A DNA stretch of 64,000 bases. Origin: Escherichia coli. Its GTDB lineage: Bacteria > Pseudomonadota > Gammaproteobacteria > Enterobacterales > Enterobacteriaceae. How positions within the stretch are numbered: position 1 is the stretch's first letter; the number at the start of each line of letters is the position of its first letter. This document shows, piece after piece, positions 1 to 64,000 of the stretch. The position numbers and the translations under genes were made by a program. Location: the NCBI RefSeq assembly GCF_044324875.1, contig NZ_CP172185.1. One strand, given 5' to 3'. Under the pieces are notes generated by a model that was not told the origin of the DNA, searched no databases, and worked only from the letters and a program-made list of their open reading frames with translations.

Positions 1-404
1 CTCAGGCAATTATTGAGCTGAATCAGGCCGATCTCGACCCGCATGCGTTAGCGCGTGAAAAAACAGAAGCAGTAAGAAGTATGCTGCTGGATAGTGTCGA
101 GCCGCTTCCTCTTGTTGAAGTGGTGAAAAGTTGGCATGGTCGTCGCCCAATGGCTGTAGGAACGGGGAGTGAAAGCGTCATCGCTGAGGCATTGTTGGCG
201 CACCTGGGATTACGCCGTTATTTTGACGCTGTCGTCGCTGCTGATCACGTCAAACACCATAAACCCGCGCCAGACACATTTTTGTTGTGCGCGCAGCGTA
301 TGGGCGTGCAACCGACACAGTGTGTGGTCTTTGAAGATGCCGATTTCGGTATTCAGGCGGCCCGTGCAGCAGGCATGGACGCTGTGGATGTTCGCTTGCT
401 GTGA
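1..404 (+). CDS. yqaB: HAD-family sugar phosphatase (fructose-1-phosphate phosphatase YqaB), 5' end truncated by window edge
   Basis: Open frame runs from the window start (frame of position 3) into ORF 81..404; C-terminal HAD motifs (HKPAPD, VVFEDADFGIQAARAAGM); position upstream of yqaA-gshA as in K-12. Confidence 0.8.
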   Translation, partial: QAIIELNQADLDPHALAREKTEAVRSMLLDSVEPLPLVEVVKSWHGRRPMAVGTGSESVIAEALLAHLGLRRYFDAVVAADHVKHHKPAPDTFLLCAQRMGVQPTQCVVFEDADFGIQAARAAGMDAVDVRLL

Positions 405-829
405 GTGAAGCGTTATCGCTTTTCTCGTTGTTTGCCAGTAGTTTTCTCAGCGCTACACTATTACCCGGCAACTCCGAAGTCGTGCTGGTGGCAATGTTGC
501 TTTCCGGGATCAGTCATCCCTGGGTTTTAGTTTTAACAGCAACAATGGGTAATAGCCTTGGAGGGTTAACTAACGTTATCCTTGGGCGTTTCTTTCCACT
601 GCGTAAAACATCGCGCTGGCAAGAGAAAGCTACCGGCTGGCTGAAACGCTATGGTGCAGTCACACTATTATTAAGCTGGATGCCCGTGGTTGGCGATTTA
701 CTGTGTCTCTTAGCGGGATGGATGCGCATCTCCTGGGGGCCGGTAATCTTTTTTTTGTGCCTTGGTAAAGCGTTACGCTATGTTGCAGTTGCAGCAGCGA
801 CCGTTCAGGGCATGATGTGGTGGCACTAA
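401..829 (+). CDS. yqaA: DedA/SNARE-associated family inner membrane protein YqaA
   Basis: 142-aa hydrophobic ORF, 4-nt overlap with yqaB stop, conserved position before gshA. Confidence 0.85.
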   Translation: MSEALSLFSLFASSFLSATLLPGNSEVVLVAMLLSGISHPWVLVLTATMGNSLGGLTNVILGRFFPLRKTSRWQEKATGWLKRYGAVTLLLSWMPVVGDLLCLLAGWMRISWGPVIFFLCLGKALRYVAVAAATVQGMMWWH

Positions 830-874
830 TTGTAGGCCTGCACATATGGTCACCATTACAGTTATGCTAATTAA

Positions 875-2458
<1,584 letters not shown>

Positions 2459-2466
2459 CAGAAAAG

Positions 2467-2539
2467 AAAAAGGCCACTCGTGAGTGGCCAAAATTTCATC
2501 TCTGAATTCAGGGATGATGATAACAAATGCGCGTCTTTC
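2467..2539 (-). ncRNA. micA: MicA (SraD) Hfq-dependent small RNA
   Basis: Minus-strand sequence reads GAAAGACGCGCATTTGTTATCATCATCCCTGAATTCAGAGATGAAATTTTGGCCACTCACGAGTGGCCTTTTT, matching MicA as remembered, including the terminal GGCCACTCACGAGTGGCC hairpin plus U-run; lies in the gshA-luxS spacer, antisense to both. Confidence 0.85.
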
Positions 2540-2607
2540 ATATACTCAGACTCGCCTGGGAAGAAAGAGTTCAGAAAATTTTTAAAAAAATTACCGGAGG
2601 TGGCTAA

Positions 2608-3123
2608 ATGCCGTTGTTAGATAGCTTCACAGTCGATCATACCCGGATGGAAGCGCCTGCAGTTCGGGTGGCGAAAACAATGAACACCCCGCATGGCGAC
2701 GCAATCACCGTGTTCGATCTGCGCTTCTGCGTGCCGAACAAAGAAGTGATGCCAGAAAGAGGGATCCATACCCTGGAGCACCTGTTTGCTGGTTTTATGC
2801 GTAACCATCTTAACGGTAATGGTGTAGAGATTATCGATATCTCGCCAATGGGCTGCCGCACCGGTTTTTATATGAGTCTGATTGGTACGCCAGATGAGCA
2901 GCGTGTTGCTGATGCCTGGAAAGCGGCAATGGAAGACGTGCTGAAAGTGCAGGATCAGAATCAGATCCCGGAACTGAACGTCTACCAGTGTGGCACTTAC
3001 CAGATGCACTCGTTGCAGGAAGCGCAGGATATTGCGCGTAGCATTCTGGAACGTGACGTGCGCATCAACAGCAACGAAGAGCTGGCGCTGCCGAAAGAGA
3101 AGTTGCAGGAACTGCACATTTAG
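2608..3123 (+). CDS. luxS: S-ribosylhomocysteine lyase (autoinducer-2 synthase)
   Basis: 171-aa ORF with the HTLEH metal-binding motif and GCRTGFY; recognised as LuxS. Confidence 0.97.
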
Positions 3124-3150
3124 TCAGTAAACTATCTTCACAATTAATTG

Positions 3151-3178
3151 AAAAAAGCCAGTTCAAATGAACTGGCTT
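3151..3178 (-). terminator. Intrinsic terminator downstream of emrB (shared luxS/emrB convergent spacer)
   Basis: Inverted repeat AAGCCAGTTCA..TGAACTGGCTT with a plus-strand A-run (T-run on the minus strand) at 3151-3156. Confidence 0.5.
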
Positions 3179-3186
3179 AGTTGTAC

Positions 3187-4734
3187 TTAGTGCGCACCAC
3201 CTCCGCCGCCACCTGCGCCAAATGGCGGTTTAGCAAACCACACCAGCCCCAGCAGGACGAGGAATATCCCGGCTGACATCCAGAAGATCTCATTGGCGGA
3301 AATAATCAGCCCCTGATTGGTGATCTGCTGGGCAATCCAGCCTGATGCCTGCTGTTGCGTCATCCCAAGCCCTTCCAGTTGACTATACATCGCCTGGGCA
3401 TTCGGGTTGAACGGGTTTACCGACTCAGTCAACTGCGCATGGTGCATCGACTCGCGGTTGGTCCACATGGTGGTGGTAATGGATGTGCCGATAGACCCCG
3501 CCAGCGTTCGCGTAAAGTTAGAGAGGCTCGATGCCGCCGCCAGTCGTTCCGGTGGCAAACCAGACAGCGTAATGGTGGTCAGCGGCATAAAGAAGCAGGC
3601 CACCGCAAACCCCTGGATAAACTGCGGCCAGGCCGACGCGCCAAAATCCATACCCGGTTCAAAGGTATAGGCACGCCAGTAGAAGCAGACGGCATACATA
3701 ATAAAGCTGAAGGTTACCAGCCGCCGCATATCCAGTTTATGCGCGAAGCGGCCGATAATCGGCGACAGGATCACCGGAATAATTCCTACCGGCGCAGAGG
3801 CCAGACCTGCCCACGTTGCCGTGTAACCGTAGACCTCCTGCAACAACTGCGGCAGCAGAACAATAGCGCCGAAGTAGAGCATATACGCGAGGCTGATACA
3901 CAAACAGCCGATGGTGAAGTTGCGCGACTTAAACAACGACAGATCGACTATCGGGTTATCGTCGGTCAGCTCCCAGACAATCAGGAAGCAGATAGCCACC
4001 ACTGCCACCACGGTAAGGATGATAATTTCCTGTGATGAAAACCAGTCCAGCTCTTTACCGCGGTCGAGCATAATCTGCAGGCTACCGATACCAATAACCA
4101 GCAGTGCCAGCCCCACGGCATCAATCCGCCGCCGTTCGGTGCGGGTTTCACGTCCGCGCAGGGTTTGCAGTGTCATCAACACCACCGCCACGCCAATCGG
4201 TACGTTGATGAAGAATATCCAGCCCCAGTGGTAATTGTCACTGATATACCCGCCGAGGATCGGGCCGCAAATTGGCGCAACAATCACCGTCATCGACCAC
4301 AACGCCAGCGCGATCGAGCGTTTGGCTGGCGGGTAGTTATTCAGCAATAGACTTTGCGAAAGCGGAATTAACGGCCCGGCGACAATCCCCTGAATCACGC
4401 GGAAGAAGATCAGCATATTCAGGCTGCTGGAGACACCACACGCCCACGACGCAATAGCAAAGGCGATGGTGGACCAGAGGAACAATTTCACTTCCCCGAC
4501 GCGCTTTGCCAGCCAGCCGGTAAGCGGGATCGAGATGGCATTCGCCACCCCGAAAGAAGTGATTACCCACGTTCCCTGGCTGAGCGATGAGCCCAGATTC
4601 CCGGCGATAGTGGGGATCGCCACGTTAGCAATGGTGGAGTCCAGCACCTGCATGAATGTCGCCAGTGACAGCGCAATCGTCATAATGACCAGTTGCGCGC
4701 CTTCCAGCGGTTTTTGCTGTTGCATCACACGCAC
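3187..4734 (-). CDS. emrB: Multidrug efflux MFS transporter EmrB (14-TMS DHA2 family)
   Basis: 515-aa hydrophobic ORF recognised as EmrB, immediately downstream of emrA. Confidence 0.93.
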   Translation of the reverse strand: MRVMQQQKPLEGAQLVIMTIALSLATFMQVLDSTIANVAIPTIAGNLGSSLSQGTWVITSFGVANAISIPLTGWLAKRVGEVKLFLWSTIAFAIASWACGVSSSLNMLIFFRVIQGIVAGPLIPLSQSLLLNNYPPAKRSIALALWSMTVIVAPICGPILGGYISDNYHWGWIFFINVPIGVAVVLMTLQTLRGRETRTERRRIDAVGLALLVIGIGSLQIMLDRGKELDWFSSQEIIILTVVAVVAICFLIVWELTDDNPIVDLSLFKSRNFTIGCLCISLAYMLYFGAIVLLPQLLQEVYGYTATWAGLASAPVGIIPVILSPIIGRFAHKLDMRRLVTFSFIMYAVCFYWRAYTFEPGMDFGASAWPQFIQGFAVACFFMPLTTITLSGLPPERLAAASSLSNFTRTLAGSIGTSITTTMWTNRESMHHAQLTESVNPFNPNAQAMYSQLEGLGMTQQQASGWIAQQITNQGLIISANEIFWMSAGIFLVLLGLVWFAKPPFGAGGGGGGAH

Positions 4735-4741
4735 CTCTGGA

Positions 4742-5914
4742 TTAGCCAGCGTTAGCTTTTACGATATCGTCGATCAGTTTATTGACAGGTGCCAGGCTGA
4801 TTTCACGCGCGGTGCTTACCGCTACCGGTGTGGAACGTACTTTATTTGCCAGTACCTGACCGTCACGGTTAGTGGTATTGACGCTCACCAGCGTGGACAA
4901 ACCGATACGCAGCGGGTATTGCTCGAGCTGTTTCTGGTCCAGTTCAATACGAACAGGCAGACGCTGAACGACTTTGATCCAGTTACCGGTAGCATTTTGC
5001 GCCGGAAGCAGTGAGAACGCGCTACCTGTGCCCATATCCAGACCAACCACTTTACCGGTGTATTTCACATCATCGCCGTAAATATCGGTGGTGATAGTGA
5101 CCGGCTGACCGATACGCATATTGGCAATCTGCGTCTCTTTAAAGTTGGCATCCACCCACATATTGGTGGCTGGAACGACTGCCATTAGCGGCGTCGTTGG
5201 GCTAATTTGCGCCCCAGGCTGTACTGCTCGGCGGGAGACATAACCAGTCATCGGGCTGACAATACGGGTACGCTCCAGTGCCAGCCAGGCGTTACGTACT
5301 TCGGTGGCAGCCTGTTGCACGGCAGGCTGATCTTCCAGCTTAGTTTCCAGAATCATCGCCTGATTGGCATTGTATTGTTGAATAGCGACGTCTAGTTGCG
5401 CCTGGGCACTGGTGACGGCGTCGCGGGCGTGTTGCAGCTCTTCGCGACCAATCAGGTTGGCATTGCCCAGCGGCACACGGCGGTTGTAGTCGCTTTGTGC
5501 TTTCGCGAGGGCGATTTTCTGCACCTCAATATTCGCCTGCAACTGCTTGCTGTTAATCATCAGCTGGTGGGTTTGGCGAACGCTGGAAGCCAGTGCAGTT
5601 TTGGCTTTTTCAAACGCCTGGCGAGCATCTGTCGGGTCGAGAGTGACCAGAACATCGCCTTCTTTTACAAAATCGGTGTTATCGGCCCAGACTTTCGTCA
5701 CGCTGCCAGACACCTGAGACATAATTTGAATCTGATTCCCTGCCACGTATGCGTCATCGGTTTCTTCGAAATGACGCAGTACCAAAAACCAATAAATCCC
5801 TATCGCTACGGCAATAATTATAAAGAGCAAGGTGAGAAGGAGGAGCAGACGCTTACGTTTGCCGCTCTTCTTTACCGGTTGCTGCGGGGTTTGAGTCTCC
5901 GCATTTGCGCTCAT
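4742..5914 (-). CDS. emrA: Multidrug efflux periplasmic adaptor EmrA
   Basis: ORF 4742..5926; start moved to the internal Met giving MSANAETQTPQQPVKK... (390 aa), with one TM helix then coiled-coil adaptor region. Confidence 0.93.
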   Translation of the reverse strand: MSANAETQTPQQPVKKSGKRKRLLLLLTLLFIIIAVAIGIYWFLVLRHFEETDDAYVAGNQIQIMSQVSGSVTKVWADNTDFVKEGDVLVTLDPTDARQAFEKAKTALASSVRQTHQLMINSKQLQANIEVQKIALAKAQSDYNRRVPLGNANLIGREELQHARDAVTSAQAQLDVAIQQYNANQAMILETKLEDQPAVQQAATEVRNAWLALERTRIVSPMTGYVSRRAVQPGAQISPTTPLMAVVPATNMWVDANFKETQIANMRIGQPVTITTDIYGDDVKYTGKVVGLDMGTGSAFSLLPAQNATGNWIKVVQRLPVRIELDQKQLEQYPLRIGLSTLVSVNTTNRDGQVLANKVRSTPVAVSTAREISLAPVNKLIDDIVKANAG

Positions 5915-6040
5915 ATTGTTCTCCACGATCTTCTTAACTCATCGGCTGAGCCGACCTGCTTGCCAAAAAGGCCAGCATGTTGCGATGCTGGCCGGTCATT
6001 TTTTCTTTTATAAATCTGGATTTTTGAGCGAGATGACGCG

Positions 6041-6571
6041 TTAGCTCATCGCTTCGAGAACCACACCGTCTTGTTCCATCTGGTCGAGACGGGAGAGCAA
6101 TTTGCGGGTGATTTGCTCGAGCTGATCTTTTTCTGTTGTGCTGAGCGCGGACCAGAGTTGATGCAGGCAGTTATGCTGCGGTGGTAAAACCTCGCGCAAA
6201 AACTCGTGACCTTTTTCCGTTAATTGCAGATGCAGGCAGCGGCGATCGTTATCGCTTTCACGACGTTCGATCCAACCGCGTTTTTCCAGTTCATCGGCAA
6301 TACGCGTCGCGTTGGTACGGGATGATCCAAGAGCACAACTCAATTCAGAAGGCTGAATACTGTGGTTTTCCTGAGACTCCAGCGTAATCAACGCCATAAA
6401 CAACGTCTCGTTAATCCCCTGAGCCTTCAGCATTTTATTGCGGTTCTCCAGCAGCTTGCTTTGCATGTGCATGCAAAGACGAGTCAGAAGGATCTCCTGA
6501 TAAGGAAAATCTTCGTGGCGGCTGGCGCGAAATTTTAGCATTTGTTCAATGGGCGTAAACGAACTATCCAT
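6041..6571 (-). CDS. mprA: MarR-family repressor MprA (EmrR)
   Basis: 176-aa ORF upstream of emrAB in the same orientation; MarR-like winged helix region. Confidence 0.93.
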
Positions 6572-6661
6572 TTGGGTATGACCTCATTAATTTCAGCCGA
6601 TATAGTAACGACAGTGACAAATAAAGTAAATGTATTGTTTTAGAAAAATGATTCTTGTGGG

Positions 6662-6997
6662 TTATATAATCGCCATCACTTTCCAGGCGAGCCCGTAGGC
6701 CAGCGCACTAAGCAGTGTTGGGATGATAATGCTGCGTGTTTTATAGAAACTGGCACCCAGTACCGCGAAGCCGACCAGCGTGGGCACGAAACGGCGTGTA
6801 TCGTGCATCACTTCTGGTGCGGTAGAGACAACCAGCAGAGCGCATATCGAGGCGATGCCAATGGTGTCGAGCAATATGCCTATCGCGCCACGTTTGGTTG
6901 GGCGGGCATTACCCACACGCAGGCGCAGCGGCAAATAGCGGAAGCAATAATTCGCCGCGCCAACCAGTAACCCAAGCAGCAGAACCTCATAGCTCAT
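6662..6997 (-). CDS. ygaH: AzlD-like branched-chain amino acid exporter small subunit
   Basis: 111-aa hydrophobic ORF overlapping the ygaZ stop by 11 nt. Confidence 0.85.
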
Positions 6998-7724
6998 CGG
7001 GCGCTCCTTGCCAGAATGCCTGGATTAACGCAGTGAGGCAGCCACAGACAATGCCTGCCAGAATGGCGACGGGAATAGAAAATAGCGTTACGCCTGCAAG
7101 GGCACCAACTAACGCTGCGGTAACGCAAAGAGATTGTTTGCGCTGGAAAGAGGCGAGCAGGAAACTCATAAAGAGTGCCGGAAGCATAAAACCTAATGCT
7201 GCTTCAACGGCGGGATATCCTTGCAGCAAGCCGCTGCCGGAGAATGCCCCTATTACCGTACCAAATACCCACGATGACCATGAACTGAAGGCAATGCCGA
7301 TCATCCAGTTCTCGCTCCAGCGGCGATTATTGCGTACCAGTTTTGCGGTTGCGGCGGCAAAAACCTCATCCGTCAGGCCAAATGCCCACAGGGCGGTTTT
7401 CGATTTTTGCAGACGCTGAATAATACGGCTACGCAGTGACGGGCCATACAAAACATGGCGAACATCCATTGCCATGACGGTCAGTGCAGCAACCCACAAA
7501 CTACTCCCGGCTGCCAGCATCGCGGTAATGACGAACTGGCTCGCGCCTGCATAAATGATGCAGGAGAAAAAAACGCTTTCGAGAGGAGAGAATCCCAGAC
7601 GGGTCGCATTCAGACCGAACGCAAAGGCCACCGGAATATAACTAATAACAATCGGTAAACTGTCTTTGCATCCTTCCATGAAGGTCGCCGAACCAGGAGC
7701 AGGCTGTGGAGTAGGGCTTTCCAT
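6987..7724 (-). CDS. ygaZ: AzlC-like exporter large subunit
   Basis: 245-aa polytopic membrane ORF paired with ygaH. Confidence 0.85.
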
Positions 7725-7847
7725 AGAGTGTACGCTTAACGATTGTTAATATGATAAATAGACTGAATGAATATCTTAACCTTATCAGACTGATGGGCTT
7801 CTTAACACCCTTATAAGTGTAAAGCCACGAAAACGGTTGCTGATTGC

Positions 7848-9032
7848 TTAATTTGCAGCTTCCTGACGATGAAAACCTCGCCACCAGACCAGTAAGTTAA
7901 CCAGGGCAATCGTCGCGCCAGCCAGACAAACGCCAGCCCAACCGCCATGTTGCCAGGCTGAGGCTGAAATTAGCGAACCGGCGGCACCGCCAATAAAGTA
8001 GCTGGTCATGTAACCTGCGGTCAGGCGATTACGCGCATCAGGGTGTATTCGATAAATTACCGTCTGGTTAGTGATATGCACGCCCTGCACGGTGAGATCC
8101 AGCACCAGGATGCCGATAATCAAGGCCAGTACGGAAGTGTGGCCAAACCAGATCGCCAGCCATGAAAGTAATAGCAGCAGCAGACCGAAAGTAGTGGTGT
8201 GGTGCGATTTACCCTTATCGGCAAAACCGCCCGCCGGACGAGCACCCAACGCTCCGGCAGCTCCCGCAAGTCCAAACAGACCAATTACACCATCGCTGTA
8301 GTTAAAAGGTGGAGCGGCAAGCAAAAAGGCCATTGAGGTCCAGAGAATGCTGAAGTTGGCAAAGGTGAGGCAGCCCAGCAACGCACGGGTGCGCAGGATC
8401 TTATCGCTGATAAACATGCTGAAAACGGAACCCAACAACTGTGGGTAGTTGAGGTGGGTTTCTGATTTCATTTGTGGCAGACCACGCCATAATGCCAGCG
8501 CCATCAGTGCCATTAACACCGAGGCAACCCAAAAGACGGTGCGCCAGCCGCCGAGGTTTGCCAACAATCCGGCAACGGTCCGTGCGAGTAAGATCCCCAG
8601 CAGCAGGCCGCTCATAATGGTGCCAACCACTTTGCCGCGTTTGTCCGGTGAAGCCAGCGTCGCTGCCAGCGGAACCAGAATTTGTGCCACGACCGAGAAT
8701 AAACCGGTTAATGCCGTACCGAGGATCATCATCGCCAGCGACTGACTGCTGGCAGTGATTAACATTCCACCGGCTGCCAGTAAGGTCATGGTGACAATCA
8801 GGCGGCGGCGTTCAAACATATCACCGAGAGGAACAAGAAATAGCAGACCAGCGGCATAGCCTAATTGCGCGGCGGTAACAATAAAGCCTGCCGAACTGGC
8901 GGAAAGGGAAAAGTTACGCGCGATGGTGTCGAGCAACGGCTGGGCGTAATAGTTACTGGCTACCGCCAGACCGGTGGCGATAGACATCAGCACGATCAGC
9001 GCCGGGCTAAGCTCATGATTAGGTTTAGTCAT
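7848..9032 (-). CDS. ygaY: MFS transporter, intact (YgaY-like)
   Basis: 394-aa ORF with about 12 hydrophobic segments, between proX and ygaZ; uninterrupted here. Confidence 0.8.
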   Translation of the reverse strand: MTKPNHELSPALIVLMSIATGLAVASNYYAQPLLDTIARNFSLSASSAGFIVTAAQLGYAAGLLFLVPLGDMFERRRLIVTMTLLAAGGMLITASSQSLAMMILGTALTGLFSVVAQILVPLAATLASPDKRGKVVGTIMSGLLLGILLARTVAGLLANLGGWRTVFWVASVLMALMALALWRGLPQMKSETHLNYPQLLGSVFSMFISDKILRTRALLGCLTFANFSILWTSMAFLLAAPPFNYSDGVIGLFGLAGAAGALGARPAGGFADKGKSHHTTTFGLLLLLLSWLAIWFGHTSVLALIIGILVLDLTVQGVHITNQTVIYRIHPDARNRLTAGYMTSYFIGGAAGSLISASAWQHGGWAGVCLAGATIALVNLLVWWRGFHRQEAAN

Positions 9033-9484
9033 TATTTTTGTTCATCAGGTGATGATTAAGCTGGAAATCAATAATAGCGGATGTTGATGAATGTGGGGCG
9101 AAAGATAGATTGTTAAAATGTGCGGGTAATGGGGAGAGGGTATTTGAAGGTGAAATATGCCACTAAGGCAAATGTTACGTTCACTTCCAGACTATAGCTA
9201 CTTTGTCACTATTTTGCTGGTGAACGTGCCAGGGTGGCTCAGTCGCCACCACCCTGGCGACCCAGGCTTTTGGCACAAAATCGCCGCTACGCGGTACATT
9301 CGACTTATTTCTTACGGCTATCGGGTACGGGCGCGAGGTAACATCCCTGTAAGACGCGCCCTCGCCGCGCATCCCTGCGCGTCGCCCCGGCCTTCAGAAA
9401 ACGTCTCATCGATTTTCAGCCGGATTAAAACCATCGCTGCAATTGTTTTACTCACATGAGCATTATCTGCGCGGTTATCAATAT

Positions 9485-10477
9485 TTACTTCTGCGCTGCC
9501 AGCGCCTCATTCACCCAGCCATCGAACTGCTGCTGGTGGGCTTTGATCCAGCCATCAACGTGGCCCTGAATATCGCCTTCTGAGGCTTTGCCGTCATGCA
9601 TAATGGCGTTCTGGGCGTTAATATCTGCCACTGGTAACTGCATAATGGCAAACAGTTTCGCTGCTGCCGGGTTTTTCTCGGCCCAGGCTTTGTTGGCAAC
9701 GATATGCATGGTACTGACCGGGAAGCCGTAATTCGCGCCATTCGGCAGTTTGGTATCGGCATTTTTATCGCCCGGCAGTGCGGAGAACGGCACCTGCAAC
9801 CAGACCACATCTTTCCCCGGTTTCAGTTCGTTACTCACCCAGTACGGCGTCCAGGTGTAGTAAAACACCGGCTTACCCTCTTTGTAACGACTGATGGTGT
9901 CAGCCATCATCGCTGCGTAGTTCCCCTGATTATGCGTCACGGTATTGGTCAGTCCATACGCGGCAAGCTGGTGGTTGATCGCACCTTCGCAGCCCCAGCC
10001 AGGGTTACAGCCAGTCAAATCCGCTTTACCGTCGCCGTTGGTATCGAACAGTTTGGCGATCTTCGGATCTTTCAGTTGCGCGATGTTGGTGATTTTGTAC
10101 TGGTCGGCAGTTTTCTTATCGATCAGGTAACCCTGTGCCGCGCCGTTAACAAATACTCCTTCACGATAAAATTTCTTATCGCCACCGGCAGCTTCGTACA
10201 TGTTGTCATGCAGTGGCGTCCAGTTCACTGCGGTGAAGGTTGCATCGCCGGAAGCAAGCGAGGTGTAGCCAACGTTGTAATCCACTTCGCTGGGTTTATT
10301 GACGGTATAACCTAATTTCTCCAGCGCGCGGCTGACCAGCAGCGTCTGGAAAGTTTCTTCGGTGATGGTGCTCTGAACCGGATTAACAGTAATGCCTTTG
10401 CCCGGCAGGTCGGCAGCAAAAGTTTGTGTAGAGATAAGCGTGGCAAACGCTGTCGCAAAAAGTACGCTATGTCGCAT
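9485..10477 (-). CDS. proX: Glycine betaine/proline ABC transporter periplasmic binding protein
   Basis: ORF 9485..10519; start set at [21 protein letters not shown] (signal peptide), 330 aa; recognised as ProX. Confidence 0.93.
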
Positions 10478-10534
10478 TGTTATTCCTTTTTTTGGCAGGG
10501 TGATAATGCCCGGCGTCACCGGGCAAGTGCAGAG

Positions 10535-11599
10535 TTACTTAATGAATGGGCGGGTCAGCAGACCGACAGGGCCAGTGGTGTACCAGCGACGGTTGCCGCG
10601 ACTGCGTGAGTCGCGCCCAACGGCCTGCGTCAGGCGGTCGAGGATAATGGCGAGGATCACAATCCCGACGCCGCCAACGGTGGCAAGCCCCATATCCAGA
10701 CGACCGATACCGCGAAGCACCATCTGACCCAGCCCGCCGACGGCAATCATCGAGGCGATGACCACCATAGAAAGGGCCAGCATCAGCGTCTGGTTAACGC
10801 CCGCCATAATGGTTGGCATCGCCAGTGGTAACTGAACTTTGAACAGCATCTGGCGCGGGCTGGCACCGAATGAGCGCGAGGCTTCAATCAGATCCGCCGG
10901 AACCTGGTTAATTCCCAGAATCGTCAGACGGATAATCGGCGGCAGCGCAAAGATGATCGTCACCACCACGCCCGGCACGTTACCGATACCAAACAGCATG
11001 ACGATTGGCACCAGATAAACAAACGCGGGCGTGGTCTGCATGGCATCAAGCAGTGGACGAATAATTTTCGCCGCTCGCGGACTTCTCGCCAGCCAGATCC
11101 CCAACGGCAAACCTATGACGATACAGAACAGCAGGGCTGTTAACACCAGCGCCAGGGTAACCATTGCCTGTGACCAGGCACCGATTGCGCCGATGGCAAT
11201 CAGCGAAACCAGCGTCGCCACGCCCATTCCGACCCCGGAAATCTGCCAGGCGATGAGAGCGAAAACGATAATCGCCACTGGCGCTGGCATACCCAGCAGC
11301 AATTGCTGGAAACCGTTGAGGATATAATCAACCGGAACGCGCACGCCCTGGAAGACGGGACGGAAATGGGTAACGACCCAGTCGATCCCTTCAGTGACCC
11401 AACTGTCGAGCGGGATCAGCGTTTTATGGAACGGATCGAGAATATTAAAATGCTCGACGTTTGGCGCAGGCGTACTGGTCAGCCAGTCAGCACCACCGCC
11501 GTCAGTCGGTGCAGCAGCCGGTGTACCCCAGGCGTCTGCGGACTGTGCGGCACTGTCCGCCGCTGGCGTGGTATCCCACGGATTATTTTGATCAGCCAT
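10535..11599 (-). CDS. proW: Glycine betaine/proline ABC transporter permease
   Basis: 354-aa ORF with N-terminal periplasmic extension and ABC permease core; overlaps the proV stop. Confidence 0.93.
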
Positions 11600-12794
11600 T
11601 ATTTACCCCCTCACGATCTAAAGCGCGCAGCAGCATTCCTTTCGAAATGATGCCGACATACTGTTGGTCCTCGTCGACCACGGGCACCGCACAGGGGGCC
11701 TGTCCGACATGAGAGAGCAACTCGCTAAGAGGCGTTTGTGCATCGACCGCTAACGGCGCATCAATCAGCGCCGCATCAAGACCTTGCTGCTGCGTTAACG
11801 CGGTTTTAAGCGAATCGATAGACACTGCGCCGACAAACTTATTACCGCGTTCGATGACGTAGCCATATTCGCGATCTTCATCCTGCAATAATTTCAATGC
11901 CGAACGCGGGCCGAAGCCGGGGGTTTTACGGATTAAGCCGTTCGGTGTCCGGCGAGCAATATCTTTCGCACTGAATACCTGACTAATATCGACGCCACGG
12001 AAGAAGGTACGGACATAATCATTCGCCGGATTATTGAGAATTTCATCCGGTGTGCCGACCTGTACCACTTCACCATTTTGCATAATGGCAATTCGGTCGC
12101 CAATACGCATAGCTTCATCGAGATCGTGGGAAATAAAGACAATTGTGCGCTGATGTTTCGCCTGTAATTTTACCAGCTCATCCTGCATCTCGGTGCGAAT
12201 TAATGGATCGAGTGCTGAGAAGGCTTCGTCCATTAATAATATATCCGGATTAATCGCTAACGCGCGGGCTAATCCCACACGTTGACGCATCCCGCCAGAG
12301 AGTTCATCCGGGTAGCTGTGGGCATAATTTTCCAGCCCGACCTGACGCAGTGCATCAAGGGCTTTTTCCCGGCGTTCTTCGGCATTAATTCCGGCCAATT
12401 CCATACCGAATGCAGTATTGTCCAGCACGGTCATATGCGGCATTAAGGCAAAGGACTGGAAGACCATCGCAATCTTTTTTCTGCGCACCTCACGGAGTTC
12501 GGCGTCGGATATTTTGGCAATATCCACACCATCAATCAGCACTTGCCCGCGGGTGGGTTCAATCAGGCGATTGAGAAGGCGTACCATTGTGGATTTACCC
12601 GAACCGGATAATCCCATGATGACAAATATCTCGCCTTCTTCAATGGCCAGACTGGCGTCTTTTACGCCAAGCGATAGCCCAGTTTTTTCCAGAATTTGTT
12701 CTTTTGAAAGTCCTTGTTCGATATATTTGAAAGCTCGCTGTGGATGCTCACCAAATATTTTATAAAGATTTTTAATTTCTAATTTAATTGCCAT
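11592..12794 (-). CDS. proV: Glycine betaine/proline ABC transporter ATPase with C-terminal CBS domains
   Basis: 400-aa ORF with Walker [13 protein letters not shown] signature LSGGMRQR and Walker [13 protein letters not shown]. Confidence 0.95.
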
Positions 12795-13150
12795 GCAATA
12801 GAAAGATTCCTGTTATTTGTTTATGTCGATACATTACCCAATGGAAATAGTCACTTTTTTCTACCCTAACATACTGAGAATCTGAGGCAACCCCTGATGG
12901 CAAATGTGGCATGAATATTGATGTGAGCAAATCGCCGGAATTTCCCATGATATAAGGGCTGAGAGCAAATCGAGAAAAGTTGATATTTTTTGTCAAAGAT
13001 AGCGAAAAAACGCCTGAATATTGTGGTTTCAGGCGAATAATGCAACAGAGTGTCAGTGTAGATCACCACAAAATATTTGCGTGATAAAAAGCTATTTGGT
13101 GGGAATTATTTCCCTGCTGCGGGTAGTGATATTTTTGAAAAATAACACCC

Positions 13151-14119
<969 letters not shown>

Positions 14120-16264
14120 TTAAAGTGCACACGAGACGCAGCCTTCAATTTCAGTGCCTTCCAGCGCCATCTGACGCAGGCGGATGTAATAGAGCGTTTT
14201 GATACCTTTGCGCCAGGCGTAAATCTGCGCTTTGTTGATATCGCGAGTGGTGGCGGTATCGGGGAAAAACAGCGTCAGCGACAGCCCCTGATCGACATGG
14301 CGAGTCGCTTCCGCGTAAGTGTCGATGATCTTTTCTGCGCCAATTTCGTAAGCGTCCTGATACAGCGCCAGATTCTCGTTAGTCATAAACGGGGCAGGGT
14401 AGTAAACGCGTCCTGTTTTGCCCTCTTTGCGTATCTCTACTTTCGCCACAATCGGATGAATACTCGACGTAGCATGGTTGATATAAGAGATAGAACCGGT
14501 TGGCGGCACCGCCTGAAGATTCTGGTTGTAAATGCCGTAGCGCATCACGTCGTCGCGCAGCTGCGCCCACATCTCACGGGTAGGTAACGTAATACCGCTA
14601 CGGGTAAACAGTTCGCCAACTTTCGCCGTTTTCGGCTGCCAGTTCCCTTGCAGATATTGGCTAAAATATTCACCACTGGCATAGCGTGACTGTTTGAACC
14701 CGGCGAAGGTTTCACCGCGTTCGCGCGCCAGCAACATCGAGGTACGCAGTGCGTGCCAGGTGATGGTATAGAAATAGAGATTGGTGAAATCCAGTGCTTC
14801 CGGCGACCCATAAGCGATGCCTTCTCGCGCCAGATAGCCGTGTAAATTCATCTGCCCCAGTCCGATGGCGTGTGAGGCGGCATTTCCGGCTTCGATGGAC
14901 GGCACGCTGCGGATATGACTCATATCTGACACCGCCGTTAAACCGCGCACGGCAGTCTCTACCGTGCGGGCAAAGTCGGGGGAATCCATGGTGTGGGCAA
15001 TATTCAACGAACCTAAATTGCAGGAAATATCATGGCCTGTGCGGGCATAGTCGAGATTCTCGTCATACTCTGAGGCGCTGTTAACCTGCAAAATTTCTGA
15101 GCAGAGATTGCTCATATTTATGCGCCCGGCGATAGGGTTAGCACGGTTAACCGTGTCTTCATACATGATGTAGGGATAGCCGGACTCAAACTGGATTTCT
15201 GCCAGTCGCTGGAAGAAATCACGGGCGTTGAGGTATTTTTTGCGGATGCGTTCATTGGCAACCAGTTCGGCATAGTGTTCACTGATGGCGATATCAGCAA
15301 ACGGCTTGCCATAAACCCGCTCAACGTCATAAGGCGAAAACAGTGCCATCTGCGCATTCTCTTTTGCCAGATGGAAAGTGATATCCGGGATCACCACGCC
15401 CAGCGACAGTGTTTTAATGCGGATTTTCTCGTCGGCATTTTCCCGTTTCGTATCGAGAAAACGCAGAATATCGGGATGATGGGCATGTAAATAGACTGCG
15501 CCAGCACCCTGACGCGCGCCGAGCTGGTTGGCATAGGAAAATGCGTCTTCCAGCATTTTCATCACCGGAATCACGCCAGAAGATTGATTTTCAATACGTT
15601 TAATTGGCGCGCCCGCTTCCCGCAGATTCGACAGCAAAAATGCCACGCCGCCGCCGCGTTTCGACAGTTGCAGTGCGGAATTTACCGCCCGGCCAATCGA
15701 CTCCATATTGTCTTCAATACGCAGTAGAAAACAGGAAACCAGTTCGCCGCGCTGCTGCTTACCGCAGTTGAGGAATGTCGGCGTGGCTGGCTGAAAGCGT
15801 CCTGACAGCATCTCATCAGTGAGCTGCGCCGCCAGTGTTTCATCGCCTTGTGCCAGCGTCAGCGCCACCATCGTGACGCGATCGGCAAAATCTTCCAGAT
15901 AACGCTTACCGTCGAATGTCTTCAACGTATAGCTGGTGTAAAACTTCCATGCTCCGAGGAATGTCTGGAAACGAAACCCGCTGGCGTGCGCGTGGGCAAA
16001 CAGCGTAATGACAAAATCGCGAGAGTAGCGATTAAGGACACTTTCATCATAGTAACCTTCGTTAACCAGCCAGTTCAGGCGCTGCTGCTGGCTACTGAAG
16101 GCCACACTGTTCGGACGCACATGCGTCGCAATAAAGGCGTCAACGGCCTGGCGGTCTTTATCGAACTGAATGCGACCTGCGCTATCGTAAAGGTTAAGCA
16201 TCGCATTCAGAGCGTGATAATCCATCGTTTCCTGCGTCAGGCGTTCTACGGTTGTCGTTGCCAA
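14120..16264 (-). CDS. nrdE: Class Ib ribonucleotide reductase alpha subunit
   Basis: 714-aa ORF, TTG start overlapping the nrdI 3' end; recognised as NrdE. Confidence 0.95.
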
Positions 16265-16647
16265 AATTCGGTTACTCCTTTACGAACGTTTTCGATATCG
16301 CTTTGCGTACCCATGAGTTCAAAGCGGTACAGCCACGGCACGCCGCATTTCCGGGCTATCACATCTCCGGCGCGGCCATACGCCTCACCAAAGTTGCGAT
16401 TACCCGAAGCAATAACGCCGCGCAGCAACACCCGGTTGTGCTCGTCGTTTAAAAAGCGAATGACCTGTCGTGGCACTGCGCCAGCCGTACCGCCGCCGCC
16501 GTAAGAGGGCACGATCAGGATGTAAGGCTCGTCTACCTGAATCCGTTCCCGCTCATTGAGCGGGATGCGCACCGCGGGCAGTCCTAAACGTTCGATAAAA
16601 CGCTGCGTATTTTCGGAGCTACTGGAGAAGTAGACGAGCTGGCTCAT
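16246..16647 (-). CDS. nrdI: Flavodoxin-like NrdI
   Basis: 133-aa [24 protein letters not shown]...; ends at a TAG inside the nrdE start region. Confidence 0.9.
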
Positions 16648-16889
16648 GCACTGGCCGCGTGTGGTGCTGGATGCAGACGGTTGATCATGTCCGGGCGGAA
16701 ACCAGACCAGCTAAGATCGCCAGCAATCACTACCGGCAACTGACGAAAGCCCTGAGCACGCAGCACTTCCGCCGCTTCAGGAACGCGATCGACATTAATC
16801 ATTTCAAAGTCAAAGCCCCGGGTTTCCATCGCCCGTTTGGTGGCGTGGCACTGAACGCAATCGTTACGAGTGTAAATAGTAATGCGCAT
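16644..16889 (-). CDS. nrdH: Glutaredoxin-like protein NrdH
   Basis: 81-aa ORF with the CVQC redox motif; 4-nt overlap with nrdI. Confidence 0.93.
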
Positions 16890-17074
16890 GATTCGTATTT
16901 CCGTTTAAAATGAAGATACGGCGCGATGATACGCGTCGGGTTGTCTCTCTGTTGATACAGAGATACTAGATGTAGTTGAAAAAAGATTCAACCACACAAT
17001 ATATAGCAAATAGTGGTCGAAATTACCCTGGGTATGAGCGTGACGGGGTAGGGGGATTTTTGTGATTCACCAGG

Positions 17075-17105
17075 CAAAAAGAAACCCCGAAGCCAGGCTT
17101 CGGGG
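17075..17105 (-). terminator. Intrinsic terminator downstream of ygaM
   Basis: CCCCGAAGCC..GGCTTCGGGG hairpin followed on the minus strand by TTTCTTTTTG. Confidence 0.5.
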
Positions 17106-17136
17106 TCAAAGACGCGTATTTATTATCATTATTGCA

Positions 17137-17466
17137 CTACGATTTGCGCATGCTTAACAGTGCGCCGATAAAAATACCTACCGCAGCTGCTGTACCCACG
17201 CTACACCAGGGTCTTTCACGAACAAAAGAATCCGCGCAGCCAACGGCATCGCGTGCGACTTGCTGGACGCGAGTACGACCATGCATTCGCGCCCTGGTTT
17301 CTTTCAGTAGAGCCTGCGCTTTACTGCGTGCGGCTTCAGCTTCCCCTTTGGCGTCGCTGCCCCAGGACTTCAACACAGACTCGAGGCTGTCAGCTAATTG
17401 ATTGACATCATTCTGGATATCCTGCACGCCATCATCAACGTCGTTGCGGTTCGGTCGGTTAAACAT
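17137..17466 (-). CDS. ygaM: ElaB/YqjD-family membrane-anchored ribosome-associated protein
   Basis: ORF 17137..17478; start set at MFNRPNRNDVDDGVQ (109 aa); C-terminal TM anchor. Confidence 0.85.
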   Translation of the reverse strand: MFNRPNRNDVDDGVQDIQNDVNQLADSLESVLKSWGSDAKGEAEAARSKAQALLKETRARMHGRTRVQQVARDAVGCADSFVRERPWCSVGTAAAVGIFIGALLSMRKS

Positions 17467-17617
17467 ATGATCCCCCATTAGAATTCGATGTAATTTTCAG
17501 TGTAGACCATAATTTTCTTAACTGAGGTTCATCGCGGCTTTATGGACTTTTCTGAAAGCGTTGTGAATGCGCAATCAGGTAAGGTAGGCCCGCGGTTGAT
17601 AATAACGAGGATCAAAT

Positions 17618-17962
17618 ATGTATTTACGACCAGACGAGGTGGCGCGCGTACTTGAAAAAGTCGGTTTTACTGTCGATGTGGTAACCCAGAAAGCGTATGG
17701 TTACCGCCGTGGGGAAAATTATGTCTATGTTAATCGTGAAGCACGAATGGGACGTACCGCCCTGGTAATTCATCCAACATTAAAAGAACGTAGTTCGACA
17801 CTGGCTGAACCCGCTTCCGATATTAAAACTTGCGATCATTACCAGCAATTTCCGCTCTATTTAGCGGGTGAACGTCATGAGCATTACGGTATCCCGCATG
17901 GCTTTAGTTCGCGTGTTGCGCTTGAACGTTATTTGAATGGTTTATTTGGCGAAGCCAGTTAA
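17618..17962 (+). CDS. ygaC: Uncharacterized protein YgaC
   Basis: 114-aa ORF in the conserved position between ygaM and alaE. Confidence 0.8.
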
Positions 17963-17998
17963 AGACGCGACTGGCGATGCCAGTCGCGAAAAGAAGGG

Positions 17999-18448
17999 TC
18001 AGGCTTTTACCTGCTGGTAACGGCTGACTTTAAACAGTCGGCGGCAATAATCGAGGAAGTAGCCATAAACCGCCCCCATCAACATCGAAACAACGATGTT
18101 TGAACTGACCGCCGCCATAATCTGATGCCAGTCTGCGCCCACCACTAACAAGATCGCCACATACACCGGTGACTGGAACGTCACATAAGCCATGATATCC
18201 GCCAGATTTTTTATCCAGCCCGACGGGCTAACTTTGCGTGCTGCGCGCATAAACAGATCGCGGTACATACCGTATGGCCATGCAATTAAGATGTTCACCG
18301 GAATCGCTACCAATCTGGAATAAAAAGATTGTTCGAAGCTCATTCCGGAGAGGAAAACTTCAATACACATGTTCACGACAGAACAGTAAACAACCATCGC
18401 GAACGTATCTGCAACTGCATGACGCAAGCGTGACTGCGGTGAGAACAT
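17999..18448 (-). CDS. alaE: L-alanine exporter
   Basis: 149-aa ORF with four hydrophobic segments; recognised as AlaE (YgaW). Confidence 0.88.
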
Positions 18449-19115
18449 GCTAATGCTCCTTAATAAAGGCGTAATGGGATGTTAATGGAGATGAAAGCAG
18501 TGGATCTCATTGCCATCTGCATTTTCGCATAGCGTATATCGCTGGCCATGACTAATCAATTAGTGAAAAATTTTTATTTAGTCAGTTTTTGTAGATAAAA
18601 TATTCCGTAACGGCGCGTTTTTTGTACATTGTGGATTTTTACATGCCGATATGATTTATTTTTAATTAAATCAATTAGATATGGGCTTACCTTTAATTTC
18701 ACTAATGAAAGTTTGGGGGTGAGGTAACGCTATAAGCGTAGAGAATTCGGTGTATGTCGTGACCGGGTCATTTTCAGCATTTTTTATGCCAGACAATGTA
18801 CATTAACAGCAGAAAGCACCAGTGAGGGACGTTTTCTTTTATTCAGTTTAATTGCATTTTTATTCTCTTTGGTTTTGTCGGGCTTGCGGAATTAGCGAGC
18901 AGAGAGCGCCGCTCTGCTCACCAATAACCTAAATTACTCATCAAAATGGCTAATATATAATCTTGAAATTATTCTGAGAGTTTCAGAAAATAACAGCTGA
19001 AATAATCTCGTGCAGGACTGTAAATAGATTAAATTTTGTGGAAATATAATAAGTGATCGCTTACACTACGCGACGAAATACTTTTTTGTTTTGGCGTTAA
19101 AAGGTTTTCTTTATT

Positions 19116-19520
19116 ATGTCCGTAATGTTACAAAGTTTAAATAACATTCGCACTCTCCGTGCGATGGCTCGCGAATTCTCCATTGACGTTCTTGAAGAAA
19201 TGCTCGAAAAATTCAGGGTTGTCACTAAAGAAAGACGTGAAGAAGAAGAACAGCAGCAGCGTGAACTGGCTGAGCGTCAGGAAAAAATTAGCACCTGGCT
19301 GGAGCTGATGAAAGCTGACGGAATTAACCCGGAAGAGTTATTGGGTAATAGCTCTGCTGCTGCACCACGCGCTGGTAAAAAACGCCAGCCGCGTCCGGCG
19401 AAATATAAATTCACTGATGTTAACGGTGAAACTAAAACCTGGACCGGTCAGGGCCGTACACCGAAGCCAATCGCTCAGGCGCTGGCAGAAGGTAAATCTC
19501 TCGACGATTTCCTGATCTAA
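19116..19520 (+). CDS. stpA: H-NS paralogue StpA
   Basis: 134-aa [36 protein letters not shown]... with the C-terminal [12 protein letters not shown]-binding motif. Confidence 0.95.
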
Positions 19521-19566
19521 TTACTGAGGCCGGATGCCGCCGCTATGGCGCGTCCGGCGTCGCTTC

Positions 19567-20091
19567 TCAAGCTCGTTGGTTCCAAGGCATCTTATCTAAC
19601 AACCTTGCCATCCCACAAAAACCGCTAATTCCTGCAAACAGTAACCCGGCACCAACAAAGCCGCTTAATAAGAAGAAACCGCTATTTACGGTATAACCTA
19701 GTATAACTCCGATTAATATTAAACCACCCGCAGCGATCTGCACCTGGCGCATTAACGGCAAGGGTTGAGATTTATTTACCGCTACTGGTAATCCTGCTTT
19801 TTTCCAGCCATCAATCCCATCTTCGAGTAAAAAGATTTCTGCGGGGGCGGCAATCGCTGCTAATTTATCGGCGTTATTACTGGTGCGTTTACCTGCCTGG
19901 CAGTGGAATATAATTTGCTCGCGACGTAATTTAGCCGGAAGACCTGACTGTTCCAGCACGGATAATGGAGCCAGATCTGCTTCAGGAATATGTTCACGAA
20001 GATATTCATCAGCGTCACGAATATCGATTAACTTTGCGCCGCGTGCGATTAATTCTTGTGCATCATGCGGCGAAATGGTTGTCAAAGCCAT
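19567..20091 (-). CDS. ygaP: Rhodanese-domain inner membrane sulfurtransferase
   Basis: 174-aa ORF with a rhodanese active-site Cys loop (CQAGKRT) and two C-terminal TM helices. Confidence 0.88.
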
Positions 20092-20100
20092 AGTGACTCC

Positions 20101-20400
20101 TTACGGACAATAGACATTTTTCAGGGTGGCGATAATGGCATTTACCGCCTCATTTTTAATGGAATATAGAATGCGTTGGGCATCCCGTTGGCTGTCGATA
20201 AGCCCTTCGTCCCGCATACGAGCGAGATGCTGTGATGTCGCAGAGGCACTCAGTCCGGTAATGCGCGTCAGCTCTCCCGCGCTGGTGCCGGGGGAACCGC
20301 TAAGCATGCACAGAATCAGCAACCGTTTAGGGTGGCTCATTGCTTTCAATAAGGCCGCTGCCTGTTCGGCACTGGCCTGTAATTGCGCGAGTTCAGTCAT
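20101..20400 (-). CDS. ygaV: ArsR-family transcriptional regulator
   Basis: 99-aa ORF with an ArsR/SmtB HTH; upstream of and co-oriented with ygaP. Confidence 0.88.
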   Translation of the reverse strand: MTELAQLQASAEQAAALLKAMSHPKRLLILCMLSGSPGTSAGELTRITGLSASATSQHLARMRDEGLIDSQRDAQRILYSIKNEAVNAIIATLKNVYCP

Positions 20401-20582
20401 ATTTATTTAAGTATTTTCTAAATTAAGCAAACTCTAAACTAAAAATGCAACATATACCAGCCTCAGCAGCGTAAATGAGAGTAAAAGCGTAAGCTGAAAC
20501 TGGCAGGCTCCGCTAAAATTACTACGCTTAAGAGATAAAATCTCTTTTTAAACAATGAGTAATTTTCTTATAGGGAGTACAT

Positions 20583-20741
20583 ATGGGTTTCTGGAGAATC
20601 GTCATCACCATCATTCTGCCGCCGCTCGGCGTGCTGCTCGGTAAAGGGTTCGGTTGGGCGTTCATTATTAATATTCTGCTGACACTGCTTGGGTATATCC
20701 CCGGTTTGATTCACGCTTTCTGGGTGCAAACCCGCGATTAA
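20583..20741 (+). CDS. yqaE: Pmp3/UPF0057-family small membrane protein (52 aa)
   Basis: Read directly: ATG at 20583 to TAA at 20739-20741 gives MGFWRIVITIILPPLGVLLGKGFGWAFIINILLTLLGYIPGLIHAFWVQTRD; below the 60-aa cut-off of the ORF track. Confidence 0.75.
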   Translation: MGFWRIVITIILPPLGVLLGKGFGWAFIINILLTLLGYIPGLIHAFWVQTRD

Positions 20742-20824
20742 ACCTGTCCTCACCCCCGCGGCGTTAACGCGCCGCGTTCCTCTGCTACACTTTCTGAGTG
20801 TTTCCGTTAACGAATGAGGTAGCT

Positions 20825-21274
20825 ATGGGTCTGTTCAATTTTGTGAAAGATGCCGGAGAAAAACTCTGGGACGCGGTTACAGGTCAGCACGATAAAGACG
20901 ATCAGGCGAAGAAGGTGCAGGAGCATCTGAACAAAACCGGTATACCTGATGCCGATAAAGTGAATATTCAAATTGCCGACGGCAAAGCGACGGTCACGGG
21001 TGATGGCCTGAGTCAGGAGGCGAAGGAGAAAATCCTTGTTGCGGTGGGGAATATTTCCGGTATTGCCAGTGTCGATGATCAGGTGAAAACGGCGACACCA
21101 GCCACTGCCAGCCAGTTTTATACCGTTAAGTCTGGCGACACTCTGAGTGCCATTTCCAAACAGGTCTACGGTAACGCTAATCTGTACAATAAAATCTTCG
21201 AAGCGAATAAACCGATGCTAAAAAGCCCGGATAAAATTTACCCGGGGCAAGTGTTGCGTATTCCTGAAGAGTAG
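20825..21274 (+). CDS. kbp: Potassium-binding protein Kbp (BON + LysM domains)
   Basis: ORF 20798..21274; start set at [15 protein letters not shown] (149 aa); C-terminal LysM ([31 protein letters not shown]). Confidence 0.9.
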
Positions 21275-21937
21275 TTAATTGCCAGCCATCGCCTGCTGAA
21301 TAATGGGAATTGGCGTCAGTAAATGCTGGCGCATTAACTCACTGGCGCGCGCGGTATCTCGCGCCAGTACCGCCGCAGTCAGGGTCTGGTGCTGATCGTG
21401 TTTATCTTCCAGCATTTCCACGGAAAGCACCGTTCGCCGCAACCAGATGAAGCGATAGCGCGCCGCCAGATCAAACAACCGTTCACGCATTTGCAGCAAA
21501 TAGTGAGAACCACAGCCTGCCACAATTGCAGTATGAAATGCCTGATGACGCAGATCCCACTCATCAAGCATTTTCTCACTGGCGTCACAGGCCTCCAGCT
21601 TACTGAGCAGATGCGCTTTTGCGAGAACGTCTGCCTCCCATTCATCGCCACCGCGGGCAATCGCCAGACTGACCAGCATCGCTTCCATATTGGCGCGGGC
21701 GTCGAAAATATCGAGCAGCTCCTGCTCTGACATAGACGCCACCCGATACCCTTTTTGATTCACCACCGTGACCAGTCGTTCTGCTACCAGTTGCGAAAGC
21801 GCTTCCCGCAACGGCCCAACGCCAAGTGCATAACGCGATGTCAGCAAACTCATCCGTAATTTTTCATCCGGTTGAAAGTTTCCGCGAATAATATCGTTCT
21901 TCAGCCAGCGATAGCCATCCAGAGACGTAATGGTCAT
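21275..21937 (-). CDS. csiR: GntR/FadR-family repressor CsiR
   Basis: ORF 21275..21955; start set at MTITSLDGYRW (220 aa); downstream of gabP. Confidence 0.9.
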   Translation of the reverse strand: MTITSLDGYRWLKNDIIRGNFQPDEKLRMSLLTSRYALGVGPLREALSQLVAERLVTVVNQKGYRVASMSEQELLDIFDARANMEAMLVSLAIARGGDEWEADVLAKAHLLSKLEACDASEKMLDEWDLRHQAFHTAIVAGCGSHYLLQMRERLFDLAARYRFIWLRRTVLSVEMLEDKHDQHQTLTAAVLARDTARASELMRQHLLTPIPIIQQAMAGN

Positions 21938-21957
21938 GGTGTGACTCCTGATCATTA

Positions 21958-23358
21958 TCAGCGCGTATTATGAACGGGTGTTTTTTGCCACAATACCAGC
22001 TTTTTCCAGCGAGCCATAATTGGCACGGTACAGATAATCCCTATCGCTAATAAGCCGGTGGAGATCACTTCTAACTGTTGCGCCGGGCGGAATAGCATCA
22101 CTACCAACACAAAGGTAATAAAGCCGATGACCAGCCAGGTGAGCCACGGATAAAGCCACATCCGCAGGCGAATTTCGCTTCCTTCTGCTCGCAGAATTTT
22201 GCGCATCCGCAATTGTGAAACGGCGATGACTAAATAAACCAGCAGGGCGATAGCGCCGGAGCTGTCGATCAGAAATTTAAACACTTTCGCAGGCGCGTAA
22301 TAATTCACCACCACCGTTAAAAATGCCGCACCGGTCGAGAGTAATACCGCCACATACGGGGTTTTACTGCGGTTGATTTTACCCATTACCGCGGGAGCAT
22401 CACCGCGACGGCTTAAGGAGTAGAGCATTCTGGAAGCGGTATACAGCGCCGAGTTCAGGCAACTGGTTACGGAAAGTAATATCACGCAGTCCATGATTAA
22501 TTTCGCATGGGGAATATTGAGCAACTCCAGAACCGAGCGATAAGATCCAACGGCTTTCAGCCCCGGCATATTCCACGGTATTAATGCCACGACGACAAAA
22601 ATAGAGCATAAATAGAAGATAGAAATACGCCAGATAACCGAGTTGGTGGCGCGGACAATATGTTTTTCCGGCGTGTCAGATTCCGCGGCGGCAATGGTGA
22701 CAATTTCTGCGCCCATAAACGAGAACATGGTGATCAACATCGCGCTTAATACTGCGCCGAAGCCGTTGGGCATAAAGCCGCCGCTATCCCACAATCTTGA
22801 GATCCCGCTCACTTCGGCATAAGGGTAAAAACCGCTAATTGCGACTGCACCAAGGAAAATAAAGGCCAGGATAGCGATGACTTTGCACAGTGCCAGCCAG
22901 AATTCAAATTCGCCGTAGTTTTTAACGCTTAATAAATTACTGCCAGTTAAGGCGAGGGTAATGACGAGGGAAAATAACCAGATGGGAATGCCTGGAACCC
23001 ACGAGTGCAGGATCATGGCGGCGATGTTGGCTTCCAGCGGGATAACCAGTACCCAAAACCACCAGTACAACCAGCCGATGGTATAGCCCGCCCAACGACC
23101 AATAGCTTTATCTGCATAGGTGGAAAACGAACCCGTGTCGGGCGTGGCAACCGCCATTTCCGCCAACATCCGCATAATCATAACCACCAGTAATCCGGCG
23201 AACAGATAGGCCAGTAATACCGCCGGGCCCGCTTCGGCGATGGCGACGCTGGAACCGACAAACAGACTTGCGCCGATAACACCGGCAATAGACAACATGG
23301 TGACGTGGCGTGACTTCAGCCCGCCGCCTAACTCATGTGGTTGCGATGATTGCCCCAT
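21958..23358 (-). CDS. gabP: GABA permease (APC family)
   Basis: ORF 21958..23421; start set at MGQSSQPHELGGGLKSRHVTMLSIAG (466 aa). Confidence 0.93.
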   Translation of the reverse strand: MGQSSQPHELGGGLKSRHVTMLSIAGVIGASLFVGSSVAIAEAGPAVLLAYLFAGLLVVMIMRMLAEMAVATPDTGSFSTYADKAIGRWAGYTIGWLYWWFWVLVIPLEANIAAMILHSWVPGIPIWLFSLVITLALTGSNLLSVKNYGEFEFWLALCKVIAILAFIFLGAVAISGFYPYAEVSGISRLWDSGGFMPNGFGAVLSAMLITMFSFMGAEIVTIAAAESDTPEKHIVRATNSVIWRISIFYLCSIFVVVALIPWNMPGLKAVGSYRSVLELLNIPHAKLIMDCVILLSVTSCLNSALYTASRMLYSLSRRGDAPAVMGKINRSKTPYVAVLLSTGAAFLTVVVNYYAPAKVFKFLIDSSGAIALLVYLVIAVSQLRMRKILRAEGSEIRLRMWLYPWLTWLVIGFITFVLVVMLFRPAQQLEVISTGLLAIGIICTVPIMARWKKLVLWQKTPVHNTR

Positions 23359-23463
23359 CCTGAATCCTCTCGAAAGTGTGTCACTTGGGAGAGCGCCCCG
23401 ACATTTCCCGCGTCGGGTCACGCGTGTAATTGTTATTGGTTCTTTTTACCGGAGAGCGGCTCC

Positions 23464-23586
23464 GCCTTATCCGGCCGACATAGATTTATTCCTGTTCACG
23501 TACAGATTGTCGGATGCAGCGTAAACGCTTTATCCGACCTGGATTCGCGTAGGCCGGACAAGACGCGCAGCGTCGCCTCCGGCATG
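23464..23586. repeat. REP/BIME palindromic units in the gabT-gabP spacer
   Basis: GCCTTATCCGGCCGACA, TGTCGGATGCAGCGTAAACGCTTTATCCGACCT and GTAGGCCGGACAAGACGCGCAGCGTCGCCTCCGGCATG resemble REP consensus (GCCGGATG..CTTATCCGGCCTAC). Confidence 0.65.
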
Positions 23587-23595
23587 GGTACGGAT

Positions 23596-24876
23596 CTACT
23601 GCTTCGCCTCAGCAAAACACTGGCTGATGATCTCCAGACCCTGACGGATCTGAGCGTCTTCAATGGTGAGCGGTACAAGGATGCGCAGCACGTTGTAATA
23701 CGGGCCGCAGGAGAGAAGAATCAGGCCTTTATCGCGGGCACGCGCCACGATCTCGGCGGTGAGTTTGGCGTCCGGTTTGTTGTGATCGCCATCCTCAAAC
23801 AGCTCGATAGCGATCATCGCTCCCAGCCCGCGTACGTCGCCGATCTCAGTATGTTTTTCGGCTATCGCCAGCAATCCGTCTTTCAGTTTCTGCCCCAGAT
23901 CGTTGGCTTTTTGTAGCAGATTTTCCTGCTCGAATACCTTTAACACTTCCAGCGCTGCCACGCAGGCAATCGGGTTACCGGCATAGGTGCCGCCCAGACC
24001 GCCTGGAGCGACGGCATCCATCACTTCCGCGCACCCGGTGACGCCCGCCAGCGGGAAGCCGCCCGCGATCGATTTCGCAAAGGTGGTAAGATCCGGCGCA
24101 ACGCCCATCTGCTCCATCGCAAACAGCGTGCCGGTACGCCCCGCGCCGCTCTGCACTTCATCGGCAATCAGCATGATCCCGTGCTCGTCACACAGCGCGC
24201 GTAAACGCTGCATAAAGGCTGGCGTCGCGGCGTAGAAACCGCCTTCGCCCTGAACGGGCTCAATCACGATGGCTGCGATATCTTCCGGCGCGGCGTCATT
24301 TTTAAAGATCCGGTGGATGCTGGCGATAGCGTCATCTTCACTGATGCCGTGCAGCGGGCAAGGATAAAGCGCGCGATAAACATGGCCTGGCATCAGCCCC
24401 ATACCCGCAGAGTACGGATTTACCTTGCCGGTCAGCGCCAACGTGTAGTGCGTACGCCCGTGATATGCACCGCTAAAGGCGATGGTCCCGCTGCGTTTGG
24501 TGGCGGCGCGGGCGATTTTCACCGCGTTCTCCACCGCTTCAGAACCGGTCGTTACCAGCAGCGTTTTTTTGGCGAAATCTCCCGGCACCTTCTGATTCAT
24601 AATCTCGCACAGCTCCAGATACGGTTCGTAAGCCAGCACCTGGAAGCAGGTGTGCGACAGCTTTTTCAACTGCGCTTCCACCGCCGCAACCACTTTCGGA
24701 TGCAGGTGCCCGGTATTGAGCACCGCAATGCCGCCCGCGAAATCAAGATACTCACGGCCTTCAACGTCCCACACCCGGCAGTTTTCCGCGCGGTCAGCGA
24801 AAATGGGGTGAATTTGCCCAACGCCACGAGGAACTGCCTGACTACGGCGCTGCATTAACTCTTTATTGCTGCTCAT
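23596..24876 (-). CDS. gabT: 4-aminobutyrate aminotransferase (PLP-dependent)
   Basis: 426-aa ORF recognised as GabT. Confidence 0.95.
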   Translation of the reverse strand: MSSNKELMQRRSQAVPRGVGQIHPIFADRAENCRVWDVEGREYLDFAGGIAVLNTGHLHPKVVAAVEAQLKKLSHTCFQVLAYEPYLELCEIMNQKVPGDFAKKTLLVTTGSEAVENAVKIARAATKRSGTIAFSGAYHGRTHYTLALTGKVNPYSAGMGLMPGHVYRALYPCPLHGISEDDAIASIHRIFKNDAAPEDIAAIVIEPVQGEGGFYAATPAFMQRLRALCDEHGIMLIADEVQSGAGRTGTLFAMEQMGVAPDLTTFAKSIAGGFPLAGVTGCAEVMDAVAPGGLGGTYAGNPIACVAALEVLKVFEQENLLQKANDLGQKLKDGLLAIAEKHTEIGDVRGLGAMIAIELFEDGDHNKPDAKLTAEIVARARDKGLILLSCGPYYNVLRILVPLTIEDAQIRQGLEIISQCFAEAKQ

Positions 24877-24889
24877 TCGCGTTCTCCAG

Positions 24890-45623: not shown

Positions 45624-46886
45624 TTACTCCGCCACACTCTCGCGCAGCGGTTTCACAGGAAAAACTTTTACCTGCTTAATCATATTGTCCTGTACGTCGA
45701 GAATATCAATATCGTACTCGCCAATACGCACGCGGGTGCCTGCGACAGGGATCTCTTCCAGTGCCTCAAGAATGACGCCATTAACCGTGCGGGCATCATC
45801 TTCCGGTAGATGCCAGTTAAAGGCTTTGTTGATTTCCCGCACGTTGGCAGTGCCATCAATAATCACCGAACCGTCGTTTTGCGGAGTGACTTCTTCGGCA
45901 AGTGTTGGCGACATCGACGTGGTGAAATCACCAACTATCTCTTCCAGAATATCTTCAACCGTCACCAGCCCCTGAATGTCTCCATATTCGTTGACGACCA
46001 GGCCGACTTTCTTTTTGTTGCGCTGAAACTTCACCAACTGCGTGCTGAGGGGCGTACCTTCCGGGACAAAATAGATCTCGTCCGCGGCGCGCAGCATGGT
46101 TTCTTTGGTGAACTCTTTTTTCTCCGACATCAACCGCCAGGCTTCACGTACTCGCAGCATACTGATGGCGTCGTCCAGCGAATCACGGTAGAGCACGATG
46201 CGCCCGTGAGGTGAGTGGGATAGTTGGCGCAGAATCGATTTCCAGTCATCGTTGATATCAATACCGATAATTTCACTGCGCGGCACCATGATGTCATCAA
46301 CGGTCATCTTTTCCAGATCGAGCACAGACAGCAGCATATCCTGATTGCGACGGGAAATTTGTGAGCGCGACTCATGCACGATAGTGCGCAACTCTTCTTT
46401 GCTCAAAGAGCCGCTAACCACGATATCGGTTTTGATACCCATCATGCGCATCAGCATACGGGTGATAGCATTCAGCAACCAGACCAGCGGCATCATCAAA
46501 ATTTGCAGCGGAGCCAGCAGAAAACTACTCGGATAAGCGACTTTTTCCGGGTACAGCGCGGCAATGGTTTTCGGCAATACCTCAGCAAAAACCAGTACGA
46601 CAAAAGTCAGCACACCAGTCGCAATTGCCACGCCCGCATCGCCGTACAAACGCATCCCAACAATAGTGCCGAGCGCGGAGGCAAGAATATTGACCAGGTT
46701 ATTGCCGATTAATACCAGGCTTATCAGGCGGTCTGGCTTACGCAGCAATTTTTCGACGCGCTTGGCCGAGCGATTACCCTGTTTCGCCATATGTCGCAGA
46801 CGATAGCGGTTGAGGGTCATCATTCCGGTTTCGGACCCGGAAAAATAGGCTGAAATGACCACCATGATGATCAGAATAATGATCAA
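45624..46886 (-). CDS. yfjD: CNNM/CorC-family membrane protein (DUF21 + CBS pair + CorC_HlyC)
   Basis: 420-aa ORF; the true start may be a non-ATG codon a few codons upstream, just after an AAGGAG RBS. Confidence 0.85.
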   Translation of the reverse strand: MIIILIIMVVISAYFSGSETGMMTLNRYRLRHMAKQGNRSAKRVEKLLRKPDRLISLVLIGNNLVNILASALGTIVGMRLYGDAGVAIATGVLTFVVLVFAEVLPKTIAALYPEKVAYPSSFLLAPLQILMMPLVWLLNAITRMLMRMMGIKTDIVVSGSLSKEELRTIVHESRSQISRRNQDMLLSVLDLEKMTVDDIMVPRSEIIGIDINDDWKSILRQLSHSPHGRIVLYRDSLDDAISMLRVREAWRLMSEKKEFTKETMLRAADEIYFVPEGTPLSTQLVKFQRNKKKVGLVVNEYGDIQGLVTVEDILEEIVGDFTTSMSPTLAEEVTPQNDGSVIIDGTANVREINKAFNWHLPEDDARTVNGVILEALEEIPVAGTRVRIGEYDIDILDVQDNMIKQVKVFPVKPLRESVAE

Positions 46887-46930
46887 CGTAGTAGTAGAAA
46901 TGTGTTCCAGGGGAAACTCCTTTTCTGGGT

Positions 46931-47722
46931 TTAGCTGATTAACTGCTGGACAATTCGGCTGCCGAAGTAGGCCAGTGTCAGAATGACTGCACCCGCAACG
47001 TTAAACCAGACGACGCGACGTCCACGCCATCCTTCATGATAATGTCCCCACAGCAGCACAATATAGACAAACCACGCCACGATAGAGAGCACGGCCTTGT
47101 CGATATTTTCCATGCTAAATAAGTTGTGCATGTAGAACAGGCCAGTGCAAAGCGTGAGCGTTAGCAGCACCACGCCAATCTGCGTGATGTGGAACATTTT
47201 ACGCTCGATACTCATTAATGGCGGCATTTCCTGGTTAAACGCCAGCTTCTTGTTCTTCAGTTGGTAATCAATCCACGCCAGTTGCAGCGCGTACAGGGCG
47301 GCGATAATCAGCGTGGCATAGGAAAAGAGCGATAAGCCAATGTGCACCAGCATCCCAGGCGTTGCTTCCAGATGAGTGATGTATTCATTGGGCATGAAGG
47401 TCGCCAGCGCCAGGTTGATAAGCGCAAAGGCATAGACAATGGGTAGCAGCAACCAGCCACGATTGCGAGAAGCCACAATGGTCATTACCGTACAGATCAT
47501 CAAACTGACCAATGAACCAACGTTCAGCAGGCTGAGGTTTTGTCCGCTATCACCGTCGGGCAGGATGCGGGCTTCCAGAGCGATTGCGTGGCAGACCAGC
47601 GCAATGACCGCAGAAATAATAGCCATGCGCCGCCAGCCGCCGTTTTTTTGCAGCAGACCGGGAACAATCAGCGCAAGACTGACGGAGTAGGCGACAAGCG
47701 CGAGCAGAGCAAAAACGGGCAT
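46931..47722 (-). CDS. ypjD: Cytochrome c assembly-like inner membrane protein YpjD
   Basis: ORF 46931..47797; start set at MPVFALLALVAYSVSLALIVPG (263 aa); eight hydrophobic segments; divergent from ffh. Confidence 0.85.
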   Translation of the reverse strand: MPVFALLALVAYSVSLALIVPGLLQKNGGWRRMAIISAVIALVCHAIALEARILPDGDSGQNLSLLNVGSLVSLMICTVMTIVASRNRGWLLLPIVYAFALINLALATFMPNEYITHLEATPGMLVHIGLSLFSYATLIIAALYALQLAWIDYQLKNKKLAFNQEMPPLMSIERKMFHITQIGVVLLTLTLCTGLFYMHNLFSMENIDKAVLSIVAWFVYIVLLWGHYHEGWRGRRVVWFNVAGAVILTLAYFGSRIVQQLIS

Positions 47723-47888
47723 AGTGATGTCGACAGTTTGAGCAATAAGAAAGAGAAGCAGTATAGCGTCAGGTGAACGCTGCTCCAACCGTTGCATAAC
47801 AACAAAGACGCCTTCATGTTATACTGCGGCAAAATACTGATGATGTGTCGCGATTGCGGCCAACCGTTTCCACCCCAGGCGAGAGACA

Positions 47889-49250
47889 ATGTTTGATAAT
47901 TTAACCGATCGTTTGTCGCGCACGCTGCGCAATATCAGTGGCCGTGGACGCCTCACTGAAGACAACGTAAAAGATACGCTGCGCGAAGTGCGCATGGCGC
48001 TGCTGGAGGCGGACGTCGCTCTGCCGGTAGTGCGTGAGTTTATCAATCGCGTAAAAGAGAAAGCGGTTGGTCATGAAGTTAATAAGAGCCTGACGCCGGG
48101 GCAGGAGTTCGTCAAAATCGTCCGTAACGAACTGGTTGCGGCGATGGGCGAAGAGAACCAGACCCTGAACCTGGCTGCGCAACCGCCTGCGGTCGTGCTG
48201 ATGGCAGGCCTGCAAGGTGCCGGTAAAACAACCAGCGTTGGTAAACTCGGTAAGTTCCTGCGCGAGAAGCACAAGAAGAAAGTGCTGGTGGTTTCTGCCG
48301 ACGTCTATCGCCCGGCGGCAATCAAACAGCTTGAGACGCTGGCTGAGCAGGTGGGCGTTGATTTCTTCCCTTCTGATGTTGGTCAGAAGCCGGTTGATAT
48401 TGTTAACGCGGCGTTGAAAGAAGCCAAACTGAAATTCTACGACGTGCTGCTGGTGGATACCGCTGGTCGTCTGCACGTTGACGAAGCGATGATGGACGAG
48501 ATCAAACAAGTCCATGCGTCGATTAACCCGGTTGAAACCCTGTTTGTGGTTGACGCCATGACCGGTCAGGATGCGGCCAATACGGCAAAAGCATTTAATG
48601 AAGCGTTACCGCTTACCGGCGTAGTGTTGACCAAAGTGGACGGCGATGCCCGCGGCGGTGCGGCGCTCTCTATTCGTCACATCACTGGCAAACCGATCAA
48701 GTTCCTCGGTGTTGGCGAGAAAACTGAGGCGCTGGAGCCGTTCCATCCGGACCGCATCGCGTCGCGTATTCTCGGCATGGGCGACGTACTGTCGCTGATC
48801 GAAGATATCGAAAGCAAAGTTGACCGCGCGCAGGCAGAGAAATTAGCCAGCAAGCTGAAAAAAGGCGACGGCTTCGATCTCAACGACTTCCTTGAGCAGC
48901 TGCGGCAGATGAAAAATATGGGCGGCATGGCCAGCTTGATGGGCAAACTGCCGGGCATGGGGCAGATCCCGGATAACGTCAAGTCGCAGATGGACGATAA
49001 AGTGCTGGTGCGTATGGAAGCCATCATCAACTCAATGACGATGAAAGAGCGCGCTAAGCCAGAAATCATCAAAGGTTCACGTAAGCGTCGTATCGCCGCC
49101 GGTTGCGGGATGCAGGTACAGGACGTTAACCGCCTTCTGAAGCAGTTCGACGACATGCAGCGCATGATGAAGAAAATGAAGAAGGGCGGAATGGCGAAGA
49201 TGATGAGAAGCATGAAAGGGATGATGCCGCCGGGATTTCCTGGTCGCTAA
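47889..49250 (+). CDS. ffh: Signal recognition particle protein Ffh
   Basis: 453-aa ORF with NG-domain GTPase motifs (GLQGAGKTT, DTAGR, TKVDGD) and Met-rich M domain. Confidence 0.97.
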   Translation: MFDNLTDRLSRTLRNISGRGRLTEDNVKDTLREVRMALLEADVALPVVREFINRVKEKAVGHEVNKSLTPGQEFVKIVRNELVAAMGEENQTLNLAAQPPAVVLMAGLQGAGKTTSVGKLGKFLREKHKKKVLVVSADVYRPAAIKQLETLAEQVGVDFFPSDVGQKPVDIVNAALKEAKLKFYDVLLVDTAGRLHVDEAMMDEIKQVHASINPVETLFVVDAMTGQDAANTAKAFNEALPLTGVVLTKVDGDARGGAALSIRHITGKPIKFLGVGEKTEALEPFHPDRIASRILGMGDVLSLIEDIESKVDRAQAEKLASKLKKGDGFDLNDFLEQLRQMKNMGGMASLMGKLPGMGQIPDNVKSQMDDKVLVRMEAIINSMTMKERAKPEIIKGSRKRRIAAGCGMQVQDVNRLLKQFDDMQRMMKKMKKGGMAKMMRSMKGMMPPGFPGR

Positions 49251-49420
49251 TCGGCCTGGCTTGTTTGCCATTTTGGCACCGGGGTGTGCTCGTCATCCTC
49301 ACGTACTGCGTGTACGCTCCGGTGACTGCGCGCACTCCGGCACCAAACTGGCTGCACCGCCGACGGCCTTTTACAGCAGAGTTAGCAACTGTTGATTGCA
49401 ATTTCCGCAAAAATGAGTAA

Positions 49421-49747
<327 letters not shown>

Positions 49748-49765
49748 TCTGTCACGGTGGTCATG

Positions 49766-50314
49766 ATGAGCAAACAACTCACCGCGCAAGCACCTGTTGA
49801 TCCCATCGTTTTGGGAAAAATGGGTTCGTCTTACGGTATTCGTGGGTGGCTCAGAGTGTTTTCTTCCACCGAAGACGCCGAAAGCATTTTTGACTATCAG
49901 CCCTGGTTTATCCAGAAGGCGGGTCAGTGGCAGCAAGTCCAGCTGGAAAGCTGGAAGCACCACAATCAGGACATGATCATCAAGCTGAAAGGCGTTGACG
50001 ATCGTGATGCGGCGAACCTACTGACGAATTGTGAAATTGTCGTGGATTCATCGCAGCTGCCTCAGCTTGAAGAGGGTGACTACTACTGGAAAGACCTGAT
50101 GGGCTGCCAGGTAGTAACCACTGAAGGCTACGATCTCGGTAAAGTCGTCGATATGATGGAAACCGGATCTAATGATGTTCTCGTCATTAAGGCAAACCTG
50201 AAAGATGCGTTTGGTATCAAGGAACGTCTCGTACCGTTCCTCGATGGGCAGGTTATCAAGAAAGTCGATCTCACTACTCGTTCAATCGAAGTAGATTGGG
50301 ATCCTGGTTTTTAA
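49766..50314 (+). CDS. rimM: Ribosome maturation factor RimM
   Basis: Start set at [18 protein letters not shown] (182 aa). Confidence 0.93.
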
Positions 50315-50344
50315 ACCACCGGATAAACGGTAAAAGACGGCGCT

Positions 50345-51112
50345 ATGTGGATTGGCATAATTAGCCTGTTTCCTGAAATGTTCCGCGCAATTACCGATTA
50401 CGGGGTAACTGGCCGGGCAGTTAAAAATGGCCTGCTGAGCATCCAGAGCTGGAGTCCTCGCGACTTCACGCATGACCGGCACCGTACCGTGGACGATCGT
50501 CCTTACGGCGGCGGACCGGGGATGTTAATGATGGTGCAACCTTTGCGGGACGCCATTCATGCAGCAAAAGCCGCGGCGGGTGAAGGCGCAAAGGTGATTT
50601 ATCTGTCACCACAGGGACGCAAGCTTGATCAAGCGGGCGTCAGCGAACTGGCAACGAATCAAAAATTGATTCTGGTGTGCGGTCGCTACGAAGGTATAGA
50701 TGAGCGCGTGATCCAAACCGAAATTGACGAAGAATGGTCAATCGGCGATTACGTTCTCAGTGGTGGTGAGTTACCAGCAATGACGCTGATTGACTCCGTT
50801 TCCCGGTTTATTCCGGGAGTACTGGGACATGAAGCCTCGGCAACGGAAGATTCCTTTGCTGAAGGATTGCTGGATTGCCCGCACTATACGCGGCCTGAGG
50901 TGTTAGAAGGGATGGAAGTTCCGTCAGTGTTACTGTCGGGCAACCATGCCGAGATACGTCGCTGGCGTTTGAAACAGTCGCTGGGCCGTACCTGGCTTAG
51001 AAGACCTGAACTTCTGGAAAACCTGGCTCTGACTGAAGAGCAAGCAAGGTTGCTGGCGGAGTTCAAAACGGAACACGCACAACAGCAACATAAACATGAT
51101 GGGATGGCGTAA
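50345..51112 (+). CDS. trmD: tRNA (guanine37-N1)-methyltransferase
   Basis: 255-aa [16 protein letters not shown]...; recognised as TrmD. Confidence 0.95.
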
Positions 51113-51150
51113 GCCCCCGAGATATCAGTTTACCCAGGATAAGAGATTAA

Positions 51151-51501
<351 letters not shown>

Positions 51502-51531
51502 GGTTTCGCTTAAGCGACATCCTGTTAAGAA

Positions 51532-51560
51532 GGGCTGGCCAATTGGCTGGCCCTTTTTTT
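51532..51560 (+). terminator. Intrinsic terminator of the rpsP-rimM-trmD-rplS operon
   Basis: GGGCTGGCCAATTGGCTGGCCC hairpin followed by TTTTTTT. Confidence 0.6.
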
Positions 51561-51577
51561 ATCTGTTTGCTCGTGTT

Positions 51578-52060
51578 TTAAGGGGTAGTAATCACCACTG
51601 CGACGCGGCGGTTCTCGGCGCGGCCCTGGGCGGTCTTGTTACTGGCTATGGGATATTTTTTTCCTAAACCCTGTGTGGTGAGATTGCTGCGCGGAATTTG
51701 TCCACCCATAGCCCATGCATCGGCCACGACATTCGCCCGTTTCAATGATAAGGCTTCGTTGTAACTGTCTTCACCATAGTTGTCGGTGTGTCCATCCATA
51801 CGGGCATGCGTTAGCCCTGTCGAGGCCAATTTGGCTGCCATGGTTTGGATCTGTTGCTGGCTTTCCGGGAGCAATTTGTAGTCATTTTTTGCGAACAGAA
51901 TGGCATCTGATAAGCCCAACGACCAGTCGCCGGCGGATTCAGTAAATCCATAAGATTGCATAGCGGCGACTTGCTCAGGAGTAAACTTTCCCTGAGGGGA
52001 CTGGCAGCCAGTCAGTATTAGCGAGGTGAAAATCAGGGGTACTACCAGGTGCTTTATCAT
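51578..52060 (-). CDS. yfiB: OmpA-family outer membrane lipoprotein YfiB
   Basis: 160-aa ORF with lipobox LTGC and C-terminal OmpA-like peptidoglycan-binding domain. Confidence 0.9.
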   Translation of the reverse strand: MIKHLVVPLIFTSLILTGCQSPQGKFTPEQVAAMQSYGFTESAGDWSLGLSDAILFAKNDYKLLPESQQQIQTMAAKLASTGLTHARMDGHTDNYGEDSYNEALSLKRANVVADAWAMGGQIPRSNLTTQGLGKKYPIASNKTAQGRAENRRVAVVITTP

Positions 52061-52075
52061 ATCGATATATCCTTG

Positions 52076-53302
52076 TTATCTCACCAGCTTTTCGGCACGC
52101 TGGTGTTTGGCCTGATACATATTGTGATCGGCCAGCTCTTGTAATTTTTCCGCAGAGGCATGCTCAATGGTCATCGCGTAACCAATGCTTAATGTCATGG
52201 TGGTCTGATGACCATTATGAAGATCAAACGGGCGATTAAAGATTTGTGTCAGTGCTGAGCAAATCCGCTGTACTTCGGATTCCGACTGTACACCAAAGAG
52301 GACCATCGCAAATTCATCGCCGCCTATGCGGTATGCTTTATGTTGCAGCCCGCCAAATTCAGCTAACCGTTTTGCTACCTCAATCAAGACACGATCGCCC
52401 GTCGCATGACCCCAGGTATCATTGATATATTTGAAATTATCGCCATCAAGAAATAGTAACGCCGACGTTTTTCGGGCGTCGGAACTGCTCATCAACGTGT
52501 TGATACCGCTACGAAACGCTGCGCGGTTAGCCAGCCCGGTTAATGGGTCATGTAGCGCGGTACGTAGAAGCTGCGCATTTTTGGCCTGTAAACGAAGCTG
52601 CCACTCTTCCATTTCATCCAGCAGACTGTTGAAGTCGAGTGCGAAGCGGTGAAATTCTGCAATGCGTTCTTCCGAAACTCGTCGGGAAAAATTGCGGTTG
52701 GAACGTACGTCATGCACGACATCGGTGATATTTTTCAATGCTTCCACCAGGCCATTGTGCAAATGGCGGGTGAGGGTAATTGCGATGCCTGATGCCAGCA
52801 GAATGCAGGCGGTCAGGACAGCGAGCGAAAACCAGATAAAATGGCTGATTGAACTGTCGCGAGCGGTTAAGCGTACTTCGCCAATGGTTTCACCATTGTG
52901 ACGAATCGGCTGAATGATGGGGGCAGGGAAGAGCCAGTGGCTTATGAAATTGCTTAAAGTATCGCCTGGATCCTTACGGGTGTAATGCCAGGATGCCAGA
53001 ATATTTTGCTGCTTATCACGTACTTCTGCAGTTGAAAATTGCCCTTGCTGGCCCAGCGCTGCCAGTGTTTCAGTTGCTGCAGGGCCATCGGCAAAAACGA
53101 CAGCTGCTTCCAGACTGTAAGTCATTGTTGCTGCTGTCAGTGCCAGGTTTTTTTGCGCGTACTGTTTCAGGGTCAGCACCGAGGTCACGGAAAGCAGCAA
53201 CCAGATCAGCATCATAGTGATAAATATGCTGGTCATACTGATGTTGCGTAATGCTCTTTTAAACGTGGGGCGCTTATTAAGAGAATTATCGTTATCCATC
53301 AT
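52076..53302 (-). CDS. dgcN: Diguanylate cyclase DgcN (YfiN): TM-HAMP-GGDEF
   Basis: 408-aa ORF with two TM helices and a GGDEF domain (active site RIGGDEF). Confidence 0.9.
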
Positions 53303-53810
53303 TTTTCTTCCGTGCGAGCATCAAGACATCCGGGTTGACCTTTACACCGCTACGCGATAAGGCATCCAGGTTTACGGCAAATCTGACGTCATTATTGTGG
53401 ATGATCAGACAAAAGGCGCTACCAATAATGCACTCGGTATTTTGTTCGGCAATTAATAATAACGCCTTTGACGGATATTGTTCGGTTAATTCCATCTGGA
53501 ATGTCGGTGACTCGTTGCCAAAATAAAAACCATTGCAGCCTGAAATCATCGCCTCTTGTTGAGTGTGAATGATGACAGGCAAATAAGGCAAAGATGTCGC
53601 GGCATTCTCTTGTAGGGCGGTACTAAAACGTGAAGATGAAAAGATACATAACTTTGGTGGCCCTGATAGCGCAGGCCAGCGGGTGTAACTGACAATACCG
53701 GAAACCATCATACGCACGTTTTTCGCAACGTCAGAAGGCTCCTGAGCGAGTATTGGTGCTCCCGTCAGCAGGAGAATCAGCAGTAAGAACAGTCGGTGAG
53801 AAAAACGCAT
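53292..53810 (-). CDS. yfiR: Periplasmic repressor of DgcN, YfiR
   Basis: 172-aa ORF with signal peptide, overlapping the dgcN start. Confidence 0.9.
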
Positions 53811-53956
53811 TCAGGGATCCTCACCATCTTCGCTCGAAATGCATCGATATTTTTTCAGAATGCTCATTAAAATATCATCCTTTCATGCGGTCGTCATCAA
53901 TGTGAGAAATAAAACATAATGAGTAAAATCTCATGCTTAATTTATTTGGGGGGTAA

Positions 53957-54322
53957 TTAATTTAATCGTATTGTGCTGGCATTTTCATCAGCCCCTTTTC
54001 GCCATACTTCATGCAGTTGGCTGGCATTTTCAACATTATTGCAGCTGGCAGGAAAGCTTTTACCAGAAAGTCCTCGGGCATAAGTAAAATCGGTCTGGCA
54101 AGTTTTCTTTTGTCCTTCGGCATATCCTTTAAGGTATAGACCGCGATCCGCCTGTGAATCGCTAAATGCATCGTCATCTTTTATGGCGCTGCCCGATATC
54201 GCATCTTCCATACCGACATCATACCAGTCGGTGCTGGTCAAGGTTGGCGCGTGAGTATAAGGATCAATCTGACATCCGCTAACCAGTAAAGCCAACAAGG
54301 GGGCGATAAACTTTTTCATCAT
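53957..54322 (-). CDS. yfiL: Lipoprotein YfiL
   Basis: ORF 53957..54340; start set at MMKKFIAPLLALLVSGCQ (lipobox), 121 aa. Confidence 0.8.
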   Translation of the reverse strand: MMKKFIAPLLALLVSGCQIDPYTHAPTLTSTDWYDVGMEDAISGSAIKDDDAFSDSQADRGLYLKGYAEGQKKTCQTDFTYARGLSGKSFPASCNNVENASQLHEVWRKGADENASTIRLN

Positions 54323-54367
54323 TTCTTTCTCCTTTTTCAAAGCATAGCGGATTGTTTTTAAAGGAGG

Positions 54368-54436
54368 TGTAAATTTATTTGTACGAAATAAGCATCAAAA
54401 GCGCGAGTAAATTGTTCCTGTAAAGAAAAATGTACG
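54368..54436 (+). promoter_or_regulatory. TyrR boxes in the aroF promoter region
   Basis: TGTAAATTTATTTGTACG (54368-54385) and TGTAAAGAAAAATGTACG (54419-54436) fit TGTAAA-N6-TTTACA with the G-N14-C core, about 100-160 nt upstream of aroF. Confidence 0.5.
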
Positions 54437-54530
54437 AAATATGGATTGAAAACTTTACTTTATGTGTTATCGTTACGTCATCCTCGCTGAGGATCAACTA
54501 TCGCAAACGAGCATAAACAGGATCGCCATC

Positions 54531-55601
54531 ATGCAAAAAGACGCGCTGAATAACGTACATATTACCGACGAACAGGTTTTAATGACTCCGGAACAACTGA
54601 AGGCCGCTTTTCCATTGAGCCTGCAACAAGAAGCCCAGATTGCTGACTCGCGTAAAACCATTTCAGATATTATCGCCGGGCGCGATCCTCGTCTGCTGGT
54701 AGTATGTGGTCCTTGTTCCATTCATGATCCGGAAACTGCTCTGGAATATGCTCGTCGATTTAAAGCCCTTGCCGCAGAGGTCAGCGATAGCCTCTATCTG
54801 GTAATGCGCGTCTATTTTGAAAAACCCCGTACCACTGTCGGCTGGAAAGGGTTAATTAACGATCCCCATATGGATGGCTCTTTTGATGTAGAAGCCGGGC
54901 TGCAGATCGCGCGTAAATTGCTGCTTGAGCTGGTGAATATGGGACTGCCACTGGCGACGGAAGCGTTAGATCCAAATAGCCCGCAATACCTGGGCGATCT
55001 GTTTAGCTGGTCAGCAATTGGTGCTCGTACAACGGAATCGCAAACTCACCGTGAAATGGCCTCCGGGCTTTCCATGCCGGTTGGTTTTAAAAACGGCACC
55101 GACGGCAGCCTTGCAACGGCAATTAACGCTATGCGCGCCGCCGCCCAGCCGCACCGTTTTGTTGGCATTAACCAGGCAGGTCAGGTTGCGTTGCTACAAA
55201 CTCAGGGGAATCCGGACGGACATGTGATCCTGCGCGGTGGTAAAGCGCCGAACTATAGCCCTGCGGATGTTGCGCAATGTGAAAAAGAGATGGAACAGGC
55301 GGGACTGCGCCCGTCTCTGATGGTAGATTGCAGCCACGGTAATTCCAATAAAGATTATCGCCGTCAGCCTGCGGTGGCAGAATCCGTGGTTGCTCAAATC
55401 AAAGATGGTAATCGCTCCATTATTGGTCTGATGATTGAAAGTAATATCCACGAAGGTAATCAGTCTTCCGAACAGCCGCGTAGCGAAATGAAATACGGCG
55501 TGTCTGTAACCGATGCCTGCATTAGCTGGGAAATGACCGATGCCTTACTGCGTGAGATCCATCATGATCTCAACGGGCAGCTGACGGCTCGCGTGGCTTA
55601 A
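54531..55601 (+). CDS. aroF: DAHP synthase, tyrosine-sensitive
   Basis: ORF 54462..55601; start set at [15 protein letters not shown] (356 aa). Confidence 0.95.
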
Positions 55602-55611
55602 GAGGTTTATT

Positions 55612-56733
55612 ATGGTTGCTGAGTTGACCGCATTACGCGATCAAATTGATGAAGTCGATAAAGCGCTGCTGAATTTATTAGCGAAGCGTCTGGAACTGGT
55701 TGCTGAAGTGGGCGAGGTGAAAAGCCGCTTTGGACTGCCTATTTATGTTCCGGAGCGCGAGGCATCTATGTTGGCCTCGCGTCGTGCAGAGGCGGAAGCT
55801 CTGGGTGTACCGCCAGATCTGATTGAGGATGTTTTGCGTCGGGTGATGCGTGAATCTTACTCCAGTGAAAACGACAAAGGATTTAAAACACTTTGTCCGT
55901 CACTGCGTCCGGTGGTTATCGTCGGCGGTGGCGGTCAGATGGGACGCCTGTTCGAGAAGATGCTGACACTATCGGGTTATCAGGTGCGGATTCTGGAGCA
56001 ACATGACTGGGATCGAGCGGCTGAAATTGTTGCCGATGCCGGAATGGTGATTGTTAGTGTGCCAATCCACGTTACTGAGCAAGTTATCGGCAAATTACCG
56101 CCTTTACCGAAAGATTGTATTCTGGTCGATCTGGCATCAGTGAAAAATGGGCCATTACAGGCCATGCTGGCGGCGCATGATGGTCCGGTGCTGGGGCTAC
56201 ACCCGATGTTCGGTCCGGACAGCGGTAGCCTGGCAAAGCAAGTTGTGGTCTGGTGTGATGGACGTAAGCCGGAAGCATACCAATGGTTTCTGGAGCAAAT
56301 TCAGGTCTGGGGCGCTCGGCTGCATCGTATTAGCGCTGTCGAGCACGATCAGAATATGGCGTTTATTCAGGCTCTGCGCCACTTTGCTACTTTTGCTTAT
56401 GGGCTGCACCTGGCAGAAGAAAATGTTCAGCTTGAGCAACTTCTGGCGCTCTCTTCGCCGATTTACCGCCTTGAACTGGCGATGGTTGGGCGACTGTTTG
56501 CTCAGGATCCGCAGCTTTATGCCGACATTATTATGTCGTCAGAGCGTAATCTGGCGTTAATCAAACGTTACTATAAGCGTTTCGGCGAGGCGATTGAGTT
56601 GCTGGAGCAGGGCGATAAGCAGGCGTTTATTGACAGTTTCCGCAAGGTGGAGCACTGGTTCGGCGATTACGCACAGCGTTTTCAGAGTGAAAGCCGCGTG
56701 TTATTGCGTCAGGCGAATGACAACCGCCACTAA
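55612..56733 (+). CDS. tyrA: Bifunctional chorismate mutase/prephenate dehydrogenase
   Basis: 373-aa [33 protein letters not shown]...; recognised as TyrA. Confidence 0.95.
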
Positions 56734-56740
56734 TAATCCA

Positions 56741-56774
56741 GTGCCGGGTGATTCACATCATCCGGCACCTTTTC
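56741..56774 (+). terminator. Terminator in the convergent tyrA/pheA spacer
   Basis: GTGCCGG..(loop)..CCGGCAC inverted repeat followed by CTTTTC. Confidence 0.45.
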
Positions 56775-56775
56775 A

Positions 56776-57936
56776 TCAGGTTGGATCAACAGGCACTACG
56801 TTCTCACTTGGGTAACAGCCCAATACCTTCATCGAACGGGTGATGTCCCCTAACTCTTTCAATGCTTTTTGCATTTCCGCTGATTCAAGATTGGCCTGAA
56901 TATCCAGATAAAACATCTCTTCCCATGGATTACCGTGAATCGGGCGTGACTCCAGACGGGTCATAATCAGATTGTGGTTGCGCAGTACCAGCAACGCTTC
57001 AACCAGCGCACCAGCTTGTTGCCCGGTCGCCATTAACAACGTCGTTTTCGCTGGAACCTGGTCAGACACGTTAATGGCTTTACGTGCCAACACCACAAAT
57101 CGGGTGAAGTTTTGTCGCTGATTCGCTTCAATACGCTCCAGTACCTGCAAACCGTACAAAGTGCCGCCAGCTTCGCTTCCCAACGCAGCAACATGCGGTG
57201 ATTTTGCCTGTGCAACCTTTTCCATTGCCGCAGACGTACTTTCGGTATATTCAATCTTCCAGTGCGGATAACGATTAAGGAATTTGCTGCATTGCTGGAA
57301 TGGCTGCGGATGGCTGTAGACCGTATTGATGGTGGATAAATCAGTAGTGCCGGAGACCAACAAACAATGGTCGATAGTTAACGTCATCTCGCCAACAATC
57401 GACAAACTGGTATGTTGTAGCAGATCGTAAACGTCATTTATGGCACCGGAGCTGGTATTTTCAATCGGTACGACGGCATAGTCGGCCTGGCCGGTTTCCA
57501 CCTGATTAAAAATATCGGCAAATTTGGCGCAGCCACTTTCAATGAATTGCTCAAAGTGACGGGCAGCATACTGGCGCGCCGCAAGATGGGAATAAGAACC
57601 TTTGGGGCCGAGAAAAGCGATGCGTGCTGAGTGCGGATTAATTTTATTGAGATGTTGCTGGAGCAAAGCCTGCTGAGTTAATACGGAATCTTCAATGATG
57701 AGCTGGAACAGGCGAGTAATGTAATGGGCGTCCAGATGGTGCGCTTTACCGAGCGTAATTAATCTTTCCAGCAAATCGCGTTCACGATCAATATCACGTA
57801 CCGGGCGATGCGAGAGCAGTTTGGCTTTTCCCACCTCAACGGCCAGTTCGCGCCGCTCTGCCAGTAATGCTAATAATTTTTCATCCAGCGCGCTGATTTT
57901 CTCACGCAGCGCCAGTAACGGGTTTTCCGATGTCAT
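56776..57936 (-). CDS. pheA: Bifunctional chorismate mutase/prephenate dehydratase
   Basis: 386-aa [35 protein letters not shown]...; recognised as PheA. Confidence 0.95.
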
Positions 57937-57954
57937 AGTGTTGCCTTTTTTGTT

Positions 57955-57989
57955 ATCAATAAAAAAGGCCCCCCGATTTGGGAGGCCTT
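57955..57989 (-). terminator. pheA attenuator terminator
   Basis: Minus strand AAGGCCTCCCAAATCGGGGGGCCTT followed by TTTTTTATT, between pheL and pheA. Confidence 0.6.
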
Positions 57990-58025
57990 ATTGTTCGTCT
58001 TCGCATTCTGTTTCACACGACGAAA

Positions 58026-58073
58026 CGCCTCCCATTCAGGGGAAGGTAAAAAAGAATGCGAAGAAAAACGGTG
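58026..58073 (-). CDS. pheL: pheA leader peptide (Phe-rich, 15 aa)
   Basis: Minus strand ATGAAACACACACCGTTTTTCTTCGCATTCTTTTTTACCTTCCCCTGA translates to MKHTPFFFAFFFTFP with seven Phe codons. Confidence 0.85.

Positions 58074-64000: not shown

Follow-up and report, generated by a model that had tools for sequence, protein, structure and literature searches.

An antisense element in the gshA-luxS spacer of Escherichia coli is almost certainly the known small RNA gene micA

The spacer between gshA and luxS in the Escherichia coli genome studied here carries, on the strand opposite to that of both genes, an element which, judged from its sequence, is almost certainly the micA gene of E. coli. It is the same MicA (SraD, psrA10) gene as the one already described, now found in another strain of the species. 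Our analysis covered a window of 64,000 nucleotides (64 kb), the whole stretch of DNA that was analysed, in which the coordinates of the flanking open reading frames place the spacer at 2459-2607 and give it a length of exactly 149 bp, as had been claimed by a previous reading made from the sequence alone (hereafter the sequence-only reading). The locus is made up of the following features.

902-2458, plus strand: gshA (glutamate-cysteine ligase), from the open reading frame list and the annotation of identical E. coli records.
2608-3123, plus strand: luxS (S-ribosylhomocysteine lyase), from the same two sources.
2596-2600, plus strand: the luxS Shine-Dalgarno sequence GGAGG, read from the sequence.
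2467-2539, minus strand: micA, 73 nt according to the K-12 annotation, with its +1 at 2539, from Rfam RF00078, K-12 b4442 and identity to K-12.

Two kinds of comparison identify the element. Firstly, the whole 64-kb window was scanned against Rfam at gathering thresholds, and MicA was one of the five families returned. The match to RF00078 occupies minus-strand positions 2539 to 2468 and is full-length (model positions 1-75 of 75, E = 1.4e-11), its score of 83.9 bits being twice the gathering score of 41. A poor score against this covariance model, by which the sequence-only reading had proposed that the region be checked, would by its own account have refuted it, and the outcome was the opposite. 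Secondly, the curated record of strain K-12 MG1655 lists micA (b4442) as a 73-nt ncRNA located between luxS and gshA on the opposite strand. Window positions 2440-2620 are identical to MG1655 in 179 of the 179 columns compared, promoter and flanks included, and the K-12 micA annotation maps onto the window as 2539 to 2467. The K-12 annotation and the Rfam match together bear out the 73-nt minus-strand element that had been described, and the label of known biology that it had been given was right, the gene being identical to K-12 micA. Compared with K-12 MicA (RF00078, b4442), no difference was found in the sequence, in the position and orientation between gshA and luxS, or in the promoter, the hairpins, the terminator and the ompA-complementary 5' region. 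Of 5426 complete E. coli genomes, 5423 carry the 701-bp stretch around micA, many of them with 100% identity. All the evidence that we gathered is consistent with MicA, and none contradicts it.

The annotation of this locus varies between records: RefSeq record NZ_CP023820.1 (our locus L002), which is 100% identical here, lists gshA and luxS and has no micA feature. Automatic annotation of E. coli genomes can, then, miss micA in a sequence that does not differ from that of K-12.

The +1 of micA (2539) is separated from the luxS ATG (2608) by 68 nt, and its 3' end from the gshA stop codon by 8 nt; the 3' end falls somewhere inside a run of uridines, and the length read from the sequence is 72-73 nt. 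The sequence-only reading had the element ending about 70 nt before luxS, which gives the distance correctly but not the polarity, because the edge nearest to luxS is the 5' end (+1) of the RNA. Four parts can be recognized in the transcript.

2516-2539, minus strand: 5' target-binding region (MicA nt 1-24), which the Rfam consensus structure shows as single-stranded.
2497-2516, minus strand: stem-loop 1, nt 24-43 (CAUC-C-CUG / AAUU loop / CAG-A-GAUG), from the Rfam structure line and the minimum free energy (MFE) fold.
2490-2496, minus strand: A/U-rich linker AAAUUUU between both hairpins, read from the sequence.
2462-2489, minus strand: Rho-independent terminator with stem GGCCACU/AGUGGCC (2489-2472), loop CACG and U-rich tail UUUUUCUUUU, from the terminator scan.

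The unstructured 5' stretch reads GAAAGACGCGCAUUUGUUAUCAU. Both hairpins are reproduced by the MFE fold of MicA, whose energy of -21.2 kcal/mol (z = -3.06) was equalled by only 1 of 200 dinucleotide-shuffled sequences. The claim of a Rho-independent terminator was confirmed by the terminator scan, which called a single minus-strand site with a stem at 2489-2472 of 7 pairs (5 of them G-C), a loop of 4 and the tail TTTTTCTTTT. It has been reported from footprinting that Hfq protects the linker between the hairpins, and the U tail is probably bound as well (review PMC4618604). Hfq binding and Hfq-dependent target regulation are taken from that literature (PMC4618604) and would be expected for the present RNA, in which the AAAUUUU linker and the poly-U tail are both found.

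The position of the second hairpin raises the question of whether it could be nothing more than the transcription terminator of gshA, the remainder of the spacer being a plain luxS leader with no separate RNA gene. The hairpin does start 14 nt after the gshA stop codon, and its palindromic stem forms on either strand; on the plus strand, however, the stem is followed by AAAATTTCAT, the U-tail lies on the minus strand, and the terminator scan called no plus-strand terminator at the MicA hairpin. Moreover, luxS transcripts described in the literature continue across the hairpin on the plus strand (PMC2956633), and an RNA gene of its own is indicated both by the full-length covariance-model match and by a conserved sigma-E promoter oriented for the minus strand. 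We regard a mere gshA terminator as having practically no chance of being the right explanation; the Rfam match and the published MicA Northern blots already refute it.

The promoter that would drive transcription of micA, and the tract upstream of it, were located as follows.

2546-2572, minus strand: sigma-E-type micA promoter with -35 box GAACT (2572-2568), N17, -10 box TCTGA (2550-2546) and 6 nt to +1, from a pattern scan and conservation.
2575-2593, minus strand: A/T-only tract upstream of the micA -35 box, within the luxS 5' UTR, read from the sequence.

Upstream of +1 the minus strand carries TGAACTC, 16 nt, TCTGA, 6 nt and the G at +1 (2573-2539), which is the sigma-E layout of a GGAACTT-like -35 box, some 16 nt of spacer, a -10 box resembling TCTGA/TCNAA and some 6 nt to +1, and the pattern GAACT-N17-TCTGA has its single occurrence in the 64 kb here (2572-2546), against 0.13 expected. 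Inspection of the minus strand for a sigma-E promoter, as the sequence-only reading had advised, thus located one running from 2572 to 2546, correctly spaced from +1 and conserved in Enterobacterales. An AT-rich element upstream of the micA -35 box has been noted before (PMC1851643); within the tract seen here, positions -45, -41, -40 and -36 are conserved at 81-95%. Beyond it lies, on the other strand, the luxS Shine-Dalgarno sequence, and therefore the micA promoter sits inside the luxS 5' UTR. Transcription of micA in K-12 has been shown to be strictly sigma-E-dependent and to respond to envelope stress and ppGpp (PMC1851643), and for the present strain we infer the same sigma-E dependence from the sequence identity to K-12.

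The conservation of the locus was studied by searching one genome per species with an exact 20-mer corresponding to MicA nt 8-27, which gave at least 120 loci. Among the matches listed are those of Escherichia, Salmonella, Citrobacter, Enterobacter, Pantoea, Erwinia, Serratia, Rahnella, Yersinia, Hafnia, Edwardsiella and other genera. The invariance of nt 8-27 is circular, these being the nucleotides of the search 20-mer, and the informative parts are nt 1-7, the promoter and the 3' half. Synteny is maintained throughout: among the matches listed, all 112 of the 112 loci for which both flanks are available have the element placed between homologues of gshA and luxS, on the strand opposite to both, and in the loci with one flank it is antisense to the remaining neighbour (8 of 8 among the matches listed). 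The gap between +1 and the luxS ATG has a median of 71 nt and a range of 67-176 in the related loci among the matches listed.

The promoter was scored on 113 distinct Enterobacterales sequences among the matches listed, anchored at +1 and ungapped. No sequence of this set departs from AAC at -32 to -30, from TC at -11/-10 or from A at -7; a single one lacks the T at -9 (112 of 113 have it), and 98-99% of the distinct sequences have TT at -27/-26. Between -25 and -17, in the spacer, the information content is no more than 0.1-0.7 bits. Two fixed blocks at a fixed spacing with a free spacer between them have the look of a conserved sigma-E promoter, and this pattern is in keeping with the alignment of five species published by Udekwu and Wagner (PMC1851643). 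MicA nt 1-7, which lie outside the search pattern, are invariant in 112-113 of the 113 sequences among the matches listed.

The structure of the RNA is conserved as well. Over 94 distinct sequences among the matches listed, 99.2% of the stem cells are paired, whereas shifting the partners by 1-3 columns lowers the figure to 29-52%. In stem-loop 1 the paired fraction is 97.5-100% (the same 94 distinct sequences among the matches listed), with one compensatory change from G-C to A-U, and the innermost pair of the terminator covaries, being A-U in 80, U-A in 9 and G-C in 1 of the distinct sequences among the matches listed. Compensatory changes were seen at 2 of the 14 stem pairs and 10 of the 14 never vary (94 distinct sequences among the matches listed); the covariation is modest because most stem pairs never vary, and with so few varying pairs it supports the MicA structure without proving it.

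The related sequences also differ from one another by indels of one or two nucleotides, which fall in the loop and linker. Short insertions occur in addition directly after MicA nt 27, at columns 28-32 of our alignment A2, and measure 5 nt in L031 (Erwinia), L058 (Pantoea) and L115 and 3 nt in L038; they extend the CAUCAUC run at the junction between the seed and the first hairpin.

Both a minus-strand ORF at 2395-2541 (48 aa) and a plus-strand ORF at 2480-2620 (46 aa) appear in the mechanical ORF list for this region, and a small protein might therefore be proposed as the product. The indels of 1 and 2 nt in the loop and linker of relatives would break any such frame, and conservation tracks the stems and the seed rather than codons. 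Furthermore, the sole minus-strand ORF starting with ATG begins two bases upstream of +1: its start codon (2541-2539) straddles +1, so that the transcript starts at the third base and lacks the start codon. It is extremely improbable, in our opinion, that the locus encodes a protein.

Having set aside these two readings, we return to MicA and to the targets on which it would act. MicA nt 7-24 pair with positions -22 to -5 of the ompA leader of K-12, across the Shine-Dalgarno sequence, with an energy of -21.7 kcal/mol, which was equalled by 4 of 1000 dinucleotide-shuffled 5' regions; the mean of the shuffles is -14.1 kcal/mol (sd 2.25). This computed MicA-ompA pairing is the published interaction. 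A calculation by RNAduplex of full-length MicA against the whole ompA leader gave -44.5 kcal/mol for a sprawling duplex with huge internal loops, which was matched by 38 of 1000 shuffles; since the calculation takes the two RNAs to be unfolded, no meaning can be attached to this structure, and the 5' region alone was used instead.

Previous work has shown that MicA is Hfq-dependent and that ompA, phoP and a group of envelope-related mRNAs are among its targets (PMC4618604). Applied to the present locus, RNA polymerase containing sigma-E would start at G2539 on the minus strand and stop at the hairpin and U-tail (2489-2462), producing an RNA of 72-73 nt. Its unstructured 5' part (about nt 7-24), aided by Hfq, would pair with the translation-initiation regions of ompA, phoP, lamB, ompX and other mRNAs, and this pairing would block ribosome binding and speed up mRNA decay, with a reduced load of outer-membrane proteins under envelope stress as the predicted outcome. 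What we computed ourselves is the sequence identity, the family membership, the terminator, the promoter motif and its conservation, the synteny and the ompA complementarity; sigma-E dependence, Hfq dependence, translational repression and RNase III processing belong to the literature on K-12 and would hold here by virtue of the identical sequence.

The relation of MicA to its neighbour luxS concerns a further promoter on the opposite strand.

2262-2276, plus strand: published sigma-S luxS promoter P1 inside gshA, with extended -10 CTATGATT (2262-2269) and its transcription start, a G at -332 (2276), from PMC2956633, the bases being present in the window.

Three luxS mRNA species have been described, the longest of which has as its first base a G at -332 relative to the AUG and comes from a promoter of the sigma-S type lying within gshA (PMC2956633). 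The placement of P1 on the coordinates of the window, where the -10 is present and the G would correspond to 2276, is our own inference. Since micA lies antisense inside the long luxS 5' leader, MicA is perfectly complementary to the long luxS transcripts. Transcripts from the sigma-S promoter within gshA would thus be expected to pair with MicA over its full length, and RNase III to cut the duplex, generating a shorter luxS mRNA. In line with this scheme are the published observations that upon MicA overexpression both long luxS forms fall and a short form, R3, accumulates (Udekwu 2010, PMC2956633), that R3 is absent in an rnc mutant, and that the 5' end of R3 overlaps MicA by 14-15 nt (both PMC2956633). 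The sequence-only reading had spoken of a potential for cis-antisense interplay with luxS transcripts; the interplay stands, but to call it potential is to understate it, given that processing dependent on MicA and RNase III was demonstrated in 2010 (PMC2956633).

On the basis of this processing of the long luxS transcripts that cross micA (PMC2956633), and of the antisense placement beside luxS in every locus examined among the matches listed, it could be argued that the main role of MicA here is the cis-antisense control of luxS, which encodes a quorum-sensing enzyme, and not the trans regulation of envelope mRNAs. Several lines of evidence make this distinctly unlikely. First, the amount of LuxS protein does not change when MicA is overexpressed (PMC2956633). 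Second, it is trans targets such as ompA to which the invariant 5' region corresponds. Third, only 31 of about 112 distinct sequences among the matches listed have the exact -10 octamer of P1, many genera having lost it, whereas none of them lacks micA or its sigma-E promoter. Finally, a review published in 2015 still called the cis mechanism of MicA on luxS unknown (PMC4618604). Among the papers searched from 2011 onward, we found no primary study that settles what the MicA/luxS overlap does.

The pattern of P1 conservation deserves a comment. Of the 47 sequences among the matches listed that encode Ser-Met-Ile at the P1 site, 36 use TCT as the Ser codon, a statistic that ignores phylogeny and was compiled to see if P1 is kept beyond the demands of the GshA protein. 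Read-through across micA may be confined to Escherichia and its near relatives, with micA and its sigma-E promoter being general, but the data are only suggestive in this respect. In this connection, it is conceivable, if rather unlikely, that the long sigma-S-driven luxS leader serves as a natural full-length anti-MicA decoy and that RNase III destroys the MicA paired with it. The idea fits the findings that LuxS protein is unchanged, that an artificial AntiMicA RNA titrates MicA (PMC2956633) and that the 2015 review lists the cis mechanism as unknown. If it were true, control would run from the luxS leader to MicA rather than from MicA to LuxS, and the threshold of the sigma-E response to envelope stress (ompA, phoP and others) would be determined by stationary-phase transcription of luxS; given the partial conservation of the P1 -10, the effect would be confined to Escherichia and close relatives.

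A sigma-70-like match (ATGATA-18-TATACT, 2517-2546, plus strand) inside micA was considered as a luxS promoter. One such match was found against 0.7 expected, which is chance level, and a start near 2553 corresponds to neither published luxS 5' end; the candidate was dropped.

E. coli possesses other small RNAs of the same regulatory type, RybB and MicL, which like MicA have a sigma-E promoter, depend on Hfq and use a 5' seed to repress the mRNAs of outer-membrane proteins or lipoproteins under envelope stress. They differ from MicA in being unrelated in sequence, residing at other loci and not being known to lie antisense to a neighbour's leader, and neither RybB nor MicL gave a match in the 64-kb window at the Rfam gathering score. 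With respect to luxS, the arrangement resembles CopA/CopT of plasmid R1, which shares with the MicA-luxS pair the perfect complementarity to a transcript of the opposite strand and the cleavage of the duplex by RNase III (PMC2956633). Unlike CopA/CopT, however, the main documented targets of MicA are trans-encoded and Hfq-dependent, and MicA overexpression leaves LuxS protein unchanged.

As a discovery, the result carries little weight, since a gene already described has been correctly recognized: knowledge of MicA goes back to 2001, that of its ompA mechanism to 2005, that of its control by sigma-E to 2006-2007 and that of its antisense relation to luxS to 2010. It does illustrate that a model reading raw sequence can recognize a 73-nt small RNA, its strand and its promoter. 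There is also a practical side to the overlap, in that micA can be disturbed by deletions or tags introduced at the 5' side of luxS, a trap documented for biofilm phenotypes of Salmonella (PMC4618604).

Apart from MicA, the window contains several other RNA genes and elements. On the minus strand, ssrA (tmRNA) occupies 39730-40092, with a full-length Rfam match of 292.8 bits and the tag peptide ANDENYALAA; ssrA is a common integration site for prophages and islands. The Phe leader (the pheL attenuator) lies on the same strand at 57959-58084 (full-length Rfam match, 132.2 bits), and the small RNA RyfD lies on the plus strand at 61390-61528 (full-length Rfam match, 125.3 bits). The single tRNA of the window, at 31775-31850 on the plus strand, has the anticodon CAT and was called Met by ARAGORN; a lysidine-modified tRNA-Ile would show the same anticodon.

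Follow-up and report, generated by a model that had tools for sequence, protein, structure and literature searches.

The closest described counterpart of the gene studied here is ygaY of Escherichia coli K-12 (b2681; formerly ygaX/ygaY; P76628; TCDB 2.A.1.36.3), which is the same gene at the same locus. In NC_000913.3 it is annotated as a 1178-bp pseudogene lying between proX and ygaZ. PGAP labels it "MFS transporter, frameshifted" in another MG1655 record, and older literature lists its pieces as ygaXY (PMC3946193). The initial annotation of our sequence had stated that the K-12 locus is broken, and these records agree with that statement. The gene has been termed "cryptic", with in-frame stops (Nat Commun 2023). 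In K-12, a ygaY deletion has served as a neutral control (bioRxiv 10.1101/072470) and the locus as a place for chromosomal integration (PMC11731478). The literature that could be searched yielded no experiment on an intact YgaY.

PMC5417439 quotes the TCDB entry 2.A.1.36.3 as "YgaY of Escherichia coli" (P76628) and places it in the YnfM family, which TCDB calls the Acriflavin-sensitivity family (2.A.1.36). YnfM itself (b1596; TCDB 2.A.1.36.1) is a protein of 417 amino acids, and its gene adjoins that of a LysR-type regulator, ynfL. It is reported to be a proton-coupled, CCCP-sensitive glutarate exporter in BL21(DE3), where deletion of ynfM alone abolished detectable extracellular glutarate (PMC12622518). 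Among proteins of known structure, the best matches to a model of YgaY are the DHA1 drug:proton antiporters SotB (6kkk/6kkl), MdfA (4zp0) and NorA (8ttf).

Locus and gene neighbours

We analysed a stretch of 64,000 nucleotides of E. coli DNA, which we call the window. A six-frame list of open reading frames (ORFs) contains an uninterrupted ORF at 7848..9032 on the minus strand, with an ATG start, 394 codons for amino acids and no internal stop. The coordinates and length are exactly those of the initial annotation, which had left out the strand. The ORF list, a Pfam match, an AlphaFold2 (AF2) model and the identity to K-12 together describe this coding sequence as an intact ygaY, encoding a 394-aa transporter of the major facilitator superfamily (MFS) with 12 transmembrane (TM) helices. 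A chance ORF was rejected by the Pfam score, by conservation and by the ratio of synonymous to non-synonymous changes.

The neighbours were assigned from the ORF list and from the annotation of orthologous loci, and they are those named earlier, proVWX upstream and ygaZH downstream. Upstream lies proX (ORF 9485..10519, minus strand), the last gene of proVWX. ProX is annotated as 330 aa, so its real start lies inside this ORF. The ORFs of proW and proV follow further upstream on the same strand as ygaY. Downstream on the minus strand lie ygaZ (6987..7724), which encodes the AzlC-type subunit of an L-valine exporter, and then ygaH (6662-6997), with emrR and emrA beyond it on the same strand. The spacer between proX and ygaY is 452 bp in the window (9033-9484). 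It is different from, and longer than, the K-12 spacer of 191 bp.

The ygaY region is 96.3% identical to that of K-12 at the nucleotide level, and the interval from proX to ygaZ is 96-99% identical in 5412 of 5426 complete E. coli genomes. With this position between proX and ygaZ and this high nucleotide identity to E. coli b2681, the ORF is the orthologue of ygaY. The gene order is the same in Citrobacter (nrdEF-proVWX-MFS-AzlC-AzlD-MarR-EmrA-EmrB). Positions 1-25000 of the window, which include gshA, emrB, nrdE, gabP and gabT, match 5403 of the 5426 complete E. coli chromosomes at a coverage of at least 80%. The segment that bears ygaY is core E. coli chromosome.

The alleles of the window are far from those of sequenced complete genomes. 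The best identity over the 25 kb of positions 1-25000 is 98.8%. For the 1.7 kb around ygaY (7600-9300), AST215 is the only one of 5418 matching genomes that reaches 99% or more. Either the lineage of the window is scarce among complete genomes or the segment is a mosaic.

The K-12 lesion and the state of ygaY in other genomes

Aligned globally, the window gene and its K-12 counterpart differ by 44 substitutions and one gap of 7 bp, which follows gene nucleotide 257. Pairwise alignment had been proposed in the initial annotation as the way to locate the K-12 lesion, and this gap is the lesion. It corresponds to 8769..8775 of the window (minus strand), gene nucleotides 258-264 in codons 86-88, and falls in the helix at residues 75-94 of the AF2 model, which is TM3. 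Nothing else disrupts the frame of K-12 in the alignment. The window copy is uninterrupted, whereas K-12, without these 7 bp, runs into a stop after 88 codons ("LLAAC*"); the other 305 codons, from Met90 onward, are in a different frame. K-12 thus does not carry the same intact ORF, the finding that would have spoken against the earlier claim. Outside the lesion, the translated sequence of K-12 differs from that of the window at a single residue, T81S.

When a frame-restored K-12 sequence was used as the query, many natural isolates were found to carry an uninterrupted 1185-bp gene with 99.9% identity to it. For example, ygaY of strain ML35 differs from that of K-12 at the lesion site and nowhere else. 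There ML35 reads CTG GCG GCA TGC GGC ATG, a perfect tandem repeat of 7 bp, G(CGGCATG)(CGGCATG), and deletion of 7 bp in any register of this repeat gives exactly the K-12 sequence. At least 1656 genomes carry a related allele, (GGCGGCA)x2. The tandem repeat is absent from the window allele, which reads GCA GCC GGT GGA ATG (GCAGCCGGTGGAATG). The K-12 pseudogene is best explained, on these sequence comparisons, by slipped-strand loss of one unit of the 7-bp repeat (GCGGCAT x2). The lesion, in TM3, truncates the K-12 protein after 88 residues. It is recent, as shown by the lack of any other change relative to ML35. Loss of a repeat unit is a routine type of mutation. The one new detail here is the likely origin of the K-12 lesion in this tandem repeat, which close, phylogroup-A-like relatives carry intact; we did not find it stated in the literature searched.

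An ancestor rebuilt with GGCAGGC, as in the 98203 allele, was tried and rejected: a 43-mer of it had no exact match in any genome, and it was one nucleotide off the closest natural alleles. The ML35 sequence corrects the ancestral lesion site to GCGGCATGCGGCATG. The alleles closest to K-12 have Cys (TGC) at residue 88, where the window and the other alleles read have Gly. With this Cys88 change (ML35 gene nucleotide 262), the periodic stretch of the 7-bp tandem repeat grows from 14 to 15 bases, at the site that was later deleted in K-12.

The distribution of the deletion was followed with a 36-mer across the K-12 junction, the seeds of which match only where the deletion is present. It was found in 353 of the 5426 complete E. 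coli genomes. Among the 40 junction matches listed were named K-12 derivatives (MG1655, BW2952, DH1, TG1, C600/EC600, J53, MC4100, XL10 and ER strains). Further laboratory strains, evolved strains and a small number of isolates with unstated ancestry, from pig, human and mouse gut, were also among these 40. The pseudogene is a derived state specific to the K-12 lineage.

The state of the gene outside K-12 was judged from six annotated genes, 40 sampled matches and the sizes of protein clusters. Five genomes, AST215 (the closest to the window), PNUSAE014970, the urine isolate 536, 98203 and ML35, each have a 394-aa coding sequence without a pseudogene flag, and our own translations agree with the annotation. 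For BL21(DE3), annotation alone gives a 1185-bp coding sequence, also without a pseudogene flag. Forty evenly spaced matches to the ygaY region were then sampled; 36 had no net change in length, three were of the K-12 type (7 bp shorter) and one, PCP06021, had a large deletion. In a protein search, full-length proteins, mostly of 394 aa, were found in E. coli, Shigella, E. fergusonii, E. marmotae, E. albertii and Citrobacter, the Citrobacter homologue having 93% amino-acid identity. The exact protein of the window is already public as "MFS transporter [Escherichia coli]", from 337 contigs, and the 90% cluster that holds it has 3984 member sequences.

The codons of the window and K-12 genes differ by 42 synonymous changes and one non-synonymous change (T81S). 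This ratio indicates strong purifying selection on ygaY. As judged from these sequences, the intact form of ygaY is ancestral and the usual one, from which K-12 deviates. It had been proposed earlier that this strain retains the gene; the gene is indeed intact here, but to be intact is the rule in E. coli, with K-12 as the departure from it. Both the pseudogene status of K-12 and the intact orthologues are already in public annotation, and the result is correct but ordinary and matters very little. Its main consequence is for work in K-12: that strain is atypical at ygaY, and therefore studies in it, such as those with the Keio collection, transporter screens and neutral integration, are silent on the function of YgaY.

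PCP06021 (NZ_CM129877.1; positions 3696-4350 of the locus examined), a natural seawater isolate from the Galapagos, has lost most of ygaY and all of ygaZ by a deletion. A 159-bp remnant of ygaY abuts a shortened ygaH, an independent loss at this locus outside K-12.

Protein family, fold and motifs

The protein belongs to the Pfam family PF07690 (MFS_1), scoring 140.4 bits where the gathering threshold is 33.4 (E = 8.6e-41). About 12 hydrophobic segments had been noticed in the initial annotation, and a crude Kyte-Doolittle scan is consistent with that number. The AF2 model, built with 61 diverse homologues as input (mean pLDDT 95.2, pTM 0.93), has 12 TM helices in two six-helix bundles, the topology of the MFS. 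The predicted helices span residues 10-40, 45-71, 75-94, 99-126, 132-161 and 163-184 in the N-terminal half, followed by a loop helix at 196-209; those of the C-terminal half are at 211-239, 247-272, 276-298, 301-329 and 331-393; in this final span DSSP joined two helices into one.

Two sequence motifs of MFS transporters were compared. In the loop between TM2 and TM3, at the place of motif A, G-x3-D-(R/K)-x-G-R-(R/K), the window reads V67-P-L-G-D71-M-F-E-R75-R76-R77. Here D71, R75 and R76 agree with the motif; three positions depart from it, namely the flanking G, the R/K that follows D and the central G. Across the 61 homologues, both G70 and D71 reach at least 90% conservation. The DHA1 antiporter motif C (G-x8-G-x3-G-P-x2-G-G) is degenerate in TM5, whose sequence is G137-TIMSGLLL-G146-ILL-A150-R151-TV-A154-G155: it retains the spacing and three of the glycines, but A150-R151 replaces G-P. 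R151 is conserved in at least 90% of the homologues. D312, N322 and the invariant R336 are other conserved polar residues of the membrane domain in the same 61 sequences.

None of the NCBIfam equivalog models gave a name to the protein, all 25 matches being far below their cut-offs. The full-length alignments were with models of efflux-type MFS proteins (sugar efflux PRK03545 and Cmx/CmrA), also below cut-offs. The best partial match was with TIGR00895, for aromatic acid/H+ symport; it covers residues 20-187 only, with 78.5 bits against a cut-off of 418.55. The curated DHA1 models were missed as well: Bcr/CflA (TIGR00710) with 50.8 against 200.9 bits, EmrD with 38.2 against 479, and Cmx with 52.5 against 400.

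By sequence, matches in the PDB were weak and limited to GlcP and SotB. By structure, the model aligned over about 380-390 columns with inward-facing MFS conformations of SotB (TM-score 0.84-0.85), MdfA (0.83) and NorA (about 0.80), although sequence identity to these three proteins is 15-18% and YgaY has A-R where their motif C has G-P. The modelled YgaY thus resembles DHA1 antiporters in fold but fails the sequence criteria of DHA1.

The nearest studied relative is YnfM. K-12 YnfM aligns with YgaY end to end by BLASTP (26% identity, E = 5e-21, residues 1-390), both are 12-TM MFS proteins and both carry the variant G-x8-G-x3-(G/A)-R in TM5. Together with the TCDB listing, as quoted in PMC5417439, this alignment places YgaY in the YnfM family. 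The two differ in that ygaY has no adjacent regulator gene, in length, and in amino-acid sequence at an identity of just 26%.

The neighbours of more distant homologues with 50-57% identity (P0138, P0139, P0140 and P0143) were unrelated to one another and gave no clue to the substrate. They include genes for an AraC protein and an FMN-binding protein, a reductase of the old-yellow-enzyme type, RNase T and a 5'-nucleotidase. The top homology match (P0001, from an ENA metagenome contig) is the longest member of the family, with 596 aa, 1091 bits and 73% identity. A partial tandem duplication or an artefact of assembly may account for its length.

Taken together, the ORF is very probably the intact ancestral allele of ygaY, a core gene of Escherichia and Citrobacter that lies between proVWX and ygaZH-emrRAB and encodes a 12-helix secondary transporter of the YnfM family with a DHA1-like fold. 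YgaY is an orphan but well-conserved MFS transporter of natural E. coli.

Expression, direction of transport and the proX-ygaY spacer

The upstream region of ygaY has two parts. The proximal 93 bp (9033..9125, minus strand) are conserved in the window, AST215 and K-12, as seen in an alignment. Inspection of these 93 bp revealed no clear Shine-Dalgarno sequence, and a consensus sigma-70 scan of the minus strand of the whole spacer (9033-9484) revealed no promoter-like site. A scan for sigma-70 promoters and terminators upstream of ygaY gave nothing on the strand of the gene, and no more total matches than in shuffled sequence. The earlier statement that the gene has its own upstream region therefore holds for the 452 bp that separate it from proX, but a promoter-like site was not found there. 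On the other side of the gene, the consensus scan detected a promoter-like TTAAGA-17-TATCAT in the spacer between ygaY and ygaZ (7751..7779, minus strand). A constitutive RpoD promoter, TTAAGA-17-TATAAT, has been listed at the same position in K-12 (PMC3946193), and the -10 hexamer of the window is one base off it. This site probably serves ygaZH.

In K-12, ygaY RNA is detectable (Nat Commun 2023). Its level increases after an osmotic upshift, an effect that the authors ascribe to transcription reading through from proVWX. Contact with H-NS has been reported for the ygaY region of K-12, with a peak and a bridge in some studies.

An intact YgaY would be produced and would work by alternating access on the proton gradient. 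It would most likely export a small organic solute in a proton-coupled manner, an assignment to which we lean only slightly. Fold and family are what the model and the alignments demonstrate; direction and coupling we infer from them. Import is possible but doubtful, and the remaining weight falls on a gene that is not expressed or on some other activity. As an importer, YgaY would be a solute:H+ symporter; its position downstream of proVWX might suggest uptake of, e.g., an osmoprotectant or organic acid. The TIGR00895 symporters as the best partial match, the degenerate antiporter motif C and the rise of K-12 ygaY RNA after osmotic shock are consistent with this. The full-length matches in sequence and structure, however, are of the efflux type (SotB, MdfA, NorA, Cmx and Bcr), YnfM, the only studied member of the TCDB family, exports, and the rise in RNA was attributed to read-through. 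A further proposal is that YgaY is a partner in the osmotic response, transcribed by read-through from proVWX after an upshift and moving either a by-product of osmoadaptation or some compatible solute. In Escherichia and Citrobacter alike, ygaY follows proX directly on the same strand, and it has no obvious promoter of its own. We regard this role as very unlikely; if it were true, K-12 laboratory strains would lack one step of the wild-type response through a 7-bp slippage. Another reading is that YgaY duplicates the dicarboxylate or glutarate export of YnfM, with which it shares TCDB family 2.A.1.36, a full-length alignment and the Arg in place of Pro in the TM5 motif. Identity between the two is just 26%, though, and BL21(DE3) has an intact 1185-bp ygaY, yet deletion of its ynfM alone abolished detectable extracellular glutarate (PMC12622518). 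This result suggests, indirectly, that YgaY does not simply substitute for YnfM in BL21(DE3), and duplication of its function is quite unlikely.

The word "functional" in the initial annotation raises another question, whether ygaY is intact but effectively cryptic: poorly transcribed, bound by H-NS, provided with a weak ribosome-binding site and contributing little. This near-cryptic state, the main rival reading, would explain why K-12 lost the gene without obvious cost. The scan and inspection of the upstream region, without a promoter-like site on the minus strand or a clear Shine-Dalgarno sequence, fit such a state, as do the H-NS peak and bridge reported at K-12 ygaY and the use of K-12 deletions as neutral controls and of the locus as a routine integration site. 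A gene that was never expressed, however, would not stay as clean as 42 synonymous changes against one non-synonymous change. In addition, the frame has been kept in Escherichia species and in Citrobacter, at 93% amino-acid identity, and transcripts are detectable in K-12. We therefore consider a cryptic ygaY unlikely. Intactness and purifying selection favour a functional transporter, even though the gene has no obvious promoter of its own.

The distal part of the spacer is a separate matter. About 360 bp of the window (9126-9484) replace a REP-like sequence in the 191-bp spacer of K-12, and this variant is present at the proX-ygaY locus in about 547 of the 5426 E. coli genomes. Within it, about 210 bp (9216-9424) form a core with unannotated copies of about 83% identity elsewhere, in about 1430 further genomes; in an ST131 strain, for example, the copy lies between asmA and yegH. 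This element is unrelated to the ORF and is more unusual than ygaY itself.

When positions 7600-9600 were compared with Rfam, the sole match was TwoAYGGAY RNA at 9286-9414 on the minus strand. The match is below threshold: the gathering score is 43, and the window scores 28.2 bits and the ST131 copy 31.5. The strand of the element is that of proX and ygaY, so that it would occupy either the 3' region of proX or the 5' region of ygaY. The element has two hairpins with CAGGGAUG loops. In the stem of the first hairpin, several compensatory changes distinguish the window from the ST131 copy, with CGCGC/GCGCG in the former and CCCAC/GTGGG in the latter.

Follow-up and report, generated by a model that had tools for sequence, protein, structure and literature searches.

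A diverged TRIP1/RRS-family repeat lies between proX and ygaY in a minority of Escherichia coli strains

Two GC-rich palindromes in the spacer between proX and ygaY of an Escherichia coli strain are helices of one folded module of ~240 nt rather than separate features, and this module is almost certainly a copy of the enterobacterial repeat known as TRIP1 or RRS, of a diverged subfamily here termed type II, at an uncatalogued locus. As a family the repeat was known from 1999 on, and functional work on it followed in 2023-24; what is new is the locus, together with the type II subfamily, which had not been described. Overall, we consider the combination of a type II copy with the mode of working proposed below to stand slightly better than an even chance of being the correct explanation.

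The window, by which we mean the whole 64-kb stretch of E. coli DNA that was analysed, carries proW, proX, a 452-bp spacer (9033-9484; given as 450 bp in an earlier, sequence-only reading), ygaY and ygaZ in that order on the minus strand. The window's proX is ~100% identical to the annotated ProX of an identical locus (L004), and its ygaY is intact, whereas that of K-12 is a pseudogene. The features of the locus are as follows.

7848..9032, minus strand: ygaY (MFS transporter, 394 aa, intact), with its start at 9032
9033..9122, minus strand: ygaY-proximal, AT-rich part of the spacer (GC 0.34), outside the repeat
9123..9484, minus strand: variable segment of 362 bp, the 'TRIP1 allele', which starts directly 3′ of the proX stop codon
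9157-9459, plus strand: mechanical ORF of 100 aa
9181-9372, minus strand: mechanical ORF of 63 aa
9169..9446, minus strand: stretch of the type II TRIP1/RRS-family repeat that is alignable to other copies
9177..9416, minus strand: folded core of 240 nt (GC 0.57), from the RNAalifold consensus and single-sequence folds
9485..10477, minus strand: proX coding sequence, from the ORF list, its stop codon ending at 9485

The AT-rich part adjoining ygaY (9033..9122) is matched at ~95% identity in genomes without the remaining spacer and is common to essentially all E. coli; it is presumed to comprise the ygaY promoter and 5′ UTR. The earlier remark that the spacer has no ORF is sound in that there is no credible gene, but taken literally it fails, given the two mechanical ORFs listed above. 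A Pfam search of both returned nothing above cut-off, and 1-nt indels among paralogous copies of the repeat break both frames, which together rule out a protein-coding gene in the spacer.

The first palindrome, placed by the sequence-only reading at 9229-9257, is indeed there and is perfect, each arm being one base longer than had been described (GCCAGGGTGG at 9228-9237 and CCACCCTGGC at 9249-9258, with 11-nt spacing). The second, GGGCGCG(N19)CGCGCCC, is also present, but its arms lie at 9329-9335 and 9355-9361, ~16 nt away from the 9313-9345 given for it. When the spacer was shuffled 500 times with its dinucleotides preserved, only 7 of the shuffles contained a perfect inverted repeat of at least 10 bp. 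With arms of at least 7 bp, the spacer has 7 perfect inverted repeats against 0.63 expected, a tally of arm/loop combinations in which a single repeat may be counted repeatedly.

Our initial guess was an RSA or BoxC repeat, which was dropped when the literature pointed to TRIP1. Aligned with K-12 TRIP1a, the window copy shows 82.2% identity over 157 of 275 nt (E 5.9e-39), and its identity to paralogues in the yegH-asmA spacer is ~83%. A search of the 64-kb window for further TRIP1 copies found none, the proX-ygaY copy being single, while family members are present in 5425 of 5426 complete E. coli genomes (median 3 places, maximum 10). The published TRIP1/RRS loci lysO-aqpZ and dusC (the dusC-yohP spacer) were recovered as relatives (L005 and L006). 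TRIP1 repeats were described by Rudd (1999) and typed at five loci (types a-e: aqpZ-lysO, putP-efeU, dusC-mdtQ, alx-sstT and copA-ybaP) by Li et al. (2024; PMC10888264), and the family is named replication risk sequences, RRS, by Pham et al. (2023, PMC10287960; 2024, PMC11194060).

The likeness to the repeats of Li et al. (2024) extends beyond homology: the window copy, too, is intergenic beside transporter genes, ~270 bp long, GC-rich, variable between strains and folded as a double-Y, and its 240-nt core is a stable, conserved double-Y of the kind that TRIP1 forms in GC-rich intergenic units of 146-273 bp. The RRS of Pham et al. is the same family, its 222 bp corresponding to the folded core, and both fold strongly as single strands. 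There are also differences. The window copy lies at none of the five typed loci, a difference that concerns the catalogue and not the family itself; its core has a GC content of 0.57, as against 0.62-0.65 for TRIP1 of Li et al. (2024); and both of its 3′ hairpins have been rewritten by compensatory changes. It aligns over ~57% of TRIP1a, short of the 80% coverage that Li et al. (2024) required, and it is this low coverage that we take to explain why the proX-ygaY and yegH-asmA loci are missing from their catalogue. The published catalogues undercount the TRIP1 family, and K-12 itself has an unlisted, truncated copy.

At proX-ygaY the repeat is one of two alternatives. The TRIP1 allele is found in 543-550 of 5426 complete E. 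coli genomes (~10%), the count of 543 being that of genomes matching at least 80% of the spacer; in non-carriers, the only match is to the 90 bp adjoining ygaY. K-12, a comparison locus (L003) and most other E. coli have a 191-bp spacer, in which a 101-bp REP pair stands in place of window 9123-9484, and the allele was delimited by comparing the filled site of the window with the empty site of K-12 and L003. Inspection of its junctions found no target duplications and no terminal inverted repeats.

The fold was derived with RNAalifold from an alignment of 24 full copies. Its elements in the window copy, all on the minus strand, are as follows.

9277..9416: first 'Y', in which the closing stem P1 encloses a stacked stem, H1, H2 and a small hairpin, and which resembles Rfam TwoAYGGAY
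9410-9416 with 9277-9283: closing stem P1 (AAAATCG with CGATTTT), from the consensus fold
9363..9384: hairpin H1, an inverted repeat with loop C-AGGGAU-G (CAGGGATG, 9370-9377)
9329..9361: hairpin H2 (the second palindrome, GGGCGCG / CGCGCCC), with upper stem and loop UACAGGGAUGU, and CAGGGATG at 9342-9349
9284-9294: small hairpin inside the first 'Y'
9228..9258: terminal GC hairpin (the first palindrome), an inverted repeat
9177..9227: last hairpin, an inverted repeat pairing ACGTTCAC (9220-9227) with GTGAACGT (9177-9184)

Compensatory double changes are seen in 21 of the 65 pairs of the consensus, against 2-5 in controls in which the partners were slid by 1-3 columns, and standard pairs make up 98.9% of cells, against 37-47% in those controls; the observed values were reached by 0 of 500 shuffles. 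Pairs with compensatory changes number four in H1, whose stem is CGCGC/GCGCG in the window and CCCAC/GUGGG or CCCGC/GCGGG in other copies, four in the terminal GC hairpin, where the changes fall between subfamilies, and three in the last hairpin. The upper stem and loop of H2 are unvaried in the 24 copies; the upper stem does show covariation in Klebsiella and Citrobacter, as do further stems. As RNA, the minus strand of 9170-9420 folds at -100 kcal/mol (z -3.55 against shuffled controls); as DNA it folds at -58.2 kcal/mol (z -5.38), with z -4.26 for the complementary DNA strand. On the G-rich strand, G-T cells number 44 (12 pairs) and A-C cells 7 (5 pairs), a bias that would point to selection on this strand when single-stranded, dominated though it is by two inherited pairs and fitting RNA and single-stranded DNA equally.

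Copies at orthologous loci in different genera keep their fold and loops by compensatory change, which argues for continuing selection on the family. Several suggestions of the sequence-only reading are settled by these data. Its idea of an RNA structural element or repeat unit is borne out, since both palindromes are part of a repeat that forms structure. Folding of both strands and comparison across the Enterobacteriaceae, which it had named as the means of checking, revealed structure far more stable than in shuffled sequence and a fold kept across genera, rather than poor conservation and no stable structure. The description of the repeat as decayed, on the other hand, cannot be reconciled with a fold maintained by compensatory substitutions across genera.

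Members of the family fall into two types. An exact 21-mer from H2 finds copies in E. coli, E. albertii, E. whittamii, Kluyvera (5 per genome), Pseudocitrobacter and Trabulsiella, and BLAST additionally finds them in Klebsiella (11 places on one chromosome) and Citrobacter. Type I, which comprises the lysO and dusC copies of K-12 and those of Kluyvera, Klebsiella and Pseudocitrobacter, pairs GCGCTCC with GGAGCGC in its last hairpin, and the 5′ arm of its terminal hairpin contains GGGGGTGCAGGGGGCGGCGG. Type II, which comprises the window copy, the yegH-asmA copies and those of Trabulsiella and Citrobacter, has GGGT(C/T)GCCAGGGTGGTGG in the terminal hairpin and ACGTTCAC/GTGAACGT in the last. Both helices are preserved by compensatory change between the types. 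The type I sequence GGGGGTGCAGGGGGCGGCGG is the G-quadruplex tract of the K-12 RRS (Pham et al. 2024, PMC11194060), and in the window copy it is replaced by GGGTCGCCAGGGTGGTGGCG (9244-9263), a stretch made up of the 5′ arm of the terminal hairpin and the bases preceding it. A G4Hunter-type score reaches 1.84 at the tract in type I, while the maximum in the window copy is 1.08 and lies away from the tract; the sense strand of the window copy thus lacks the G-quadruplex tract that marks an RRS. That fold and loops are conserved where the tract is absent suggests that the family does not work through the G-quadruplex tract alone.

Type II is common at yegH-asmA, where the best match to this copy is at least 95% identical in 2272 of 5426 genomes and full-length in 1485. 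The copy is seen in both orientations, between inverted REPs, and K-12 has a 160-bp remnant of it. A link to IS621 and its bridge RNA was considered because in one strain an IS621 transposase lies beside the yegH-asmA copy, but other strains have the copy without it, and the idea was set aside. IS621 targets REPs, and REPs flank this copy. Carriage on plasmids was likewise discarded, the 'plasmid' matches being chromosomes or chromosomal fragments with housekeeping genes. A search of phages for TRIP1 copies gave no matches.

How might the window copy act? In K-12, the primary 3′ end of proX is at 2808169, 45 nt past the stop codon and just beyond the base of the first REP hairpin (Adams 2021 supplement), and transcription of ygaY is insulated from that of proU (Rashid 2023). 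In the TRIP1 allele, the REP consensus (…CGTCTTATCMGGCCTAC), allowing up to 3 mismatches, is absent from the spacer, the matches in the window lying only at 23.46-23.57 kb; a naRNA4/REP search of 8800-9700 gave no match; and a scan of the minus strand over 8900-9600 for intrinsic terminator-like sites found none: on the proX strand, no palindrome has a U-run after it. Both REP/BIME and TRIP1 are intergenic, GC-rich, palindromic repeats at the 3′ ends of genes, but they have no sequence similarity, and REPs are ~35 bp long and number hundreds per genome, as against ~270 bp and 1-10 copies for TRIP1.

The mode of working that we propose, as one with rather less than an even chance of being right, is the following. 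The G-rich strand would fold into the double-Y hairpins whenever it is single-stranded, and it would be this fold, rather than a particular G-tract, that selection has kept. In the window, proX and ygaY both have the G-rich strand as their sense strand. Because the REP hairpin is absent and there is no intrinsic terminator in its stead, we infer that proU transcripts enter the element, and they would fold there. The likeliest local effect is that the stable 3′-UTR structure would protect or define the 3′ end of the proU mRNA and limit read-through into ygaY, so that the element would take over the 3′-end role of the REP, while displaying two C-ANGGAN-G loops able to bind a CsrA-type protein. 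Transcription through the element, its role at the 3′ end and the binding of protein are each put forward as deductions from its sequence and setting, and Rho-dependent termination may occur before or inside the element. Copies of the lysO-aqpZ class have their G-rich, GGA-bearing strand antisense to both neighbouring genes, and an RNA role therefore cannot be the function of the family as a whole.

The loops raise an alternative in which protein binding is the central function, the element being a CsrA-binding RNA module related to TwoAYGGAY in which a CsrA dimer would bridge the two hairpins and the RNA would either titrate CsrA or control the host transcript. H1 and H2 both end in C-ANGGAN-G (CA(U/G/A)GGAUG in H1 and CAGGGA(U/C)G in H2), and from Escherichia through to Klebsiella and Citrobacter the stems covary but the GGA of neither loop varies, a conservation that polymerase stalling alone does not explain. 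The two GGA hairpins are 28 nt apart, giving the several loop-displayed GGA motifs that are typical of Csr/Rsm RNAs. The CsrA SELEX consensus is RUACARGGAUGU, and H2 (UACAGGGAUGU) fits 11 of its 12 positions. A third hairpin of this kind, GGCCC-AGGGAU-GGGCC, has arisen through a 75-nt insertion in an E. whittamii copy.

At the curated thresholds of Rfam no family was returned for the element; below threshold, TwoAYGGAY (RF01731) matches 9286-9414 on the minus strand with 28.2 bits (E 0.045 in a 901-nt search) against a gathering score of 43, and it matches four other copies, on the same strand, with 29.1-31.5 bits, again all below the gathering score. TwoAYGGAY shares clan CL00106 with CsrB and has been predicted to be a CsrA-binding RNA (Gardner and Eldai 2015, PMC4333381). 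It likewise has a closing stem around two adjacent hairpins, with A-N-GGA-U loops closed by C-G. Its loops are AYGGAY, however, where both window hairpins have AGGGAU (in other copies, the H1 loop is AUGGAU in most, and the H2 loop is AGGGAU, ending in U/C in Klebsiella and Citrobacter), and TRIP1/RRS has ~100 nt of extra 3′ hairpins and is a chromosomal repeat with documented activity at the level of DNA. On the score of 28.2 bits, under the curated 43, we rejected membership of TwoAYGGAY itself.

Further evidence counts against a CsrA module. TRIP1 sequence is in none of the K-12 CsrA CLIP-seq peaks (Potts 2017 Supplementary Data 1), on either strand, a negative that covers the type I copies of K-12 under one growth condition, and the K-12 CsrA data do not list dusC or ybjE among the targets. 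Consensus scans of the window copy and three others found no sigma-70-like promoter or terminator of the element's own, on which grounds a stand-alone sRNA gene was also rejected, and the antisense position of the GGA strand in the lysO-aqpZ class tells against the idea as well. We consider it unlikely that the element is primarily a CsrA-binding module. A broader version, to which we would also give a low probability, makes TRIP1/RRS an enterobacterial branch of the TwoAYGGAY/Csr-clan fold, in which the double-Y with CsrA-type hairpins, and not the G-quadruplex, would have been selected. Were it true, type II copies, which like the window copy have no G-quadruplex tract and stand sense-oriented behind a gene, would be protein-binding 3′-UTR RNA modules, and the replication gaps of K-12 a side effect or second use.

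Those gaps are the basis of another alternative, in which the window copy is a working replication risk sequence whose folded strand would stall the polymerase, leave a transient single-strand gap and affect local topology. The only family activity that has been shown experimentally is at the level of DNA (Pham et al., PMC10287960, PMC11194060). According to this work, type I RRS block DNA polymerases at the G-quadruplex tract; at any site, provided that the G-rich strand serves as lagging-strand template, they give rise to gaps coated with RecA/SSB, whereas inverted copies give no RecA/SSB gap peak; and deletion of both K-12 RRS copies is conditionally lethal and needs a compensating amplification. 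The C strand of the RRS also blocks Pol II in vitro (Pham et al. 2024, PMC11194060).

The window copy has its family and overall fold in common with the K-12 RRS, both of its strands fold as single-stranded DNA far better than shuffles, and the conserved structure of the G-rich strand would be expected from selection on single-stranded DNA no less than from selection on RNA; the activity of inserted copies and the block by the C strand also speak for this alternative. The tract held responsible for the block is missing from the window copy, however, and its orientation appears to be the wrong one. Its G-rich strand runs in the same direction as proX, a plus-strand gene in K-12, whereas that of the dusC copy, on the same replichore, runs with the minus-strand dusC and is the lagging-strand template. 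We infer that the G-rich strand of the window copy is the leading-strand template, the orientation without a gap peak, an assignment based on K-12 synteny and on a modest positive GC skew of the window's plus strand rather than on a mapped oriC/dif of the strain. By K-12 synteny, then, the strand orientation is not that of an RRS. (In other genera, the contigs were short and their local GC skew was too noisy to orient the copies relative to replication.) Location differs too: the K-12 RRS at lysO and dusC are paired, inverted copies that flank Ter ~650 kb from dif (0.915 and 2.229 Mb), whereas proX is at 2.81 Mb, ~1.2 Mb from dif, and its copy is in only ~10% of strains. Given the lack of the G-quadruplex tract and the leading-strand-template orientation, the window copy is probably not a programmed lagging-strand gap trigger, and we regard its being a working RRS as distinctly unlikely.

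The type II copies bear on this model more widely. The RRS model rests on a G-quadruplex tract on the lagging-strand template, but type II keeps the fold and the GGA loops without the tract, and its copies occur in either orientation. They form a natural test set for which feature is functional: the G-quadruplex, the hairpins or the loops.

Less probable again, and in our view very unlikely, is a selfish or relic repeat whose fold served its own spread as single-stranded DNA, in the manner of REP hairpins and RAYT transposases, with no role for the host in the copy here. Several observations are of the kind expected of such an element: it is patchily distributed and has locus-specific types, some copies are truncated or have internal deletions, it occupies the site of another repeat, REP, and it stands in both orientations at yegH-asmA. 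On the other hand, the repeat has no associated transposase, and its junctions show no target duplications or terminal inverted repeats; the family has no copies on phages or genuine plasmids; the compensatory changes across genera speak for continuing selection; and the double deletion in K-12 is conditionally lethal. The sequence-only reading's own version, a proU intrinsic terminator plus decayed REP-like units, is hardly credible and we regard it as refuted, for although GC-rich hairpins do stand directly downstream of proX, and the alternative allele does carry REPs, one of which marks the proX 3′ end, the minus strand has no hairpin with a U-run, the spacer has no REP consensus even with 3 mismatches, and the sequence is a well-conserved member of another family.

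Returning to the reading that we favour, a type II TRIP1/RRS copy acting at the end of the proU transcript, the polymorphism has a consequence of its own. Strains of E. coli differ in what stands at the end of the proU mRNA, a REP hairpin in most and a 240-nt folded module in ~10%, and this difference could alter both the stability of the mRNA for proU, which serves osmoprotectant uptake, and read-through into ygaY.

The yegH-asmA spacer of other E. coli carries a TRIP1 copy of the type II subfamily, a locus that is missing from the published five-locus TRIP1 catalogue (Li 2024). Copies in three loci from other records, L001 being from strain N96, are given here with their neighbouring features.

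L002:2979-3257, type II TRIP1, yegH-asmA spacer
L007:2506-2784 (approximate), type II TRIP1, yegH-asmA spacer
L001:3006-3284, type II TRIP1, yegH-asmA spacer
L001:1752-2732, IS110-family IS621 transposase gene, adjoining the TRIP1 copy
L002:841-879 and L007:4885-4923, JUMPstart RNA elements (Rfam RF01707; 45 and 57 bits), upstream of wza

The yegH-asmA repeat is common: in 2272 of 5426 E. coli genomes the best match has an identity of 95% or higher, and in 1485 the repeat is full-length. It is found in either orientation relative to the convergent genes, with inverted REPs on both sides. Given that strains other than N96 have the repeat without IS621, the association between this insertion sequence and TRIP1 looks incidental. 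Upstream of wza is where JUMPstart elements would be expected in the colanic acid cluster.

K-12 MG1655 (locus L041) retains a truncated form of the same copy.

L041:3502-3661 (NC_000913.3 2139501-2139660), + strand, truncated type II TRIP1 remnant, yegH-asmA spacer

The remnant is additional to the three K-12 copies that Li 2024 (TRIP1) and Pham et al. 2023 and 2024 (RRS) name. It is 160 bp long and matches the 3′ portion of the full-length yegH-asmA copy at 98% identity; the closing stem P1 and the hairpins H1 and H2 are missing. A 3′ end at NC_000913.3 2139476 (− strand), antisense to the 3′ end of yegH, is recorded in a Term-seq supplement (Adams 2021). Since this end maps ∼25 nt past the remnant on the asmA strand, asmA transcripts appear to traverse the remnant, as C-strand RNA.

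In a type II copy from E. whittamii (L025), a 75-nt insertion at about 8610-8685 adds to H1 and H2 a third hairpin, GGCCC-AGGGAU-GGGCC, whose loop is the same. Internal deletion variants are found in L018, L037 and L017 (Kluyvera cryocrescens; Escherichia sp.). L037 is without H1, and L017 without part of the terminal hairpin. In L018 the segment between the two CAGGGATG loops is gone, as if by loop-to-loop recombination.

Several of the PLSDB 'plasmid' records that bear the repeat, L039 and L040 among them, either run to several megabases or include housekeeping genes (sppA, selD, topB; torA, torD, yeiP). These look like chromosomes, or chromosomal fragments, that have been filed as plasmids.

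Further features were recorded in the window.

7848-9032, − strand, ygaY, intact MFS transporter gene, 394 aa
23463-23565, inverted REP-like sequence pair, REP consensus match

The REP consensus was matched nowhere else in the window. ygaY is intact here and in many strains, whereas the K-12 MG1655 annotation lists it as a pseudogene. Between 28000 and 40000, GC content falls to 0.39-0.45 and GC skew is strongly positive, which together suggest a horizontally acquired island.

Follow-up and report, generated by a model that had tools for sequence, protein, structure and literature searches.

A nonsense allele of nrdI that ends inside the nrdE start region of Escherichia coli: a common and probably near-neutral trimming of the NrdI C terminus

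In the class Ib ribonucleotide reductase operon of the E. coli DNA analysed here (a stretch of 64,000 nucleotides from NCBI RefSeq contig NZ_CP172185.1, hereafter the window), nrdI terminates within the start region of nrdE, and nrdE itself begins at a TTG codon. This raises the question of whether such a junction is the usual one in the species or whether nrdI has been shortened here and, if so, whether the shortening matters for either protein.

The features on which the analysis rests are collected in Table 1. The genes nrdH, nrdI, nrdE, and nrdF were found adjacent, co-directional, and in that order, an arrangement that identifies the locus as nrdHIEF and that corresponds to the layout annotated in K-12. 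The four products all scored above the curated NCBIfam cutoffs, with NrdE reaching 1267.9 bits on the class Ib model TIGR04170, whose cutoff is 750 (residues 15 to 714 on model positions 1 to 698 of 698). At the nrdH-nrdI junction (GCATGAGCC), the TGA stop of nrdH and the ATG of nrdI overlap by 4 nt in an ATGA. At the nrdI-nrdE junction, the minus strand reads AAAGGAGTAACCGAATTTTGGCAACGACAACCGTAGAACGCCTGA (in a longer stretch, CGTAAAGGAGTAACCGAATTTTGGCAACGACAACCGTAGAACGCCTGACG), with the T of the nrdI TAG lying 16 nt downstream of the T of the nrdE TTG. Together with the list of open reading frames, this reading bore out the first-pass annotation, which had placed the nrdI stop inside the nrdE start region and had nrdE initiate at TTG. 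The junction was present in 5,421 of 5,426 complete E. coli genomes, showing that it is a real gene junction.

Table 1. Features of the nrdHIEF region of the window
Feature	Position	Strand	Basis
nrdH, 81 aa	16644..16889	-	ORF list; NF007657 (NrdH), 185.8 bits vs cutoff 131
nrdI, 133-aa allele (Val73, ending ...EFWQRQP, TAG stop)	16246..16647	-	ORF list; TIGR00333 match
nrdE, class Ib ribonucleotide reductase alpha subunit, 714 aa (Val6 and Arg8; begins MATTTVERL)	14120..16264	-	ORF list; TIGR04170
nrdF, class Ib beta subunit	13151..14110	-	ATG 9 nt past the nrdE TAA
AAGGAG, Shine-Dalgarno-like, for nrdE; within nrdI codons Lys123-Gly124-Val125	16275..16280	-	10 nt before TTG
nrdE TTG start codon	16262..16264	-	minus-strand read; cross-species table
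nrdI/nrdE overlap, 19 nt	16246..16264	-	first base of TTG to last base of TAG
nrdI TAG stop, derived; the C>T is the T at 16248	16246..16248	-	K-12 alignment
Second difference from K-12, C in the window, T in K-12	16243	-	alignment; other-species table
Ancestral nrdI TGA, in frame, 9 nt beyond the new TAG	16237..16239	-	translation ...QRQP*NA*

The first-pass annotation had further taken K-12 NrdI to be three residues longer, implying a sense-to-TAG change in the window, and had set an alignment of the two junctions as the check, an identical K-12 junction being what would speak against it. The junctions turned out to differ, and the expected sense-to-TAG change proved correct. In MG1655, nrdI measures 411 nt and encodes 136 residues (...QRQPQNA, followed by TGA), nrdE is annotated from the same TTG, and the overlap amounts to 28 nt. 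The aligned sequences read CCG CAG AAT GCC TGA in K-12 and CCG TAG AAC GCC TGA in the window, so that codon 134 has passed from CAG to TAG. The C>T at 16248 that converts Gln134 of NrdI into a stop also changes GCA to GTA in the nrdE frame and hence Ala6 of NrdE to Val, while the second difference, at 16243, gives NrdE Arg8 in the window and Cys8 in K-12 and is silent in the former nrdI frame (AAC or AAT). Up to Pro133, the two NrdI proteins are 99% identical over 133 residues, the sole difference being Ala73 in K-12 and Val73 in the window. K-12 nrdHIEF (b2673 to b2676) thus resembles the window in gene order, in the TTG start, in the AAGGAG, and in the ATGA overlap of nrdH and nrdI, but it differs in the additional Gln-Asn-Ala of NrdI with its TGA stop and 28-nt overlap, in Ala6 and Cys8 of NrdE, and in Ala73 of NrdI. 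In contrast, RefSeq protein WP_000080954.1, carried by E. coli 042, BEC1-S17-ESBL-09, E1, and FCI48, is the 133-residue NrdI of the window without any difference, the junction being identical as well, and PGAP annotates it as an intact class Ib ribonucleotide reductase assembly flavoprotein.

We determined the direction of the change by scanning species through one genome each, which yielded 80 nrdI loci, mostly from Enterobacteriaceae; 77 of these, together with K-12, BEC1-S17, and the window, made up a junction table of 80 loci. In this table, nrdE started with TTG at every locus, and the overlap between nrdI and nrdE was 28 nt in 75 of the 80. The norm in other species is a NrdI ending in ...QRQPQ[N/S][A/V/G] and a NrdE beginning with M-ATTTAER. 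Codon 134 was CAG or CGG at 77 of the 80 other-species loci (two of which stop earlier, at codon 132) and TAG at one; at the remaining two it was not resolved. Since the TTG start, the GGAG, the 28-nt overlap, and the ...QRQPQ ending are the usual state elsewhere, the TAG of the window and Val6 of its NrdE are derived. The second site points the other way: nearly all other Enterobacteriaceae have Arg8 in NrdE, as do O157:H7, Nissle, and the window, and on this distribution Arg8 is ancestral and the Cys8 of K-12 derived. The simplest route to the window junction is a single transition from CAG/AAC to TAG/AAC at codons 134 and 135.

Two loci of the scan stood out for other reasons. NZ_JAATUR010000021.1, labelled E. 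coli SCPM-O-B-8794, differed at 73 to 82 of 1,325 nt over nrdH-nrdI-nrdE from all other sampled E. coli, a distance similar to that of E. albertii, and has Arg in place of NrdE Met14; judging from these differences, it may represent a cryptic Escherichia clade or an imported region. CACSKA010000005.1 bears the label Chryseobacterium sp. 18061, yet its nrdI-nrdE junction is of enterobacterial type and almost matches the one in "Citrobacter sp. 18056", which stems from the same project; its NrdI is 90% identical to the query, and the contig probably comes from a mislabelled or contaminated assembly.

We then counted the haplotypes formed by codons 134 and 135 in the 5,426 complete E. coli genomes by exact match of 61 nt, and the counts were in agreement with a derived TAG. 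The K-12 type, CAG/AAT, was the majority haplotype despite its derived Cys8 (3,096 genomes), followed by CAG/AAC (1,001 genomes, including O157:H7, Nissle 1917, and ATCC 11775) and by the TAG/AAC of the window (285 genomes, about 5%, including strain 042). TAG/AAT was found in 4 genomes, among them 1EC213, a count from which carriers with a further nearby difference are excluded by the exact match. The four haplotypes add up to 4,386 genomes, and the approximately 1,040 others differ at another nearby base. A 40-nt test seeded on TAG/AAC alone again returned 285 genomes, none of the approximately 1,040 joining this class. The carriers of TAG/AAC include 042 and PCN033, both of which we take to belong to phylogroup D. 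In RefSeq, the 133-residue NrdI of the carriers is recorded as a normal protein, either WP_000080954.1 or WP_001521113.1. Eight sampled carriers fell into at least four sub-haplotypes that were up to 39 of 1,325 nt apart; NrdI Val73, the TAG, and NrdE Val6 were common to all eight, and no further disabling mutation of nrdI was seen in any of them. That carriers have diverged to this extent and yet all keep Val73 indicates that the TAG allele is old and stable. It is thus ordinary, already catalogued allelic variation, a common polymorphism in a well-known operon.

The DNA upstream of the operon showed variation of its own. The gene directly upstream of nrdH (spacer at 16890 to 17136 in the window; loci L087 to L091) is ygaM in the window, in K-12, in BEC1-S17, and in strain 7/2, and a carboxymuconolactone decarboxylase family gene in 042, O157:H7 TR01, Nissle 1917, E1, and FCI48, a difference that does not track the TAG allele. 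In E. coli 005008 (NZ_CP058661.1), which carries TAG, the ygaM that precedes nrdH has an internal stop and a pseudogene annotation.

Truncation of the NrdI tail was not confined to the lineage of the window. E. coli 1EC213 has the TAG on a K-12-like background, differing from K-12 at 11 positions and from the window at 45 (1,364 nt compared; 1,325 nt in the distance matrix), and its NrdI is exactly residues 1 to 133 of the K-12 protein. In Enterobacter sp. JUb54, the TAG is again at codon 134 and the old downstream stop has been lost, while Citrobacter sp. Res13 and the Enterobacteriaceae isolate RIT691 share a TAA at codon 132, leaving an overlap of 13 nt. Truncations of this kind have thus arisen independently in a K-12-like E. 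coli, in an Enterobacter, in a Citrobacter, and in one more enterobacterial isolate. Three codons of the tail specify Gln (CAA, CAA, and CAG), and a single C>T transition is enough to make any of them a stop, so that repeated loss would be expected if the tail is dispensable.

We addressed what these residues contribute to NrdI. The defining activity of NrdI is the binding of FMN and the activation of Mn2-NrdF, and the same activity is predicted for the protein of the window. The 133-residue protein matched the nrdI model TIGR00333 over its full length, with 206.4 bits against a cutoff of 74.65 (model positions 1 to 127 of 127 on residues 5 to 131), so that a stop after residue 133 costs nothing in the family model. 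Modelling with AlphaFold from an alignment of 27 enterobacterial sequences (pTM 0.82) gave a flavodoxin-like alpha/beta fold of alternating strands and helices, the last helix spanning residues 115 to 131, followed by coil at 132 to 136; pLDDT averaged about 62 in the final block. Homology to solved NrdI structures was shown by the match to chain C of PDB entry 3N39 (E = 4.9e-87) and by matches to others. In 3N39, 3N3A, and 3N3B, which are E. coli NrdI-NrdF entries, the NrdI chain consists of a 20-residue tag and residues 1 to 133, with the Ala73 of K-12, and ends at Pro133 (...EFWQRQP). Taken at face value, this chain indicates that a NrdI of 133 residues binds NrdF. The length of the deposited chain coincides with that of the natural truncated protein, although K-12 encodes 136 residues; a K-12-like nrdI with TAG occurs in 4 of 5,426 genomes by the 61-nt exact count.

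Variation within the overlap pointed in the same direction. Between species and weighted by loci, the changes were 65 synonymous and 31 nonsynonymous in the nrdE frame, versus 20 synonymous and 76 nonsynonymous in the nrdI frame. Changes here are thus mostly silent in nrdE and mostly alter amino acids in nrdI, and the overlap is constrained mainly by nrdE, or by the region where it initiates, rather than by the tail of NrdI. In the alignment of 27 sequences, Gln134 of NrdI was conserved to at least 90%, which could follow from the nrdE frame. On the basis of the end of the modelled helix, the coverage of TIGR00333, the PDB chains, and the variation in the overlap, the Gln-Asn-Ala tail looks dispensable.

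The start of nrdE, in turn, is bound to what nrdI encodes. The first base of the TTG closes the nrdI codon for Phe128 (TTT) and the other two open the codon for Trp129 (TGG), and both residues are invariant in NrdI. Because Phe-Trp is encoded in the nrdI frame, only TTG or CTG, which is not a start, can stand at this place, ATG and GTG being excluded. Phe128 was TTT in 80 of 80 loci, whereas five other invariant Phe positions used both TTT and TTC, the minor codon occurring in 5 to 41 of the 79 to 80 loci scored, which argues for selection to keep the TTG. The GGAG located 10 nt upstream of the TTG was likewise invariant across the loci, even where the codon for Lys123 changes. RefSeq annotates this TTG in K-12 and in a strain identical to the window over a 601-nt nrdH-nrdI-nrdE query, and no alternative in-frame start among nrdE codons 2 to 15 was present in more than 28 of the 80 loci.

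One might suppose instead that codon 14, an in-frame ATG (CAGGAAACGATGGAT), is where nrdE begins, in which case the genes would not overlap and the TTG would be an annotation artefact. TIGR04170 does begin only at NrdE residue 15, and the E. coli ATG at codon 14 has an AGGA 4 nt upstream. Yet an ATG at this codon was present in just 9 of 80 loci, against TTG with its GGAG in all of them; NrdE residues 2 to 8 (ATTTAER) are strongly conserved across genera, whereas residues 9 to 14 (16222 to 16238 in the window, compared with loci L003 to L082) are hypervariable; Phe128 is always written with the only Phe codon that preserves the TTG; and the crystal chains of Salmonella NrdE (PDB 1PEM) are numbered from MATTTPER. 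We therefore rejected the codon-14 ATG as the true start on comparative grounds and regard it as highly improbable. With translation starting at the TTG, the first 14 residues of NrdE would be a lineage-specific extension that precedes the part covered by the family-wide model.

We next considered how translation of the two genes might be connected, the first-pass annotation having proposed tight coupling. In the experiments of PMC10666635, termination-reinitiation is efficient when stop and start lie within about -8 to +10 nt of overlap or gap, a range treated there as predictive, and drops sharply as the distance grows; longer overlaps are described as rare. The nrdI-nrdE overlap, at 19 nt in the window and 28 nt in most relatives, lies outside this range. 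It resembles the classic ATGA/TGATG coupled pairs in that the genes are co-directional, overlap, and belong to one operon and one pathway, but it exceeds their stop-start distance (PMC10666635), while the nrdH-nrdI junction is of the classic type. A closer parallel in geometry is the coat/lysis overlap of the RNA phage fr, which measures 34 nt and is the case behind the back-scanning model (PMC10666635): there, too, the second gene starts tens of nucleotides before the first one stops, so that a terminating ribosome would need to go backwards in order to reinitiate. Unlike the phage gene, however, nrdE has a strong Shine-Dalgarno sequence of its own and may therefore initiate de novo. Ribosomes finishing nrdI cross this Shine-Dalgarno sequence and the TTG and end 16 nt past the first base of the start codon in the window and 25 nt past it in most relatives. 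Given this anatomy, tight translational coupling of nrdI and nrdE is plausible. Full-text literature searches on the nrdE TTG start and on translational coupling in nrdHIEF returned nothing on the nrdI-nrdE junction.

Folding of the window RNA from 16186 to 16283 with ViennaRNA paired the Shine-Dalgarno region, CGUAAAGG, with CCUUUACG in nrdE codons 24 to 27. A conserved helix CGUAAAGG:CCUUUACG that masks the Shine-Dalgarno sequence, and that translation of nrdI would open, was nevertheless rejected, as K-12 already has a mismatch in it and most other species have lost the pairing through uncompensated changes; with partner bases varying independently across species, the helix is probably due to chance. 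The Shine-Dalgarno sequence was predicted to be slightly more paired in the TAG allele (probability of being unpaired, 0.03 versus 0.12), and some effect of this allele on nrdE translation is accordingly possible according to the fold prediction.

Our preferred reading of the junction, to which we give a probability of roughly 0.85, is a lineage-specific nonsense polymorphism, neutral or nearly neutral, that trims three disordered residues from NrdI. In Enterobacteriaceae, the ribosome-binding site of nrdE (GGAG, 10 nt, TTG) lies within the final 14 codons of nrdI, the ordinary state being a nrdI that extends 28 nt into nrdE. In the lineage of the window, one C>T has turned the CAG of Gln134 into TAG, dropping Gln-Asn-Ala from a C-terminal tail that is predicted to be unstructured, shortening the overlap to 19 nt, and changing Ala6 of NrdE to Val. 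We infer that NrdI and NrdE both remain functional, with translation of nrdE continuing from the same Shine-Dalgarno-TTG site while ribosomes end nrdI just downstream.

Because the TAG is premature relative to K-12, it might be put down to a sequencing error or to an nrdI decaying to a pseudogene. The population counts rule out an error, the same base being found in 285 independent complete genomes, and decay is contradicted by the loss of only 3 of 136 residues, by the match to the full NrdI family model, and by the intact remainder of the nrdI open reading frame and of the operon; we consider this reading effectively refuted. Another alternative is an adaptive change. By moving the nrdI stop 9 nt nearer to the nrdE start, the TAG could alter reinitiation or occlusion and thereby tune the NrdE:NrdI ratio, or the A6V substitution of NrdE could itself have been selected. 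Position 6 is Ala in most species and Thr, Pro, or Val in a few, and since Ala6 is fairly conserved, A6V could affect NrdE. The allele is still borne by about 5% of genomes, across diverged haplotypes, similar truncations have arisen independently at least four times, coupling efficiency in reporter experiments depends strongly on distance (PMC10666635), and the predicted accessibility of the Shine-Dalgarno sequence is slightly shifted in the TAG allele. However, with three Gln codons that a single transition can turn into stops, recurrence is to be expected anyway should the tail be dispensable, the 28-nt overlap has been kept in most lineages (75 of 80 loci), and the predicted sequestering helix is not conserved in other species. 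We thus hold an adaptive origin to be unlikely, and near-neutral trimming of the tail remains the reading that we retain.

The same observations can be extended into a bolder proposal, which we put forward as a long shot. The last approximately five residues of enterobacterial NrdI might have no role of their own and exist only as a side effect of translation running on through the constrained initiation region and N terminus of nrdE, in which case each loss of the tail would shift termination of nrdI nearer to the TTG and retune NrdE against NrdI. If true, this would account for the repeated loss of the tail, and the TAG of the window would represent a small regulatory variant of class Ib ribonucleotide reductase in one lineage of E. 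coli, plausibly phylogroup D, to which we assume strain 042 to belong.

The overall importance of the finding is small. For annotation, it means that the premature-looking stop of nrdI is a common and most likely benign allele, found in about 5% of complete E. coli genomes, which annotation pipelines and variant callers should therefore not call a gene loss. For the enterobacterial nrdHIEF operon, the junction offers a clean case of a start codon forced to TTG by dual coding, through the Phe-Trp of the upstream frame, and of an overlap in which the constraint rests on the downstream frame and not on the upstream one.

Follow-up and report, generated by a model that had tools for sequence, protein, structure and literature searches.

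The closest described counterpart of the DNA analysed here is the stpA-alaE (ygaW) region of Escherichia coli K-12, which is the same locus with identical flanking genes and carries published Lrp, H-NS, RNA polymerase, sigma70, sigmaS and sigma54 occupancy. A double Lrp ChIP-seq peak was reported at stpA-alaE, with one peak in the spacer and the other in ygaP (PMC10127797). Under Lrp, alaE was slightly repressed in minimal medium and strongly activated with leucine, isoleucine and valine, stpA was activated, and loss of the ygaP site, more than 1 kb off, lowered stpA activation more than 5-fold; bridging of the stpA-alaE fragment by Lrp was observed by AFM and was abolished by leucine (PMC10127797). 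Induction of alaE by L-alanine and L-leucine is also Lrp-dependent (PMC6801825), and stpA depends on Lrp in minimal medium and is subject to H-NS silencing (PMC4668568). A promoter table marks the spacer as bound by H-NS and gives RpoD promoters for both sides (PMC3946193), the spacer is covered by ChIP-chip regions of RNA polymerase, sigma70 and sigma54 (PMC3923258), and a sigmaS ChIP peak (U00096.2 2797100-2797249) spans the alaE promoter and the alaE start (PMC4447067). According to this literature, Lrp is the best-documented regulator of the spacer.

The window (the whole stretch of E. coli DNA that was analysed, 64 kb) contains this locus in the gene order of E. coli K-12 (ygaM, ygaC, alaE, stpA, ygaP and ygaV). 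The initial annotation had described a 667-bp, AT-rich, ORF-free gap between divergent alaE and stpA, and the ORF boundaries give exactly this length and these coordinates (Table 1). Both flanking genes were confirmed by protein identity against the RefSeq proteins of the closest genome. The K-12 equivalent is NC_000913.3 2798496-2799163 (668 bp). The spacer was found as a single copy in 5419 of 5426 complete E. coli genomes, and no annotated feature lies in it, either in the MG1655 record or in the 5419 RefSeq E. coli genomes. The window carries a minority allele, as at least 99% identity was observed in only 9 of the 5419 genomes. It is 96.9% identical to K-12 with 21 differences, which are clustered in 18750-18880; the differences in the variable centre include one arm of a GC-rich inverted repeat. 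The spacer is thus the already known shared control region of alaE and stpA. The one addition made here is a sigma54 element, although this had already been catalogued as a weak sigma54 ChIP-seq peak.

When GC content was compared, the spacer (35.4%) was clearly separated from its flanks (45-57%). Among 634 tiles (667 bp each) of the 64-kb window, 4.1% are equally AT-rich, and most of them belong to a separate island at 30.7-33.5 kb. With 21 runs of four or more A or T, the spacer has the highest number of all tiles (tile mean 7.5). Mononucleotide shuffles of the spacer contained 9.9 +/- 2.8 such tracts and reached 21 in 0 of 1000 cases; the A/T tracts therefore exceed compositional expectation about twofold. 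Helical phasing of AA/TT was marginal and was reached by about 5% of shuffles. The longest ORF in the spacer encodes 42 aa. The spacer ranks second in length among ~40 intergenic gaps in the 40-kb annotated neighbourhood, so it had fairly been called unusually long.

In its 35% GC, doubled A/T tracts, H-NS flag (PMC3946193) and H-NS silencing of stpA (PMC4668568), the spacer resembles H-NS/StpA-silenced AT-rich promoter regions. Unlike horizontally acquired H-NS-silenced islands, it is core-genome DNA whose position is conserved across Enterobacteriaceae, and unlike H-NS targets with a high-affinity motif, it lacks TCGATAAATT at up to 1 mismatch; nor was this motif enriched over shuffles.

Conservation of the two promoter sides

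When AlaE was used to scan one genome per species, 80 loci were obtained, and stpA was found divergently upstream of alaE in 59 of them (enterobacterial species). In all 59 species the spacer is 475-789 bp long with 31-43% GC, and its alignment consists of three zones, namely the alaE side, the centre and the stpA side. The alaE-proximal ~240 bp (18449-18690) align essentially gap-free over all genera with runs of invariant columns, and the stpA-proximal ~90 bp (19029-19115) comprise a conserved promoter and leader. In the 19 species without stpA beside alaE, the alaE -10 block and the first upstream block (18559) are retained at the same spacing. It is thus alaE, and not stpA, to which the deeply conserved half belongs.

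The initial annotation had assigned the region to stpA as upstream DNA under H-NS control. Its regulatory role holds, and H-NS silencing and an H-NS site are published (PMC4668568, PMC3946193); the description was incomplete, as the deep conservation is mostly on the alaE side and the best-documented regulator is Lrp.

Table 1. Coordinates of features in and around the alaE/stpA spacer (positions in the window)
Feature	Position	Strand	Remarks
alaE CDS (L-alanine exporter), left flank	17999-18448	-	ORF of 149 aa; 100% identical to WP_000492658.1 AlaE
Whole alaE/stpA spacer	18449-19115		667 bp; 35.4% GC; 21 A/T tracts
alaE 5' leader, ~76 nt	18449-18524	-	Shine-Dalgarno AAGGAG at its end; predicted from promoter position
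alaE sigma70-type core promoter	-35 TTGATT 18554-18559; 17-nt spacer; -10 TACGCT 18531-18536	-	Predicted; conserved in 59 species
Conserved alaE upstream array	18559-18690; blocks at 18559, 18589, 18619 (30-bp steps) and 18666		Gap-free in 59 species; proposed Lrp-binding region
Fast-evolving AT-rich central spacer, ~320 bp	18700-19020		Indels between genera; short islands found in Escherichia only
sigma54 -24/-12 element CTGGCATAAAAAATGCTG	18775-18792 (K-12 2798820-2798837)	- (toward alaE)	Pattern match and published ChIP
GC-rich inverted repeat, core GAGCAGAG-N7-CTCTGCTC at 18897-18919	18891-18925		Arms 18891-18904 and 18912-18925
stpA upstream zone	18925-19030	+	Proposed Lrp (activator) and H-NS binding zone, from Lrp/H-NS reports
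stpA promoter, motif TGGAAATATAAT	19039-19050	+	-10 TATAAT 19045-19050; conserved in Escherichia, Salmonella, Citrobacter and Klebsiella
stpA 5' leader, ~60 nt	19057-19115	+	Predicted; invariant in Escherichia
stpA CDS, right flank	19116-19520	+	ORF of 134 aa; 100% identical to WP_000115383.1 StpA

Both the motif and the spacing of the alaE core promoter are kept across genera, and transcription is predicted to start near 18524. The resulting leader folded no better than shuffles (z = -1.25). Upstream of the promoter, the distance of the array blocks to the alaE ATG is constant in nearly every species, and we propose that these blocks form the Lrp-binding region. A spacing of 30 bp is typical of cooperative Lrp arrays. 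The alaE blocks recur at exact 30-bp steps and free of indels in ~75 species (for those without adjacent stpA, this concerns the -10 and the first block), a geometry that would fit cooperative Lrp binding. This likeness to Lrp-controlled promoters with phased multi-site arrays (the ilvIH, pap, dadAX and oppA type) extends to the two-peak Lrp occupancy. Unlike in the ilvIH/pap-type arrays, the Lrp SELEX consensus YAGHAWATTWTDCTR was not enriched in the spacer over composition-matched Markov shuffles, and the individual Lrp sites here are putative. Because neither the Lrp nor the H-NS motif is enriched, the assignment of the blocks to Lrp is based on the published ChIP data and not on sequence.

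On the stpA side, no acceptable -35 was found for the promoter; the poor -35 would fit an activator-dependent promoter. Folding of the stpA leader was unremarkable (z = -1.06 vs shuffles). The upstream zone is almost fully invariant in nine E. coli strains and one sister clade and has diverged in other genera. Both the alaE and the stpA promoter scored below the threshold of a generic consensus scan. We also analyzed a candidate for a second stpA promoter (TTGAAA-17-GAAAAT, 18963-18991, + strand), which was rejected as its key bases are not kept in other Escherichia species.

Taken with the published data, the spacer is very probably a purely regulatory divergent-promoter region without a gene of its own, built of two control modules and a fast-evolving AT-rich linker. 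The anatomy, the conservation and the absence of gene-like signals come from the present analysis and the occupancy and regulatory effects from the literature, and the exact starts and the pairing of blocks with proteins are predictions. The alaE module (18449 to ~18690) would consist of the leader of ~76 nt, a weak sigma70/sigmaS promoter and the rigidly spaced A/T-rich blocks upstream. Lrp oligomers bound to these blocks may exert a slight repression of alaE in minimal medium and a strong activation once alanine or leucine is plentiful. The stpA module (~18925 to 19115) would combine a perfect -10 and no -35 with the leader of ~60 nt, and without a -35 the promoter is proposed to need activation. 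Lrp bound at this module may bridge to the second Lrp site in ygaP, more than 1 kb away, and thereby activate stpA, and H-NS together with StpA may coat the A-tract-rich DNA and cause silencing. The central ~320 bp would then serve as AT-rich filler that holds the promoters apart and extends the nucleoprotein platform. Since the central sequence would be free to drift, it could gather lineage-specific features such as the weak sigma54 site and the GC-rich inverted repeat.

The centre of the spacer and its lineage-specific features

When the centre was compared with non-Escherichia species, identity per 10-bp bin was 3-43% (median about 0.2) with gaps of up to 85%. Islands conserved only within Escherichia (I1-I6) were located at 18734-18750, 18773-18788, 18807-18816, 18853-18865, 18944-18963 and 18983-19009, and several of the centre islands are invariant across Escherichia species. 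Within E. coli, 4685 of 5419 genomes show a divergence of 5-10% from the window over the 86 bp at 18860-18945 (sensitive blastn). Insertions into the spacer are tolerated: Citrobacter amalonaticus carries an additional ~129 bp, and one E. coli strain an IS1.

The GC-rich inverted repeat folds on the minus strand with z = -2.97 vs shuffles. Its right arm and loop vary between the nine E. coli strains compared, and the repeat is absent in other Escherichia species. A role as terminator was ruled out as there is no T-run on either strand. It is not a REP, ERIC or MITE element either, occurring in one place per genome in 5419 genomes and having no second copy within the 64-kb window when up to 3 mismatches are allowed. 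The repeat lies ~145 bp upstream of the predicted sigma54 start, which is a typical enhancer distance. However, as it is polymorphic within E. coli, it is probably not an enhancer-binding-protein site for the sigma54 element. It is regarded as a drifting lineage-specific feature without an assigned role.

The sigma54 element was found by pattern search as TGGCATAAAAAATGCT at 18776-18791 (- strand), with GG and GC canonically spaced; this match, TGGCAT-N5-ATGCT, has 2 mismatches to TGGCACN5TTGCW. The pattern alone is at chance level (305 matches in the window vs 329 in shuffles). The predicted start lies near 18765, which leaves about 317 nt to the alaE ATG. An identical 18-mer appears among the low-stringency sigma54 ChIP-seq peaks, where it is classed 'outside gene, sense' and assigned to alaE downstream (PMC4591121 S2 Table, Bonocora et al. 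2015), and the sigma54 ChIP-chip region SigN_161 covers the element (PMC3923258). It is one of 149 low-stringency motif-containing peaks and in this respect resembles the inactive sigma54 sites of Bonocora et al. 2015; in contrast to the conserved subset of that study, the site does not extend beyond the E. coli lineage. Its occurrence is limited to E. coli and one sister clade, together with a weakened form in E. whittamii; 55 other species do not have it. E. albertii and two further Escherichia species have lost the -24 GG, and the element is missing from every other genus. Of nine sampled E. coli, eight have the element intact and one has GT in place of the GG. When the upstream DNA was compared with known activator sites, no enhancer-binding-protein site was recognised. 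For NtrC only a single half-site was seen (TGGTGCT, ~18816-18822, - strand), which at ~30 nt from the -24 is too close to the promoter.

Alternative readings of the spacer

The initial annotation had left room for an additional small transcript, and the length of the spacer and the stable GC hairpin would be in line with an independent small regulatory RNA encoded in the centre, as would the one sigma70-like + strand match upstream of stpA (18963-18991). We consider such an RNA very improbable. When 17000-20500 was searched against Rfam at E-values up to 1, only two sub-threshold chance matches were returned, and at the gathering threshold there were zero matches in 12 related loci. No hairpin followed by a T-run was present in the spacer on either strand, and promoter-like sites in a consensus scan were not more frequent than in shuffles. 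No Term-seq 3' end was mapped in MG1655 between 2798243 (within stpA) and 2800533 in LB at OD 0.4, LB at OD 2.0 or M63, and no Rho termination region at 2798400-2799299 in the same three conditions (PMC7815308). Literature searches for an sRNA in the alaE/stpA spacer returned nothing relevant, and no RNA is annotated there in MG1655. The GC hairpin itself is polymorphic within E. coli and missing in sister species, and within the spacer conservation is lowest in the centre. The additional transcript therefore finds no support in Rfam, terminators, conserved ORFs, Term-seq 3' ends or annotation. Of the two sub-threshold Rfam matches, cow-rumen-1 fell on the GC hairpin and anti-hemB coincided with a terminator that lies beyond the spacer. 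A small protein or leader peptide is extremely improbable. One candidate is a 29-aa ORF (18460-18549, - strand) which ends inside the alaE Shine-Dalgarno, so that its stop codon abuts the ribosome-binding site, and three Escherichia species have a deletion of 6 nt, an in-frame length. Its ATG, however, lies in the promoter spacer, upstream of the predicted start and thus outside the predicted transcript, and is ATA in K-12. The ORF is intact in 0 of 59 species, and the six spacer ORFs that reach 20 aa are each preserved intact in 0-2 of 59, in agreement with the original ORF-free description. In addition, the conservation runs on the alaE side are contiguous and not three-periodic, and no small protein is annotated in MG1655. 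As a leader peptide for alaE, the 29-aa ORF is effectively refuted. The main effect of these checks is to strike the spacer from the candidates for a hidden gene.

Since binding of sigma54 holoenzyme within the spacer is published, a third start is physically possible. If the element were a working activator-dependent promoter, it would, under some condition, produce either an alaE mRNA whose long leader (~317 nt) spans the Lrp array or an independent non-coding RNA. We regard this as improbable. The element does have the canonical GG/GC, is directed at alaE and is retained intact by eight of the nine E. coli sampled. A sigma54 promoter is known for astC. The 18-mer resembles the ChIP-seq peak upstream of astC in the same S2 Table, and sigma54 occupancy in vivo was seen in two independent datasets (PMC3923258, PMC4591121). 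However, the peak is of low stringency, many such sites are called non-functional by the authors, and alaE appears in the S2 Table only and is missing from the table of genes regulated by sigma54 overexpression (PMC4591121). The -24/-12 is also not conserved outside the E. coli lineage, the sole upstream palindrome is polymorphic within E. coli with no enhancer-binding-protein site recognised, and no Term-seq 3' end lies downstream. The evidence leans against an active site. It is decidedly improbable that the centre of the E. coli lineage recently gained a sigma54 promoter (18775-18792, - strand) that transcribes through the Lrp array into alaE when enhancer-activated. If true, such a promoter would be a second, nitrogen- or stress-linked input to alanine export, or alternatively its activity would dislodge Lrp and H-NS from the common control DNA through transcriptional interference. 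A further reading takes the central ~320 bp as functionless, that is, as neutral AT-rich DNA between compact promoter modules whose constantly large size is a historical accident. We consider this unlikely, although it deserves some weight, as the centre diverges rapidly with frequent indels and spacer lengths of 475-789 bp, is a polymorphism hot spot within E. coli and has accepted the Citrobacter amalonaticus and IS1 insertions. Against it, none of the 59 species has a spacer shorter than 475 bp, which suggests a lower length bound. Several islands are invariant across Escherichia, 18925-19030 is nearly invariant in E. coli, and Lrp bridging over more than 1 kb was reported to matter for stpA (PMC10127797).

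For the purely regulatory spacer with two control modules, the floor of 475 bp suggests a minimum length requirement for an Lrp/H-NS nucleoprotein complex. The alaE-side array, being free of indels and arranged in 30-bp steps, would lend itself well to mapping the docking of Lrp oligomers.

Sigma54-type elements and short motifs around the alaE-stpA spacer

The spacer between the divergent genes alaE and stpA carries a sigma54 -24/-12 element whose sequence is exactly that of a low-stringency sigma54 peak published from ChIP-seq (PMC4591121). Its occurrence is limited to the E. coli lineage, and no activator site was recognisable for it. When coordinates were converted, the second sigma54-type match corresponded by position to the published ChIP-seq site "IA21 ygaP" (PMC4591121). 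A distal Lrp peak activating stpA has also been reported within ygaP (PMC10127797).

Two kinds of short sequence were repeated in the spacer, an exact 10-mer and T-rich motifs (TTTTTATTyAG..), the latter shared by the alaE array (the conserved blocks upstream of alaE) and the variable centre. Both 10-mer copies lie within conserved blocks, one of them overlapping the alaE -35, and these 10-mers and T-rich motifs may represent repeated protein-binding half-sites. The GC-rich inverted repeat is present in a single copy. It is perfect (8 bp) in the allele of the window, polymorphic among other E. coli and missing from sister species.

Features in and around the spacer
Feature	Window position	Strand	Context
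Strong hairpin CCCCGAAGCC..GGCTTCGGGG	about 17077-17168		between ygaM and nrdH
10-mer AATCAATTAG	18554-18563; 18669-18678		copies 115 bp apart
T-rich motifs, alaE array	18570-18592
T-rich motifs, centre	18832-18849; 18856-18878
Sigma54 -24/-12 element CTGGCATAAAAAATGCTG	18775-18792	-	oriented toward alaE
GC-rich inverted repeat	18891-18925		surroundings AT-rich
Second sigma54-type match TGGAATATAATTTGCT	19904-19919	+	within ygaP, antisense
Lowest GC of the window	30700-33500		about 30% GC

Insertions on the alaE side in other genomes

In Citrobacter amalonaticus, a GC-rich insertion of about 129 bp (locus L011, about 2870-3000) separates the alaE promoter blocks from the Shine-Dalgarno sequence, so that every upstream block is displaced by 129 bp. 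The end of this insertion (..CCTGAAGTATAACGAGTATA) appears to resemble the ERIC/IRU repeat. In E. coli QL57EC, an IS1 insertion (locus L091, 748-1445) has removed alaE's 5' part together with the half of the spacer nearest to that gene, and only the sequence equivalent to window 18775-19115 remains of the spacer.

Low-GC stretch and 3' ends

The lowest-GC stretch surrounds a tRNA-Ile gene and a frameshifted DUF5507 gene, and looks like a horizontally acquired island. The ileY-ygaQ spacer is listed as H-NS-bound in a table that also includes stpA-alaE (PMC3946193).

The ygaM-nrdH hairpin gave a sub-threshold Rfam match to "anti-hemB". It corresponds to "orphan" Term-seq 3' ends on both strands of K-12 (2800533 + and 2800553 -; PMC7815308) and looks like a bidirectional terminator. 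For stpA, K-12 Term-seq recorded an ORF-internal 3' end at 2798243 (minus strand) besides the primary terminator at 2798048 (PMC7815308); the internal end falls at about 19369 (+) in the window.

Follow-up and report, generated by a model that had tools for sequence, protein, structure and literature searches.

The minus-strand genes between positions 51578 and 53810 of the window, the whole 64,000-nucleotide stretch of Escherichia coli DNA analysed here, almost certainly constitute the E. coli yfiR-dgcN-yfiB operon, which is predicted from its sequence to encode the YfiBNR tripartite c-di-GMP signalling system. The locus is already known: it is a well-studied E. coli operon for a c-di-GMP cyclase under the control of envelope and redox stress, represented here by an ordinary allele, and nothing in it is new. 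A listing of open reading frames covering 48.5 to 57.5 kb of the window reproduced the four genes named in the preliminary description, together with their outer limits, and the position assigned to them, between a ribosomal-protein operon and aroF, was also borne out by the end of rplS on one side and the start of aroF on the other (Table 1). The mechanical reading frame of yfiL begins at a TTG codon at 54340, upstream of the ATG-based start used in the table. The genes yfiR, dgcN (yfiN) and yfiB are adjacent and co-oriented, in the same order as in K-12. All three had been described as overlapping, which is half right, because dgcN and yfiB are separated by a gap of 15 nt and the overlap is confined to yfiR and dgcN (11 nt, 53292-53302).

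Table 1. Positions of the genes and other sequence features in and around the yfi locus of the window
Feature	Position	Strand	Size	Remarks
ffh, then rpsP-rimM-trmD-rplS	rplS ends at 51501	+		flank on the yfiB side
Predicted intrinsic terminator of the rpsP-rimM-trmD-rplS operon	51527-51565	+		hairpin (51527-51558) with 14-pair stem, then T-run
yfiB	51578-52060	-	160 aa	ORF listing
dgcN (yfiN)	52076-53302	-	408 aa	ORF listing
yfiR	53292-53810	-	172 aa	ORF listing
Candidate yfiR promoter	53869-53897	-		conserved blocks in a 12-species alignment
yfiL	53957-54322	-	121 aa	ORF listing; counted from ATG
aroF-tyrA	aroF starts at 54531	+		flank on the yfiL side; pheA beyond
Phe leader	57959-58084			Rfam; with pheA, beyond aroF-tyrA

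How well does each product fit the system? First, the yfiR product contains a DUF4154 (YfiR/HmsC-like) domain (Pfam, E=5e-31), exceeds the cut-off of 85 bits for the NCBIfam equivalog "regulatory sequestration protein YfiR" with 168 bits, and matches the YfiR structures 4yn7/5y61 at E=1e-16. A hydrophobic, signal-like segment at residues 3-25 predicts that it is secreted, and its cysteines 55, 92, 127 and 134 do not vary across an alignment in which P. aeruginosa YfiR is included. Second, the dgcN product carries a CHASE8 domain at residues 45-146 (E=7e-34) and a GGDEF domain at residues 249-403 (E=2e-42), both, like the Pfam matches of the other three products, far over the gathering scores, and reaches 502 bits with the NCBIfam DgcN/YfiN equivalog (cut-off 325). 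The YfiBNR reading was not refuted, because the 408-aa reading frame has a GGDEF domain in which the motif RIGGDEF is intact, GGDEF itself being residues 327-331. Third, the OmpA domain expected in the yfiB product was found (Pfam, E=8e-18), and this protein passes the cut-offs of the NCBIfam YfiB equivalog models with 348 and 232 bits. It has the lipobox LTGC, with the cysteine at position 19 followed by glutamine at +2, and is predicted to be an outer-membrane lipoprotein; its alignment with the P. aeruginosa YfiB structures (4zhv/5eaz; E=1e-31) pairs C26, F48, W55 and GHTDNYG of the P. aeruginosa protein with identical residues. Pfam domains and NCBIfam equivalogs agree with the earlier reading of the three products as a repressor in the periplasm, a membrane-bound GGDEF cyclase and a lipoprotein resembling OmpA.

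Comparison with E. coli K-12 yfiR-dgcN(yfiN)-yfiB (b2603-b2605) revealed the same gene order, lengths, 11-nt overlap, 15-nt gap and flanking genes, and gene lengths and spacings are identical in the RefSeq annotations of K-12 MG1655 and strain 2012C-4221. The differences from K-12 amount to allelic variation, most of it within the 3′ half of dgcN and between the genes: YfiR is identical in amino acid sequence, YfiB has three amino-acid changes, and the yfiL-yfiR and yfiL-aroF spacers are about 92% identical. A 3.1-kb query was matched at 95-99% identity by 5425 of the 5426 complete E. coli genomes, and in all 5425 the locus is chromosomal and bears the same gene names. The exact DgcN and YfiB proteins have already been deposited as E. 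coli proteins, the former under the name DgcN, on 184 and 824 contigs, respectively. An Rfam scan of 47-59 kb returned the Phe leader only, and therefore no known RNA element lies within the locus; a search of the whole window for TyrR boxes gave three matches against 2.8 expected, which is no enrichment.

yfiL and the region upstream of yfiR

We found no evidence that yfiL, which the preliminary description had included in the c-di-GMP cluster, belongs to the signalling module, because its distribution is patchy and a conserved promoter-like motif lies between it and yfiR. It encodes a DUF2799 protein (Pfam, E=8e-19) that is a predicted lipoprotein (lipobox VSGC, Cys17), and we treat it as a separate gene next to the operon, a neighbour and not a demonstrated component. 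The distribution was determined in a synteny survey built on a YfiR alignment, with one genome per species, in which the neighbour genes of the window were placed by tblastn; its 80 loci comprise 68 from Enterobacteriaceae and 12 from outside the family (Lonsdalea, Serratia, Yersinia and Cupriavidus). Of the 68 Enterobacteriaceae loci with yfiR-dgcN-yfiB, 42 have yfiL and 26 lack it, the latter including all sampled Klebsiella, Raoultella, Kluyvera, Trabulsiella and Salmonella and a few species of Citrobacter and Enterobacter. Outside the family, it is absent within 8 kb of yfiR in all 12 loci.

We considered the alternative that yfiL is a functional fourth component, co-transcribed with yfiR-dgcN-yfiB and modulating the system in the envelope. 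The gene lies on the same strand as yfiR and only 146 nt upstream of it, no terminator-like fold or hairpin was found in that spacer, and the two keep company in Escherichia, most Citrobacter, Enterobacter and Lelliottia; moreover, as a predicted lipoprotein, YfiL would share the cell envelope with YfiB and YfiR. We nevertheless regard this alternative as unlikely, given that so many loci retain the operon and lack yfiL, and that the promoter-like motif between yfiL and yfiR is conserved and persists where yfiL is missing. In addition, yfiL is not mentioned in the study of E. coli YfiN at the division site (PMC4992967), and a whole-word literature search found no functional study of the E. coli gene. 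An equally slim chance attaches to the related proposal that YfiL, where present, might be a lineage-specific accessory that tunes YfiB/YfiR signalling and shares read-through transcription with yfiR.

The promoter-like motif between yfiL and yfiR was found in the 12-species alignment, in which the only strongly conserved blocks upstream of yfiR have the form aTGACg, 17 nt, TG-n-TATTTT. In the window, these correspond to a putative -35 element ATGACG (53897-53892), a 17-nt spacer ending in TGA and a putative -10 element TATTTT (53874-53869), approximately 55 nt upstream of the yfiR ATG. The blocks are invariant or nearly so, including in species and genera without yfiL, and we infer that they are a candidate promoter of yfiR. 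A scan with the promoter consensus detected no yfiR promoter, giving counts no higher than in shuffled sequence; the candidate was missed by that scan because only 8 of 12 positions match. An 18-codon reading frame, MSILKKYRCISSEDGEDP, whose TGA stop directly precedes the yfiR ATG, was also tried as a leader peptide and rejected as a conserved coding feature. A 28-codon version of this frame is found in two cryptic Escherichia lineages and in the K. oxytoca group; in E. coli, this longer version is interrupted by an in-frame stop, most Citrobacter lack a frame of this type, and Raoultella and K. pneumoniae have a different frame. The conserved nucleotides before yfiR are better explained by a putative promoter than by a leader peptide.

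The cyclase and its predicted control

From its sequence, DgcN is predicted to be an inner-membrane diguanylate cyclase comprising a first transmembrane segment (TM1), a periplasmic CHASE8/PAS-like domain, a second transmembrane segment (TM2), a HAMP-like linker and the GGDEF domain. The preliminary description had given this layout as TM-HAMP-GGDEF. The membrane segments and the cyclase domain stand, hydrophobic stretches being found at residues 20-46 and 150-179, on either side of CHASE8; the HAMP domain was not detected by Pfam and was only weakly recovered by profile alignment. Specifically, Pfam gave no HAMP match for the full protein or, even at E<=10, for the isolated linker, and the matches to Med29 and ZW10 obtained in these searches are spurious. 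A profile built from 14 family sequences of the linker found no HAMP-containing chain among the PDB sequences, its matches being the coiled stalk of a P. aeruginosa TpbB construct and chance hits. When the linker was aligned by hhalign with a HAMP profile made from six segments, each confirmed as HAMP by Pfam above the gathering score, residues 179-234 fell in register with the profile, although weakly (P=2e-4, probability 46%). This segment coincides in position with the span of 183-236 in the HAMP homology model of P. aeruginosa YfiN (PMC3375315). A HAMP domain in DgcN, which is the accepted annotation and a literature assignment, is thus plausible.

How might the three proteins act together? 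In the published model, YfiN is repressed by YfiR bound to its periplasmic domain; once YfiR misfolds under reducing conditions or is captured by YfiB at the outer membrane, the signal runs via TM2 and HAMP to the GGDEF domain (PMC3375315, PMC4992967). Repression by YfiR and its relief by YfiB have been shown experimentally with the P. aeruginosa and E. coli K-12 orthologues (PMC3375315, PMC4992967, PMC10127611). In the window, we established gene order, domains, motifs, orthology and distribution, and the mechanistic steps all come from the literature on these orthologues. By analogy, secreted YfiR would bind the CHASE8/PAS-like domain of DgcN and hold the cyclase off, until reducing conditions inactivate YfiR, a protein with four conserved cysteines, or peptidoglycan-binding YfiB captures it at the outer membrane. 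The freed DgcN would then undergo a conformational change, transmitted through TM2 and the HAMP-like linker, and its GGDEF domain would make c-di-GMP. DgcN has no RxxD sequence (I-site) five residues upstream of the GGDEF motif, in keeping with the description of YfiN as a cyclase without autoinhibitory I-sites (PMC10127611); c-di-GMP synthesis would therefore not be self-limited. Residues 66-70 form the patch AAVVF, which has been proposed as the YfiR-binding surface in P. aeruginosa YfiN (PMC3375315).

That this dgcN allele is degenerate and catalytically inactive, acting only via protein-protein contacts, for example with the divisome, is highly improbable: dgcN is indeed the most divergent gene of the neighbourhood (96.3% nucleotide identity to K-12, with a divergence peak at 52201-52400), and nine of the 11 amino-acid differences from K-12 DgcN lie within the GGDEF domain, but none falls in the motif, the changes are mostly conservative (I309V, L326I, Y336F and N272S), the Pfam match to the domain is full-length, the reading frame is kept intact over its whole length, and the same allele recurs on the 184 contigs mentioned above and is one residue away from the DgcN of strain 2012C-4221.

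The closest known systems are the K-12 operon, YfiBNR of P. aeruginosa and HmsCDE of Yersinia pestis. The YfiBNR system of P. aeruginosa (TpbB, PA1119-1121), the equivalent of AwsXRO in P. fluorescens, shares with the locus in the window the three-protein architecture, an AAVVF patch whose residue numbers coincide, the four cysteines of YfiR, the lipobox cysteine of YfiB with the equivalents of F48 and W55 and the peptidoglycan-binding motif, and a GGDEF domain without an I-site. The sequences have nevertheless drifted far apart, YfiR being 32% identical to its P. aeruginosa counterpart and DgcN and YfiB also substantially diverged. Unlike the P. aeruginosa protein, E. coli YfiN has additional reported roles in division arrest (PMC4992967) and growth arrest (PMC10127611): under envelope stress it moves to the division site and interacts with FtsZ and ZipA (PMC4992967), and on gluconeogenic carbon sources it can cause a growth arrest that most likely results from GTP depletion by run-away c-di-GMP synthesis (PMC10127611). 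A homologous tripartite system is HmsCDE of Yersinia pestis, which is redox-responsive (PMC5550408) and with which Pfam associates DUF4154 under the name "YfiR/HmsC-like". The R-N-B order recurs in three Yersinia loci recovered with the YfiR profile, in which YfiR is 34-38% and the cyclase 35-36% identical and the chromosomal neighbourhood is different.

Surroundings of the operon and the 3′ end of rplS

The neighbourhood of the operon is conserved within one family, at the level of the interval from aroF to rplS, and direct adjacency to the terminator of the trmD operon is a minority arrangement there. We conclude this because each of the 68 Enterobacteriaceae loci has the operon on that flank of the rplS operon which faces aroF (aroF itself was found upstream in 67), because direct adjacency occurs in 17 of the 56 loci with enough flanking sequence, and because neither aroF nor rplS is nearby in any of the 12 loci from Lonsdalea, Serratia, Yersinia and Cupriavidus. 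The placement beside the trmD terminator had been put forward as conserved. This applies within E. coli, in which the rplS-yfiB junction is intact in 5338 of 5425 genomes, and, among the informative species, in a minority of the Enterobacteriaceae; outside the family it does not apply. Adjacency was scored for yfiB, or for dgcN where yfiB is missing, and the taxa concerned are Escherichia, part of Citrobacter, Intestinirhabdus, Trabulsiella, K. indica, Entomohabitans and Salmonella diarizonae. The S. diarizonae locus has no yfiB, which is consistent with the reported absence of this gene from S. enterica (PMC4992967). In 33 of the 56 informative loci, a gene pair of approximately 2 kb encoding PepSY_TM and DUF2946 proteins lies between yfiB and rplS; homologues of the PepSY_TM gene were found in 47 loci overall. 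In five loci, rplS was not found over at least 5 kb; at that position, four have a P2/186-type integrase and a CI repressor, and the fifth has a CI repressor homologue only.

In the window, the T-run of the terminator ends 13 nt before the yfiB stop codon (51578-51580). Folding of the 81-nt spacer as read from rplS gave -28.9 kcal/mol (z=-4.1), a value that was not reached by any of 200 shuffled sequences; as read from yfiB, the hairpin is interrupted by a 2x2 internal loop, and its U-tract (CUUCUU) is poor. The hairpin and its T-run are thus predicted to be a strong terminator in the rplS sense.

A separate observation concerns the 3′ end of rplS. In E. coli TUM14697, a P2/186-like prophage of approximately 31 kb lies between rplS and yfiB, and a 13-nt repeat, GAGCGTCTTAACT, is common to both of its ends. 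The repeat corresponds to positions 51487-51499 of the window and covers the last four codons of rplS plus one base, the first, of its stop codon. From the phage end, rplS gains a new TGA stop codon and a phage-borne terminator hairpin, and the native trmD-operon terminator remains on the yfiB side of the prophage. Escherichia sp. E1V33 has the same breakpoint, and in Yokenella the GAGCGTCTTAACT motif adjoins an integrase. These arrangements suggest that the last codons of rplS are an attachment site of P2/186-like prophages; the window itself carries the site unoccupied.

Structures of the P. aeruginosa homologues have been solved for the GGDEF domain of TpbB/YfiN, for YfiR and for YfiB, and the mechanism of YfiBNR is published; the locus is a textbook c-di-GMP module and of little weight as a discovery. 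The value of this analysis lies in corrections: annotations should leave yfiL out of the system, the direct adjacency of yfiB and rplS is a minority arrangement among Enterobacteriaceae species, and the HAMP domain is not callable from Pfam. Its by-products are the conserved candidate promoter of yfiR and the exact 13-nt core of a putative prophage attachment site at the end of rplS. The literature searched contained no description of a prophage site at rplS/yfiB, and the 3′ end of rplS may be an undescribed site at which P2/186-like prophages swap the terminator of the trmD operon for their own.

Prophage integration at the end of rplS

We identified a short core sequence, GAGCGTCTTAACT, that constitutes an attachment site for P2/186-like prophages and is unoccupied in the present genome (see table). 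It covers the final four codons of rplS and extends into the stop codon. In E. coli TUM14697, both the new stop codon of rplS and its terminator are phage-borne, having been supplied by the integrated P2/186-like prophage. Among the five species loci that contain no rplS within 5 kb, four carry P2/186-type integrase and CI genes at the position where rplS is expected, and the remaining one carries CI only at that position. No published description of an attachment site at the end of rplS was found in the searchable literature. Of the 5425 E. coli genomes, about 87 have an interrupted junction between rplS and yfiB, in part through insertion sequence (IS) elements rather than a prophage.

Homologues of a PepSY_TM gene were found in 47 of the 68 Enterobacteriaceae loci. 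Paired with a DUF2946 gene, it lies between yfiB and rplS in the sampled Klebsiella (except K. indica), Raoultella, Enterobacter, Lelliottia, Kluyvera and Leclercia, as well as in some Citrobacter loci; Escherichia does not have this pair.

Coordinates of features at and around the yfi locus (window positions unless a comparison locus, L, is named)
Feature	Position	Strand	Remarks
Attachment core GAGCGTCTTAACT	51487-51499		rplS 3′ end; unoccupied
Core site, L084 (two copies)	7825-7837 and 39150-39162		
Corresponding region, L003	10234-10405		
Corresponding region, L048	about 12137-12170		
PepSY_TM (456 aa) and DUF2946 (152 aa) genes, L032	7291-9176	that of rplS	between yfiB and rplS
ORF MSILKKYRCISSEDGEDP, 18 codons	53811-53867	minus	stop codon abuts yfiR ATG
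Promoter-like motif, ATGACG, 17 nt, TG-n-TATTTT	53869-53897	minus	conserved; upstream of yfiR
Block AGATTT(A/T)ACT	about 53920-53935	minus	conserved; ~30 nt upstream of the promoter-like motif
TyrR-box-like sites, TGTAAA-N6-TTTACA	54368-54385 and 54419-54436		2 mismatches each; 208-nt divergent yfiL/aroF promoter region

Intergenic sequences

Upstream of yfiR, the promoter-like motif and the AGATTT(A/T)ACT block are both conserved from Escherichia to Klebsiella. The 18-codon ORF next to yfiR, MSILKKYRCISSEDGEDP, is unlikely to be a gene. Cryptic Escherichia lineages and members of the K. oxytoca group have a 28-codon version of it, which is unconserved in Citrobacter, Raoultella and K. pneumoniae. 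The aroF gene is under TyrR control, and the two TyrR-box-like sites, which are located near the yfiL start, fit that expectation; across the window, the pattern showed no statistical enrichment. The ffh-rpsP spacer (49251-49498) is 248 nt long, as in K-12, and 136 nt long in strains 2012C-4221 and TUM14697, a difference that is a 112-nt insertion/deletion polymorphism.

Allelic variation and occasional inactivation of the yfi genes

We observed that divergence from K-12 peaks in the 3′ two-thirds of dgcN (52200-52900), with 20 mismatches within 52201-52400. The neighbouring yfiR and rplS are 99-100% identical to those of K-12. This pattern suggests that dgcN is a mosaic or recombinant allele, one that is shared with strain 2012C-4221 at 99.5% identity. 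Moreover, IS3, IS1 or IS200C insertions are present in or beside yfiB, dgcN or yfiR in three E. coli genomes (H6, H12 and H34). Therefore, the YfiBNR system is occasionally inactivated in nature.
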